A stretch of 63,024 nucleotides of DNA, the filler included, from Alcyonidium flabelliforme (taxonomy: Eukaryota), in NCBI GenBank assembly GCA_026167845.1. It is 37 parts of 37 records of this genome, joined end to end, with 100 filler letters (N's around TTAATTAATTAA, not from the genome) between each part and the next. Parts side by side here need not be neighbours in the genome. Positions count along the whole stretch, not along the records: positions 28,225 to 29,823 come from JAOQFJ010000103.1; 36 more parts are not named here. One strand, given 5' to 3'. The first letter of the stretch is position 1. Each line of letters starts with the position of its first letter. Positions 1 through 63,024 of the stretch are shown piece by piece. A model generated the notes under the pieces. That model did not search any database. It was given only the letters and a program-made list of their open reading frames with translations, and was not told the DNA's origin. Both the position numbers and the translations under genes were made by a program.

Positions 1-439
1 TTTGGTCTTGAGGACGCATCTAAGGTTGCAGATGATGGCAAATGTACAAAGATGGGTTACATTGCAGATATCATGGCCAATGCTAGAAAGATCACTTCCA
101 AAAAGTGCAGCACATTTGAAGAGTTCAGTAATGCCATACTGGAGTGTGTCCTTATGTTGGCAAAGAATGGTCACAGACTTGATTTAGTCTTTGAAAGATT
201 CTGAAAGAAAAAGACGAGAAACTGAAAATCCAATTGAAATCAATGTGGTCAGTGGTGACACACTTTGCCAATCCAGATGGACAGGCTTTGTCCATCAAAC
301 ACTACCAAGCACAACCTTGAACTATTGCTCAGTCAGCGAGCAATTACACAAGCTAAAGAGAAGCCATCAGATCTGCTGGTGAACCAGGAACAGTTCCATG
401 CCTTTCCTGTTGTGATGGCCTTTCTTTCTATAAACTGTG

Positions 440-1246
440 CATTGATATAGAAAGAAGTGGCAGACAGCCGCATCATTCCTCACGCCATCCACGCTGCACG
501 AGCATGGAATGGAAAGACTAGTGGTACTCTCCCCAGATACTGACGTCTTTGTCCTACTTATGTATTACTGGGAGGCACCGCCATGTTAAAGGCCGTGTTG
601 AATTGTGTTTAAAAGTTGGTGTGGGGGATTCAACACGACTCATCCCTATCCATTCACTTGCATCGAACATCAGACCCGACCTTTGTAAAGTACTGCCTGC
701 AATTCACACACTTACTGGGTGTGATTATACTAGTAAGGTGCAGGGGACAAAGCAGACCCACTTAAAGCGAATCCGTTGGTTAACCCGCGAAAATGGGTCT
801 ACTGACGATGATGTTGCCAATGCCGAAGCATACATAGTTCTGAAAAAGGGAACACGCCGTACCAGTATGGATGATTTGCCTGATCACCTTTTTCACCACA
901 GGGTATCATTAGAGTAATTGCCGCCAACAAGCCATGCAATTGAGAAACACATCAAAAGGGTGTATTATGCAACTAATGAAATGACAGCCATTATGACACC
1001 ACAACCGGTCTCTCTTAATCCTGTTGCCTATGGATTTTTTATGAGGAAGATGAACTCCTCGTGCCGGTCACAGGAATAAGACCAATTCCAGAGAAACGGG
1101 CTATAAAATGCAATTGTCTGAAATGTGCAACAGACAGATGTCTCTGTTGCAAGTGCATTCCTTCTTCTACATTTTGTCCATGTCAGGTTACATATGACGA
1201 AACTTCTTTCAAAAATCCTGCTTATGTAATAACAGTCAGAATTTGA
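440..1246 (+). pseudogene. Frameshifted remnant of an invertebrate transposon-associated protein (PIN/FEN1-like DTDV...GCD motifs plus a Cys-rich CXC-like tail)
   Basis: Motifs VVLSPDTDVFVL, TLTGCDYTSK, LPPTSHAIEKHIKR and CNCLKC..RC.CC occur in changing frames with stops. Confidence 0.6.
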
Positions 1247-1833
1247 TGAGTTCAGTCATGTACTGAGACATTATTTTGAGTTTTATGATATGCATAATTT
1301 TGAATCATTTTCACATCAATGATTTGAAAATATGAATCTCCTTTATATAGTTCAGCAAGTACTGCTACTAGCATTATTCAGGTCCGTGATTCTAATGAAG
1401 TACCTATAGCATCCAATGGTTAATATCTTGGCATGTGAAGAAGATATTTACAAGAAAACAGTTCATTCTGCCTTTAGAAAACGTAAGTTACAGAGTATAA
1501 TGATAGTTTCTATTTGAAGAAGTCCAAAAAATGTTCTTTCATATCCGTCTTCATATACGGCATTGGAAAAAATAGTATTTTCAAAGTAAGGCTATTTTAC
1601 CCGCTGTAATTAATATTATTTAGGTTTTCTACGAGTTAAACACAGTTTATGCAAAGCAATGTGATCAGGAATCTCTTGGCTATTGGAAACTTCCAGCAAC
1701 ATTGAAAAAATTAGTCACACCTTCCTGAAAATGNNNNNNNNNNNNNNNNNNNNNNNNNNNNNNNNNNNNNNNNNNNNTTAATTAATTAANNNNNNNNNNN
1801 NNNNNNNNNNNNNNNNNNNNNNNNNNNNNNNNN

Positions 1834-2187
1834 GAAATAGCCACAGCACAAATCGGGATCACAACAGCCGGTTTACGTGCATTTTCTACGTTAATGCATT
1901 GGGAAATGGGTGTTATAGCCAAAGCATTGGGAACGACTGAACGCACTTTATTACGCAACAAAGAAAAACCCTTAAATAAACAGATCAGTGAGAATGCGCT
2001 TGAAGTCGCAAGGCTATCAAGCTTTGGTGCGGCATATTTCGGTAATATCGACAACTGGAATACGTGGCTAGACACGCCGAACGTCCAATTTGATAACCAA
2101 CCACCGCGTTCAATGATGAACAGCATCCGTGGCCGCGAATTGATACGCAGAGTTATTAACGGGCTACAGTATGGATTCACTGCTTAA
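1834..2187 (+). CDS. Xre/MbcA/ParS-family antitoxin, 5' partial
   Basis: C-terminal FG...WLDTPN..FDNQPP..MM.S..G.E.I..V pattern; stop overlaps the RES start (TAATG). Confidence 0.9.
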   Translation, partial: EIATAQIGITTAGLRAFSTLMHWEMGVIAKALGTTERTLLRNKEKPLNKQISENALEVARLSSFGAAYFGNIDNWNTWLDTPNVQFDNQPPRSMMNSIRGRELIRRVINGLQYGFTA

Positions 2188-2660
2188 TGATTGTGTACCG
2201 TATCGGCCCCAAACAATATAACAATGTCAGCAACTGCCTTTCTGGATTAGGCGGCATGGTCGCAGAAGGCCGGTGGCATTATGCAGGTGCCCCTATCGTT
2301 TATACCGCCTCAACGCGGTCGCTTGGTATGCTTGAACGCTTAGTTAATGATTCACAAGAAATACTAAAAGAAAACTTGAGTGTCGTTCTTATTCAAATAC
2401 CAGATACGTTAAAGGTACTAAGGTTAGTGGAGGGTGAGCTTCCTACCGGTTGGAACGCGTACCCTTATGCTGCAGATACTCAGTCACTTGGAAGTGACTT
2501 TTTAATGAATGGAGCCTCTGCAGTGCTTCAAGTACCATCAAGCCTATGCCCGCAAGAATATAATTTTATTATCAACCCGCAACATCCTGATGCACGTAAA
2601 ATAAAATGCATTGATTGTTCTGACTTTGTTTATCCAAATAGACTAGCTAATAAGCTGTAG
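2187..2660 (+). CDS. RES-domain toxin (NAD+ phosphorylase family)
   Basis: VYRI, GRWH..G.PIVYTA, LE.LV, VPS, E.NFIINPQHPD motifs. Confidence 0.93.
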   Translation: MIVYRIGPKQYNNVSNCLSGLGGMVAEGRWHYAGAPIVYTASTRSLGMLERLVNDSQEILKENLSVVLIQIPDTLKVLRLVEGELPTGWNAYPYAADTQSLGSDFLMNGASAVLQVPSSLCPQEYNFIINPQHPDARKIKCIDCSDFVYPNRLANKL

Positions 2661-2751
2661 TAAAACTTATTATTTATAAGAAGCACTTATTTATGTACCC
2701 ATTGAATTATTTGGTACTATTACATCCAAATTTATTAACAGAGTATTATTT

Positions 2752-2943
2752 ATGGAAACCAGCGAAGAGAAGATTACATGCCCCGGCTGTCGAGAAGATT
2801 TTTTGCTAACAGAATATAATCCAAACGGTGTTGGTGGAGAGAGAGAACGCTACTCATGCCCCTATCCTGGTTGCAATTTTTCAGCTAAGCAATATACGCC
2901 TGGCAGTTTTTCCACTTCTATAGACACGGAAGGGACAAATTAA
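2752..2943 (+). CDS. Small zinc-ribbon-like protein
   Basis: 63 aa with CPGC and CPYPGC pairs. Confidence 0.55.
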   Translation: METSEEKITCPGCREDFLLTEYNPNGVGGERERYSCPYPGCNFSAKQYTPGSFSTSIDTEGTN

Positions 2944-3057
2944 ATGCGACCTAGATTAGTACCTACTGATGGCATTGGATGGATTTTTAGAATTAGATAG
3001 AATGGTTCTGGCGCAGCCTGCGAAGACAAAATAAGCGCCAAAACCAAAAACGATATT

Positions 3058-3557
3058 TTAATATTTTATGCATTGCTCCTCAATAAAGTCCAAATTATCT
3101 TCTACATTTATTACAAAATATTCATTTGTACGAGGCCTATAAAAACCATCAAAATCTATTTTCCCTGCATTATAGATTTGAACAATGTCTTTATGTAACT
3201 CTGAGTGAGACCATGTTCCACCATAAATTTCCATAAAGATGTCTACATGATTCCCCGGAAAACTTAATAGCTTTAAGGCTCTTCTTGGTTGAGTTTTAAA
3301 AACAATAGGCTCAAGGTTAGGTATATTGCTACACCCAAAGTTCGCGTATCTATTTGCCTCAGCGTGATTGTTACTAAGCCACAATGTACCCTTAACTGGC
3401 AATCCTGGTTTATGCGCTCCACCATGGTATAAGTTTGAAGCTTGTTGACCTTGGTACATTGAAAGCTTTGAAAAATGCTCATATAACATTTCATTGATAG
3501 GTGTAGGTTCTGCCATAGATTGAGTTGCTTCTTGATAGTTAATTTTGTTTTCAACTT
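3058..3557 (-). CDS. Putative ADP-ribosyltransferase-fold protein; frame open to the contig edge
   Basis: LYHGG...GTLWLS...AEANRYA...DGFY....NEYFV spacing resembles H-Y-E clade ART domains. Confidence 0.5.
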
Positions 3558-3657
3558 NNNNNNNNNNNNNNNNNNNNNNNNNNNNNNNNNNNNNNNNNNN
3601 NTTAATTAATTAANNNNNNNNNNNNNNNNNNNNNNNNNNNNNNNNNNNNNNNNNNNN

Positions 3658-3684
3658 TGTGAGAGTAGGTCATCGTCAGCTCTC
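3658..3684 (+). rRNA. rrf: 3' end of a bacterial 5S rRNA
   Basis: TGTGAGAGTAGGTCATCGTCAG matches the conserved 5S 3' end; a terminator follows. Confidence 0.75.
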
Positions 3685-3695
3685 TATTCTGAAAT

Positions 3696-3730
3696 ATCCC
3701 CCGACATTAGCTTGTCGGGGGATTTTCTTT
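3696..3730 (+). terminator. Intrinsic terminator of the rRNA operon
   Basis: 11-bp stem ATCCCCCGACA/TGTCGGGGGAT, 6-nt loop, T-rich tail. Confidence 0.85.
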
Positions 3731-3812
3731 GTGTGTGATTAAAAAGATACTCATGATATAAAAATTAACTGCTAAACTAACTTGGTTAACTAATTATTAG
3801 TGAATCGAGGAA

Positions 3813-5018
3813 ATGTATATGGGTTCAATGGTTTCATTTGGTATTGGGAAACTAGAATTAGATTGGGGTAAAAATAACTCTTACAGCGATCATGGCTCTT
3901 TATTTCAGGTCAGTGATGTAAAAGATATCCCTTATTATTATTCGGATAATATTATTGAATATAAAGAAGGCTTAAGTCGAAAACTTGGATCAACAAAAAG
4001 ACGTTTAGACCTTCTTGGCTACAATCTAGATTCTCTTAAAAGGCAGTATGAAGATCATTTAAATGAAGTTCCAGAGTATTATCCTGATATACCTCTACCA
4101 TTTTACGATTTCTACTCAATTATATCTAATTTAGATATTTCTAAAATGACGCTTGATGATGAGTGGGAAGATTATGACCCTGGAGAGTTCCTTTCCAAGT
4201 ACTTATTTAAACACTCAGAATTTAATAAAATACATAATTTGTCAGAGATAGTAGATAAAGATATTGGATTGGTCTTTGAGAATATTGATCCTTATATTAC
4301 ATTACGTATTTTAGCTGAAAATCAGGCTAATAATGATCTTGATGTTTTTTGGAGTTATGCTGATATAGTCAATAACGGCTGGGTTCGTAGAGATGAAATT
4401 TTTGAAAAAGTAGGTGTAGGTCAGGAAATTTTATTTGTTACAGAAGGTTCGTCAGATACTCACATACTAAAGAAAGCCATACAGTTACTATATTCAGATA
4501 TCTCTGATTTTTTCACATTTATCGACATGGAGGATAATTATCCATTTACGGGAGATGGGAACCTCTATAACTTCTGTAAAGGGCTTATAAGTATTGGTAT
4601 TAAAAAAAATGTTTTAGTTATATTTGATAATGACGTAGCAGGTGTGGCTAAATACAATCAGCTGAGTGAAATGGATGTTCCATCTAATATGCATATTATC
4701 AAGCTACCAAATCACGCATCTTTTGAATCCTATAAGACAATAGGTCCACAAGGTGAAAGCTTCGAAAATATTAACGGTACAGCTGTAGCCATTGAATGTT
4801 TCTTAGATCATTCAGTCATTGACAGTACGGAATCTTGTATTAGATGGACTTCATATAATAAATCATTGGATGCTTATCAAGGTGAATTGATTGATAAAGA
4901 TAGATATACAAGAAAGTTCCTAAAGTTCAATCATAATAATGGTAATTATGATTACGAGAAGTTGAAATTTTTGATTGATTTTATATATAACGAGTGGATT
5001 GGGAGAGTTTCTCAATAA
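3813..5018 (+). CDS. HEPN/Toprim N-terminal domain fused to an OLD-type Toprim domain (putative defence nuclease)
   Basis: N-terminal MGSM......ELDWGKN signature; Toprim FVTEGSSD and IFDND.AG; GAGG RBS. Confidence 0.8.
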   Translation: MYMGSMVSFGIGKLELDWGKNNSYSDHGSLFQVSDVKDIPYYYSDNIIEYKEGLSRKLGSTKRRLDLLGYNLDSLKRQYEDHLNEVPEYYPDIPLPFYDFYSIISNLDISKMTLDDEWEDYDPGEFLSKYLFKHSEFNKIHNLSEIVDKDIGLVFENIDPYITLRILAENQANNDLDVFWSYADIVNNGWVRRDEIFEKVGVGQEILFVTEGSSDTHILKKAIQLLYSDISDFFTFIDMEDNYPFTGDGNLYNFCKGLISIGIKKNVLVIFDNDVAGVAKYNQLSEMDVPSNMHIIKLPNHASFESYKTIGPQGESFENINGTAVAIECFLDHSVIDSTESCIRWTSYNKSLDAYQGELIDKDRYTRKFLKFNHNNGNYDYEKLKFLIDFIYNEWIGRVSQ

Positions 5019-5255
5019 GCGAATTGAACTAGAACTCAATTCTGAACTATATTTATTTGCTATCATTTGGCTACGCTACACTTTTTGATAAAAGCTCGCT
5101 GCGTACTGTTAGCACTTTAAGAAATGTTATAAGCAAAGTTTTATTTTGAAAGCACTTAAACCTAGTATTTTAGCTAACACACCTAAATTACTGAATACAG
5201 TTGAGCTAGCCAAGATAACTACTAAGTTATTAGTATATTATTTAAGTTTACATAT

Positions 5256-5375
5256 CTAAAACAACTCACCCATCTCAATGTCTTCTTCAAAATCAAACCC
5301 CAACTGCTCGTTTTTACGCAGCCGCATGAGCTCGATACGTAGTTTACGTCCTGCGATAAGCCTTAGTACCTCGCG
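5256..5375 (-). CDS. C-terminal 39 aa of an unidentified convergent gene
   Basis: Open frame from the contig edge: REVLRLIAGRKLRIELMRLRKNEQLGFDFEEDIEMGELF-stop. Confidence 0.45.
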   Translation of the reverse strand, partial: REVLRLIAGRKLRIELMRLRKNEQLGFDFEEDIEMGELF

Positions 5376-5479
5376 NNNNNNNNNNNNNNNNNNNNNNNNN
5401 NNNNNNNNNNNNNNNNNNNTTAATTAATTAANNNNNNNNNNNNNNNNNNNNNNNNNNNNNNNNNNNNNNNNNNNNATTC

Positions 5480-6620
5480 GACTGAGTTCACGTCTTGTTT
5501 ATTTATTCATTTATTTTTGGCGGCATTTCAAAGCGACGCCACAGATGTGGATTATACACGCCAGAGGCGTGATTTATATTATAGGCGAACAACCCTGTTC
5601 GCTTTTATGGTTAACCCGTATTCGAAATTAATTATCTTTAACACGTATATTCGAAATGAGAAATCCGCTACAACACATTACTTAGCCTATCGACTTCCGT
5701 TGTCGCACTGGGCGAGCTAAAATTTCCTGCCGTGGGATCCCTAGATCACAACAACCGATTGGTCTACCCGAGCTATAGCCTCGTTATAGCCGACGAATGA
5801 CCGCAAAGGTTATTTACACAGCCTCGTTCCTAAGCTCAACGTCAAGCCCAAATGCGTACGTCATATCCTGTTTTGAACAGGGTCCAATCAGCGAACTCTA
5901 TCCACTGTTCTACACCAGACCTACTTCTCTGTGAAGTTGATCTGGTTGCCAGATTATAACACAACATTCAAACGCATTGGTTTACACAAACTCATCCTTT
6001 GATAAGAACAAAACTTATTGTGAATAGTTCAATAAATAGTAGCAAAGAAATGGTCACGTCCAACGCCGAGTTGATAAGCTTTTTCAACTGTAAAAAGGCC
6101 TTTTAAAACCGTTTAAAATTCAAGACGTTTAAAAACGAGTGCGACTCCTAACGGAATTTTCCGGCGCCGAAAGAAAATAAAAAATTCGTCTGTTGTCAGT
6201 GTGTCTTATAATGGCATTCGATGGTTTTGTTGAGTATCATCGCGATGTTGATGAATTAAATGTTTAACTAAGTTTATTTTGAAGAATTTAATGGTTTGAT
6301 TTCACCCCTGGTCTTGGCATTTTAATAAATCTCATAAAATTCCTAAGTAGAGTGTATCGTCTGCCGTGGCTTAGCGGTCTGTAAAGCGTTTGCGTGCATC
6401 GCACATGGACTCCTTATCTGGAGATTGCGGGTTCGAATCCTAGGGACGACTTTTTATTTTTTTATTTTTTGTTGGCTTTTTATTAAAATAATAATTACGG
6501 ATTGTATTTAAAATAACACTGAATTCACGTCTTCTTTATTTTCAAAAATTTATTTATTTTTGGCGACATTTCAAAGCTACGCCACAGATGTGGATTTTAC
6601 AGGCCAGAGGCGTGATTTAT
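5480..6620 (+). repeat. Two copies of a roughly 100-bp direct repeat (about 5480-5578 and 6519-6620)
   Basis: Shared CATTTCAAAGC.ACGCCACAGATGTGGATT.TACA.GCCAGAGGCGTGATTTATA. Confidence 0.8.
6360..6470 (+). mobile_element. tRNA-derived SINE head or pseudo-tRNA
   Basis: A box TGGCTTAGCGG, B box GGTTCGAATCC, T-rich tail; no clean cloverleaf. Confidence 0.6.
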
Positions 6621-7261
6621 AACATTATTATTGGATTTTTACACATAGTTGTTCGCATTCAAGGCAATGCCTTCTCATAATTTTTTAACGAATTTGACGG
6701 TTTAGGGTAAGTGCGAGTATCTCCGAGGCATATGGTAATTCCGAGGTATACCTTCAGTTCTACATCTTCTAGAAGTCCTTGTATAAAATGAATACGGCAG
6801 GTTCTTGACCCATAACAAAACTGTTTGAATGCACTTTAGAAACAAAGTATCCGCGCGCGACTTCCACGTGAAAAACGCCAACTTTTAAAAAGTAGGTCAA
6901 GTTAGCGATATTTCCCGCCATTTGAGACTACCTCGTTACTTTTTGCCTGAATTCAACTAATTTTGCAAAATCTGTCTTGTGTTTGAATGAATAAGGTGTC
7001 GAAAATGCTAAATTTGATAAAGGTAAGAAATTCAAGTCTTTTCAAGCTTTATTTTATTTTTTATTGAAGTTTTAAATCAGATACCTCGGAATTACCAACA
7101 CTTTCACAAATCGTAGTGGGTCTCGTTAAAACGATCGTACCTATGAAATCTAACGGTCAATNNNNNNNNNNNNNNNNNNNNNNNNNNNNNNNNNNNNNNN
7201 NNNNNTTAATTAATTAANNNNNNNNNNNNNNNNNNNNNNNNNNNNNNNNNNNNNNNNNNNN

Positions 7262-8943
7262 GAATGTCAAAAAGGGTTTATTTTGAACACGTAATGGTAT
7301 TTATTAGACTCTTGGCCCCAACTCATGCCAACCCTTGGCCGGAAACAGCTGGCCAGGGACACCTGTCGGAGGCCTGAAAATTTGAAGCTGAAATCTGGTG
7401 GGTTTTTTTCGATTGCAAATAGCAAAAAATCGAGCAGGATGGCCCCCATTGAGACGGGGATTATTTAAATTCCATGTGTTTGTTCTTGCTGAAGCTATAA
7501 GCCCCTTAACCAAATTCACTCAACTTTGGCGGCAATTTTCAGCCAAAAAACCTGTATTTTGAGTATTTTTGCATCGATTTTTCACCTCGTGCCATGCTTT
7601 TAGAGGGGTCAGCAAAAATTCTCAAATGGGTTTAGGAGCTGATTTTTTAGTGTTTTCTAATCTTGGGGATCAGTCAAATTGAATGTACTTTTATTTTTAT
7701 TCCAGGCTTGTGTGTAGACGGAATCATAGCAGATTAAAGAAAGGCACCAGTCGCCGCGTCAAGAATCAAGCTTTCTACTGTTTCTTGGTACCTTATAGAG
7801 GTGATGGGTCTATATGCAGTTTTCAACTTTGATTTTAAGGGGCCAAAACTGTTTGTGTTTGTTGTAAGGCATATCAATATCACAAAAATGTGGAAACATT
7901 CTCGATTTTTACAAAGATTGCTGTTCAAACTGGATCTTAAGGTGACCCCCGACCAAGGATTGCAAAGCCTCAAAACAGCAATTTTTGGGACGAACAGTTT
8001 TGGCCTCTTTTTATGACTGCTATCTGTTCCAAGAGGCATTTAGCAGTTTTTTGTCACTCAAATCATTGCAATTAAGGAAATCATGCCATATTTTTGTCAA
8101 TTGTGTGAATTTTGGGGTTCCAAGCTCCATATTTTGTGACAAAAAGAACTGGTGAAAAATCCATGTCTGAACCCTAGTAGGTAATGATTGCTGTTCGATT
8201 GAAATTAAGACATCCACTGTGGCACGGTTTCCTTTTGTTTAAACCAACATAGTGTCTGCCAAGCATTTTCGTGCATTCTAGCAGATTTTTGATAATACTT
8301 AAGGTAGTTGTGGGCCCAAATAGGGAAAAGTTGTTGCCATGCCAAAATTGCTTGAAAATGACAGAGTGTCACCAATTTTTAAACGGAGTACACCGGTTCT
8401 TAGAATTCTCAATTTTGCATCCAAAACCATCTATTTTTATTCAAAATACATGGAAGGGCTAGTTGGGAACAAAAAATTATTTTGAATGAATTCAACTTCG
8501 GTCCATAAGGTATTGGTGAACAGTAGAGGCCACTGTTTTTCAAAAAGACCCGGGTGGATTTTATTAATCATAGGAATCCTCGGCTTTTTCTTGCATTTTA
8601 TTGTGTCTAAATGATTTTAATGATCAGGAATGTCAAAAAGGGTTTATTTTGAACACGAAATTGTATTTATTAGACTCTTGGCCCCAACTCATACCAACCC
8701 TTGGCCGGAAACAGTTGGCCAGGGACACCTGTGGGAGGCGTGAAAATTTGAAGCTGAAATTTGGTGGGTTTTTTTCGATTGCAATTTGCAAAAAATCGAG
8801 TAGGACACCCCCCATTGAAATGATGATTATTTAAATTCCATGTGTTTGTTCTCACTGATGCCATAAGCCTCTTGACCAAATTCACTCGGTGGTTGGTGGC
8901 AATTTTGGGTCAAAAAACCTGTATTTTCAGTATTTTTGCATCG
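7262..8943 (+). repeat. Long direct or tandem repeat, period 1366 bp (7262-7577 repeated at 8628-8943)
   Basis: Both copies start GAATGTCAAAAAGGGTTTATTTTGAACAC and stay aligned for about 315 bp. Confidence 0.9.
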
Positions 8944-9624
8944 NNNNNNNNNNNNNNNNNNNNNNNNNNNNNNNNNNNNNNNNNNNNTTAATTAATTAAN
9001 NNNNNNNNNNNNNNNNNNNNNNNNNNNNNNNNNNNNNNNNNNNTTGTATCACATGAAGAAATGTTCGTGTCTCACCATTCCTCTTTTGAAGGACATTTTC
9101 CCATTAAACAGTCTTAAACAAGGGTCTACCTCTATGTTCACTAAATAGTTTCATCCGACTGGTAGATAGATATAATGAAACATATTCTTTCGCTCACAGT
9201 CGATAAATTACGTACCGTTTAACGTTTTCGTCCCTGCACCTCTGTGGTTTTTCTCAACGAACGGAGCAAGACACCGCTCTCGTGACGTAAGAAATGACGT
9301 CACAAGAACCAGTTCACCAAATCATCAGTTTTGAATTGAATTTTTTTGAATTGAAAAATCATTTATTCATATAAACCATAAATTACAATAGTGTATGCAT
9401 TTATAAATATAGGAGACAACCCGAAGGTTTTTTTAAAAACCGCTGAGTGGGCGCCACCTTTACAATACATAATAAAGTTTAAATATATAAAATTATTTAA
9501 TTAAAAAATTCCAGAAAAAAACCCACTTAATTCAAATAAATTAGCATGGACCAATAGTCTTAAATGTTTTTTTATGATTAGATACTTTTAATTAGACTTA
9601 TGAAGGTTAATATCGATATCGCAC

Positions 9625-10723
9625 TCATAACCTAACATTGCAAACATAACAATTATAAACATTACATACATTATTGTATTTAGACAAAATGTGTTGTTTA
9701 CAAGAGTGTACAAAACAATGAAAAGAGACAGAACTAACTTTTTCCAAAATACTTATTGACACATAATCACTATTTATGAGAATTGGAATGTAATATCGGA
9801 GACACTTCTCAGATAAATATCTATTTGAATGTTGAACATTAACTAGTCGTGTTGACAAAAGTGAATAAGGATTGATAAAGTTGTCAAAAATAGTTGGTCT
9901 ATTTATAATTCTTCTTTCATGATTTACATTGTTCAATAATATGAAATTCGAATTCAAAAAATATGATGGAATATTTTTACAGCAATGTTTGTAATACAAT
10001 TTCAGTATTGAAAGTTTGAGTAAATCATCAAATAATAAACACCTTAGTTGTTTACATAATGGTTGACGGTGTGAAAGATATGAGGAATTTGTAACATTAC
10101 GTATAGCTTTCTTTTGTAACACTCTTAATCTATCACATTGGCCAAAGCCCCAGATAGTTATACCATAAGTAAGATAGGGTAATAATAAACAGTTGTAAAT
10201 TATAGTAAGGATATTGACTGGCAGATACAATTTCAACTTAGATAGTACACCATTAATTCTGCTAATTTTATTAGCAATTTGATTGATATGCTTGTCAAAG
10301 AGAAGTCTATTGTCAAAATGTATACCCAGAAATTTCATCTCGGTAACATATTTAATTTGTGTACCATTTATTTCTAATGCAGGGACATGACACATCTCAA
10401 TATGTTTTTGTAGAAAATGGAATAACATAAATTTTGTTTTTGAGACATTAAGTGAAAGTTTGTTAACAACCAACCAGTCGTATAAACTTTGTAGTTTTAT
10501 ATTGATGCCAACACTTATTGCATCATTTATTGTTTGAGTATTGGTATTAACATCAATCGGAGTTAGAAGACATGTGTCATCTGCATACATCAAAAATTTA
10601 CAGTTGGTACAAACAGGTAGATCATTTACATATATAAGAAATAGTAATGGACCCAAAATTGATCCTTGAGGTACGCGAGTTGTTATTTCAAGAGATGATG
10701 AAGTTGTGTTTTCCAGAGAAACA
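9625..10723 (-). mobile_element. CR1/L2-group LINE ORF2, RT domain and C-terminus, 5' partial
   Basis: VPQGSILGPLLFLIYVNDL, YADDT, KLSLNVSKTK, FLGIHFD, YGITIWG, terminal CNVYNCYVC. Confidence 0.93.
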
Positions 10724-10842
10724 NNNNNNNNNNNNNNNNNNNNNNNNNNNNNNNNNNNNNNNNNNNNTTAATTAATTAANNNNNNNNNNNNNNNNNNNNN
10801 NNNNNNNNNNNNNNNNNNNNNNNAAATACAGGATATGTGTAA

Positions 10843-11286
10843 TATTAACCCGGATTAATTCCAACATGGCCGACTGGCGGCCATGTTGGTTCGCGAGAGG
10901 GCAATGTAATGTTGTGTCTATAGCCGCGAAGACGAAGTGGTACCTGGACGATTCAAAGGTGGTTCTAGGAAAGCCATAGGTTGGTGTTAGTAATAGGCTA
11001 GATGATATTTTAAAATGGCCTTGACAAGTAGGTCAAATGCTGGTACGAATCTTCGACATTTTTTACCGCGTGTAGCACTTTGTCTCACAGTAACTGCGTC
11101 ATTTTTTAGCCGATCAGCTCCATATTCAGTACAGAGTAAGTACAGGTTATATATAATATTGACCCACATTACTTCCATCATGGCCGACTAGTGGCCATAT
11201 TTGTTCCTGAGAAGGCATTTATAGCCGCAAAGACGAAGCACTACTTGGCCGATTCAAAGGTGGTTCTAAGAAGGCTATAGGTTGGT
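10843..11286 (+). repeat. Two diverged copies of a roughly 130-bp repeat
   Basis: CATGGCCGACT.G.GGCCAT ... GATTCAAAGGTGGTTCTA.GAA.GC.ATAGGTTGGT at about 10843-10986 and 11158-11286. Confidence 0.8.
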
Positions 11287-12941
11287 AGCCCAATGGGTCA
11301 TTTTTTCACAAATTAATCCCTAAAAATGGATTGACTTTTCACAGAAATTCCCATAGAGATTGGTTCAGTTTTCAACAAACCCTAAACATTTTTTTTTTCC
11401 CGATTTTATTTAAAAGTAGCAATTCCAGGGAACTTTTTCAAGAAATAACCTAAAAAATTGGTCCTTTTTTGTGACTGAAAACCCTAAAATTGAGTCAAGT
11501 TTTGAGACCAAAATCCTTAAAAATGGGAGGATATTTTGAGTTTGGCTGCACATACCCATCTAAAAAATATGGTTAGTTCTCCCCCGGGGGTAACGCATCA
11601 GACAGCAGAAACAGTCATTTTGAATAAGAGTACCCCACAATGATAAACCAGATTATAATGCATGATGTATTATATTCTTTTCTAATGTAAAAAAACAATA
11701 ATGTTAAAAAAATATCCTACACATTGGATGGGCATTAGACATGACAAATGTCTTGTTTAAATTAGCGCAATTTTTTTATTTGTAAATATTGTGAGTGCGT
11801 GTAAGGAACGTAGTTATTTTTAAGGTATTTAAGGTTTAAATTGCCCCATACTTTTAGAAATAATTATAAATTTACGTTAATCTTTTGAAATGTATCTTGT
11901 CTGTAAAGATAACGTCCAGAAGATGTAGAATAAATAGTTTTATGCGGTAATAGATAAGAAATAAGTTATCTATGTGATTTTTTTTGTTTGAGCCTTCATT
12001 AAGAAGTTACATGTAATTAAAGTTATAGGTAGATTTAATTCTAGAGTGGCAATCCCTGGGCCTTGGTCAGTAGTGCTGTAATATGATGTGTTGTGGTTAA
12101 AATTAGTAGAATTTGTAATTGTATATATTTCATAGTGACACAAATATTTGCTAATTGCACTTTAACTTCATAGAAAGCAGTACATGTTTATGTTATAATC
12201 CATTAAAAGATCAATTTAATGTTTGGAATGTGCTATAAAAGCAAAATATATATTTATGTAGTCAGAGACATTTGAGGTTTGTTCATGGACAGGTTTGTTA
12301 TAGGGATAGCTGTAGTGTTGATATTGAAGACATGAATGTAAAGACAATGTAAAATTTTCATTTAAGAAAGTGGTAAGTTTTTTATTGAATGAATGAAGTA
12401 TTTTCAAAGATTTTAGTATTAGAGAATTTAAGAATGGGAAATGTTTAGCCATTCATGTTTTATTGAATTTATAGGAAAGATTGTACAAAATGTCTTTGAA
12501 ANNNNNNNNNNNNNNNNNNNNNNNNNNNNNNNNNNNNNNNNNNNNTTAATTAATTAANNNNNNNNNNNNNNNNNNNNNNNNNNNNNNNNNNNNNNNNNNN
12601 NTGCAATGTACCTTCATCTAAATGCATGTGTACTTCATTTATCCCCATGACGTCTACAACCTACTGCCTTGATTGTATAATACCTGCATCTAAGAAGATT
12701 GCTTTACTTGGCTTTATTGTATATAAGTATCTACTTGTGAGGCATTGTCGGTAGAATAACGCTGTTTTGCAGGGCTTTAATACTCCATAATGCACGGGTA
12801 GCCGGGCTGCAAATGACAACCGGGCCGTTAATGGCATTTGCGGCCCGGTTGTCATTTGCAGCCCGACTCTCATTGCTATATTGCAGAACCACACTTGTGA
12901 AGCGAGGCCGGTATATCTCAGCAGTCGGCTGAATATAACAA

Positions 12942-13022
12942 AAATTTCTCCGATTCTAGGAATCGAACCCTGGTCGTAGGGGTCTCAGGCGGGAAACTCT
13001 GCACATGCGCCACATACGCTCA
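12942..13022 (-). mobile_element. Degenerate tRNA-like SINE head
   Basis: Minus-strand B box GGTTCGATTCC with an upstream A-box-like GTGGCGCATGTG. Confidence 0.45.
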
Positions 13023-13209
13023 GCTGATGACACATGTCCAAGAGCGTGCTCTACAATCCAGTGTACTGATGTCATCCAGTCTCGCGGTATCACGTAGGGT
13101 CACAACCACGTGACCGACGAATGCGTGTAAACAAACAGACGAAAATGGATGCGGGTTCTCAAAATGTTTGCGGTATGTATGTCACGTAGTAGATACTAAT
13201 AGTAATAAC

Positions 13210-13378
13210 GTTGTTTTGTCGGGCATTACGGCTGACATTTAAGGACCGGCTTGGATGATTTGTAGCTTTCCATAGTTCATTGGTGTCCCTCGCTTCGCTC
13301 GGGCCACCAATGAACCATGTCGGGCTACAAATCATCCAAGCCGGTCCTTAAATGAGCCGTAATGCCCTCTAAAACAAC
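13210..13378. repeat. Long near-perfect palindrome (foldback MITE)
   Basis: Arms CATTTAAGGACCGGCTTGGATGATTTGTAGC / GCTACAAATCATCCAAGCCGGTCCTTAAATG around a CGCTTCGCTCG centre. Confidence 0.85.
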
Positions 13379-13409
13379 TTTATTGTTATATTAACTATAA
13401 GACCACTGG

Positions 13410-14171
13410 CAGAGATGCCTACCCCAAAATGGTGTTTTCAGTACTTTTGGTGAAGATTTTCAGTATTTTTGGATCACTTTCAGTACTTTTCCGCGACCAA
13501 CGACATTTGACTTACAAAAACAGTGTCTTCCAAAAAAACAAGAAAAATCATCGTGTCCGACTGTTTTGCCAACCTGACAAAATCCTGATGTTTGACGCTG
13601 TTTACCACTGTTTACATGTCGACGACAATCATCGCGTCCACCGTTCCCGATTGAAAAATCCGTCGTGCAAAACGAGCATCGGGCGAATTGTTCCCCTCTC
13701 TGGCATTGCAATTTTTTTTCTTTCTCCGAATTGACCGATTAAACTCGACGGGATTTACAAATTTGTTCTCGATCTGTCACTCGCAAATAAACAAACACAC
13801 GCTTGAAAGAACACCGACTGCGCATGCCCAAACGGAACTGAATAGAACGAGCTTGTATATTACGAGTCTTCTGATTGGATCATTATAATACGGATATAGC
13901 CGAGTTTTAACGAAGTGAAACCGAAGAGCCGACATTACAAATATCTCCGTGCCGCGATGCGAAAGGAAATAAACTGATATTTAGTCGAATAATTCGCAAT
14001 TTATTTGGAATGAAAAACGAATTTTACCAAAACATTGAATGTTGCAAAGAAAAAATATAAAATATACATTTTATAATATTTTCCGTACTAAATTCAGACC
14101 TTCCGTACTACCGTATTTTCTCAGTGAAATCCGTAACAAATACGCAAAATCCGTACTAGTAGGCATCTCTG
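13410..14171 (-). mobile_element. Non-autonomous hAT-like element retaining a BED-like zinc finger fragment
   Basis: TIRs CAGAGATGCCTAC / GTAGGCATCTCTG; internal ARCSFCTTDFSIGNGGRDDCRRH; no TSD seen. Confidence 0.7.
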
Positions 14172-14810
14172 CAGTATTAATAAAAGAATGAACTTTTTGT
14201 AACTTGTCTTTTTATTTTACAATTTCAGTAAAATCTGTTCAACAATCATTTAACACTGAAATATACTTCTTTTNNNNNNNNNNNNNNNNNNNNNNNNNNN
14301 NNNNNNNNNNNNNNNNNTTAATTAATTAANNNNNNNNNNNNNNNNNNNNNNNNNNNNNNNNNNNNNNNNNNNNCTGTCTGCACCCGCAGACCTCTTGTTT
14401 AGCTTCTGCTTTCCGAGATAATAAACAAAAATGGCTATGATTAAGCCCCGATATTAGTTGAGAAAGTACAGAACACTAACAGATGGATTTAGTCAAACTG
14501 GCCTGACCAAAAGCTGCGAGATTTAATTTAAAGGTCTGTCATAGCAAATGCTGCCTGCCCAGAACCATCACCAAAAAAAAAAGCAAACTATTCTTTGCAT
14601 TTACTGTAATGTTTTATTTCAAACTATAAAAGTTCATACAAAGTTAATTACAATAGTACTAAAAATAAATAAAGAGCTAGCTAAATATCAAATATAGATC
14701 ATAAATATAGTGACTTATAACTATGAATATATAATTATATACAGTAGTGACACTAAATGAATATCTAGCAAACTAATACAAGGATTTTCTCCAGTGTCTA
14801 AGCATACTTA

Positions 14811-15671
14811 GGGACTGGTCAGAAATTACCACGGGGGAGGGGTTGGTGCAAACAGGGGGGGGTCACGAATTTTTGTGCCAGGCAAAAGGGGGGGGTCATG
14901 AATTTTTGTGCACCACGAAAGGGGGGGGTTGTAATTTTTTGCGCAGTGATTCTTGAAAAATACCTTTCTTGATTTTCACAAACTAGTAGGAAAAGAGAGG
15001 ATCCCTAAACAAGAAAATTTAAAAAAATAAAAAGCACACATAGCAGCAAGTCAACTTAATACCAAGTTACCCAGCAACTTAGAGAAATCAAATAGTATGA
15101 ATGACAGTTCAGCTGAAAATGATAGTGACAGTGGTGAAGATGTAGTTGCAGCTGAAATAGGTAGTAGTTCTAGAGTGATTCGGAGTCTGAAGACAAAGAT
15201 TAATAGCCAATCCTGTGAAAACACATTCTGGACGTAGAGTGCGAAGCAAACAATTCTTTGGTGACTGATTAAGTAAAGGAAGTTCAAAATATTTCGTTGT
15301 ATAATAACTATTTTAATGGATTACACAATATATACAGGAGTTGCAATCTATACACTAAAGAAGTTTGAAGGTATAAAAAGTGGCACAATGTATCATGGCA
15401 AAAAAGAGTCCCAAAATGCACCAGATTGCAGGAAATCACATGAAATATTAAAAAATTTTCCGGGGGGGCATGCCCCCGGACCCCCCTAGTTTCGCTTTGC
15501 GCCCTGTGGGCGCTCGCCTGTCGGAGGGGGGGGGTCATCATTTTTTTTACTTGCTCTTAGGGGGGGGGTTGCAATTTTTTGTGCTAACCCTGGAGGGGGG
15601 GTTGGATTTTTTTGTGCACCATGTTTTTGAAATGCACCAACCCCCCCCTGTGGTAATTTCTGACCAGTCCC
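14811..15671. mobile_element. MITE with long TIRs and TA target duplication, inserted in a LINE 3' remnant
   Basis: GGGACTGGTCAGAAATTACCAC / GTGGTAATTTCTGACCAGTCCC, G-run subterminal repeats, TA on both sides. Confidence 0.9.
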
Positions 15672-15798
15672 TAAGTATGACTTCTTTGTGAGAACAATTC
15701 CTGTATGGAATAGCCTGTCTATGGAAGCAGTGTCAGCAGACAACATCTATTCATTTCAGAGGCTGGCATTGCCCATTATCCAAGGTCTAGCTATTTAG
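15672..15798 (+). pseudogene. LINE ORF2 C-terminal remnant
   Basis: KYDFFVRTIPVWNSLS matches the K.SFF.R.I..WN.L LINE end motif. Confidence 0.7.
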
Positions 15799-16129
15799 GG
15801 TAGTATATAGTAGTGGTTTTTATCTTGCACTGTGCACTTTTAGCCTTTTATCTGTCATTTATTTATGGCTGTTTTGTAAATACACGTTTGTTTCATCCAC
15901 CGGGTGTAGTCACACTCGACCTACTGTGATAGGTTCAATAGAACCTCTAGTAGTAAACTACTTGAAGACTCTGATTAATAGTCAATAATACATTAATAGT
16001 AATTTACACTTACACTTAATACAGGTTNNNNNNNNNNNNNNNNNNNNNNNNNNNNNNNNNNNNNNNNNNNNTTAATTAATTAANNNNNNNNNNNNNNNNN
16101 NNNNNNNNNNNNNNNNNNNNNNNNNNNGA

Positions 16130-16626
16130 AACGGGCGGAACCAAACAATACAGATGAACAAACTCGCTTTTTCAAATTACCTTACCTAGGTACTTTTTCT
16201 AAGCGTACTCGTATTAAGCTAGAAAAACTGGTCAAACGTTATTGTGGTAATTTGAATATTCGTATTGTATTTCAGTCATTTAAAATTGGTTCCATGTTTA
16301 GTTTGAAAGATCCTATGTCTCTGAAATCTCGTGTTATTTATCAGTTCAAATGTAGAAGTTGTGATTCGACTTACTTGGGTGAAACATCCCGTCATTTAAA
16401 CACGAGAATTGCTGAACATCTTGGCAGAGATAAGAACTCTCATGTTTTCAAACATTTACAGGAATCTGCGGCATGCAGAGCTACTTGTGATCCTACATGC
16501 TTTACAGTTTTGGATACTGCAGACAATGTTTATAATTTGAGGCTTAAGGAATCGATGTACATATTATGGAATAGGCCGAATTTGAATGGACAGATAAAAC
16601 ATGCCTTTTTAAATATTTGTGTTTAA
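16130..16626 (+). mobile_element. Penelope-like element 3' end, GIY-YIG endonuclease
   Basis: VIYQFKCRSCDSTYLGETSRHLNTRIAEH ... LKESMYI...PNLN. Confidence 0.92.
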
Positions 16627-16754
16627 ATGTCAGTTTGAGCGACATCTGTTGGTAGTTTTAGGTTTTACTTTATTATCTCCCCTGTTAATATTGTAGCCAA
16701 TAAGCGCTTTCGTTGATTGTATATATAGCTTTGTGTTGGCCAGTTTGGCGCATT

Positions 16755-16790
16755 TTTGAAAATGAAGTTAGAGACTTCGAAACTAGTCAA
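16755..16790 (+). ncRNA. Minimal variant hammerhead ribozyme motif
   Basis: TTGAAAAT, stem GAAGT/ACTTC, GAAA, palindromic CTAG, TC; downstream of a PLE ORF. Confidence 0.55.
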
Positions 16791-17230
16791 GTTTGAATAA
16801 AACCAACTACGATGATACGTTTTAAAAGTATCGTGTTTTTTATCATTGCAATTTGAAAAAGAAAATAAATTAGTTTCGCTAGCAACTTGAATATTGTGCC
16901 CTCAATAAGAAGTACACGTATATCGACGTTTAGCAAAATGACTCTGACATTGAATTTTCAAATCATCATTCAGTTGCAGAGTAAAAGCCTATTTGACAAT
17001 AGGTGAAACGTAGCAAAGTAAGAACTAATTCCAGTATTTGATTCAATTTATCTCCATTCTAATGCAAACTGGATGACTCAAAACATTCATTCTATACTCT
17101 ATAAACATCCAATTACCAGTGTAGGTATTAGCACCAACGCAAGACAACAGCAAATGCATCGTGGTTAATAAAATCAAATCAACAACATAATATTAGGATG
17201 CATTGAATATAGAAAACAACGCTTTTAAAA

Positions 17231-17272
17231 GTCGACATGTTTCAACGTGTATTCTTCACATTATTCTCAAGA
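17231..17272 (-). ncRNA. Minimal variant hammerhead ribozyme motif
   Basis: Minus strand CTTGAGAAT, stem AATGTG/CACGTT, GAAA, palindromic CATG, TC. Confidence 0.55.
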
Positions 17273-17379
17273 CAAATGGCGATGTAAACAAAGCAACCTC
17301 ACTATATATAGCGTGGGTTGGTATAAATACAGGAAGGTAACAGAAACGTGGAATAACAGGACAAGTAATTAATTGAAAT

Positions 17380-17615
17380 CTAAACATACAGCGTAATCAA
17401 TTCATGTGTAAGCTGAGCATTTAATACAGGGTGTTCTTTAGAAATAATTAACCCTTCCTTCAACCTTAATTTAAATTGATTACTATCAGAATCCAATATA
17501 GAAAAACACGATTCATTAGACAATCTCTTGCAGTTGGGATTATTGTCCAAATGTATGAAAACGTGCGATGATTTGTTACTTCTCAAATGTTCCTTAATCC
17601 GGGTTGTCAAATGAT
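17380..17615 (-). mobile_element. Second, 5'-truncated Penelope-like GIY-YIG end, convergent with the first
   Basis: TRIKEHL...SHVF.HL...C.....CFSILD......LKE.L.I...P.LN. Confidence 0.85.
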
Positions 17616-17629
17616 GAATGTAATCATGA

Positions 17630-17776
17630 AATCTGCATCATAGTCAAAAAATTCAAAAAAATCGGTAAAGGGGTAAATTTGAGATCTTTGTATCCAAAAA
17701 ACCTTGTCGGATGACAAGGTTTTCGAAATTTTCACTTAGTTAGGATAAAAAGCTCCAATTTACCCCTTTACCGATT
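17630..17776. mobile_element. Palindromic MITE, partial; family shared with the copies near 47900 and 59900
   Basis: AATCGGTAAAGGGGTAAATT / AATTTACCCCTTTACCGATT arms. Confidence 0.75.
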
Positions 17777-17876
17777 NNNNNNNNNNNNNNNNNNNNNNNN
17801 NNNNNNNNNNNNNNNNNNNNTTAATTAATTAANNNNNNNNNNNNNNNNNNNNNNNNNNNNNNNNNNNNNNNNNNNN

Positions 17877-19522
17877 CCAGCAGGTATTTCAGCCACATTG
17901 TTAGGAAATAGCCGCATTGAGTTGAGCGGGAGTGCAAGCTTAGCTGACTACCAGTCTGCTATTGATGCCATCACTTTTGCCAATACCTCTGCTACGCCTA
18001 GTGAAATAGACCGTATCATTGAAGTGACAGTCACTGATATAAATAATGCTGATAGTAATACAACGACGACGGTTATCAGTGTGGATGCGACGCCGCAAGC
18101 AGTCGATGATATTGCTCAGGTTACTGAAGGCGGTAAAACCATATCGTCGAATACCACTTCCCTAAACTTACTAACCAACGATGATTTGGGTACGCCAAAT
18201 ACAACCATTACGTCATTCACATATTTAGATGAAAATGGCATTAGTCAAACAGGAGCAATAGGCTCTGCAGTCGATACTCAATATGGTTCATTAACTATTA
18301 ACGCAAATGGCACGTGGACATACACATCGGATGATACATCGGATAATCTAAATGGCATTATCGATAGTATCTCTTATACGATTACAGACGCCGATGGTGA
18401 TACCAGTACCGCTGATTTTAATATCACAGTGGATGACACGCAGCCCACGGCACTTATTCCTGAAGTTACGCTGAATGAAGACGATCTAGCTGGCGGCACC
18501 GATACGACGCCTGATGCGCTACGAGCGATGCGTAACCTTGGTATCACTAAGGCTGCAGATGACATCAGCGATGTGGTATTCACTGGTGTTACCACAGCAG
18601 GGCTAGAAGCCTTAGCGCTTGCGTCCAATGGTGAGCCGTTGACTTATGAGGTAAGTAATGATGGTCATACGGTGGTTGCTAGTAGTGCCACAGGCAATAG
18701 TGTGTTTACCATTACTTTGACCAATCCCACAGATAGCACTGGAGATACGCAAGCATTTGTATTTGAGCTACAAGGTCAGTTAGATCACACTGATGGAGTT
18801 ACAATTACCTTACCTGTCAAATATGAAATTCAAGACACAGACAGTGCTACGGTGCAAAAATTTAATGTCAATATCGAAGATGATAAGGTACTGGCTAAAG
18901 ATGATACACCTGTAAGTGTGGTTGAAGGCTCGTACGTTGATGGTGATGATAGTACGTTACTTACGGGTAATGTGATTGATAACGATAAAGGTGCAGATGC
19001 GGACTTAAAAATCAATAACTTTACTTATTCAGATAAAGACGGAAATACGGTTGAAGATTCTACCGAGTTTGGGGTGAGTCTCGAAACGCCGACAGGTATT
19101 TTAACGGTTAATGAAGATGGCAGCTGGACGTTTGCCGCTAATAAAGCGATTGATAATCGTGACCCTGCGCCTAACCTACAAGACGACGGCTCATTCAGTT
19201 ACACACTAATCGATGCTGATGGTGATGTGTCAGATGCTGCTAAGCAGCCCATAAGCGTGACAGACACCGCACCGGTTATCGAAAGCGATGAAAGCGTTGT
19301 CTTAAAAGAGAGTGATTTGTTCCCTAATTCGGGTACTGCTAGCACTTATGTGGTCAAAGTCGAATCCGCATTTACGGTCACTGGCAATGAGGATAATATT
19401 TCTGATATTTACTTTACCATGGGTGATGGCGATCTAATAAACGGTCGTTTCCAGAGCAGTGGGCTACCGCTTTATTATCGCTATGCTGAGGTCGATGGCG
19501 TAATAGATTATAGCACCCTATA
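17877..19522 (+). CDS. Internal fragment of a giant Ig/cadherin-like repeat adhesin (T1SS/RTX-adhesin type)
   Basis: Acidic Thr/Asp-rich repeats G.LT.NA.GTWTY, YTITDADGD, V.DT.P; open at both ends. Confidence 0.88.
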
Positions 19523-19648
19523 NNNNNNNNNNNNNNNNNNNNNNNNNNNNNNNNNNNNNNNNNNNNTTAATTAATTAANNNNNNNNNNNNNNNNNNNNNN
19601 NNNNNNNNNNNNNNNNNNNNNNCTTTTTAAATTTACGCTTGCATGAAT

Positions 19649-21265
19649 TCATGAAATTTTAGTATTTTTTCGTAGTAAAGATAATTTATTCCAAAGGTCT
19701 TTATGATCTTTCTCAGGAAATACGGCTATCATACCTTTTAAACAATACTCTACTAACTCAAGATTATTGTTCAACTCGGATACTTCAAGCATCAACTGCC
19801 AATATGGGTAACTGTCCCTTCCGGTAGGTTTTGGATATTGTTCCTCCAAACCTTCAAAATAGCCCAATCTGAGTAATGTAAGCAAAGATTCATAATAACG
19901 CTGTTCTCTCAGTTTTTCATAACTATTAAATAACTGCTCAGCCTCTAGCCATTTTTTGGATGCAATAAGCATATCCAAGTAATAATTAAGTATTTCAATA
20001 TATAAAGATAAATCTTTATCTCGAAAATATTCTTCAAATAAAGGAGTAACTTTAGACCACTGTTTTGTTGCAAATAATGCACAAATATAAATCAAATGCA
20101 CTTTATCAAAAGGTTGAATGTACTTATTAACATAGGCTCTTTCATATTGTCGGATGATCTTTTCAAACTGTCCATTTAGATCTGAGACCTCTATAATACG
20201 CAACCTGCAAGCATGATCACCTAGTGTATGTTTCTCATATTTTAATAAGTAACTATAGGCTTTTTCTAACATCTTGCTTCTTATGCATAAATCACAGGCT
20301 ACCAGCTCTAATTTATATAGCTTTTTATCTGATATCTTCATTTCAGCCAAAGTATTATCAATAGCTTCTATCGCATCGTCTATCTTACCTCTAAGTATCT
20401 TACTACTAATATCGAATACCGTCTCTTCAGTTTCTGATAGATCATGACTCGACAATTCTCGTTGTAATAGTTCTACAAGCTTAATGCTCTCTAATCTAGA
20501 AGCCAATAATAAAATATTTAACTGTTCTTCTACTGAAATAGGAATATTATCTGAAAAATAACTTAGACCTCTTTCTTCATAACCTGTACATAAATCTACT
20601 TTGGCTTTCCAATAATCAGCACACTCAACTTCATTCTCTGTGATGAAAAGAAGAATTTCACTATATCTATACTGATGATACAATGCTAATAAATAGTTTG
20701 TATAGCCAAATTTATTCAGTGTAATCTCTTCTTTTTCCATAGCATAATTCAACAACTGCTGGCTACGGCTTTCTAGAAGCTCCCAATCACTTGAACGTTT
20801 AGCCTGTTCGATAAATAATTTCAAGACATCAATATTAACATCTATTTCTTTATCGATATCACAAATAGCACTAAAAACTCTCTCAGAATTATACATATCA
20901 CGATATAAGAATGTTTTTTCAATACGTGAGGCAAAAGGCTCTATAGGTTCAGCTTCATTTGCTAATAATTTCTGTAGTGAATGAATCACCTCATTCTCTT
21001 CATTGACAACAGGACCAAAGCCATCTTCTCTATATATAAAATAGTTAGGTTTAGAGGTATGAGAGCCAGATAAAAACTCATCTTCATCAAATTGATAATA
21101 AATAACTTGTTTATTCAAAAATGCCATTTCAAATGCTACTGAAGAGTAGTCAGTAATCATTAATGCTGATTTCTGAAACAAGGGCTGAATACTACCGATA
21201 TCATGAGTGACAACGTCAATATAATCTGGAATATCGAATAAGTGCGAGTAAATCTGTACATTTGC
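19649..21265 (-). CDS. CDP-glycerol glycerophosphotransferase-family C-terminus followed by a long helical (TPR-like) extension, 5' partial
   Basis: MITDYSSVAFEMAFLNKQVIYYQFD and DGFGPVV motifs. Confidence 0.85.
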   Translation of the reverse strand, partial: ANVQIYSHLFDIPDYIDVVTHDIGSIQPLFQKSALMITDYSSVAFEMAFLNKQVIYYQFDEDEFLSGSHTSKPNYFIYREDGFGPVVNEENEVIHSLQKLLANEAEPIEPFASRIEKTFLYRDMYNSERVFSAICDIDKEIDVNIDVLKLFIEQAKRSSDWELLESRSQQLLNYAMEKEEITLNKFGYTNYLLALYHQYRYSEILLFITENEVECADYWKAKVDLCTGYEERGLSYFSDNIPISVEEQLNILLLASRLESIKLVELLQRELSSHDLSETEETVFDISSKILRGKIDDAIEAIDNTLAEMKISDKKLYKLELVACDLCIRSKMLEKAYSYLLKYEKHTLGDHACRLRIIEVSDLNGQFEKIIRQYERAYVNKYIQPFDKVHLIYICALFATKQWSKVTPLFEEYFRDKDLSLYIEILNYYLDMLIASKKWLEAEQLFNSYEKLREQRYYESLLTLLRLGYFEGLEEQYPKPTGRDSYPYWQLMLEVSELNNNLELVEYCLKGMIAVFPEKDHKDLWNKLSLLRKNTKIS

Positions 21266-23107
21266 NNNNNNNNNNNNNNNNNNNNNNNNNNNNNNNNNNN
21301 NNNNNNNNNTTAATTAATTAANNNNNNNNNNNNNNNNNNNNNNNNNNNNNNNNNNNNNNNNNNNNTAGGCAAAAACATCTTCAAGGGGATTGAAAGTTAG
21401 CTCCTTACAAAATCATGGGATGATTCATGAGAGTCAAGAATTAATCATTTTCTTTTTGGAAATTCGATTCTTTATTTGAAACTTTTTGTCTGAGATGTAG
21501 AAAGTCTACATACATTCTTGCAATGATGAAATACTATCAGTTGACGGTTTTGAGTATGATGTTAGGTAAGTAGATTTTATTTATTTGTTTGATTGGTTGA
21601 ATTAGATACCGTTATTTTAAAAGGCAAGCGCATATATAGAGGATAATTAACTAGTGTCATTGAATAATAAATTTCTCAAAATGAGTCAAAATCCGAGCCT
21701 TTGGCGAGGATTTTGACGAGTTTTGAGAAATTTATTATTCAATGACGACGAGTTTATTGTTCTTTTTCTCACATGAAACAGTGACGACGCGTTGTCGAAG
21801 AAAAAACGAGTCGCGTATGAATACAGTGATCCGTCAGCATTATCAATTTCGTGTGTTTGGTGATTTGTCAGAAGGACAGTGGTAAAGCCAGACACTACCA
21901 TTGTATTTTAATTTCTAAAGCGCGGTCAACTTCAGTCGTCTTTTAATGACTTTTATTGACCCTAAATTACTACAGATTACTGAACGCCGATAATTGGATT
22001 TTCCGCTGGAAATCTGTTTTGGAATAACTTGGCCCGGAACTCGGGTTTGCCTGGACCGATTTTGGCGATTCAAAATTCAATTTACTGATTTTTTAATGAT
22101 ATTTACAAATATGTTTAGTTTAACTTTGTCAGTTTAGTGGTTTTTATTCCATAAAAAACAGCCGAGTATTCTATTAGCAGTTGCACTCAACATTGCCCAA
22201 TTAAGTAATAAAATGCGGTTAAACGAGGCTGGGCGAACAATGGCCTTTCAGTCCTACGAAAACACGAGTAGGGGCGAATGTCTACAGTCGAACACCCCGA
22301 GATACCTCAATTTTTGGGAACAAACTTGAGGTATCTCATCGAACCTGGGTTATTAATAATGTTGCAACTTTTTTTCCGACACGAACGAACCCTGTGAGAC
22401 TCTGATTATACCAACGGATATCCTGTTATATGTAATCCCATGCCAAGGCTGTTTAAGCAGTATTGTCAGTCGCTTTGTTTAGGATTACTAAAAAACAACG
22501 TATAATTTTACGATTTTCCCGCCAATTTAGAACATATGTAAATGAGGTGCGCATGTACGCAAAAAAAATTACCCCAATGTGTTCTTTATCCCTTTTTAAA
22601 CAGAATAAATGTAAAAAATATCTTAACTTTTAACAAATTATTCAATAATGAGGTAAGTTTCGAGAAGAAGGCAAAAATGTATAAAAGTTGACGGTTGCTA
22701 TTTTCAGCGTCTTGAAAAACGGACTTCCCCCAAACGGATTTATTGCAACTTTTTTTCCTACACCAAGGACACGTGAGAGATACTAATTCTGCAAAAAAAT
22801 TGCTTCACACCAAAATGCCGACCTAAGGCCTTCTGGAGCCGTATTGTTACTGGATCAAATTTGTTTCTTTAAATTTCTAAAAGAGGCTTTTTAAGTGGAA
22901 TCTTTATCTAACCACCCACGTAACCTTAAATAAACGACTTTATATAACACCTTAGTAAAGCTGCCATGTGTGATTGGAGGATTGTTGATCACATGATGAT
23001 TAGTTTCNNNNNNNNNNNNNNNNNNNNNNNNNNNNNNNNNNNNNNNNNNNNTTAATTAATTAANNNNNNNNNNNNNNNNNNNNNNNNNNNNNNNNNNNNN
23101 NNNNNNN

Positions 23108-23938
23108 CTGTTTCTTCCAGCACTCCGCGACCACATGGCCGCGCTTCTTGCAGTAGGTACACTTCTTGGGATTTCTCTGCACTGCATTGATTGACGGTCC
23201 TGGGACTCCCTGCGGGGGCGCGGGAGACTCCTTTCGTCGGACCGTCTGTTCGGCGTTGGAAAGCCGATTTCCGATCGTGGTCGGGTTGACCGGATCCTTG
23301 TCATTCTGGATCGCATCCACAACCAGGATGTACTCCGGTCCGATCTGCGTCAGCAAGATCGCGATGTGTGCTCGATCGCCGATCGATCCGGGCGCGATGG
23401 CATTCAATCGATGTACCAGCAACCGTACACGGTCAACGAATTCGCGCGCACTGCCGCAGCGCTCGCCAGTGGTTTCGCGAAGCTGGGCGAACAGCTCGCA
23501 GAACGTGGCGAGTTCCATTCGCCGGTACCGTTCTTCAAGTTCATTCCAGAGGTCGCGAGACGTCTCCAGTCCCGCGACATGAATGCTAATGTGGGGGGAC
23601 AGGTACCGGAAGATAGTGTGGTAGGCCTCGGCTTCGCGGCGCGACCATTCACGGTGGCGCTCGAACGCCTGGACCTCCACTTCGAGGCGCGCTTCAATGG
23701 TCCGCTGCCTCACCGCCCCGTTGAGGTGGGGCTCCACCAAGGGGTGGATATCCGCCGTAATGGGTTTGGCGTACTTGAATAGACAATCGGGACGCTGAAG
23801 GTCGCCCGACACTACATCCCAGACCTGCCTTGCTTTGAGATAGGAGGTCATGAGACGTTTCCAGGTCGTGAAATTGTCGCTTCCTGTCAAAGGCCGTGGC
23901 AGGTCGGCCGGGCGAGTCGTGAACCAGAGCAGACATGG
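23108..23938 (-). mobile_element. Ty1/copia Gag, fungal type, 3' partial
   Basis: LTGSDNFTTWK..M..YL....WD.V.G, LWNELEERY, zinc knuckle CTYCKKRGHVVAEC. Confidence 0.9.
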
Positions 23939-24029
23939 TAATGGCTGTGAAAGCGGGGTAGATAAGTATAATCAGGATGATAAAGATGTTTCTCAAATGA
24001 GTATAAACGGCACCCGAGAGTTTGCTCCC

Positions 24030-24216
24030 GGGCTCATAACCTGTTGTAGTTCAGAGGTATGAATTGTCTTATTATTTCAGAGGGATACATGAGCCTATAT
24101 ATACAACAATTAGCCAAGTTGATTGGAAATCAACTTGGTCGTCTGTATAGGCACTTCGGAGCTAATTCCGACGGAGCGGCTTGCTTCCTGATCTGTACCA
24201 GCCTCATATCACAACA
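24030..24216 (-). repeat. Copia 5' LTR (24042-24216, 175 bp) plus PBS
   Basis: TGTTGT...ACAACA termini followed on the minus strand by GGTTATGAGCCC. Confidence 0.85.
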
Positions 24217-24834
24217 AGAACGTCCGCGATTTTGAGACGTTGGTCCACCGCCCGCCTACTCAGATATCCCCACAACATTCCATATCTCACATCAATAATC
24301 AAAGTTCATTCGTCTCTGCTTGCGGCTACCGACTAACTCTAGCTTGATGTAAATGTTTAGTGAAGGCGGGTAAGAGGAGATTCCAGCCTGTTCTGGAACG
24401 TGTTGAGCCTCAACAGCTGCATGAAGAAAGCATACCATGTGACTTGAACATGTTTGACTAACTAGACGCCGCCTTCGGTAATTTTCTGCCGGACCCACTT
24501 TTTGTGGTTGGCATTCCCTCCAACCACCGCATCGTCACTCCGCCAGGATCGTCTATTATCCACCAAGGTCTCCCCGGACAGCCGGGTGGTCTGCTCAGGA
24601 ACAGCATATGCAGCGGGCATGGCAGTCGGTGTCCGACCGGGCTCAAACTCTCTTTCAATATTGGAGGGTTCTGGTGGCGCTTCGAGCGTGTCGGATGTGC
24701 CATTGATGAAAGGGTCATCGNNNNNNNNNNNNNNNNNNNNNNNNNNNNNNNNNNNNNNNNNNNNTTAATTAATTAANNNNNNNNNNNNNNNNNNNNNNNN
24801 NNNNNNNNNNNNNNNNNNNNGGTGTTAACGACCA

Positions 24835-25105
24835 GGGTCCAGTTTCACAAAGCTTCGTACGAAGATTTTTCTTCGTACGAATTTCGTACGAAGATTTTTT
24901 TACGTGCGACCCGTTTCACAAAGCATTCTTACGTACGAACGTTCGTAAATTTCTTCGTAAATCTACGAGTGGTATAAACCTCTCGTAAAATTTACGCAAG
25001 GGAGTAGAAATGGCTGTATTGATAATCGCAAAATGCTTTAGTTAAGCGGCAATTGCAGTGCGAGCGTGTTTTAGCGATAGAGGATCTCCATTAGATACCT
25101 ATAAA
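24835..25105 (+). mobile_element. 5' end of a PIF/Harbinger-like element with a decayed transposase start
   Basis: GGGTCCAGTTTCACAAA terminus, repeated TTCGTACGAA subterminal motifs, residual ERVFSDRGSPLDTY. Confidence 0.6.
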
Positions 25106-25860
25106 TATTTGGATCTATTTTTTTATTTTTATTATTACTTAATTCTTATAATTATTTATATCACAGCAGACCTCTTTAGTAAATATTGAAAAGTGATAAT
25201 TTTGAAATTGAAGTTCTATAATATAATATCTTTTGTATTTTAAACAGTAAACATGTAGAAATATGAAGTTGGATTTTAGTATTATTTTATATTATTCATA
25301 CGCACAGAGACGGGAAAGTGAGAATGTTTGGAATGGACAGCAACTACAGCCTACTTGCTAATAATTACAAAAATCAACAATCATAGTTTTAAGCATATTT
25401 ATTAATGTATATATAAAACAATTAATAAATTCTTCATACACAATGCTTAATAGCTAAAATCAACAATAAATAAACAAATCGATTTTCAAATGCAATGCAC
25501 AGAAGCTGCTTACGTTAGAGCAAAATGTTTCATAACTTTAGTAAACAAAAAAATCCTAAAAAAGCTACTACTAATTTTAAAACTAACTGTTAATCTCGTA
25601 AAAGTCGAAGACGCGGTAACATCGTATAACTTTGTAGTCGGAAATGTTTCTTACTTTTAGTACTTTTCAAAAATAAATTTATTAAATTTATTAAAGCGTG
25701 AAACATTGCATCGATTTTCATAAATGTACAAATGAACATTTGATTTGAAATTATGCAATTACGAGAAAAATTAAACTCCCAAAAAGCTTTACATTAGTCG
25801 CATTTCGATGCGTTCATGCATCATTTACTGCACATAGTCTGTCAAAATAAGAGTGATGAA

Positions 25861-25864
<4 letters not shown>

Positions 25865-25902
<38 letters not shown>
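25865..25902. repeat. (TA)n microsatellite
   Basis: Seen directly. Confidence 0.95.
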
Positions 25903-25906
<4 letters not shown>

Positions 25907-26524
25907 TTATTATATTTTTTAATTGTTAGCTACAGTTAAATATTCAAAATAATTTTAGTTTTTTTTGGTGAAGAAGTCTCGTACCATATGGTAAATCTGC
26001 CACTGCATATCTGCTATACATATTTTTTTAAACTATAATAACTGTACAATGCATGATTATATACAGCAAGACTGACAAGGTCCTACAAGTGAACTATATT
26101 ACGAGCTTTGGATTTACTTTTGTCTAGTGTAGACTTTCAAGCATTTATTGAACAATTGTTTCCCTAATGTCGGTCGTCTTAAAAACAAAGTTACAAGATA
26201 GAGTGAAGGCAAAACATTTTCTATTTATCCACTATTCTTTGTTCGCGCGTACACACTTTGCTCGCCATTATCGCCTGAAATTGTCATCTTTTCATGTTTC
26301 ACGCTTTAAAATCTCAGACAATCAACTCGTTCACCATGCACCAGCTAATTTCAGTTGCGTTCACCATTCACAATCGAAAAAAACACGGCCCATTCACCGT
26401 TCACGGAAAAAGGCATACATTTTCNNNNNNNNNNNNNNNNNNNNNNNNNNNNNNNNNNNNNNNNNNNNTTAATTAATTAANNNNNNNNNNNNNNNNNNNN
26501 NNNNNNNNNNNNNNNNNNNNNNNN

Positions 26525-28124
26525 AGAGTGCTATATCCCCTATATTTCATTAGGGGGAAGGGTGTTATCCGGCCGGGCGGGTCTATTATAAATCTATATT
26601 ACTTCGTAATTGCGCGATTTTTGTTAATAGACCCGCTCCGTGTTTCGGAGGGGAGACCTTATCTCCGTATCTCTCCGTTTTTCCTCCGTTCTCGGTCTCT
26701 GTCATGCCGAGAGAGCCGGGGGGAAAGGAGAGAGGAAAAGAGGGTAAAAATGGGGGTTCGTGAGCTTTCCTACCTAGTATCCTAGGTCCGTAGGATCGTT
26801 GTCGGGATAGGACGAGAGGGTGTTAGTACCGTTCCGTCTTTAGGGGACGTCTACGGTGCCGTCTCGTGCCTCCCTAGGCCAACCGTAGAAGGTGGCTTAT
26901 ACCGACATGCTACCAGATGAGATTCGGAAAGGATCGCATGGTTTGTATTGAGTTGGCTTTGCCAACGACTAAGTACTGCGGAATACGGTAACGATAGTGT
27001 ACATAAGTGCAGAAACGGATCCATATGGATCCGGCCACTAAGGCATAAGACATATTTATATAAGGAAATAGGCTTCTAGGATCACATCCTCCCCCACCGA
27101 ATAGGAAAAAGGTCCTCCGTTTCCCGAAGGTCACGTGAGTGAGTTTAAAAACTCCCCTAAGATCCTAGAAAGACACTATTAATAAGCGTGCGTATAAAAT
27201 CAGATCCGTTAAAGATAGTATAGGTGTGTAGGGGTATAAACAAAGGAAATATCTTAGTAAGTCTCTAAGAATAGTATTAATAAAGGTCTTTAAGCCTTTA
27301 TAAGACTCGGGGTCTCTAATAGGGGCCTAAAATAGGTGGCGAGGGTGTAAAATTAGCTTATTATCGGTTATTAAAGGGAGATCTAAGAGGCGTTTAGATA
27401 AAGGAGGGCGCTTTTAAAGTGTAGACTCCACCTATTAGTGTCCGTAGATTACCTAAAGGACTCTCACTTCCGACTTTATAAATAAGAGGACCCACCTACT
27501 TCGAGATAGTGTAGTATTTCCTATATAGCTTCACCTCTACTCTCTTCCCTTCTTTACCACTCTACTTTCACCCCTTTTTATCCCTCTTTCTTATTAATTT
27601 TTATCGAATTTTAACTATATAAACGCTTTTATATCGAAGATACTTCGTCGAAGTCCTTATAAGCGCCCTAGCGAGTCCTTAGGGACTACTAGGAGTTTTA
27701 TTACTACCGCGCGGGATCCTATTAAGCCTATAGATACTAAGCCTAGACGTGTATCACTTATTTTTCGTGAGTACTACGACGCGGCGCCGGGACCCTAGGA
27801 TATAGAGCTAACCGAGGCCGTACGTATCGAGCGGTAGGCGAGAGAGTTATATATAACCCTAGGGAACACTAAGGTGACTAGGTTTAGTAAGGTCGATATT
27901 AGTAAGGTAAGTCTCGTTCTTATAAACCTCCTAGAGGAAGGATACCGAGGCGACGACTTCCGTTAAGCTAGTTAGATAGCCGCCCGGAAGCAATTAGGCG
28001 TTTTCGATAAGTTTCCCCCTCCTTTAAGCTCTCCTAAAGCTCTCGGAGGTACGGGCGGCGATAGTGATAGTGATAGTGATAGTGATAGTGATAGTGATAG
28101 TAATAGTGGCGCGGCCGGTGGTGA
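26525..28124. other. Probable fungal repeat DNA mutated by RIP; includes a (GATAGT)n run at about 28060-28107
   Basis: Visible excess of TpA and scarcity of CpA/TpG with CpG retained; no long ORF. Confidence 0.65.
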
Positions 28125-28224
28125 NNNNNNNNNNNNNNNNNNNNNNNNNNNNNNNNNNNNNNNNNNNNTTAATTAATTAANNNNNNNNNNNNNNNNNNNN
28201 NNNNNNNNNNNNNNNNNNNNNNNN

Positions 28225-28335
28225 CGAACAAGATACTTTTATTTGAAGACTTATTCAATATTGCCTGTCTTAAAATATATTTTCAGTATAAAAATAAGAA
28301 ACTTCCTAATTATTTTCAGGAAAACAATTTCAGAG
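28225..28335 (+). pseudogene. CR1/L2-like LINE ORF2 C-terminal fragment
   Basis: NKILLFEDLFNIACLKIYFQYKNKKLPNYF parallels LLFDDLLKLSILKLYYKHCCKNIPSYF in the LINE at 9625. Confidence 0.65.
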
Positions 28336-28695
28336 AAGGTAAACAGTGCATAAATGTACTGGTTAAGTTGTTACCAGGGCCTGATATCACCGTTATGTAA
28401 GTGAGCACCCTGAAGTAATACTCATGGGTAGCAACTTGTTTGTGGAAATAGTATGAAACAAATCACTTAGCTGTTATGTTGAAGATTCTGTATGGGCTGT
28501 GTTGGGGTCTTGGTTGTACTGTCTAGGTCGAACTTGTAGCTTCTTTTGCATCAGTAACAGGGATGTTGGTTGTTCTTCTTAGGTTGTCGTCTGTTGTCAA
28601 TCAGTTTTGGTCTATCAGTCTTCTCTTCCATTGTTGATAGTTGCATCTAGATACAGGTCAGTTCGTAGTCAGATTTTGGTGACTTCATCGTTGGC

Positions 28696-29300
28696 TTAGT
28701 GTCTAGGGAAGTTGGTGGTTCTTTGTAGATCAACAACGGTGACGTTGGTGCTTGCGTCAACTAGAGTGTGTTTTACTGGTTCAAACACATCTAACTTTGA
28801 TTTGTGTGGGTGGAAGCCAGTTTGATGACAGCTTGCAATGTAATGAAGCCCATGGTCTGGTGTAAGGTGGTAGTAACCAGTTTCTTGAAATTTTGCCGAA
28901 TGGACTATGGCAATGGCTTCTGGCATCATCAGTTGGTATGGGCAATGTGTGTGGAGATCAACACTTGAGAGGAATGCAGTTTGGGAAGGATGAGTGTGAA
29001 TCCAGCCCAGCGTTATAAGTTCTCTGTCGAGTTGGTATGCGAGAATGTCTTCTTCTCTCTCTGCTGCACACGAATTAGCTGTTCCATGTTGTTCAGGGAT
29101 TAGCAGATGTGTATTTGAAGATCTCTGTGTGTTGCCTTCCCAGACAATATACCACATGTTTCTATGTTGTGCTTGGTGTTGTGGAGGGCCACTTCTAAAA
29201 ACTGCTTGATCAGGTCGTATGGTATCAGCACGTTTCGCAGATGTCTGGAGTCCGTAAGATGTACTTCGTCTTCGCAGATGGTGGCATTGATGTCTTCCAT
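28696..29300 (-). pseudogene. Intronless AMSH/STAMBP-like JAMM (MPN+) deubiquitinase domain with one frameshift near 29111
   Basis: LRNVLIP..L..QFLEVA..NT..NIETCGILSGK then HLLIPEQ.GT..SC, LGWIHTHPSQTAFLSSVDLHTHCPYQLMMPEAIAIV, C...GFHPH. Confidence 0.92.
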
Positions 29301-29440
29301 GTGGTTATCTTATGTTGTGGTGATTGGGCTGGGAGTTGGTTGGGTTGATGTGGTTGGTTTCTCAGGAATGTCACAATTACTGCTCGTATTTTCAGGAGCA
29401 GTGGTAGATCTCTGTGTGTTCAGTCTACATCTCATTGGGG

Positions 29441-29695
29441 TCTCTGGACTTCGGATGAAACTGTGGTTTGTTTCAGGAGGAACGCACTCATTGTCAGTTA
29501 CTTCTGGAACAATGGTGGATCTCTGTTTTTTGCAAGCCCCTTGAGTTTTCTATTGAGATCGTGGTGGTTCACAGGAGGACCAAAGTCAGTGCTAGTAGCT
29601 TCTAGAACAACGGTAGGTCTCTTAGTCCTAGCATTCCTTTAGTTCTTTAATGTCTTTGTATCTTGGACATTGTGATGGGAGGCTGTGTCTTGGTG
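29441..29695 (-). repeat. Segment homologous to the retrotransposon tail at 62764-63024
   Basis: Colinear alignment by eye, including identical TGACTTTGGTCCTCCTGTGAACCA and CACCAAGACACAG.CTCCCATCACAATGTCC. Confidence 0.93.
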
Positions 29696-31622
29696 ATGAT
29701 AAAGCTTATGGTAATAAAGTATACAAAATGCCACCAGGGGGACAACTGAAAGAGGGAAAATGACGGAAATCAGAAACAGTTGCCATATTCATGCCAGGAA
29801 CAAGGATACAAAATTTTTTCAAANNNNNNNNNNNNNNNNNNNNNNNNNNNNNNNNNNNNNNNNNNNNTTAATTAATTAANNNNNNNNNNNNNNNNNNNNN
29901 NNNNNNNNNNNNNNNNNNNNNNNCTTTTATTACACTTTGTTACATAATAGACTTACTCAAAACCACAGTTGTTATAAATCCTCTTAATGTGGCCAGAACC
30001 TTTAACATATTGTGACTTGCAAAAAATATTGATATTTTCTTTTTTGTGAATTCTGCTTGGCCATATTCTTTGGAATAAATTTACAAAATAAATTCTCACT
30101 TTTCTCGTCGATTTGTAATGAAAAAACACCTTTTTCTGAAGACCGGTGAAAAATCCGACTTTGCTAGAAATCACGTGACATATTCGCCCCTCCTACCATA
30201 TACGTCATTTGACCTAGATCAACATCACAACTCCTGGGAAAATGGCTACTCGAAAGAAGCGTGGTGTAAAGCCCAGTAGAAAGTCGCCGAAAGTTCCCTG
30301 TCCGCGACTTCTAAAGCAATTTTAAAGCTCTCGAACAAAGGTTCCTTTTACAATCAACCGGAGAGTTGGTTTGCGATGCGAAACAAGGGTTAGAATACCG
30401 GGACGCTCTCGGGTCCTGGGTCAGTGTGATCCCGAGTACCATCGGCATCGTTTAGTTTGGTTAAGTTACTTCACTCATCCATATTCCCTGCATTCCTTCA
30501 CCAGCTTCTCTGTTGCCTTTTTCAATGTTTCTTTTCTACTTGTAGGCATCGTGATCATCAATTATTTTACGTAATAAGTTGCAACAAATAAATCTTCACT
30601 CGGAAGCGTATTATAAACATGTGTTGACCTATATATCCATAATATGGAAAGCCCCGCCCACATAATCAATATTCCAGGTCACATGATTAAAGTTTTCGCA
30701 CAATTACCTACCCATTGGATTATTTAGCTATTTTTTACCAATCATGGGCCGAAATGTCGTAGGCACGTGTCGAAACATATTTTATATGCTATTCAGCTTC
30801 CAGACGAATGGTTTCCCGCTGTTTTGGAGTGAAAATTGCTCCACGAGGACTGTTTGAAGTTTATAGGATTGAAATCTCGATTTTCTAGGCTTTTGAATTT
30901 GTGATATCTGCTGTGATTTGAATTTATTTAACTCATTATCACAGTAGGTTATGAATAGTTTTAGAAGCTATATCGCAAGAAGACACATTGATCCTCAATA
31001 ATGTGTCTCGGATTTTTGAAAGGGCGTCTAGTTTTATTTTCAGGGACATGTCCTGAATAAAATTGCAGACGCCCAAATTTCAAACAAGTGGCCCGCCTTT
31101 GAAACAAAGTTGCAAATTAACAGAGCTATGTATCAAAATTTTGAGACACCTTTTTGTGCTAGACACATGGCATTTTCGGATGCAATTTGAATTACGCAAT
31201 TTCCTCAAAAGGTGTAAAAGTTAAATTCTTATAAAGTTAAACCTGTAGTTTTTGCGGTAAATGGCAGCAATTTCGTTACCATGGCAACAAATTGGACCAC
31301 AATGTAGTCGGATTGAAAGAAAAAAAACTGACTAAAAAGAAAATGTATACATTATAATACTTTTAGTCTCTAGTTTTAAAGATACATTGTAACAAAGATA
31401 ACTAAGAAATAAACGGTTCTCGCCCCCTTAAGGATTAAAATGAATTCCAGTAGAAGAGCAATTCTTTCATTTGTTATCCATCTTGTTTAAGAAAATATTT
31501 CTAAACATGCAACACTAATANNNNNNNNNNNNNNNNNNNNNNNNNNNNNNNNNNNNNNNNNNNNTTAATTAATTAANNNNNNNNNNNNNNNNNNNNNNNN
31601 NNNNNNNNNNNNNNNNNNNNAA

Positions 31623-31754
31623 GAATTTGGCCCGCTGATTGTGTCTATAGACACCAATGGCAATAACATCTTTGAGATGAACAAAAAAACCTACAACGCC
31701 AACAAAGAAAAAGTCTACGAAGACATTATTCAGCACGTTCGCTATATTAAATAG
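31623..31754 (+). CDS. ttdB: L(+)-tartrate dehydratase beta subunit C-terminus (class I fumarase-beta family), 5' partial
   Basis: EFGPLIVSIDTNGNNIFEMNKKTYNANKEKVYEDIIQHVRYIK-stop. Confidence 0.8.
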   Translation, partial: EFGPLIVSIDTNGNNIFEMNKKTYNANKEKVYEDIIQHVRYIK

Positions 31755-31975
31755 GCTTTATAGATGTTGCCTTATTAAACCCTCAAAAAATACACCATAA
31801 AAAACGGAAGGTCATGCCTTCCGTTTTTTGTTGTGAGCACAGCCATGAGCGTCGCTGTAATAGCCATGAGTGTCAATGTACAGCTGTAAGCGTCGCAGTG
31901 ATAGACATGAAACATCATTGTTGTCGATACTTCCTACGTACGATGTACCATGACAGCATGGAAGCGCTCGCTGTT

Positions 31976-32896
31976 TTATTTTAAGTTGATACTTGAGGGT
32001 TGCACTGCATCCCACACCTGCTGAACGCTAGGATTGGTTTCAACCACACGCTTATACAGCACGATATCTACAGTGAGCTGCAGCTGCTGTCCACCAATTT
32101 TATACAGCTGTTTGCTAATGAGTTCATTTTTTACGATTGAAAATGGCAGCCACGCAATACCCACGTCTGCCACTACCATGGCTTTTAGGGTCTCGTAGTT
32201 ATCGGACTCAAACACGGAGTTCAGGTTGCCCAGTATGTCTTTTTTATTTAAAAAATTTGACACCAGTCCTTTTAGAGACAAAGATTTGTCATACGTTAGC
32301 CAGTTGGTCTTATGAATATTGGCTTTTTTACTTAGCTGTTGCAAGATGGCATCTGTATTTGCCGCTGCCGTTACTGGCACGATGATTTCCTGCCCCAATA
32401 CTTTGTATTCGTATTGTTTTTTATTTAACAATAAGTCTGTCATTGGGGTTTGATAGGCGATGAGCAGGTCTGACTCTTTTGCGATAAAGCGCAAGATGGC
32501 AAACTCAGTGCCACTGGTGAGCACAGACATCTGAGTAAACCCTGTGTCTTGTGTGACTTGCCGATACCACTGTGGAAAAAAGTTGCTGCCCAGCGTTCTA
32601 CCGGTGGCAATCTGAATGCTTTGTTGGCTGGTGTTGATGGTGCCTTGTAGCTGCGCCCGTACGGTAGACAATGTGGCCGTGACTTCATACGCCGCTTCTA
32701 AAAACAGCTGTCCGGCCTGTGTGGGTTTGATGGGCTGAGTACGCTCTATTAGATCTACCCCAACCCACTCTTCTAAAAGCTTGATGCGACGACCAAAGGC
32801 GGTATGCGTGATGGCCCGTTTTTCTGCGGCCTTTGACAAGCTGCCTGAGTCTATCAAAACAATGTAATCCATCAACCATTCTACGTTCATAGTCAT
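31976..32896 (-). CDS. LysR-family transcriptional regulator
   Basis: GSLSKAAEKRAITHTAFGRRIKLLEEWVG HTH; GIAWLP in the effector domain. Confidence 0.93.
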   Translation of the reverse strand: MTMNVEWLMDYIVLIDSGSLSKAAEKRAITHTAFGRRIKLLEEWVGVDLIERTQPIKPTQAGQLFLEAAYEVTATLSTVRAQLQGTINTSQQSIQIATGRTLGSNFFPQWYRQVTQDTGFTQMSVLTSGTEFAILRFIAKESDLLIAYQTPMTDLLLNKKQYEYKVLGQEIIVPVTAAANTDAILQQLSKKANIHKTNWLTYDKSLSLKGLVSNFLNKKDILGNLNSVFESDNYETLKAMVVADVGIAWLPFSIVKNELISKQLYKIGGQQLQLTVDIVLYKRVVETNPSVQQVWDAVQPSSINLK

Positions 32897-33179
32897 CCTT
32901 AGTTGCTTTTAGCTGCCAGATAGCGCCAGAGTGTCGGCTCATCCACAAAAAATACCACATAATNNNNNNNNNNTACCTTGGCTAAAAAGAATCTAGAAAA
33001 AACTTAGCTGACAGTGATTGCATGGCGCTAGTTCACGACGCGACATGACATGACATAAAGAACAACAAGCAAAGCTTTTCAGCCTTTATGAAAAAAACAA
33101 TAGAACATAAGTTTTGTTTTTATTATTGAAAATTTTTAACATTGTTATTTCTTCATAGTGATAACTTTATGAATTATAC

Positions 33180-33216
33180 TAGACCTCTTGCAAAAGTCAT
33201 AGGTTTAGCTCGAAAT
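33180..33216. mobile_element. Possible IS5-family terminal inverted repeat at the contig end
   Basis: AGACCTCTTGCAAAA resembles IS1106-like ends; only one end is visible. Confidence 0.35.
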
Positions 33217-33316
33217 NNNNNNNNNNNNNNNNNNNNNNNNNNNNNNNNNNNNNNNNNNNNTTAATTAATTAANNNNNNNNNNNNNNNNNNNNNNNNNNNN
33301 NNNNNNNNNNNNNNNN

Positions 33317-33633
33317 GACGGCCAAAACCAAGGAGCGGCGGCCGTCCCGGTATTCAATTGTGCCACCGCGTTGCCGCTACCCGGCTTGAGATCGCAAGCA
33401 CCGTCCGGCTCTCCACTCGGGATGTCCTCGGTGGCTTTGACCCCATAGCCCTCACGGCAAACCTTGCAAGCGGCATCGCGGCTTGGAACGCTACCAGATC
33501 CAAGTTTCACCGATGCGCTATCGACCTGGGCAGTCTGGGCAGACTTGAGCCGCGCAACCTCTGTGCGGAGGATGCGGATCTCGTCAACGAGTTTCTTTCC
33601 GAATTCTGGTGTTAGATATTCAGCTTTGGCCAT
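33317..33633 (-). CDS. Hypothetical phage protein, 3' partial
   Basis: ORF 11 nt downstream of the 410-aa gene, same strand. Confidence 0.55.
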
Positions 33634-33643
33634 GGGAGCCTAA

Positions 33644-34876
33644 CTATGCAGTCTCTTTGAAAATTTCCGTGCCATCCTCGTTGAGCCCTTCTAGGGTGGC
33701 CATGTCCGTAACGTCCGGAGCGTAGCGTAGGAACCACGGCGATACATCGCATGCCAGCGGATCACCGCTCAAGTCTAGCAACACGTTTTCCGTCACATCC
33801 TTGCCGTACTTTCTGATTGGCTCAAAGCACGTGGCATCGTCCGGCTCGCAGCACTCATCGACGCGGCCGGCCGGCTTGGTGCAACGCGCGGTGCCCACGC
33901 TTCGGATGTCAAAGAAATGCCCACGAGGATCAAACAATAATGAATAGGTGCGCCGCCAATACTTCACGACGGTAGCAACCCCTACCGCGTTGCGAATGAT
34001 TTGCGTTTCAAAAACTTGCGGCACGCAATCCAACTTGAGCGTCCCGGCGGGAAACGTGCCGGAGTAAAGCTTGCTCGGGATGGTGATGTCCAAGCTCTTG
34101 TTGTTTACGGCACCCTCAACACAATAGAGCGCATCGTTGGCGAACGCATGAAATGTCGAGATCGTCAGTACCTTGAGACAGCGTTGGTTTTCGATCCCGG
34201 CAATCCGTTGGCCGGCGGCATTCATAACCGGCATGCATTTGTTTTTGGTTAGTGTCACGCAATCATTGTCAACATCTACCAGAATGCCTTGATCCGGTAC
34301 CGGGCATGGCCGGCACGTAGCGGCATCGGGATTGATAAAAGCTCCAAGGAACACGGCACGCTCGGCGGCTTCGATGACGGGATGTGATCCGATCGAGATC
34401 TCCGCCTCCCACTTGCCGATGTCCGTTTGGTTTTGTGGATTGTTGATGGTGACCGGCACGGACTTAAAATCAAATTGGAACTCGTAACCGCATGTGATCT
34501 TGTCTGTTATTAGGCTTCCTTGACTTTGGTTGTCAAACTCATACGGCCCAACCGGACCACGTATCAAACGCTGCCCCGTACAAATGGCAGCGTTTCCAAC
34601 GGCTCTGGCCACACCCGCCGGCACGTTTGAATTCCACGTTGAGAACAAAGACGGCAAGACAGTGTCGTTGTCCGCGTGCTTGACGATGTTGGCGGCCGTG
34701 GTGCCTTCGGAGAGGATCCAATTAGCATCGGCTTTGCCACATAGCCAGACGCGATACAAAGCGGAATACGTCTCATCAAATTGACCGGAGCCGTTAGTGA
34801 TATTTGCGATGCGGTTGGCGGCGGTCTCGCGGATTCTCTCAACCAGAACTACGGACGCGGTGTTTGTTGGTGGCAT
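33644..34876 (-). CDS. Hypothetical phage virion or tail-region protein, Cys-rich
   Basis: 410-aa ORF, GC-rich, closely packed; YWRRTYSLLFDP and VLLDLSGDPL patterns recall phage tail-region hypotheticals. Confidence 0.55.
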   Translation of the reverse strand: MPPTNTASVVLVERIRETAANRIANITNGSGQFDETYSALYRVWLCGKADANWILSEGTTAANIVKHADNDTVLPSLFSTWNSNVPAGVARAVGNAAICTGQRLIRGPVGPYEFDNQSQGSLITDKITCGYEFQFDFKSVPVTINNPQNQTDIGKWEAEISIGSHPVIEAAERAVFLGAFINPDAATCRPCPVPDQGILVDVDNDCVTLTKNKCMPVMNAAGQRIAGIENQRCLKVLTISTFHAFANDALYCVEGAVNNKSLDITIPSKLYSGTFPAGTLKLDCVPQVFETQIIRNAVGVATVVKYWRRTYSLLFDPRGHFFDIRSVGTARCTKPAGRVDECCEPDDATCFEPIRKYGKDVTENVLLDLSGDPLACDVSPWFLRYAPDVTDMATLEGLNEDGTEIFKETA

Positions 34877-35011
34877 TATATTGTTCCCAAATCTACGGGT
34901 TGCAATTCGAGNNNNNNNNNNNNNNNNNNNNNNNNNNNNNNNNNNNNNNNNNNNNTTAATTAATTAANNNNNNNNNNNNNNNNNNNNNNNNNNNNNNNNN
35001 NNNNNNNNNNN

Positions 35012-35402
35012 CTTCTCGTTCCATTAGTTGCCTTTCTTGCGCTCTCAGCGCTTCTTTGTCGGATTTTATTGAGTTATCCGCACGTATTTGAGCCTTTTCC
35101 GCTTTATCGTCTGAGAGTGCTTTTTGGGCGTTTACACGGGCTATTTCATTTTCATGATCGGCCTCTGTTGCTGTTAGGTACAGATAACCCAAAATTACGT
35201 AAAATATTCCACCGCCAATCAACACCCCGATAACGGCAACAGGCCATGCATATTTCAACGTTTCCCAGCCTGTGCCGGCAATCACCCATTTTTGATTTTC
35301 AACAACAACCCAGCCTTGATTTTCCATGAAGCCATTTAGCCACCAAGCGCCAGCTACAAGGGCTGCAAGCAAGGTTAACATGAGGATAGTTCGCCAGTTC
35401 AT
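35012..35402 (-). CDS. Membrane protein with two TM segments and a coiled coil, 3' partial
   Basis: Two hydrophobic stretches; ATGA overlap with the recombinase stop. Confidence 0.7.
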
Positions 35403-36298
35403 CGTAAATAAGTCTCCGTAATATCAGGTCTAAAATGCCCCATTTCTTGAGAAACAATTTCAAGCGCTTTATCTCGGTTTATGCCTGAATTTTGAAGCTC
35501 GTACATGCGTTCTTGGGCATAGCTATGTCGAACTCCGTGAGCACCTTCGCTCCACCCTAATTTTTTTTCAGATGCACGGCTAAATGATGCAGCCCAAGCG
35601 CGTCCAGCGCTGATTTTGTAATGCTGTACGTAATTTATAGTTCGGTCTGTTACGTGTTTTGGCTCGGGCAATCTCTGCGCTTCTAACTGGTTTGCAAGGT
35701 GTGTCGGTATGCGTATCTCTCGAATTAATCCGCCTTTGCCTTGCACTGTATATCGTTCACCCTCTCGACCTTGAAATTTTTCAGCTAATGCAGGGCGATC
35801 GCTTACCCCTCTTTCCTCGATGCGACGAAGCGTGAAAAGTTCGTGACCACGTAAACCCGCTGCGTGTGCAAGTTGCGTAGAAAGTGCATTTTGCGGACGT
35901 TGTGACTCCGTGATTATGTTTAACTGCTCTGGCGTGTAGGAGCGGGATTTTAAAATTTGTTGGTGTTCAGATTTGATAACGCCCAGGCGTTCATCCTGGT
36001 TTAGCTTTTTGCTGGTGAAGTGCATCATGGCCTGGATTGCCTGACGCTCCATATCGAGAGTTTTTTGCCCCACTTCCTCGCTGCGAATTTCAAGATATTG
36101 TGTCGCTTGTTCAGGTGTGATTTCACGTAGTCCGATAGATAATTCACGGTTTGCATATTGTGCGACTCTGGACAGCGCTTCTTCGTAGTTCCTGACTGTA
36201 CCAACAGATTGTATGTGTTTACCTTGAATGGTTTTCATCACATTGGCAGCTTGTTTTTGAGCTACCTCTAGGGGATCTTTTTTGGCAAATTTACCCAT
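35399..36298 (-). CDS. Tyrosine recombinase (plasmid or satellite type)
   Basis: GLRGHE, GKGGLIR, HGVRHSYA, MGHFRPDITETY give the full R-K-H-R-H-Y set. Confidence 0.93.
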   Translation of the reverse strand: MGKFAKKDPLEVAQKQAANVMKTIQGKHIQSVGTVRNYEEALSRVAQYANRELSIGLREITPEQATQYLEIRSEEVGQKTLDMERQAIQAMMHFTSKKLNQDERLGVIKSEHQQILKSRSYTPEQLNIITESQRPQNALSTQLAHAAGLRGHELFTLRRIEERGVSDRPALAEKFQGREGERYTVQGKGGLIREIRIPTHLANQLEAQRLPEPKHVTDRTINYVQHYKISAGRAWAASFSRASEKKLGWSEGAHGVRHSYAQERMYELQNSGINRDKALEIVSQEMGHFRPDITETYLR

Positions 36299-36539
36299 TT
36301 TTATGATTCCGCTCTATCCAACGGGAAAGCGTAGAGGGGGAGACTTCGACATTCAGGCCGAGTAACCAGCGACGGATTTCCGCGCCACTCGAACCACCAT
36401 TAAGCAGTTGGATTATTTCACCGTGGTATGGGTCTAATTTTGATTTACGTTGAGTGTAGCAGCGCTTCCTTATCGCCTTGGTTTGCGCTTTAAGCTTGGA
36501 AATTTCAGCGTTCGAATCGAAATCAGACGGTACTTTCAT
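36291..36539 (-). CDS. Small HTH protein coupled to the recombinase
   Basis: SKLDPYHGEI..L...G.S..EI.RWL....V.VS.STLSRWI; 8-nt overlap. Confidence 0.75.
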   Translation of the reverse strand: MKVPSDFDSNAEISKLKAQTKAIRKRCYTQRKSKLDPYHGEIIQLLNGGSSGAEIRRWLLGLNVEVSPSTLSRWIERNHKNG

Positions 36540-36704
36540 TGGTTTCGTGTTTTTCTTTGTAGGCCTTCCAACTGCCTGTTAAACAACCAGTAGCGACCAC
36601 TTAANNNNNNNNNNNNNNNNNNNNNNNNNNNNNNNNNNNNNNNNNNNNTTAATTAATTAANNNNNNNNNNNNNNNNNNNNNNNNNNNNNNNNNNNNNNNN
36701 NNNN

Positions 36705-36918
36705 CGTTGATGGCTACGGACTGTGCCGCGATCGCGGCCGCATGTGCTGCGAGCTCGGCGGTTTGCGTGGGATGGTCCGGAGAGACTACCGGCACGGGAG
36801 CCGGTGCCGACGTGTCGACGTTGGGACGCATCCGGATCGTATTGCTTGGCACGTGCAAATAACTAATCAGATTACCAACCACCACGCCGGCCGTGGTTGG
36901 ATATTGGATAACGGCCAT
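36705..36918 (-). CDS. Hypothetical phage protein, 3' partial
   Basis: GGAG RBS, ATG, open to the contig edge. Confidence 0.55.
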
Positions 36919-36945
36919 ATTGATTGAGCTCCGAAAAAGAGTTGA

Positions 36946-38285
36946 CTAAACGACCGAGGTGGTAATGTTCGCACCAACGTGATTGGCTCCGAGCCCGTGC
37001 TCTAACAGCGTCACATCGAGAAAACCGGTGGCGGTGCATGAGAACACGGGGAACAACGTCTCGCCAGTGTCACCGGTCCACGTCTTAAACACGACGCCGG
37101 CACGCTCAAGAGTCACGACGGTGCCGGCGCGCTTGAACGTGATCACATCACCAACCGCGATGGGCGGTTCGCTGATAGTGGACAAGGTGACCGAATCGAC
37201 AACACCGGTGGTCCGTGTGATAACCGTCGTTGTGGTGAGTTGCGTGTTGTAGTCCTGGAAATTGTAATTGGTCGCGCCGGCCGGTATGGCTTTGGAGTCC
37301 ATGCCAATCACGCCACCCGATTGGAGATCGTTGACACGCCAAGAGACCTCAAAGTCTCCCGCGTATGGCGTATCACTTACCCACGTTAGCGCACTAGACC
37401 AATTGGCACCGGCACCGCTGGAGCCCAACCGTACGCCCGGTTGTGCCATGTCTGGTAAATCAGAACCAACAAAACCGTGAGTCACAAATTGACCGGTGAT
37501 CCCTGGCACGAACTCGGCGACCAAGCCCGCGTTGGCCGAGCCGCCCGTGTTGTCGTTGCTCTCGTTGTTGACGAACGATCCCGGATGTGCCAACTCACAA
37601 TCCGCAAGGAACTCGGTTGACACGTTGGTGCCATTAAACGTAAGCGTCTCAAAACAAAAGTCTTGATCGTGTTGGAGCGCGTTGTTGCGGAACTCAAACG
37701 GCCCATGGTTATCGTGCTGATCAAAACCAAGGATGTGATCCCAACCATCGATAAGGCAATTGCGTATCAATGCGTGCGTCATCGTCTTCCACTGATTCAC
37801 ACGCATAAACATCGACTCATGCCCTTGCTGCCGATTGGTTGGATCACGGATGAATGTACAATTATCCAGGGAGTATCCGCCTAGATTCTCAAGCACCGCT
37901 CCGCCCGATGTTTTGACTCCCAAGCCGCTGAGCTCTCGACCGATAGCGGCTTCGCTGGGACCGTACCAAGTGCAATTCGTAAATTTGCAGTTGAGGAAAG
38001 TTACCGGCCCATCTTTGAGCGGTGACGGGCTAACGGCCGTAAAGACTTTGTCACCGATGCAATTGATGACAAGCAACTCCGAGCACAATCCGGCCACGTT
38101 GATCGCATCGTCGTAGATTTGTTGGAACATGCACCCGATTACAACGCTCTGTTTGCAATCCAACACCAACGCATCGCCGACCTCCCGAAACAGCATGTTG
38201 GAAATGTAAAGTCCAGTACCCCCCGCCGTGGAAAACGATGTGGCATCCTCAACCGGATCGAGACCGAGGGTAAGCGTTGCCGCCG
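36946..38285 (-). CDS. Putative phage tailspike or fibre: beta-helix-like region plus C-terminal beta-sandwich, 5' partial
   Basis: Repeated (F/L/I).NC.(F/L) units followed by a Thr/Val-rich ConA/SPRY-like segment. Confidence 0.55.
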
Positions 38286-39368
38286 NNNNNNNNNNNNNNN
38301 NNNNNNNNNNNNNNNNNNNNNNNNNNNNNTTAATTAATTAANNNNNNNNNNNNNNNNNNNNNNNNNNNNNNNNNNNNNNNNNNNNGCAGTTTGAGACGTT
38401 TCTTTTTTGTCAGACGTAAGCGGGTGACGTAGTAGGTTAAGTTTGCAAGGTGCCAATGGCTTGGAAGTATTGTGAGATACAAGAGAGTAAAATAACAAAG
38501 TAATTTATTGTAGAAAATAATATAGGTATAAAGTATGCAATCTCAGGTGGTGACCTCTATGGGTGAGAACTCTCCAATGTTTGGAGGTAGATATCAAGTA
38601 ACTTAAACCTAAAATACGAATTACAAAATACAGGTCTTATCTGATATCAATCCCACAATCCTTTGAGCTCAGTCCCACAATCCTTCTTTCACACCAAATG
38701 TCCCACGATCCTCTATTCACAATGTCGTTCTCTCTCTGTGATAGCCGGTGCTATACACAGTCGCGATATATCACAGACTCTTAGTTTGATTCTTTCAAAC
38801 CTCTGTGGTATATGTTATTGACAGTAACGCGCTAAGTCCCAGACTTGTAGTTGACTGCCCTCTATTGGTAAGTACACGTATCTTCTTTCCTTCGAAGTAG
38901 TGTCTTGTCCTTCTGATACGACTTGTAGAATGTTCCAGAATCCTTTCTGCTGAGACAATGTGTTATGGAGATGTTATACACTTGAGCCCACTCTTCTGAC
39001 TGACTTCTACCTCATGGAAGCACTAATATATACATAATATCATGTCTTTAAGTCTCACCCATTGGTGCATTGTGTCACATGGCATAATAAATATTCATAT
39101 GACTCATTATAATATCAATAGGTGATGTCATATGCCTTGAAATTCTAGACTTTTCCAATCTCATGTTTGTTTACAGTTTCATCTCATTTCTATTTTTAGT
39201 AACAGTGTGGCTATTTATAACTCAAATTTCATATGGGTATTACAAGCCAACTAATGAACTTTAATCATCAAAGATCTTCACAATTACTTAATCATTTTCT
39301 GTAATTCTTGTTTCAAGTTGTTCTTGAATACACCCTAGGCTTGGGTATCAAATATCAAAACATAACAT

Positions 39369-39965
39369 TCAATATTTAGCCTGACAATTTGTTAGCAATC
39401 TAACCAGCAAATGATCGCTGACATCATAATTCTCTTTGTATAAAATATATTTCAGACTATCAACTATTCCATTACTTGGACCATAATCCAACTTAATCCT
39501 AATGGCATTAAAACCTATAGCAATGGGAGAGTAGCCCCGTGTAACAATGTTATTTAACAAGCTATTCTTTATTAAGACACCCGTAGTAATATAATGTGAC
39601 AACATGTTGACCTGCAATCTTTGTAGTGGAGAATCAACCCTAAAAATTCTATTATAAAATAACAACACATTCCTTTCAACAACATGGTCTACCCTCGGTA
39701 TATCTAAAGCCCTCAATAAATTGGTGTGATGACTTCTTTTATGAAGTCCAAAAACATGTTTCAAAATTGATGTCTGAGCCGAAACTAATCTGTTGATGTC
39801 GCCAGTATTCAGTGCAACACACTCAGTACCGTATAAGAGAGTTGGTGCACCAACAGATTTTCATAAATAGGCTTTAACCTCACTATTCAGACCTGGGTAG
39901 GACATGCCACACGATGAATAGCTATATACATCTTTCCTACAAGCATCAATACGTCTCTCCACATG
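39369..39965 (-). pseudogene. Degenerate LINE ORF2 3' end
   Basis: PTLLYGTEC, GLHKRSHHTNLLRAL; in-frame stop. Confidence 0.75.
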
Positions 39966-40226
39966 NNNNNNNNNNNNNNNNNNNNNNNNNNNNNNNNNNN
40001 NNNNNNNNNTTAATTAATTAANNNNNNNNNNNNNNNNNNNNNNNNNNNNNNNNNNNNNNNNNNNNTTGGCTACAGTTCTTCTTCTTCCATTATAGTGCAT
40101 ACCTCTTAGTAGAGTAATTCGCACTTGAGTGTGTATGTGCACATGTGCAAAAAAATGTCGGTGCACAAAAAAACAAATTCAAATTCCAAAACCATATGTG
40201 CAATATATACAATTATCCATCGATCT

Positions 40227-40722
40227 TCAGACTAGTTGGATGTGTTGAAGGCTCGACTTGAAACCTTCCAGCGAATCTGCTGAGGTAGTAGCACTGGGGA
40301 TGGTGTTCCATATGCGGACTGAGCTTGGAAAGAAGGAGTATTTGTAAATGTCTAAACGGCAGTAAGGGATAATGAAGCAACCCTGGTATCGACCACGTGT
40401 AGATTGTGTTGGTTGTATATGCTGATGTGCAAGAATATCAATAAGATAGTTTTGGATCTTATACATCATAGTAGCCTTTGCTTTAGCACGTCTTTCTTGT
40501 AGAGACTCCCATCCAAGTTGATGGATCATAGATGATGGACTGGCTTCTCTGCTGTAATCATTGCAAACAAAGCGTGCACCTCGCCTCTGACACATTTCTA
40601 ATCTGTTGATGTTGTCCTTTGTGTGAGGGTCCCATACTACTGAAGCGTATTCCACAATAGGTCTGACTAGAGTTGTATAGCATCTATCTTTAACTGTACG
40701 TGGGCAACTGATGATGTTTCTA
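40227..40722 (-). mobile_element. 5'-truncated LINE ORF2 end (CR1/Jockey-like)
   Basis: YTTLVRPIVEYASVVWDPH, QRRGARFV, LGWESLQERR, YKYSFFPSSVRIWN. Confidence 0.88.
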
Positions 40723-43413
40723 TCCTGGGGCTAAACGTCCGGACATCGAAAAATCTCGCGAGAACATCGTTCTGCCGGACGTTTTACTTACTTACTTGTC
40801 CGGTCAAATAAAACTTCACTTACGTCCCAGGACTTTAATGGTTAACTGAAAATGTTCAATCCATATACAATAGATTGCCCTTTTTTGAGCCTTGGCGGCA
40901 ACCGCATTTTGACAAGTAAAAACTGAGATACAAAGTATCGTTAAGTCTTTCCGAGGCTGCTTAGAGGGAAATGTGAAAGATATAATCATGTGGTAATATG
41001 TTTATACTAAATGTTAGTTTTAAGACAACTAAAGATGCTTAAAATAATTTACAATAAAATGAATTTATTATTTTACTCACCAAAAGTACAAAAAGCTTTG
41101 AAAACTGCGAAATTGCTTATAAAATCTATAGAGTCTGACATCTTTATTATCAACATTCTTGGAAATGACTCAAAGTTCAAGGCTGTTCTAAATATAATTA
41201 ACCAATCAAATTGCTGGAAATGTACAAGACAGTTTGAATAATGGAGGGAAATTAAGCTGTGAGTTCCAAAACTGGATGAATTTTCAAGAAAATGTAAGTA
41301 ATTTAATCAAAACTTTATTAAGTAAATATGTTTTTGTGTTCTACAGGAATCAGAGAAAATGCAAAACTACTCTTACAAAAATATAGGTTCCTACAAATTT
41401 AGTTAGAACTACTACATGTCTATTAATAAAAAGGCATTGATTTCTTCAAATGTGAGATATGTTAACTATGCTTTAATATGTTTTTACTTAGATTTAACTT
41501 GAATGCTGTAAAACAAAATTATAATTAAAGCATTATAATAAGCAAGTCATTTAATATTTGGTATTTTATATCTATAATGTTCTATTATTATCTATTTTAG
41601 TTATATTAATCTCAGATACAAGTGAATTATTATTTAATACCTANNNNNNNNNNNNNNNNNNNNNNNNNNNNNNNNNNNNNNNNNNNNTTAATTAATTAAN
41701 NNNNNNNNNNNNNNNNNNNNNNNNNNNNNNNNNNNNNNNNNNNGGATTTTTATTATGCAGTATTATAGGCGGCTGCGCTTGTGGTTTTTGATTAGAACCT
41801 GTGATGTACTTAATTAATGTTATGCCCGCAAAACAACGTCTTTAATGTTTCGAGTGCCATAAAAGAGGAGTGTCAGTTGGGATACTGTTTCCTTGTTGGT
41901 AGCACAGAACGATATTTCATTTTTTTGCAGTGGTAAATTAAGATTCAAAAGTTTACAATATCAGGCAATCACTTCTAAATATTCCCCTTGGTGTTGTTTC
42001 AAAGTAAAATAGTACAGATGGTCAATCGTGTTCCTCACTGTACTTTCTCGGCACAATACAACACTTTCTCAGTTGATTATTAACAAAACGCAGATTATGC
42101 AATATGTATGTGCATGCATGAAAAGCAGTTAATTGCGGCTATGTATATGCAATTTATAACACTTTACGAAATGTTATGGATTGCCAGATATTAAATTTCT
42201 CAGTGAAACATTAGTTCTGTCTATTCTGTTACCTACTGTACAAGATATACTTACTATCTTGTCTGCGTTTTTCTAAATAATCAGCGATAAGAGCATGTTA
42301 AACATGTTATAACATTTAAATTATCATACTTTTAAGATGATACATAATTTTGACACATAAATCAACTCGACTACTTATACATGCAGATGTCATATATTAA
42401 TTTGATGAATATTGCAATGGATGATGTATAACGTTAGGCGTGCAAAGAGCTTGGGCGTCGGACGACTTGAGTAGATGTTAAAGAAACATCTCAAATTATA
42501 TGAAGCCCCGTTGTTTGGACTCTTTTGACTTATGATATGTGAAGGGAAGATATTTGCCCACAATATATTGAAAAATAAAAAAATGCGTATTTCCAGTATT
42601 TTTTAAAAAGCGCAAAATGTACGTTTTTTGTAATAACGAAATAGCAGGTTGTATTGACTGTAAAAAAAATAGCGGAAAACAACATGTATTGAAGGATGTT
42701 TTTATAACATTTGAAAGGCATGACATGAATCTTTATTTTACCGTGTAGACATTTAATTTTAGAATAACGGCTAATCATACAGAATTTTTGCGATATTGTG
42801 TTTGGCCGAGGTATAAATTCTACTACCGATTAAGTTTGGAATGGAGTTGGGAGTAAAAAATGATATCTAAATTAGGCTCAGGTGAAGGAGAAAAACATAT
42901 CAAAAAATAAGAAAATGTATACCTCTAGATTTTTTTTAAATGCGAAAAAAGTGATTTTCACGGAAAGAACACAATTTTGAACTCGCCGTTAAAAATACGT
43001 CAGGGCGTTACTCGAAAAAAAAATGACGCCACGAATTAGCCAAATATTTTGACCTTTAAACAAATTTGTTTTTTTTCAAATACTTAAAGCCACGTTAAAA
43101 CGATGATCATTTTTCAAACACACCCTTAAACGTAGATAACGCAATTCGTAAAAATGCAACATTATTACCAGCCTTTCTCGCGGAAACCCACTTATACGCA
43201 ATTATTATCAAGCATATCATATATATACTGTCATTATTGTTTACTGACATCAGATACTTAAATCATATTATTTATGTAAATTATGAATTACAGGTTTCAT
43301 TTTCACATTTTTANNNNNNNNNNNNNNNNNNNNNNNNNNNNNNNNNNNNNNNNNNNNTTAATTAATTAANNNNNNNNNNNNNNNNNNNNNNNNNNNNNNN
43401 NNNNNNNNNNNNN

Positions 43414-44979
43414 CGATTGCAGAAATTGATTTTATGATTTTGGGGTCATTCGGTGCAACTTGAGGTCATCAAGTGCAAAACCTTATTTTTTGAGCTACGA
43501 AGCTCAAAATTGATACATAGGCTCATATTGATCACCAATATTGATTTTTTGAATTTGGGGTCATTCGGTGCAAGTTGAGGTCACCAAGTGCAAAACCTTA
43601 TTTTAGAGCTACGAAGCTCAAAATTGATACCTAGGCTCAAATCGATCGCCGAAATTGATTTTTTGATTTTGGGGTCATTCAGTGCAAGTTAGGGTCATCA
43701 AGTGCAAAACCTTATTTTAAGAGCTACAGAGCTCAAAATTGATATCAAGGCTCAAATCAAAAGCCAGATGTGCCTGTCGAAATGTCCATACAGGTAAGAG
43801 GCCAAAGGTCACCAGGTGCAGAGTAAAAATTGCTAAGCAAAGCAATTTTATCTAGTTCTTATTATTATTCCAACCAAGAAATGGTGTAATAACTTTTAAG
43901 CTATAACAGTTATGAGGTTCATATTTGATATTCGCAAGTTTAATAAAAACAGTATTTCAAATTTTAATTTTTATGACAGTGGGTCCCTGGATAAAGGGCG
44001 TGGTCAAAACCACACCCTAATTTTTTAAAAAGTTTCACGGCCCAGAGTTTTTGAGCTAAGGGGTTCAAACTTTGCAAATATATTCACTATCAGGTGGCAA
44101 ACAAAAGTTAACCTTTTAAAGTGGATCCGGCTAAGGGTTCTCGAGTGGGGGCCCCTAGATGAAAAGGCCCCACCCTAGGGGAAACAGAAAATCTTTATCT
44201 TTGAAGCTAGGAAGTCCAAATTGATATCCCAAATAGATATGGTTACGTTAAATTGATTTTTAATAATTAAGTTTGATTAATTAGGTTAATGAGGTCATTA
44301 AGTGCACTTTTCTGATTATTTTGGCCAATTTTCAAATCGTTACAGCTCCCAAGGTGTAAGAGCTGAGGTGCTCATATTTAAAATGTGACTGTTGATGGTA
44401 CATAGAAATTGTTTAATGATAGACCTGGGGTCATTACTATGATAGGGGCCCCCCTATGAGCGACCACGCCCAAATATTAAAAGTGCTCATCCTCCTATTG
44501 TATAACGCCTAGAGAGCTGGTGTTAAGCATATGTACTGATATGTTGGAAGAGAACAGAAATGCATTGAGAAGGGCCGATCCAGTTGTAGGGGGGTCCTTT
44601 TTAGGGGGTCATTAAGTGCAAAAACCGAATTTAAGAGCTACGAAGCTCAAAATTGATATTTAGGCTTATATTGATCGCGTATATTGATTTTTTGATTTTG
44701 GGGTCAATCGGTGCAAGTTGAGGTCATCAAGTGCAAAGCCTTATTTTTAGAGCTACGAAGCTCAAAATTGATATATAGGCTTATATTGATCGTTAAAATT
44801 GATTTTTGGAATTTGGGGTCATTCGGTGCAAGTTGAGGTCACCAAGTGCAAAACCTTATTTTTAGAGCTACGAAGCTCAAAATTGATATATAGGCTGAAA
44901 TCGATCGCCCAAATTGATTTTTTGATTTCGGGGTCATTCGGTGCAAGTTGAGGTCACCAAGAGCAAAACCTTATTTCTA
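43414..44979 (+). repeat. Two arrays of a roughly 115-bp tandem repeat separated by about 850 bp of related or unique sequence
   Basis: GGGGTCATTCGGTGCAAGTTGAGGTCA recurs at 43442, 43557, 43671 and at 44700, 44815, 44930. Confidence 0.92.
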
Positions 44980-45148
44980 NNNNNNNNNNNNNNNNNNNNN
45001 NNNNNNNNNNNNNNNNNNNNNNNTTAATTAATTAANNNNNNNNNNNNNNNNNNNNNNNNNNNNNNNNNNNNNNNNNNNNATTAAGAATGTGTGACAATAA
45101 AAAAGAAAGCCCCGTTTTAAACTATACATAATTGAATAGGGAAAATGA

Positions 45149-45470
45149 CCCGGGGGGGTACTCAGGTTATTTTTTGGTGGGGGTGTGCAGCCGAGTTGAA
45201 AATTTTGGATTTGGATTGTATACTTTTCACTGTATTTTTTTGGATTGCTACCGTAACGATATTCAAAAATTTGGATTGCTACCCACTGTTTACAGCAAAT
45301 AATTTGGATTAATTTTAAAATTTTGGATTACTACCCTTATATTTCACAAAATTTGGATTACTACCCTAAAATTTCAAAAATTTGGATTGGGTTTGCTACC
45401 ACAAGCTAAAATTTTGGATTGGGTTCCGCGGCACATCCCCGTAGTCAAAAAACCTTGAGTACCCCCCCGG
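45149..45470. mobile_element. MITE with CCGGGGGGGTACTC TIRs and internal TTTGGATT.CTACCC repeats
   Basis: CCGGGGGGGTACTCAGG / CCTTGAGTACCCCCCCGG. Confidence 0.8.
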
Positions 45471-47341
45471 ATATTTAGCTAAATATTGGCAAATAGGGTG
45501 TTGTTTTCAGCCCGAGTTACAGACGTGTAAAAAGGGCCGGTGTTTTTCACCATCAGATGTGTAAAAAGTGTATATTTTTCAGCCATCAGATGAAAATCAG
45601 CCCGGCATAAACTTAGAGACTGGGCAGAAATTACCCCAGGGGGGAGCAAGGAAAAACCAAAAATTGTCCCACGTAACATCATTTACCCTTCAGCTTCTGG
45701 GGCCCTCGCAGGGCCAGGCTTGGAAAAATTAATAGCTGTGCGTACACAACCCATTATAACATATACAATCAACTTTATTGCACATCTCCCATCATCTGTG
45801 CAGGATATGCTAGCTTCATACATTCTACATGATGTTACTTAATTATGAAACCGGTCCGAATTTATTTTTGGCAGTCAGGGCCAGGTAATAATGAGAGGTA
45901 ACATTTTTTATTTTTGGATGCATATAGGGGATGCATTTTTATTTTGGCCTTCGTCATGAACTGAATTCTCCCGAACATTTATTAATCTAAAGAGTATACG
46001 TAGAAAAAATTAGACTTCAAATATTATTATTAACTATCAATTGGAATGTTTGTATCCTATTGCAATAAATGAATATGAACATTTTAATCTAGGTACATGT
46101 ATATAAGGTGTTTTCTTTAATTTCTAACAATTTTAGTTAACATTTTCTCTTTCAAACCAGATCTATAAATTGCGTTCTAAATTTCATAATTTTCCCACGG
46201 GGGAGTACCCCCGGACCTCTCTTCAATACATACCACCAGGCATTTAATAAATAATAGGTTTTTTAAATAACATACTACCATGCCATTCTTTATCAGACAA
46301 CAGAAAAGAACACTGCAATGTGATGACTATATATATATATAAGTACTTTATATAATATTTATGTACATCCCCTGGATACAGTTAGGCAGTATGAATAATG
46401 TTAAGATGATAAAAAAATGACAGTCATTCCACAAAGCCCCAAGAATACTTGTTGCAGTAATTTAAATTAAACAGAATTTGGGTTACATATTCCATCTAAT
46501 TAACGAGTGTGCTTAAGTCTGAAAAAACAATTGTGTAGGCATTTTTTTGGAAGTTTTAAATTTAGGTTATAGAGTAGTTTTGCACTGGGTAGTGATCAGG
46601 TCCTTTAATTCTTGGTGGAGTGATCCGGGCTAGTGCTTTTGNNNNNNNNNNNNNNNNNNNNNNNNNNNNNNNNNNNNNNNNNNNNTTAATTAATTAANNN
46701 NNNNNNNNNNNNNNNNNNNNNNNNNNNNNNNNNNNNNNNNNAATTTCACCAAATTTTACATCAAGGATTAAACTATGATACTGGAAAGTCTTAAGATAAA
46801 CACCCTGTCACCACGCTAGATATGAGACTCCAAAATGTAATAAAAACTGTTAAACTTGAAATATGCAATGACTGCTGTAATGCATCGTATAAGAAATGCA
46901 GATTTGATTTTTTTTACAATCTGATTTTTGTCTTTTAAACAAGTGAAAGGGTTCCTTTCCAAGATACACTAGTCAAAAAAAGTATGGAATATTTTTTTCA
47001 TCGGGGTCGCGTTTTTACATTTCACGAAGGATAGTAAAAGCATTTGATGGCTGTGAAAATATTGTCTATTATGAACAAAATAAAAGCAATTTGATGAATT
47101 TCTGAAAAAAAATCTTGAAAATATGACGTTTCAAAAATGAGAGATGAAGAAAAAAAAATGACATTCAAGTTGTTTTCATAAAAGTTTGGAATTTTTCATT
47201 ATAATTTTCATTTTTGCAAACAAAAAGCTTTAATATGTCATTATTTGGAAAGAAAATTATTAAAGTAAAACGATGATCGTATTTTGGAGTAATTTCATTG
47301 AAAATTAATTGAATTCGATGACATTTTAATAAGAGCAGTCT

Positions 47342-47686
47342 GTGGTTTGTAAATTAGCATCTTTAATTTGTCATGCAAAATCACGCCTACCTTTACTTAG
47401 TAAGAACAATGTTGTTTATCAAATCAATTGTGACAATTGTGACGCTTATTACATCGGTTTGACTCAAAAGAGATTAGCAGATAGATTTCAAGAACACCAC
47501 ACCTCTGACAAAAGCAATGTATTTAGGCACTGTCATGAAAAGAATCACACTGCTTCTCAAATTAAGGTTTTAACAACTGAACACAGCAGGGAGAAATTGT
47601 ATATCAAAGAAAGTCTTTTTATTCAAAGTACTAAACCATTGTCTTTGAACAAAGACGTCACCTCTGTGCAACTGAATCTGTGGTAA
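47342..47686 (+). mobile_element. Third Penelope-like GIY-YIG 3' end
   Basis: VVYQINCDNCDAYYIGLTQKRLADRFQEH ... IKESLFI...P.SLN. Confidence 0.9.
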
Positions 47687-47781
47687 CCATGGTGCTCTCT
47701 CTAGCTATGTTATAAATTGTACTTGAATTCACTCTACCACTGACTGTTCTACAAGCAAGTCATGTTTTTAACTGTTCTGTA

Positions 47782-47820
47782 ATTGATAATGCTTTAAAGA
47801 AATAAAGCGAAACGTCTTGA
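47782..47820 (+). ncRNA. Minimal variant hammerhead ribozyme motif
   Basis: TTGATAAT, stem GCTTTA/TAAAGC, GAAA, CGTC. Confidence 0.55.
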
Positions 47821-47896
47821 TTTTAAATATGAAGTTGTTCATATGCGCTCTGATAATCAGATTTTTAATTCTGCTCTGGCCAAAGACAGATTTAAT

Positions 47897-48146
47897 TAGA
47901 AATGTTGTGTATGAGTCCTTTGATGAACATAACTAACTTGCATCTGAGTCAAATAATTCTAAAAAATCTGTAAGGGGTGATTTGAGAGCTTTTTATCCTA
48001 AAAAAGTCTAACCTAGTCTTAAGAGAGGGTTAGATTTGGATACAAAAAGCTCCCAAAAGCCCCTTTACAGATTGTTTTGAATTTTTTTACTAAGATGCAA
48101 GTTATAGTTATGTTCATTAAAGGACTCTTACACAAAATTTCTAGTT
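47897..48146. mobile_element. Palindromic MITE, complete copy
   Basis: GAGTCCTTTGATGAACATAACT / AGTTATGTTCATTAAAGGACTC arms and inner inverted repeats. Confidence 0.85.
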
Positions 48147-48426
48147 GATTTCAATTTTGACGCCAGATTGGGACCAACGAGGAGACAGTATCTTTAAACG
48201 TCGGGCTCTGAAGACCACCAACAATCATAAAATTGCTCAGTACTTAATTGCTTGGAGAATGCATAATCGTCACAATTGCTAAATCTTGAACATTGGGTTT
48301 TATNNNNNNNNNNNNNNNNNNNNNNNNNNNNNNNNNNNNNNNNNNNNTTAATTAATTAANNNNNNNNNNNNNNNNNNNNNNNNNNNNNNNNNNNNNNNNN
48401 NNNACTTTATATCATGAGTTTGCAAG

Positions 48427-49956
48427 CTACAATCTCGGTGTTATAGGCGAAATTGTTTTAATTGTCGTTGATGAATTAACCAATAGTAAAATACTAATAA
48501 GAGATTTAGAAAAAAATATATAGATAAACGAAACCGCTACCATACTAGCTGTATTCCAAGAAGACACATATTTGTCCCAAAACTGTGACAGATCTATCTC
48601 TGGACAGAGAGATGGATCAGGTGCCTTGTTAACCCAAGCCAAGCCATGAATGTGCAAACTACCTCCATGCTGCCATTCAACCCTATACCAATAGTCAGTA
48701 ATGTCTAGATAAGATGTCAAAAATTGCTCGAAAATCACTTTGAATCTCAATGTCAGATAAAAATCAACTGTCAATAGAGAATGTGCTATGGCCTGTGCTA
48801 CAGACCTATTTTCAGTTTCTAAGAATTTTAATAGATCTGGTCATTGATGGTCGGCTACAGAAAATGTGAAGAACACATTTGCTGCACCTAGCTTCTCAAC
48901 CATGGCTATTAGATTGCATTGTTGTGAGTACCAATATTGTGGGGTACCTCTGACTTGAGAACCAAACCAAAGAATTATATTTGCCATGTCGGTTACATTT
49001 GCATTCTGTTGCGCTGGATCATTTCTAACAAATACCCTACCTACTTTACCTACCTACCTTCCTATGTACTACCTACCTACTGTTTTATGTTAGAAAAAGA
49101 AAGCTAGGATTGGCTTGGAATCTTCCATCGTGATCTGACAACATGGGGGAGAAGTATTTAAGAGGAGTTACCCTTGTTTGTCGTGGAGCTCGTAGGTCAG
49201 CAGCACCTGTTGGAAATAGACATGAAATGCCCTTGCTATATAACCTACTGTGTTAAATTAATTGATGGGGTCATCTAATGTTTCATCAAGTATAGCTGCC
49301 TGTATTGCAGCATGTACGTCAGGCCCACGCAATTGCTGTGGCACAAATGTATTTGGCAAAGGAAGTGGGTGGAAGTTATTTTCAGCGTTGCCATTGTTTT
49401 CAAAATTTTCACCGTCTTCATTGTTAGGTACTGCTCCTTGATTGTTTAAGACATTGGCAGGTTGTGGTGGAATGATGTCATCGATGGCATTGACATCGGG
49501 AAGCTGTACAATACCGTTAACAGGCAGAGTATCTACATCTTGTTGAATTATTTCTATATAATTGTAATATTGGTTATTCTGTTTTAATCATGCTAAACCG
49601 GTAAGTACACGCTGTCGACCAACAGTGAAGAAATTTGGTGGCAAATCAGGTCTACCACCTACACCTCTGCGCAATACTAAAATGTCTAGTTGGTCAATAC
49701 GGCGAGGTAGTTGAGTTATGAATGTATTTACATCTTGCGGTACATTTAAAACATGGCCATTAAAACCGAATTGACCCCCACGAGGCAGTCTAAACATTGA
49801 CATCACATTGATGGTGTAACCTGAGCTATCAATAACTGTTCAACAGCTGTTAAACCTGAAAGTTCAGGTACCATAGGACTTGGGTCCATATTTTTGGCAG
49901 CAGAATATTTAACTTGTTGCCATGGTTTGTTGGTGCAGCGCTTACATAATTGAACG
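48427..49956 (-). pseudogene. Decayed Helitron RepHel, Rep/HUH region
   Basis: GQFGFNGHVLNVPQD, VRGTPQYW, FFTFSVADHQ, YRVEWQHGGSLHIHGLAW; several stops and frameshifts. Confidence 0.88.
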
Positions 49957-50056
49957 NNNNNNNNNNNNNNNNNNNNNNNNNNNNNNNNNNNNNNNNNNNN
50001 TTAATTAATTAANNNNNNNNNNNNNNNNNNNNNNNNNNNNNNNNNNNNNNNNNNNN

Positions 50057-50193
50057 AGTGTGACAAAAGCAGCCAAAAAACCAGTATCGCGAGGGGCTAA
50101 AAAAGACTCTATAACGTTTGATAGGTGCGCGGTGCAAAGTAGCGGGGCATTAAATGCTATTTCGGCAATGCGTGGGTAATTTATTTGCGGCAT
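50057..50193 (-). CDS. N-terminus of a phage S49-type head protease, 3' partial
   Basis: YPRIAEIAFNAPLL resembles lambda gpC-like starts; overlaps the portal end. Confidence 0.6.
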
Positions 50194-51446
50194 AGTATCT
50201 CAATCTCTTTTAGTTGCTCGGGGGTTGCGGTGTTAATTTGCTCATGTATTTTTTGATTTTTTGTGTCAACCATATTGAGCGGGGTTAAATAAACATCGCC
50301 GCCGGTTACTGGCGGTAGGTTTTCTAATCGGCGTATGTCGTTTAGGGATAACCAACCCCATTGGCGCGCTATTGCGTAGGCGTCGTAGCGGGTTTTTATG
50401 TCGCCGCGTATTAGGCCGCTAAAATTAAACTCTATGAAATATTTTTTACGTTCGCTTGGCTGCAGTAGGTCGCGGTGCATGGCACTTTCCCAGCGCCTGA
50501 TCCACGGCATTAGGGCAAACGTTAGGTAATTTAAGGTGTTTTGTTCGACTGACTTATAAGATTCGCCCGCTGTTTCGTTTAGCAATGCCAGCGGTATACC
50601 GTAAAGGCGGCTTATATCTGCCACTGATAATTTACGCGATTCTATAAGCTGGGCTTGTTCGTGGGTCATAGCCATTTGCTTGTAGTCCATGCCTTCTTGC
50701 AACATGGCCACACCAAATTTATTACGTACACCTGAATGCCTTTCTTTAAAGGTGCTTACTATGTTGTTTATTGCATCTTGCCCGATAGTGCCCGACTCTT
50801 TAGGGCGTGTGATCACACCGCTAAGCACTGCGCCGTTATTGTGCGAGCTGGCGGCGTGTTCGTCTACGGCTAACGCTAGGCCGATTGTGTCGGCGTTAGT
50901 TTGTATAGGTGCTAAACCTTGATAGCCGTCTAAACTAAAGCCTTTTACGTGGTGAATGTCGCGCATTGTGAGTACTTTATTATCCCACTCGGGGATTTTG
51001 TAATACGGTAGGCCGTCGCTGCCTTTAAGTATTACTACTTTATCGCGATGTACTGGTATTAGTTCTTTAACTGAGTAGTTAGGATTGCGTTCAATAATTG
51101 CTAAATGATTGCCGTTTAACCCTAAAAAGCCTTGGCCTCTCTCAAAGTATTCAAAAGCGCTGTCTTTTTGGTTGGGTTGATACTTGAGCAGATCATATAA
51201 TGGGTGTTCGGGGGCTTTTTCTCGCTCGTCACCATTGCGCTTGTATACGTCGCATGGCATTTGGGCGATTGACTCAGCTAATAATTTAACTGATCGCGCA
51301 ACGGCTGCTTGGCTTAAGGCGGTTTCTTGGTTAATTACGATACCTGATTTTGATTGCCGTTGGCTGCCAAAACCCACACCGCTTGAAAAATCTAGTGTGT
51401 TTCCTGCTGTGTTGCCTGAACTGGCAAATAATCCTGACGTAAACAT
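50181..51446 (-). CDS. HK97-family phage portal protein
   Basis: HPLYDLLKYQPN, IHHVKGFSLDG..GLAPI, LQEGMDYKQM, DISRLYGIP, LIRGD..TRY, NDIRRLENLPPV.GGD. Confidence 0.96.
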   Translation of the reverse strand: MFTSGLFASSGNTAGNTLDFSSGVGFGSQRQSKSGIVINQETALSQAAVARSVKLLAESIAQMPCDVYKRNGDEREKAPEHPLYDLLKYQPNQKDSAFEYFERGQGFLGLNGNHLAIIERNPNYSVKELIPVHRDKVVILKGSDGLPYYKIPEWDNKVLTMRDIHHVKGFSLDGYQGLAPIQTNADTIGLALAVDEHAASSHNNGAVLSGVITRPKESGTIGQDAINNIVSTFKERHSGVRNKFGVAMLQEGMDYKQMAMTHEQAQLIESRKLSVADISRLYGIPLALLNETAGESYKSVEQNTLNYLTFALMPWIRRWESAMHRDLLQPSERKKYFIEFNFSGLIRGDIKTRYDAYAIARQWGWLSLNDIRRLENLPPVTGGDVYLTPLNMVDTKNQKIHEQINTATPEQLKEIEILCRK

Positions 51447-51574
51447 TATTTTTCACCCTTGCGGTTTTGGTATTTGGCTGCGGCTGTAGAGCGGGCCATT
51501 AGTAGTGACCAAACAGTTAAAAAAGTACCAAGGGCGATAAATCCTAGTGCGGGGTAAAACAACCATGCACCGTA
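51446..51574 (-). CDS. Small membrane protein upstream of the portal, start not recovered
   Basis: YGAWLFYPALGFIALG...; TAATG overlap with the portal start. Confidence 0.55.
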   Translation of the reverse strand, partial: YGAWLFYPALGFIALGTFLTVWSLLMARSTAAAKYQNRKGEK

Positions 51575-51708
51575 TTATGCTGCGACTATATGGCGAAGAG
51601 CTGCTGAANNNNNNNNNNNNNNNNNNNNNNNNNNNNNNNNNNNNNNNNNNNNTTAATTAATTAANNNNNNNNNNNNNNNNNNNNNNNNNNNNNNNNNNNN
51701 NNNNNNNN

Positions 51709-52196
51709 CTGCTCGCAATATTCTTGAGAATCATGTTCGCATGATCGACGGCACAGCAGATTCGGAATTGATCCCCCTTATCCATTCTCTCCGTCCACTG
51801 GAGAGCAACTACGCCCGTGGATCCGGACGCGCGTTGATCGAGCACGCCCGTACGTTGGATTTCTTGCCAACCGGCTTGATCGGCGAGATCACTTGGAACG
51901 TCCGCCGCGAGTCGCTTCTCAAGGTACAACTCAATTGAGTGGAACGGTCCGGAGACGTTGGTGTTGGCAACTTGAGGTTGCGGGCATATGAGGATCGCAT
52001 CCTCCTCAAGCATCGTGAACGTGCTGAGATCATCCTCCCGATGGATCGCTCCCTCATATTCGACCGAGTTAAACGGGATCGCCTTTTTCTCTCCCGCCTC
52101 AAACGTAACGTTTTCGATGTGAGTCCACGTCCCCTTTTTGGGAAGGCTATCGCTCCCGCCGGCCGGAGCGTTGCGCAGGCTTTTGTGTACGGTCAT
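51709..52196 (-). CDS. Hypothetical phage structural protein, 3' partial
   Basis: ORF with RBS in a co-oriented cluster. Confidence 0.55.
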
Positions 52197-52238
52197 TTGA
52201 TCCCTTTGCTGTTAACGAAATGGCATTCGCATTGCGTC

Positions 52239-52493
52239 TTACTTCGCCGGTGCGGGTGCGGGTGCTGACAGGTCTATAGGTGGCCGGTCTGCCAGATCGG
52301 CACAACGCTGCGACATGACTTGATCAAAGTGATCGCGACAGCATCCGTCAAAGCTGATGCCGTTGACTTGGCCAACGAGGCCATTTGGAAAAGTGACCGT
52401 TGTAGATCCGTCGTCGTTAAGCGTTTGCGTGCCTTCGGTTTCGACTACGTTATCGCAGCCCTCAAGGTCGCATAGGTTTGGTTGCTTTACCAT
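52239..52493 (-). CDS. Small Cys/His-containing hypothetical phage protein
   Basis: GGAGG RBS before ATG 52493; CDLEGC and CCRDH motifs. Confidence 0.55.
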   Translation of the reverse strand: MVKQPNLCDLEGCDNVVETEGTQTLNDDGSTTVTFPNGLVGQVNGISFDGCCRDHFDQVMSQRCADLADRPPIDLSAPAPAPAK

Positions 52494-52494
52494 C

Positions 52495-53253
52495 TTATGT
52501 CCTCCATTCAAGTTTAGTTAAGTCACCAGCAACGACGTGAAGCGTGTCGGTGTCTGCTGTTGGTTGATTTGTAATCTTTAGATCGCCTAGAATGCTGAGG
52601 CAAAAATCCCCGTGAACGAACGATTTTGGTCTGGTGTAGGCATCCGACGAACTGAGAGAACCGCTGTCGTTCACAGGGGAACCTAGATCATGTCTTGCAC
52701 CAGAAAGTTGTGAAGTGACAGTGCTAGACCAATCCCATTGCATAGTCCTCTTGAAAATCCGCAATCCATTGACCGCCGTGCCATCTTCGTAAAGCTGACC
52801 ACTAACATCATTCACCCCGAAAGCACCACCGTTGACACCGTAGTGTCCTCGCAAGTCAGGGAAGAAAACGCCATCGATCCCGCTCAAAACGATCTTGTGG
52901 GGTATCGTTGCCAGTGCGGTGAAGTGGTCGAACAATTCTTGGTTGTTTACCAATGCACCACGGAACGGAAAGTCGCGACCAGCGAGTTGTTCCTCAATTG
53001 GTACAGGACCATAGACGAAGCGACGATAGGCCAATTCATTTTCTGCTTTGTCTGATCGAATGAAACGACTGAACAACAAAACATTTACAGGCGTCAACGG
53101 ATCGGTGAGCGTGTTCGCGGCGATGTCGGCGATCGGTTCAAGAAGAACTTTCACGCCCTCGGGTAGCGTCTCGGCTGACACACCTCCGGCGATGAACGGA
53201 CCACCAGCGGGAACCGTGAACGCAACCAGCGTTCCAGGACTGTAGCCTTTTGT
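52495..53253 (-). CDS. Hypothetical phage protein, probably 5' partial
   Basis: At least 228 aa; tightly coupled to the next gene. Confidence 0.55.
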   Translation of the reverse strand, partial: TKGYSPGTLVAFTVPAGGPFIAGGVSAETLPEGVKVLLEPIADIAANTLTDPLTPVNVLLFSRFIRSDKAENELAYRRFVYGPVPIEEQLAGRDFPFRGALVNNQELFDHFTALATIPHKIVLSGIDGVFFPDLRGHYGVNGGAFGVNDVSGQLYEDGTAVNGLRIFKRTMQWDWSSTVTSQLSGARHDLGSPVNDSGSLSSSDAYTRPKSFVHGDFCLSILGDLKITNQPTADTDTLHVVAGDLTKLEWRT

Positions 53254-53420
53254 NNNNNNNNNNNNNNNNNNNNNNNNNNNNNNNNNNNNNNNNNNNNTTA
53301 ATTAATTAANNNNNNNNNNNNNNNNNNNNNNNNNNNNNNNNNNNNNNNNNNNNAAAACGCAATTGACTCGGCGGCCGGACCGGCCGACATTGCCGAGACT
53401 ATACTCAAGGAGCTTTTGGA

Positions 53421-54328
53421 CGATGGCCAATAGAATTGTTATTGATGGCGTGCTCGGTTGGGACGTCGGATTGTGGACGCTACGTGATGCGTTCTCAGTG
53501 ATGGACACGTCGTTGCCACTTGATGTGGAATGGCACTCTCCAGGCGGTGAGGTGAGCGTTGGGAAGTCCATGTTTCATGAGTTGCTCAACTATACCGGTG
53601 AGGTGACGTCTCACGTTATCCACGCCGGTAGCGCTGCTAGTTGGGCGATGATGGCAGCCACCAAGGTTGTGGCTTATTCATATTCTGAGTTGTTCGTTCA
53701 CAATTGTTTGATTGGGATTTTCGCGTATTGCAACAAAGAAGATCTCAGCGACATGATCAAGAAAGACATGCCAAAAGACTTGGCACTACTCACCGCGTTG
53801 GATCTACAGCTCGCGGAAATGTACGCCGATCGCAGTGGCCAGAACGTCAAGCAGATTACCAAATGGATGGATGAGGAGTCCACGTTTTTCGGCAAGGATC
53901 TCGTTGATAAGAAATTCGCCACGGACTTTGAGAAGACCGCGCTTCGTAGCAAAGATAGTCTTGCCAACCTCAAGCGTTACGACATGGAGAAAGTCTATAA
54001 GTCGGATAAGACGAACTGGAAGCGGAGCCGGTTCCACATCGACACGGCCAACGCTCTCACGTTGCAAGTTCCAAAGGGTATGGACTTGGACAAATGGAAA
54101 GCCGATTTTAGGAAGCTCAACGAGGAGCCACCCGAGGACGATCCAAAGCCCGAGGATGAGGATGATGAGTCCGAGGATAAGGACGACGAGACCGAGGAAG
54201 TCGACACCGACGACTTAGATCAATCGGAGCTTGATTGTCTGATGGCGGAGGGGGAAGCGGCTATTGCGATCGCCAAAGTCTCGGCCACGCCGGACACGGG
54301 TGATGATGATTGCGACGAGGGTGGTTGA
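53421..54328 (+). CDS. Phage ClpP-like (S14) head maturation protease with an acidic tail
   Basis: HSPGGEV..G, AGSAASW (Ser), FVHN (His), MYADRSG, WMDEESTF; AGGAG RBS. Confidence 0.88.
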
Positions 54329-54401
54329 CGATAGTTTGCTCACTCGCGGTTCGTGGGCTATAACGTAACCAACTTGGACATTACCGTCCTCGGGAAAACA
54401 T

Positions 54402-54432
54402 AGCCCCGGTGCTCGTAGCACTGGGGTTTTTT
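54402..54432 (+). terminator. Intrinsic terminator
   Basis: GCCCCGGTGCT-CGT-AGCACTGGGGT then a T run. Confidence 0.8.
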
Positions 54433-54440
54433 CGTGTCGC

Positions 54441-54469
54441 TTGACACAAAACGGTAAACCGGGAACAAT
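54441..54469 (+). promoter_or_regulatory. Sigma70-like promoter
   Basis: TTGACA, 17 nt, AACAAT. Confidence 0.6.
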
Positions 54470-54621
54470 TCGCAGACAACCTAATTTTGAATCTCCGGCG
54501 CTAGTCAGTCAGCACGAGGCACCGAGGTTTGCTTAACCCGTTCTTTAACGAGAGCCGGGATGCAATCTCGCTGCCATTCTTTTTGCGCCGTTAGTCGTTG
54601 CTCCCGGCATGGAGAAACGAC

Positions 54622-54889
54622 CATGGCCGTAGCCGAAGCACCGGAAGAAGAGAAAACCAACGTCAAGCTCAAGGAGCTCCGCGAGGAGCAAGGGCGATAT
54701 GTCCAACAAGTCGTCGATCTCAATAAGAAGCTAGGCGACGGAGCCCGCACCAAAGAGAATGGCGAGGCGTTGGCCACGGCCACGCACGCTCTGAATATGT
54801 GCTCGATCGCGGTTGAGGGGCACGTTGCTGTTGATCGAGCGACCAAGAAAGCAGCGGCCAAAGATCACCGACAACAAGGGATCGACGGT
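54622..54889 (+). CDS. Probable major capsid protein N-terminal coiled (delta-like) region, 3' partial
   Basis: GGAG RBS, charged helical sequence, position after the head protease. Confidence 0.5.
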
Positions 54890-54989
54890 NNNNNNNNNNN
54901 NNNNNNNNNNNNNNNNNNNNNNNNNNNNNNNNNTTAATTAATTAANNNNNNNNNNNNNNNNNNNNNNNNNNNNNNNNNNNNNNNNNNNN

Positions 54990-55215
54990 GAGATCCATGC
55001 CGATCAGCAGCTTGGCCTTGAGATTGTCGACCAAATGGGCCTCGACACGGATGCAGGCCACATTCTCCGAGCCACGGAAAAAGACATCGAAGGACACAAA
55101 CGCGGAGGAAAGGTGCCGGGATCCGATGCCTGCTACCGGAACAGGGGTACACTTCTGCAAAGGCAGATCCAATGACTTGGCTAAGTCAGCGTCGATGATC
55201 GTCATAACCCATCCC
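54990..55215 (-). mobile_element. Gypsy-like retropepsin fragment
   Basis: MTIIDADLAKSLDLP...PVPVAGIG...AHLVDNLKAKLLIGMD. Confidence 0.65.
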
Positions 55216-55239
55216 GTGCTTAAGCCTAAGCCTAAGCCA

Positions 55240-55624
55240 CTTCCGCGCGCATTGATTTCCTGCATAACAGTATGGTGGATACTGCTAGAGAGCCAGAGAG
55301 ACTGTGTATGCCATTTCTTGCCGTTTGGGTCTCGGATTCTTGGCCAAGGTATATTTTTGTTGATCAGATGATGAAGATTGTAACCTTGAAGAACCTTTTC
55401 AACCTGGTCGATCCAGTTGTCAAGATCGGCTCGCTCTTTGAGAGGAGGAGTGAGCTTGTAAAGGTTGAAACTTCCTAGCTTAGGTAGGTCAACCGATTCA
55501 TTGGCGACGATAGAGGTTCGTACTGCTTTCCAATCATTGCTGTCATCGTCAAGGTGCGCTGTATCAGTAGCATCAGAGAAAGAAGAAAGCTGCGTAGCGG
55601 CAGCGGAGGGAGAGGGGTCAGCCA
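55240..55624 (-). mobile_element. Truncated copia Gag N-terminus
   Basis: Downstream of LTR-PBS; PPLK....DNWIDQV..VLQGYNL..LI, LWLSSSI. Confidence 0.6.
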
Positions 55625-55893
55625 TAGCTGATACAAAGTGAAGAATGATGTGAGCACAGTCCAAAGATACTGTATACCACGATGGAGATAATTCTCTAGG
55701 AAAAGAGACTCCGCTTGGTGCTCAAAGGCGGGTACACACAGCGGTGTCTCGGCTTCTCGCACAGCGGCGATGAAGAAAAGGTGAGAGATATAGCTTCTTG
55801 CTATTCTCGGGAAAAAGTGGGAGATATAGCTTCTGCTATTCTCCAATGAAAGCTTAGTTCTTGATGAAACTAGCAAAGGGGAGAGAGGAAAAA

Positions 55894-56133
55894 GGGCCTC
55901 ATAACCTGTTGAGGCTACGAAGGAGAGGACTACTAGTGAGAACTAGTATGGTGGGAAAATCGGGAAGAAGATGCATGCTATGAATCTATGGAAAAGCAGG
56001 CTGTATATGAAGCCTGTACTAACAAAGGAATGGCAAACTGACATATCAAACTGACAAAGCAAAAGCTCAGTCTGCACAAAGGGACAAAGGCATAAAGACA
56101 TACCATACCATGCATGTCAACACACCCCCCCAG
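55894..56133 (-). repeat. Copia LTR (55907-56122, 216 bp) with a PPT before and a PBS after
   Basis: Minus strand GGGGGGGTG | TGTTGA...TCAACA | GGTTATGAGGCCC. Confidence 0.85.
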
Positions 56134-56256
56134 ACTGAGCATCAAAAGCAAAAATCAATCTGGTTCGCATAGTAAAAATCATAGTAAAATGCATAGTAAA
56201 AATTGTAGTAAAAAGCATAGAGAAACAGACAGTAAAAAGCAACGCCGTATGCCAAT

Positions 56257-56520
56257 TTAATCCGTCTCCTTCTTGCTCACCAGCAGTTTTCGGATCCTTT
56301 CGAAATCGATTTTTGGCAGTGCTTTTGTTAGTGTATCTGCCGGGTTTTCCTTGCTGTCGATGAGCTGGATGTCGATCTGCTTCGTCTTCATAGCATGTTT
56401 CACAAATTGGTATTTGACATCTAACCACTTGGTCCCCTTGTTGTAAGAATCCTTTTTGAGAATGGCAACGGCATTGTCGCTGTCAGTACGAATTGGAATT
56501 GGAATCGGAGTTGGCTTCGT
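56257..56520 (-). mobile_element. Copia Pol RNase H C-terminus (absent from the ORF track)
   Basis: PIPIRTDSDNAVAIL...GTKWLDVKYQFVK...ENPADTLTKALPK.DFE.IR.LL. Confidence 0.88.
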
Positions 56521-57362
56521 GTNNNNNNNNNNNNNNNNNNNNNNNNNNNNNNNNNNNNNNNNNNNNTTAATTAATTAANNNNNNNNNNNNNNNNNNNNNN
56601 NNNNNNNNNNNNNNNNNNNNNNAAAACACATAAACAATTTTTATATTTCCCGAAAGAGTATTTAAAAAGCTATTACAAAATGACTTCAAAAAACATTTAA
56701 GTAATTTTTTATAAAAAATACAAGCATGTTTCACCACAACTTCCGGTAAAAAGGGGTCAACTTCCAAAGAGTATAAGTTAATATGCACTCAATAAATCAG
56801 CCTGGAAATGAATGGCATGTACTTAACATATGCCGAATACCTAAAGTGTGTCCCATTTTCTTTAAATTTTGTGTCTGTGACCTAAAATTTATAACATCAA
56901 TTTTATACCATCAGTTTCAGCCTTCCAGGGCTATTATGTAAGACTTTTTGTTACATAATTCCATAATTAGGCTTTAAACATCTAAAATGCGACACACTTT
57001 TGATAATGAGAGTGTTGTGATGGTGCATACAAATTCTCATGTAATTTGATCCACCAGTTGTCAACTTATACTCATTTGAACATCGTAGGTCAGTCTGAAA
57101 ACCCAACTCCTAAAAATACAGGGTTAATCCAAAATTATTTAATATGGAAGTAGAAATGTGTACACTTCAATGTGCTCTAATATTTAGTTGTTGGTAGGTA
57201 TGTGGATTTTTGTAACATTAATTTAAAGATAGGATGTGTACTAAATGAAAAATATAAAAAAATCAAATTGTTGATTTTTTTCAAATCGATGTGGAGCACC
57301 ACCTTAAATTAAGTCACATTTGTTAGTTGTCGTATAAAGTTTGTGACCATTAAACTTTACTT

Positions 57363-57737
57363 TTAAAGTAACATGCCCGCCCGCTGAGGTCTAAATACAC
57401 ATTTTCGGGGTTTTGGTTGGTCACGGTTGTATTCGTGATGTAATGACCTTTGAGTAGAGCCAAACTAATAAGAAATCCGTCGTGTTTTAGTGATTTAATG
57501 CCAAACCGCCGATTCCTTGTTCGTGCCTGTCATTCAGACGGCTCGATTGTTATTCGGGCGGCAGCACGAATAACAATCTGGGGTGGTTGGCATTAAATCA
57601 CAACTATACGAGGGATTTTCGAGATGTTTGTCTCAACTCAAAGTTCATAACTTCGTGAAGCCATTTCTGACCCAATAGAACTCCCAAATTGTGTTTCTAA
57701 ACCTTGGCACAGCCTGAAACCGGTTGTGTTACTTTAA
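57363..57737. mobile_element. Foldback MITE flanked by TTAA (Kolobok-like)
   Basis: TTAA|AGTAACA...TGTTACT|TTAA; inner arms GTGATTTAATGCCAA / TTGGCATTAAATCAC; central hairpin. Confidence 0.7.
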
Positions 57738-57809
57738 GAGTTCATCCAATTCAAAGCAGTTTTGTTTGTTTTTAAAAGAAATCAATGAAAATAAATGATT
57801 TTGAAAAAC

Positions 57810-58127
57810 GTCCCACAAAAAGGACGCTGGGCATAAATGGGTGATCTGCAGTACCATTAGCAGGCATTAGTAAATGACTGTTTTCACTGTTTTTTTTTTA
57901 TTATTCGTAAAAATCTTAGTGTGAATGTTTCTGTTGCTACGTTGGAAGATGATAGCAATGTTGATAGGGCTGACATCTTTATGAGTACACCTTTTGGTGC
58001 CGTATCACTGATGAAGACAGCGTGACAAACAAAAACATCCAAAATACAACCATTCAACACGTGTTTTGTTGCATTTTTGTATGTGACCTAGAGAACCCAT
58101 ATGTGCCCAGCGTCCTTTTTGTGGGAC
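57810..58127. mobile_element. Element with inverted ends of about 33 bp
   Basis: GTCCCACAAAAAGGACGCTGGGCA / TGCCCAGCGTCCTTTTTGTGGGAC. Confidence 0.8.
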
Positions 58128-58255
58128 AAAAAATGAAATGTTAAAAAAACATTTCNNNNNNNNNNNNNNNNNNNNNNNNNNNNNNNNNNNNNNNNNNNNT
58201 TAATTAATTAANNNNNNNNNNNNNNNNNNNNNNNNNNNNNNNNNNNNNNNNNNNN

Positions 58256-58788
58256 ACTTTACTCTGGCCGTGTCGCGTCTTTATTCCATTGTAAATGCTG
58301 TAGACATTGATGCTGATTACAGAGTGCTTGTAAAACCATTGGAGCGTTTTGAACAGCGCGACCGTGTTGGTATCTATCATGCGGAAAATTGGGGTGCATT
58401 TGAAAAGGCTTATATGCATGACGGTGACTATTCGTGGGTAGATGGCTCTAATGGTATTTACCGTTCAGCTGATGAGCGGTTGTTTATGGCCGTCCCAACT
58501 ATGCGTCATTTGCAACCTGTAGGTACTAACGGTTTGCAGCAAACAGCAAGTTTGCTTGAAGCACTTGGGTGGTCTTTGCAACTCATTGGCGAAGAACCTG
58601 AGCCTTCTGATGTACATCTTAACGATATCCAGATAGTCACGCTTGAGAAAGTTGCGTCTCGTATCGAAGTTTCATTACTTCTTGATGACGTGATAGGCGA
58701 GTTAATGCCTGGTTGTGACTATGAAGTGGTGGCCGGTGAGCGACTGGTCAAGGTTTGGAAAAAAGATTTAATTGGGAAAATATTATGA
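58256..58788 (+). CDS. Hypothetical protein, probably 5' partial, coupled to the pilus genes
   Basis: ORF ending in an ATGA overlap. Confidence 0.6.
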
Positions 58789-59363
58789 AAAGATCGCAAG
58801 TTGCCAGCCTTGTCATGGCGTTAGGTTTTGCAGTGCCGGTTGTTGCACAAAATAGTGTTGTCCGTTCCTCGGATTTCTTGGATCAAGATGCGGTCACTGT
58901 TTCGTCTAAAGTGGCAGCTGCTTACCAAAAACCGGTTGTTGCTGTAGCACAAATCCCTACGGTTACGCCCGTTGAAGCCAGTGATAGTGTTGAGGTTTAT
59001 TCAATGTCAAATAACGATACGCCTCAACCAAGCTCCATCCCTGTTGTAGTAGATAGCGATAAGCCTGCGCCTCCAGCTGTAGTTACAGATGGTCCTTACC
59101 GCTTTTATCCGGAAACCGGTGCTGTTGATTTTAGTCTTCGCAAAGGTTTGTTGAAACCTCAAGTCGTCGAATTGCTTATACATCACCGTCTCATCGATTC
59201 TACAGATGATATTCAGTGGCAAGCCTCTGATAACTTTATGTGGCCTAACAGTCACACATTGTCCGGAGCTTCATTAGATCACGTTATTAATGCTGTTCTT
59301 GCGCCTTACAAGTTAGTAGCTGACTTCAAGGGTAACGGCAGCGTTATCATTAAAAAGCTGTAG
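58785..59363 (+). CDS. Secreted PilL/TcpQ-like type IVb pilus accessory protein
   Basis: Signal peptide, Pro-rich linker, C-terminal FSLRKG.L...W.A...F.WP...L.ADFKGN. Confidence 0.6.
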   Translation: MKRSQVASLVMALGFAVPVVAQNSVVRSSDFLDQDAVTVSSKVAAAYQKPVVAVAQIPTVTPVEASDSVEVYSMSNNDTPQPSSIPVVVDSDKPAPPAVVTDGPYRFYPETGAVDFSLRKGLLKPQVVELLIHHRLIDSTDDIQWQASDNFMWPNSHTLSGASLDHVINAVLAPYKLVADFKGNGSVIIKKL

Positions 59364-59375
59364 TAGGGGTCAATA

Positions 59376-59780
59376 ATGAAAAAACTTAAACTCAGTATCA
59401 CTACAGCCACGGTTATATTTTTGGCTGGTTGTGCGTCTTCTGTCTCATCATTCAAAGAAGTGAAACAGGAAGGTGAGGCTGTTGTAGCCAAAGCGTATGA
59501 ACACGCTATCAATGAACAAGAACTTCCTCACGTTCGTTATTCAGATGAATTTTATGTGCCTGAATTAAAAGAGCGCGACCAGGATAAGCCTCAGTGGTTC
59601 TTTCAGAAGGCAGAAGGGTCATACCTTGACTATACGCTTGAAGAAGTAATGCGTGATGTCCTTGCGCGGGAAGGGGTAAATATTCGTTACCTTGATAGTC
59701 TGGATAAAGGCCGCAGATTCTCGTTGGTGCATAAAGGTACGATTGGTGGTTTGCTGGATAAAATTTCTTTCGCTACAAAG
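59376..59780 (+). CDS. N-terminus of a PilN/BfpB-like lipoprotein secretin, 3' partial
   Basis: Lipobox LAGC; GTIGGLLDKI N-domain pattern. Confidence 0.65.
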
Positions 59781-59899
59781 NNNNNNNNNNNNNNNNNNNN
59801 NNNNNNNNNNNNNNNNNNNNNNNNTTAATTAATTAANNNNNNNNNNNNNNNNNNNNNNNNNNNNNNNNNNNNNNNNNNNNCAACGCAAATCAACTAAAA

Positions 59900-60102
59900 A
59901 TGTTGCTAGTGTACGAGTCCTTTGTTGAACATAACTTACTTGCATATGAGTGAAAAAGTTATTGATTGAGAGCTTCTTATGCCTTAAAAAGTCAAACCTA
60001 TTCTAGAGAGTAGGTTAAAGTTAGACACAAAAGATCTCAAATCTTCTTGAATGTTTTTACTCAGATGCAAGTAAGTGTGTGTTCAACAAATGATCCATAC
60101 AC
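59900..60102. mobile_element. Third, internally deleted copy of the palindromic MITE family
   Basis: GAGTCCTTTGTTGAACATAACTTACTTGCAT matches 47913 onward; inverted arm at about 60060-60097. Confidence 0.8.
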
Positions 60103-61505
60103 ATACCAATATACAAATAAAACCAGTTTCAATTCATTGCAATCCTTAAATAAGTAGTAAGTTTACAGAATATTCATTTCCAATATGGGTTAGCTACGTC
60201 GCATATGGGCATATCACTGTACAGCACTACAAACGTAACTTTGATAGCAATTAGCCATAACCTAACAAGTACTATGAACAATTATAACGTTAGAACCCAC
60301 CTGCTGAAATAAGCAGGATTAACTATAGGACAATAAACTGTCAGTGGATTAATTCTTATCAAGACATATGCAATCCAACAAAATCTGGACTTATCGCCAT
60401 TGAATTGTAGTGCATTATTGCCAAAGAAACGTTAACAAATGAACATGGAGTTCAATTAAGACTTTTATGAAAAACTTAAAACACTCCTAAGATTAGTTTA
60501 GGAATTAGGATATCGCTTTGAAATTAGTTGATGTGTTCGTGCGTTATTTGCTAACAAAATAAAACAAAATATGCAGAAAAGTTATTCATGATGGGAAAAT
60601 GAGTCTACAATTTCATAAAGATAAGAAGCTTTTCGTAACCTTCACCGCAAGAAAACTATGTAGGAAGTCTTAGACGATAAATACAAATTCACATTACGAA
60701 GTAATGATCATTTCCACCCAGTGTGTCGTTTGTTAACAACAGTCCTTTGGTTGTGTTTGAGTGCTACCAGGGTTTACCTGAAAGAAATATGTAGTGAATT
60801 ACCAATAAAAAAACCATGCTACTTAGAGCTAACATTCCAAATTATGAGACACCAGATATATAATATTGAAGCATAAGATAAGATTTAACTTATAAGAATT
60901 CTGAAGGTACAGTTGATTATGAGCTTCAAGTATCCAGGTTTTAAGTATCCAGACTAAGTCATAACATCTCGTTTCTTTTGATATGTGTTTGATCTGCATG
61001 GTATGCTTTTTATCAGAATGAATCCATTGGAATTACCTGCCCCTTCAAATTGTGCCAGAGTCCACCATGGCCGGGTTAGTTCTCTGTTTTGTTGAGAGAG
61101 CCCATAAGTCGTATCTGATACCATTTGTGAGCATTTTCTGAAATAAACATACTGAGTTTAGTCATATAATGTGTTTCGTGTAAAACAAATTCAAAACAAT
61201 TGTCCATACTGTATTATGAATCTAAGCAAATATTTGGTCACATCACGTGACCTCATTCCCTCAACTGAGGAAAATGTTTTTGAAAAAATGTTTCATACTA
61301 AGCCGGACTTGGGCTTGAATTTAACAAACTTTGTTAAAAAAATAACTGAAAATGGTTAAGTTGTAGGCCTTTTTCACTTATTGATAATTCTACACTTGTA
61401 AGTAGNNNNNNNNNNNNNNNNNNNNNNNNNNNNNNNNNNNNNNNNNNNNTTAATTAATTAANNNNNNNNNNNNNNNNNNNNNNNNNNNNNNNNNNNNNNN
61501 NNNNN

Positions 61506-63024
61506 ATGGAATTGAGTCAAAGAATTGGAAGAAAGAGAACGCCATCTCCTCATCAACTAGATGTGCAGAGGACAACATGACAGAGCTGAAATTGGGTTTC
61601 ATCGACATCAAAAACTCACCAAAGCTATGACCCCATCTGAGCACAGAAAATGTATCTCCAGCCTCATCAAAGAAGTTGATGAAGAGGACATGATAATTTT
61701 CCTCCACTCCTGTGCCAAACAAGGACAATTCCTTAAATGGGACACTGCCATGCAAGTAGATACATCTTGGAACAAACTACTATACGTCTGGTCGCCAGAA
61801 CTACTATCATTTCACATCAATGCCATCCACGATCTGCTACCATCACCAGCAAATCTAAAACTGTGGGGAAAAACAGATACTGGCACATGCAAACTATGCC
61901 ACCACACCAATTGCACACTGTTTCACATCTTAAATGGTTGCAACTACTCACTCCATGATGGCCGATATAACTGGCGACATGATCATACCCTGAAGATGAT
62001 TGCAAATGGTTTACTTCCATTCATCACTGATGCTAACAGTCAATCCAACCATGACTGCAACAACAGACACCACACTGTTAAAGCACCCCAATTCAAGACT
62101 GCTAGTGGAAGATCCTACCACAACCCTGATCTTCCCTTTGCTGAAGATTTTGCCACCAACATCCTAAGCAGAACCAATGACTGGGTCCTAATAATGGATG
62201 AAGAATTTAACCAGATGGCATTTCCTCCTCAAATTTGTGAAACATCAAAGCGACCTGACATAACCATCTTCTCTCAGAAGACGCAAACAGTAATAATAAT
62301 TGAACTTACTGTACCAATTGAGGAAAACCTGGCAAATGCCTATGCTAGAAAGAAATGCAAATATGACCAACTAGTAGCGGACTGCGAAAACAGAGGATGG
62401 AAAACATTTTACTTTCCCGTCGAGGTTGGCAGCAGAGGCTTCTACAACACCTCTCTAACGAAATGCCTTGCAGCCCTTGGAATACCAAGAGGTCGCCGAA
62501 AACCAATCCTAGACGATGCCTCCAGAACAGCCCTTCGAGCCAGCTACTTCATCTGGCTGAACAGAAGAAACCAACACATGCAGCGGTGTGATCTTACACA
62601 CACAGAAATGAGGGAAGAGAGACGGTTGAGCGCTCATGAAACCGGTTTAACCCACCAAAGTCTGGTCCGAAGTCCAGAGACCTCATCACAAAGACCTACT
62701 GCAGCTCCAAATACTGCAAAGGACTGTGTTCAACAGGAAGAGCTTACCAATCCAAGCAAAAAGCACCAAGACACAGTCTCCCATCACAATGTCCGAAATA
62801 CAAAGACATCAGGGAACCCCAGGAATTCCAGAGCAAAGAAACCAACCATTGTTCTAGAAGCAACTAACAATGACTTTGGTCCTCCTGTGAACCATCACTC
62901 TCTCGACGAAAGTCCAGGGACCTCAGAGAAATCAAATGGCTTGCAAAAACAGAGATCTGCTATTGTTCCAGAAATGACTGACAATGACTGCTAAGACAAA
63001 CCAGTTTTATCCGTAGTCCAGAGA
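61506..63024 (+). mobile_element. HERO-clade non-LTR retrotransposon ORF: zinc knuckle, restriction-like endonuclease and an unusual Ser/Thr/Pro-rich tail; 5' partial
   Basis: CKLC...TLFHILNGC, GRYNWRHD, RPDI, IELTVPIEEN, KKCKY, PVEVGSRGF, ASYFIWLNR. Confidence 0.92.

Follow-up and report, generated by a model that had tools for sequence, protein, structure and literature searches.

The locus raises the question whether an AMSH-like JAMM deubiquitinase lying behind an RLE-type reading frame belongs to a family of non-LTR retrotransposons or to a single odd copy, and what such an enzyme would do there. An earlier note on this DNA had proposed a family with the order RT, RLE, linker and JAMM. 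The window, i.e. the whole stretch of 63,024 nucleotides that was analysed, consists of 37 contigs of 1.5-1.7 kb each, a mixture of eukaryotic and bacterial DNA with spacers (N44-TTAATTAATTAA-N44) in between. Parts of the stretch were contained in eleven public runs, with a share of at least 0.3 in five of them (labels marine/estuary metagenome or coded organisms). Assembled contigs of four runs (X1, X2, X4 and X5) were aligned to the window.

Two broken element copies in the window

The strongest cross-contig match within the window connected contig 28225-29823 (minus strand) to contig 61506-63024. Alignment of the two contigs affirmed that 29695-29441 (minus) and 62764-63024 are exactly colinear, as had been described (75% over 272 columns, E 9e-52). 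Interrupted by a single TAA (29312-29310), the frame of QRSTIVPEVTDNEC indeed crosses the linker and reaches DSRHLRNVLIP...ETCGILSGK. Over its initial ~150 nt, the alignment lies in another frame and not, as had been assumed, in the same one; further stops and 61% amino acid identity to the unbroken protein P0001 (see below) were found there. The one-base frameshift near 29111 was recovered, followed by WIHTHPSQTAFLSSVDLHTH and C..TGFHPH, and the frame ends with TAA at 28698-28696. The second contig had been taken for the tail of an RLE ORF. It is 98% identical to P0001 residues 651-1145, but the ORF itself is broken by a stop at 62992-62994, caused by a copy-specific 8-nt gap, and by two more stops near its start.

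The extent of 28696..29695 given previously turned out to be too short. Thirty-eight X1 contigs depart from the window at 28332/28333 into diverse, unrelated flanks (flank agreement 0.4), which places the 3′ end of the element at 28333; an A-run beyond this end was seen in one X2 contig. The proposed truncation at 29695 stood, as an X4 contig continues beyond this position into the sequence of the second contig and the window copy is therefore 5′-truncated. Thirty-seven X1 contigs match the flank 29696-29823 and then diverge at 29696. The following features were assigned:

28333..29695, minus strand: 5′-truncated, inactivated RLE-JAMM copy (linker, JAMM, 3′ UTR); tblastn match to P0001 residues 1070-1407
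29244..29695, minus strand: Ser/Thr/Pro-rich linker remnant, with a degenerate copy of the xxRSPET/hairpin motif at about 29459-29444 and the copy-specific TAA at 29312-29310
29113..29243, minus strand: AMSH/STAMBP-type JAMM, N-terminal part, containing the catalytic Glu (ETCG; codon 29162-29160)
28696..29112, minus strand: JAMM, C-terminal part past the copy-specific frameshift, 97% identical to P0001 1270-1407; stop TAA 28698-28696
within 28696..29112, minus strand: JAMM ligands HxH (28998-28990), Asp of SxxD (28959-28957) and the second-zinc ligands H, C and HxH
28333..28695, minus strand: 3′ UTR with its terminus at 28333; the last ~120 nt are kept at 75% in the divergent subfamily L001
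29696..29823, no strand: host sequence flanking the 5′ truncation point; this flank is a multi-copy repeat interrupted by the insertion
61507..63024, plus strand: another broken copy, from the same subfamily and located on the other contig, 98% identical to P0001 651-1145 and cut by the window end; contains thumb region, CCHC knuckle (about 61888-61941), RHD, RLE and the start of the linker
within 61507..63024, plus strand: RLE motifs PD (about 62254-62259), ELTVP and KCKY
62610..62684, plus strand: motif resembling a twister ribozyme, within the ORF where RLE and linker meet (Rfam Twister-P5, 27.8 bits; gathering score 37.6)

A common 3′ end, variable 5′ truncation and dispersed copies characterise the element as an RLE non-LTR retrotransposon. 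Comparison of the flanks of the one window copy disclosed no target-site duplication; RLE elements often lack target-site duplications. All X2, X4 and X5 contigs covering the respective sites were devoid of the frameshift and the TAA, six X1 contigs also lacked the frameshift, and the 8-nt gap of the second contig was absent from contigs of all four runs compared. Stop and frameshift of the window copy are copy-specific.

Intact fusions and the identity of the JAMM domain

The JAMM piece of the window was searched against proteins of 245-2000 aa, and the best 120 of 2323 matches were evaluated, a set in which divergent RT-JAMM fusions ranking below host STAMBP, e.g. the domain of the metagenome contig L001, would be hidden. 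The best two of these 120 matches, P0001 and P0002, contained RVT_1 and JAB in one unbroken ORF with the order RT, CCHC, RLE, linker and a terminal AMSH/STAMBP-type JAMM. P0001 (1407 aa, ENA assembly) is 97-98% identical to the window pieces, and P0002 (1443 aa, JGI assembly) shares 80% with the JAMM piece. P0003, third among the best 120 of 2323, comprises the RLE tail, linker and JAMM; P0121 combines RT with the first part of JAMM. In L001, a full ORF extends into the linker where the contig ends, and JAMM plus 3′ UTR lie at the contig start. Because the contig ends share 126 identical bases, we infer that this JAMM belongs to the L001 ORF. The proposed architecture is thus borne out by unbroken single ORFs and by four or more subfamilies, two of which are represented by P0121/P0003 and by L001, and an occurrence of JAMM behind the linker of merely one copy was excluded.

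Across the subfamilies, identity to P0001 amounts to 81-86% for RT and 58-77% for JAMM, and the linker is 40% identical or unalignable; its similarity collapses where JAMM and RLE stay conserved. RVT_1 of P0001 is located at 244-508 (E 7e-21) with YADD at 421, and the RT is missing from the truncated copies of the window. The motifs CxxC-x7-H-x4-C (778-795), RHD (807), KRPD (898), ELTVP (916) and KCKY of P0001 are also present in the second contig; for the RHD/ELTVP motifs of these elements, we presume that the label HERO-type is appropriate. With regard to a HERO-like non-specific insertion, the 3′ flanks of the element are diverse, and head-to-tail joins were seen as well. The spacing between CCHC and endonuclease agrees with the description in the accessible text of PMC5678591.

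Those relatives of P0001 that bear a species name come from Mnemiopsis (44%), Coilia (31%) and Seriola (29%), as proteins without a label. A profile search of proteins of 2527-5000 aa yielded no longer JAMM fusion among 1997 candidates, none of 101 matches to the JAMM motif pattern on viral contigs was confirmed, and GTDB genomes gave no match to this pattern. Since the window, P0002 and L001 types, i.e. three subfamilies, were found together in X2, X4 and X5, the family may be limited to one host species or its close kin.

The C-terminal JAMM piece of the window matched Pfam JAB (E 8e-11), and its similarity to human STAMBP (E 4e-43) and AMSH-LP (E 8e-37) was far above that to BRCC36 and Rpn11. 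The second-zinc ligands H, C and HxH (Ins-2, the K63 determinant) align to STAMBP and AMSH-LP in all four element domains. The zinc ligands E, HxH and D, which had been reported for the window copy, are present in four of four, as is the motif E-xn-HxH-x7-S-x2-D in the form given in the available part of PMC9313428. The catalytic Glu of ETCG corresponds to the position changed to Ala in PDB 3rzv. With Pfam, P0001-P0003 gave no match to the MIT/USP8_dimer domain. The STAM-binding pattern was missing from the four element proteins and present in three of five hosts. The element domain is predicted to work as an AMSH catalytic domain and is not a STAMBP gene.

A JAMM tree was calculated from 51 rows, namely four element domains and 47 host domains, mostly of arthropods and taken from the best 120 of 2323 matches. 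The element domains formed one clade among animal STAMBP (SH-aLRT 100), on a stem of 0.69 at an unresolved fork of animal STAMBP; owing to this long stem, their specificity may have drifted. As judged by sequence, the sampled element JAMMs have one origin, and a single capture, from an mRNA of an animal host, is the likely source of the domain. The dN/dS ratio of JAMM, determined by the Nei-Gojobori method for one pair only (window and L001), was 0.20 (bootstrap 0.10-0.31, 173 codons) and thus well under 1, with dN 0.26 and a dS of 1.31 that is near saturation. The thumb/knuckle/RLE region gave 0.10 (0.07-0.16, 340 codons); constraint is weaker on JAMM than on the RLE region. The JAMM fusion is real, occurs at the level of the family and, as the substitution pattern indicates, is under selection.

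The C-terminal slot in relatives and the likely making of the fusion

Relatives were gathered from the P0001 search (107) and, with a profile run on 50%-identity representatives, from the best 150 of 2425 matches at E 1e-30. Domains were called by Pfam on two chosen sets of 32 and by local profiles on all 252 relatives; the JAMM label of L001 was set by hand and the DarT label originated from the Pfam subset. Among 188 relatives reaching the end of RLE, the C-terminal slot contained USP in 18, JAMM in four and DarT in one, one relative possessed an N-terminal Ulp1, and 164, some of which may be cut or frameshifted, had no recognised domain. These 164 include the closest sisters, and the domain is therefore dispensable for the lineage. 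The DarT domain (Pfam, ssDNA thymidine ADP-ribosyltransferase, E 4e-25) was observed in a single sequence, P0282, at residues 717-865. N-terminal Ulp1 (C48) domains occur in more distant relatives (P0196 373-542, P0270 122-294).

A C-terminal USP is carried by 19 proteins, one of them partial: P0125, P0126, P0127, P0129, P0133, P0134, P0169, P0205, P0258, P0265, P0267, P0268, P0303, P0309, P0316, P0329, P0337, P0341 and P0364. Catalytic Cys, His and Asp are kept in 18 of 18 aligned USP domains, whose mutual identity is mostly 18-36%. The carriers are spread over several parts of the RT/RLE tree, and the USP groupings largely track the RT groupings (three changes; shuffled mean 6.0; 0/200 shuffles), a pattern in keeping with numerous losses and an inheritance that was for the most part vertical. 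The USP of P0134 is much nearer to a solved structure (human USP8, 209 bits) than that of P0125 is to any solved USP (59 bits), suggesting a separate, younger capture. C-terminal USP on RLE retrotransposons is the larger and older counterpart of the JAMM fusion. The ESM Atlas yielded only RT or UCH clusters, under 0.9.

In the RT/RLE tree, the JAMM clade (100/100) is sister to the JAMM-less P0122/P0123 (100/100), and both reside in a larger group with moderate support (80/95), to which USP carriers also belong. The tree does not establish a direct replacement of USP by JAMM; the AU test, for which 7 of 29 rows were left out of the tree, leaves a USP clade without the JAMM lineage unrejected (p 0.10).

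Six of eight members of the P0123 cluster are C-terminally complete, each with SEGRGTVERS as its last residues. One frame off the JAMM ORF, this sequence also occurs in L001 and the window, and therefore the JAMM lineage reads through the ORF end of its sisters. In the closest JAMM-less sisters, the ORF ends at the twister-like motif in the other frame, through which the JAMM elements read. At its gathering score, Rfam gave no match in the whole window; below this score (37.6), Twister-P5 matched at three loci, in the window (62610-62684, 27.8 bits) and in L001 (4604-4678) and L002 (1360-1434) with 22.5 and 20.0 bits. With regard to P4 and the two pseudoknots, a structure hand-drawn from the same three sequences had 94% of cells paired, with two double-sided changes, and 63 of 500 shuffles attained as much. 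Helix P2 was left out as it was unpaired in two of the three sequences in that register. Covariation in P2 of the twister alignments was only apparent and caused by a one-base register shift. The motif also contains an 8-nt palindrome (AACCGGTT / AACTAGTT) which is still palindromic after a double change. Contig ends did not accumulate at the putative twister cleavage site, although such an accumulation would not be visible in assembled contigs.

Degenerate copies of the motif hairpin recur within the linker. A frame change may have let the ORF pass its former end at the twister-like motif, the linker would have grown in part by duplication of the segment containing this motif, and the extended ORF could then have reached an intronless STAMBP fragment. 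Between subfamilies, the linkers vary in length and repeat unit, and that of L001 contains a 225-bp tandem duplication (4745-5182, 98% identical).

In L001 the 3′ end is joined directly to a 5′ region, which is conserved upstream of the L005 ORF (74% over 145 nt), and an X4 contig runs from the 3′ end of the window copy into a 24/28 match to the L001 junction. Thus, head-to-tail joins exist in two subfamilies; such joins (L001 883-915; window 28333) suggest tandem arrays or self-targeting. GAAAG-loop hairpins recur in the conserved 5′ region (L001 885-1200, L005 1277-1416), which also includes an invariant block of 21 nt; Rfam gave no match to it in L001/L005, and its folding z-score was -1.4.

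Proposed function and comparison with known systems

The window copy is dead. For the family, we propose with a probability of roughly 0.62 that the conserved C-terminal AMSH/STAMBP-type JAMM, likely derived from one capture of an animal mRNA, acts as a predicted active, K63-selective deubiquitinase in cis during retrotransposition. The domain is very probably an active enzyme, and a preference for K63 chains is probable. According to the available part of PMC9313428, AMSH-type domains function as monomers and owe their K63 selectivity to Ins-2, the specificity of AMSH-LP being set by Ins-2 with its zinc, and K63 chains label damaged chromatin as well as cargo of selective autophagy. Tethered behind the endonuclease by a flexible linker of 100-300 aa, JAMM would remove K63 chains near the RNP of the element. 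As candidate substrates, chains that arise at the nicked target (damage signalling) are put slightly ahead of chains attached to the RNP itself, by which it would be directed to autophagy. The presence of an unrelated ubiquitin-cutting domain in the same slot of many relatives suggests a gain from removing ubiquitin signals. Since these USPs are of the promiscuous type, what the elements need in common would be the cleavage of K63 chains. The linkage selectivity of AMSH-type JAMMs ranks among the highest of deubiquitinases, and this makes the prediction a sharp one, that K63 chains oppose retrotransposition. Natural intact ORFs with JAMM (P0001, P0002), with USP (P0125, P0134, P0267) and with neither (P0398, P0400) constitute a comparison set. 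RLE retrotransposons are in development as insertion tools; a ubiquitin-editing domain at the insertion site would therefore be of practical interest.

Other explanations have to be weighed against this proposal. That the two window pieces reside on separate contigs of a mixed assembly might point to a one-off chimera or an artefact of joined short contigs; this was refuted by the unbroken ORFs of P0001 and P0002 in ENA and JGI assemblies and by a 988-nt X2 contig spanning linker, JAMM and 3′ UTR, so that its chance is close to nil. A STAMBP retrocopy that was fused a single time and has since persisted without being of use would agree with the lack of any such domain in most relatives and with a possibly narrow host range. 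However, JAMM is in frame across four subfamilies, dS exceeds 1 at a dN/dS of 0.20, and third codon positions account for 82 of 164 differences; a neutral passenger is very improbable and already largely refuted. A somewhat less remote but still improbable role is that of a module which binds ubiquitin chains or serves as scaffold, like inactive MPN domains, and steers the RNP to ubiquitinated chromatin with catalysis being incidental. The JAMM dN/dS, twice that of the RLE region, and the long stem branch fit such a role, against which stand the complete catalytic ligands in four of four subfamilies at 62-77% domain identity and the intact triad in 18 of 18 USP counterparts.

Unlikely, albeit deserving attention, is a self-protection away from the genome, by which the active JAMM would deubiquitinate the protein or RNP of the element and thereby allow its escape from autophagy, lysosome, proteasome or innate sensing. 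The same conservation of JAMM and its clade are in agreement with this, and the nearest solved structure of the P0134 USP is USP8, which, like AMSH, is an endosomal deubiquitinase. For Helitron VTD domains, a shielding of transposition proteins from degradation has been proposed (accessible text of PMC9741609). On the other hand, the K63 selectivity of AMSH-type domains suits proteasome escape poorly, and the endosomal targeting parts (MIT, STAM-binding motif) are missing from the capture.

With a K63-selective deubiquitinase acting in cis as the favoured interpretation, the elements can be compared with known systems. AMSH/STAMBP and AMSH-LP (PDB 3rzu, 9le4, 2znv) have the JAMM motif, Ins-1/Ins-2 and the second-zinc ligands in common with the element domain, which is about 60% identical to animal orthologues. 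The latter differs by the absence of MIT/USP8_dimer, STAM-binding motif and introns, by its fusion to RT-RLE and by faster evolution. HERO-clade elements likewise possess a single ORF with RT, CCHC knuckle and RLE and many insertion flanks, HERO being a mostly non-specific RLE clade (PMC4640811, as far as its text was available). Unlike them, the JAMM elements add a C-terminal extension of 200-400 aa ending in JAMM (USP or DarT in relatives); a C-terminal domain of these types on HERO elements was not found in the accessible text of the literature searched. NeSL and Utopia-1_TSP are RLE LINEs with an N-terminal Ulp1 protease (PMC4640811), and cryptophyte Dualen carries a C48 peptidase on an RLE-bearing LINE (PMC5029228; both sources in part). 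All of them, like the JAMM elements, combine an RLE-bearing LINE with a protease for ubiquitin-like modifiers, which is an N-terminal cysteine protease of the SUMO type in NeSL, Utopia and Dualen, whereas the JAMM elements have a C-terminal zinc metalloprotease and predicted K63 cutter.

Ginger1 transposases contain a C-terminal OTU or Ulp1, and one Trichomonas transposase a Peptidase C19 (PMC2836005); Helitrons harbor OTU and VTD, and different classes were suggested to be exchangeable (PMC9741609). The roles proposed there, in the accessible parts of both sources, are to protect from degradation or to act in DNA-repair signalling. Ginger1, Helitrons and the RLE relatives have in common that a transposon protein offers a slot for exchangeable deconjugases; Ginger1 and Helitrons are DNA transposons with papain-fold enzymes only, whereas the retrotransposon slot accepts enzymes of unrelated chemistry, cysteine USP and zinc JAMM. 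Twister variants occupy the 5′ end of Schistosoma Perere-3 LINEs (PMC8501958, available text); here, in contrast, a twister-like motif below the Rfam threshold lies at the ORF end (sisters) or within the ORF (JAMM elements).

The earlier note, which knew of no described example, had overlooked that deubiquitinase cargo has precedents among DNA transposons; no JAMM on a transposon was found in the accessible literature. Neither this architecture nor a C-terminal USP on an RLE LINE was encountered in the open full-text literature as far as accessible, or by term look-up in the available parts of PMC6431247, PMC5718144, PMC5678591, PMC13586686, PMC7650587 and PMC8557442. OTU, Ulp1 and VTD deconjugases of transposons have long been known, their targets still being only proposed in the literature accessible to us. 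Transposon-borne deconjugases are therefore already known; notable here are the zinc chemistry, the slot shared with USP and the sharp K63 prediction.

The fusion is also a case of an RT-RLE protein that acquired an MPN domain recently in evolution. The C-terminus of Prp8 is formed by a Jab1/MPN domain, which is inactive and located after an RNase H domain. The Prp8 large fragment resembles RT, linker and endonuclease of RLE LINEs (PMC5678591, accessible text). As the element JAMM nests among animal STAMBP, Prp8 is a convergent parallel and not an ancestor. A more far-reaching idea, which we put forward tentatively and rate as rather doubtful, is that this RLE branch has a dedicated C-terminal anti-ubiquitin slot filled repeatedly by host enzymes of unrelated chemistry, i.e. 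by USP (at least one recent USP8-like capture) and, once, by a K63-specific JAMM, which would be the first metallo-deubiquitinase on a transposon. Their interchangeability would pin the host barrier on K63 chains, the twister-like ribozyme within the ORF may switch between a protein that has the domain and one that lacks it, and by convergence the Prp8 order of RT, endonuclease and MPN would be rebuilt in the fusion.

Apart from the two element copies, the window contigs 16128-17776, 46742-48303 and 59881-61405 share a repeat (68-80%). ORF remnants on two of these contigs resemble what we take to be Penelope GIY-YIG endonuclease tails.

Follow-up and report, generated by a model that had tools for sequence, protein, structure and literature searches.

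The last contig of the window raises the question of what follows the nuclease in a retrotransposon ORF that does not stop there. The window is the whole 63,024-nt stretch analysed here from the Alcyonidium flabelliforme assembly, 37 contigs of 1.5-1.7 kb each joined by spacers, among which bacterial, phage, fungal and animal-type DNA are mixed. Contig A (61506-63024) is the last of these and carries an RLE ORF. Contig B (28225-29823, minus strand), taken as the homologous copy in a first, sequence-only reading, stands apart from it as a contig of its own. Since A and B are 75% identical over 272 alignment columns, gaps counted, they cannot be joined into one locus and are two different copies. 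Their features, described in part by reference to an intact relative (P0002) and a second subfamily (L001), are as follows.

61506..62556, plus strand: C-terminal half of a retrotransposon ORF (end of thumb/linker, CCHC finger, RLE nuclease), equal to P0002 aa 651-1000 by tblastn
61513..61515, plus strand: nonsense codon specific to A, where P0002 has Gly653
61558..61560, plus strand: nonsense codon specific to A, where P0002 has Glu668
61888..61941, plus strand: CCHC zinc knuckle (CxxC...H...C), placed by motif positions and conserved in 10/10 rows of alignment A1
61975..62439, plus strand: RLE core, with RHD at 61975, RPD at 62251, the E in IIELT at 62296, KxxKY at 62347, GW at 62395 and PVEVGSRG at 62416
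62557..62991, plus strand: first two thirds of a Thr/Ser/Pro-rich linker with degenerate ~38-aa repeats
62610..62639, plus strand: relic, in another frame, of where the ancestral ORF ended (tblastn over 260 nt, E 2e-5)
62987..63002, plus strand: 8-nt and 2-nt deletions that make the premature TAA at 62992-62994
29244..29695, minus strand: contig B, linker of a second, 5'-truncated, decayed copy
28696..29243, minus strand: contig B, AMSH/STAMBP-type JAMM domain and stop codon, with catalytic Glu at 29162, His at 28998 and 28992, and Asp at 28959
28333..28695, minus strand: contig B, 3' UTR, its last ~120 nt conserved with L001; the element ends at 28333

The frame of A is open from 61561 to 62991. 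The motif ASYFIWLNR ends at 62565, and the 142 open codons that follow agree with the ~140 aa that the sequence-only reading had reported; the four degenerate repeats it had named (RSPET, QRPTAAP, KPTIVLE and QRSAIVPE) are found at 62668, 62689, 62839 and 62950. When the last 138 codons were shuffled, 0 of 2000 shuffles stayed open. That reading had also stated that HERO ORFs usually end a few residues past this W motif. The ORFs of relatives do end soon after it, but at 16-42 aa rather than a few: from 80 loci fetched, 59 had an RLE hit and 46 of these were closed by a stop, at a median of 19 aa past the motif. The closest tail-less relatives end 30-35 aa past it, and in 126 of 138 proteins from a wider search the median distance from the RLE profile to the ORF end is 18.5 aa.

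The TAA at 62992 had been seen to coincide with a small deletion relative to B. There is a deletion at that place, but it is two, of 8 nt and 2 nt, and not one. Both are absent from sibling contigs in other runs, and the stop is, as proposed, a lesion of this copy. The missing pieces (8 nt behind 62987 and 2 nt behind 63001) are both present in contigs of X4 and X5 (2/4 runs); contigs of run X2 show the 2 nt, and run X1 lists neither piece. The two nonsense codons upstream, which the sequence-only reading overlooked, also break the ORF, and contig A is dead three times over. In contig B, the JAMM is frameshifted by a 1-nt deletion near 29111, with its catalytic residues still there.

Twenty-three proteins came up when longer relatives were sought. 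First among them is P0002, a protein of 1407 aa that is 99% identical over the query and consists of an RT, a CCHC finger, an RLE nuclease, a repeat linker and a JAMM of the AMSH/STAMBP type; Pfam places RVT_1 at 244-508 (E 7e-21) and JAB at 1227-1334. Contig A matches residues 651-1145 at 486/495 aa identical (tblastn), and contig B matches 1118-1269 at 128/153 and 1270-1407 at 134/138. The prediction had been that a JAMM should begin about 200 nt beyond the end of the contig, and it begins 197 nt beyond it as measured by B or 198 nt by P0002. P0002 is an intact relative, at 98% identity, that reads through into the JAMM (MPN) domain, and it supplies the RT that extension in the 5' direction was expected to recover. 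A 175-nt contig of X4 bridges the last 62 nt of A and B 29338-29512, and a 988-nt contig of X1 runs from the linker of B through the JAMM into the 3' UTR.

The same layout is found in three more subfamilies, represented by P0004, P0003 and L001, which are independent of one another and come from two sources. P0002, P0003 and P0004 are single records on contigs of 4.5-5 kb, of which P0002 may be a collapsed consensus of young copies and P0003 has its JAMM cut short in that record; L001 is a contig in circular permutation, which was read through its terminal repeat. The four are 79-85% identical in the RT and 72-83% in the RLE region, then 64-78% in the JAMM and 24-37% in the linker. A JAMM search among proteins of 773-2463 aa gave 45 hits, with an RT only in P0002 and P0004, and a JAMM is present in 1 of 80 JGI loci. 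No USP or NADAR hit was found in those 80 loci, and L057 (66%) is decayed, with no JAMM seen. Contig A derives from a non-LTR retrotransposon of the RLE type (HERO-like), of which it is a dead copy; the element's single protein has an AMSH/STAMBP-type JAMM at its end, and we take the order RT, CCHC, RLE, ~220-aa repeat linker and JAMM to be virtually certain. Loose ends in X1, X4, X5 and X6 match a P0004-like beside a P0002-like subfamily; since loose ends of both occur in the same runs, both JAMM subfamilies likely share one host. Among 15 runs listed for the element none is of RNA, which carries no weight as to its expression.

By all features tested, the element is an RLE (R2-group) non-LTR retrotransposon. 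Contig A itself lacks an RT, and Pfam zf-RVT in its ORF is weak (E 0.008, under cut-off). P0002 has a non-LTR-type RT with YADD at 421, whose best PDB matches are R2 proteins (E 2e-27). Past the RT come the CCHC knuckle and then an RLE with RH, PD..E, KxxKY and GW, the motif list and its meaning being taken from PMC5678591. The hallmarks of TPRT are present: B is 5'-truncated at 29695 and has a fixed 3' end at 28333, loose ends at 28332/28333 occur in 4/4 runs, and A-runs lie beside the end in X1 and X4. There are multiple copies (1195 + 2473 variant contigs in run X2). No target-site duplication was seen at B. The 3' flanks differ between runs and contigs, with an agreement of 0.4 over 38 X2 contigs at few sites, and the HERO clade mostly lacks a specific target site (PMC4640811). 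Both flanks of B (28225-28332 and 29696-29823) are themselves repeated in run X2, and an uninterrupted form of its 3' flank is seen in three runs.

A single N-terminal CCHC-type finger is a feature of HERO. One is present in the L001 ORF, P0115, P0012 and P0014, and none in P0008 and P0009; the P0002 record starts downstream of this region. In an RT tree of 40 rows, without a labelled HERO reference or outgroup, the JAMM lineage lies beside, not inside, a fish/amphioxus/Aplysia group (100/100), which it joins weakly (77/85). The named relatives come from sea urchin, sea cucumber, amphioxus, Aplysia and fish. From the layout and from the host range of these relatives, membership in HERO is likely. 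The element shares with that clade the single ORF, N-terminal zinc finger, RT, CCHC knuckle, C-terminal RLE and varied flanks, and HERO families in Repbase are from sea urchin, leech, amphioxus, pufferfish and zebrafish (PMC7650587, PMC5678591). It is unlike HERO in having ~400 extra residues past the RLE, ending in a JAMM. The prokaryote genomes gave two weak RT hits at 23-28%, and the viral contigs no match by pattern or protein.

Several minor observations concern the ends of these elements. The 5' UTRs carry short tandem repeats of ~17-21 nt (L001 885-1040 and other loci), possibly an internal promoter; one 13-nt 5'-UTR pattern occurs in 15/80 loci, and Rfam on L001 700-1250 gave one chance-level match only. 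Terminal repeats mark circular assemblies in 7/80 loci (L001, L012, L018, L023, L033, L042 and L054). In L001 the 5' end follows directly on the 3' end, no tail lying between them, which hints at copies arranged head to tail or at an effect of assembly.

The JAMM belongs to the STAMBP class (E 4e-55; the next JAMM class is at E 3e-8) and is 48-49% identical to AMSH. The L001 domain, folded with a 43-row alignment, gave a model of pLDDT 94 that superimposes on AMSH and AMSH-LP at TM 0.92 and rmsd 0.8-1.1 A; the ESM Atlas gave generic AMSH-like clusters only, below 0.9. P0002, P0004 and L001 all keep the catalytic site E...HxH...S..D (Glu1253, His1308, His1310, Ser1318, Asp1321), the second zinc site (His1323, Cys1364, His1370, His1372), Thr1314, Phe1316, Phe1369, and both insertions (Ins-1, Ins-2). 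Ins-1, Ins-2 and the second zinc site align ungapped to AMSH-LP 314-339 and 393-415. The roles of JAMM residues other than W345, Y367, E326 and V328 are those we presume. These four are named in PMC8449267, and our residue numbering reproduces them. According to that source, Ins-1 and Ins-2 give K63 specificity, STAMBP is K63-specific, its isolated catalytic domain is active, and K63 chains are mainly signalling marks (PMC8449267). The JAMM of the element is probably an active cutter of K63 ubiquitin chains, as predicted by homology. The distal-ubiquitin Phe332 of AMSH-LP is replaced in the elements by Leu, Leu or Val, and the L001 JAMM has drifted to 64-66%, so the specificity may have changed.

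The element shares with the AMSH/STAMBP proteins (STAMBP, STAMBPL1, Sst2) the fold, both zinc sites, Ins-1/Ins-2 and the proximal-ubiquitin Thr/Phe. It differs in being fused to an RT-RLE protein and in lacking the other parts of those proteins: there is no Pfam hit to USP8_dimer/MIT in the element proteins, and the SH3-binding motif occurs in 0/4 of them versus 3/3 host proteins checked. It therefore carries the catalytic domain of AMSH only. The element JAMMs form one clade (100/98) in a 22-row tree and group weakly (84/90) with beetle and Trichinella AMSH, six of the 22 rows being animal. AMSH-type JAMMs were also seen on proteins that resemble those of DNA transposons, N-terminal on a DUF4371 (hAT-like) protein (P0039) and C-terminal after a Ulp1 domain in a 1967-aa DUF6729 protein (P0063); these do not group with the retrotransposon JAMMs, and so look like separate captures.

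The JAMM is under purifying selection. A comparison of B with L001 over 175 codons gives a dN/dS of 0.19 at dS 1.5, and a pN/pS of 0.35 with a bootstrap range of 0.27-0.45; the decay of B would raise the JAMM dN/dS, not lower it. The RLE region, compared between A and L001 over 332 codons, has a dN/dS of 0.09, and the JAMM value is twice that.

The linker holds a record of how the fusion may have come about. The tail-less sisters (P0005, P0068, P0070, P0224) end in nine residues that recur out of frame in A at 62610-62636, 8/9 identical, with a stop directly after them; L001 has the relic without the stop. The relic starts a 69-nt segment that is 93% identical between A and L001. Over 24 codons at the relic, dS is 0.12 versus 1.1 in the RLE, which suggests a constraint on the RNA. 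Since the former ORF end is still there in another frame, read-through after a frameshift is the likely origin of the fusion. We propose that an element without a tail acquired, at its 3' end, the portion of an AMSH gene that encodes the catalytic domain, the gene being eukaryotic and probably animal; 3' transduction or a template switch may have brought this about. A frameshift just before the old stop would then have opened the old 3' end and fused the new sequence to the ORF; its direction is suggested by P0006, which shares the register of the sisters, the node between P0006 and the sisters being unsupported in the finger/RLE and RT trees. The old 3' end would have been kept as the conserved segment, and local duplications would have lengthened the linker, whose units are ~38 aa in P0002 and P0004 and of a different, longer kind in L001. 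Behind the JAMM there is a new 3' end, the ~120 nt conserved between B and L001. A preserved out-of-frame old C-terminus is a rare snapshot of a transposon protein gaining a domain.

What occupies the slot after the nuclease in relatives was asked of a library-wide search with the window ORF, which, at E 0.001, yielded 5442 clusters. We read the top 150, of which 138 were scorable, a sample ranked by likeness to the query and not a census. In this sample, 34/138 clusters have tails of >100 aa; the other 104 have no long tail, and some of these 'tail-less' rows may be broken copies like A. The 34 long tails comprise 21 with Pfam UCH (USP), 1 with a Cys-box motif only, 2 with DarT, 1 with NADAR and 9 with no hit. 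Further USP-bearing relatives came from searches outside the best-150 set. Among 29 USP-labelled proteins, 22 reach the His box, and the Cys and His boxes are kept in 22/22. A DarT-family ADP-ribosyltransferase follows the nuclease in P0320 (E 3e-24) and P0360 (E 4e-25), which do not group together in trees. A C-terminal NADAR is seen in the RLE proteins P0013, P0096 and P0362, in a cluster of 33 members, and NADAR has been reported on Gypsy and Tx1 elements (PMC12477816).

In a 44-row finger and RLE tree, the four JAMM elements are one clade (100/96). Three tail-less sisters join it (100/98), within a 20-row clade (97/97), and USP bearers branch on both sides; the 40-row RT tree agrees. These positions suggest a single gain of the JAMM, by a tail-less lineage whose kin include USP bearers. 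As for a single origin of the USP, the RLE tree does not unite its bearers in one clade (AU p 0.0003), while the near-clade USP domains as one group are neither shown nor rejected (p 0.41). Both an ancient gain with losses and repeated gain fit, and either may be the history of the USP. The presence of unrelated DUBs in the same slot suggests that the elements must erase host ubiquitin marks to spread. A wider idea, which we hold tentatively and at somewhat under even odds, is of a swappable counter-defence slot, repeatedly filled by unrelated erasers or writers of marks (JAMM, USP, NADAR, DarT), that would reveal a ubiquitin/ADP-ribose restriction of TPRT in marine eukaryotes; in the JAMM lineage a cysteine-protease DUB would have been lost and its function restored by a metalloprotease from the host.

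Our reading of the whole, to which we give a probability of roughly 60%, is that of an RLE element with an AMSH-type JAMM, predicted to be an active K63 cutter and likely to protect the element against host control based on ubiquitin. The tethered JAMM would remove K63 chains in cis. Its substrate would most likely be the RNP of the element itself, or proteins that sit at the nick while target-primed reverse transcription proceeds; innate-immune signalling, which would be dampened, is the other candidate class. Homology points to the K63 activity, the fusion, together with a long flexible tether beside the nuclease, points to action in cis, and the repeated recruitment of unrelated DUBs points to a benefit for the element; a single argument, the tether, favours RNP or nick-site proteins over signalling adaptors. 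There are precedents, in that transposon-borne VTD domains have been argued to protect transposition proteins (PMC9741609), and L1 ORF2p is ubiquitinated and degraded through TRIM41 (PMC11868049, a review). In that L1 case the restriction works by degradation, and cutting specific to K63 chains would not obviously stop it. Since the closest sisters (the P0005 cluster and P0006) and 104/138 clusters have no long tail, RLE retrotransposition in general can do without the JAMM. The two window copies, A and B, are both dead.

The JAMM could instead act in trans, suppressing immunity or signalling through K63 chains on nucleic-acid sensors and adaptors, and not at the RNP or insertion site. K63 chains being mainly signalling marks, and STAMBP being K63-specific and active as an isolated catalytic domain, would suit this (PMC8449267), as would the use that viruses make of DUBs (PMC9741609). 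Against it, the JAMM is fused to a scarce protein bound to its own RNA, which favours local action. Non-LTR elements show cis preference, and the DarT and NADAR found in the same slot act on nucleic acid by family annotation, which points to the DNA site. We consider action in trans unlikely. Another thought is that the domain persists for its binding of ubiquitin, by which the RNP would be targeted or anchored, with catalysis incidental. AMSH-type JAMMs bind two ubiquitins via Ins-1 and Ins-2, both of which are present, but all catalytic residues are kept in 3/3 complete subfamilies at dS above 1, and the alternative cargo USP also retains its Cys and His boxes, which makes pure binding improbable.

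The domain might also be a neutral passenger, a 3'-transduced host gene fragment without function. TPRT always copies 3' cargo first and such cargo hitch-hikes easily, and the P0003 JAMM is broken; the selection data (dN/dS 0.19, pN/pS 0.35 with range 0.27-0.45) nevertheless contradict this account, and the in-frame fusion has been kept in three subfamilies while the linker changed freely, so that it is very improbable and largely refuted. That the whole could be an assembly chimera of a retrotransposon and a host STAMBP gene is raised by the single records of P0002, P0003 and P0004 on contigs of 4.5-5 kb and by the circular permutation of L001. Yet the junction is common to four divergent subfamilies, bridging contigs exist in two runs, and the element JAMMs are a clade of their own (100/98) without introns, MIT or SH3-binding motif; a chimera can almost be set aside. 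Least probable, to the point of being negligible, is a relic of a Prp8 ancestor. Prp8 has RT, RLE-like and Jab1/MPN parts in the same order, its large fragment is resembled by RLE LINEs (PMC5678591), and its C-terminal Jab1/MPN appears in the fold search. The fit to AMSH (TM 0.92, 48-49% identity) is set against TM 0.61-0.67 and 15-20% to Prp8 Jab1, Prp8 is absent among 28 sequence hits, and the fusion is limited to one shallow clade with the old ORF end visible. In Prp8 an RNase H-like domain lies in between, and its MPN is inactive and distant. Judged from the model and the sequences, the likeness in domain order is convergent.

DUB domains are already known on DNA transposons and on nematode NeSL elements. 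NeSL and Utopia-1_TSP are likewise RLE non-LTR elements with a captured ubiquitin-like-protein isopeptidase, Ulp1-like (PMC4640811). They differ in that Ulp1 is an N-terminal cysteine protease for SUMO on nematode site-specific elements (PMC4640811), whereas the element here has a C-terminal metalloprotease of the ubiquitin type. DNA transposons described with DUB cargo include Ginger1 (OTU/Ulp1), Mutator (Ulp1), Helitrons (OTU/VTD) and a Trichomonas transposase with peptidase C19 (PMC2836005, PMC9741609). Like the RLE elements, these show swappable DUB classes on a transposon protein, often C-terminal; unlike them, the cases given in those sources are cysteine proteases only, with no JAMM and no RLE retrotransposon among them (PMC2836005, PMC9741609). 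In the full-text literature, we found no report of a JAMM or USP at the C-terminus of an RLE element; Repbase Reports lay outside that search and may hold an earlier note. Nor did the papers found describe a JAMM metalloprotease on any retrotransposon, or a USP-bearing RLE lineage of this breadth. An enzyme of the K63 type directs attention to autophagy, DNA-damage or immune signalling, and not to plain escape from the proteasome. Gene-insertion tools are now being made from RLE elements; the element is compact (5 kb), and a natural accessory that may make insertion more efficient has practical interest.

Other contigs of the window hold unrelated features. Window 9044-10723, 16128-17776, 38386-41643 and 46742-49956 carry what we take to be animal-type mobile-element fragments, presumably APE-type LINE RT ends, GIY-YIG Penelope-like ends and a Helitron-like piece. 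At 3804-5018, there is a 404-aa ORF that we assume to resemble a HEPN/Toprim-associated protein. Finally, at 1834-2660 on a presumably bacterial contig, two adjacent small ORFs resemble what we take to be a RES-domain toxin and an Xre-type antitoxin.
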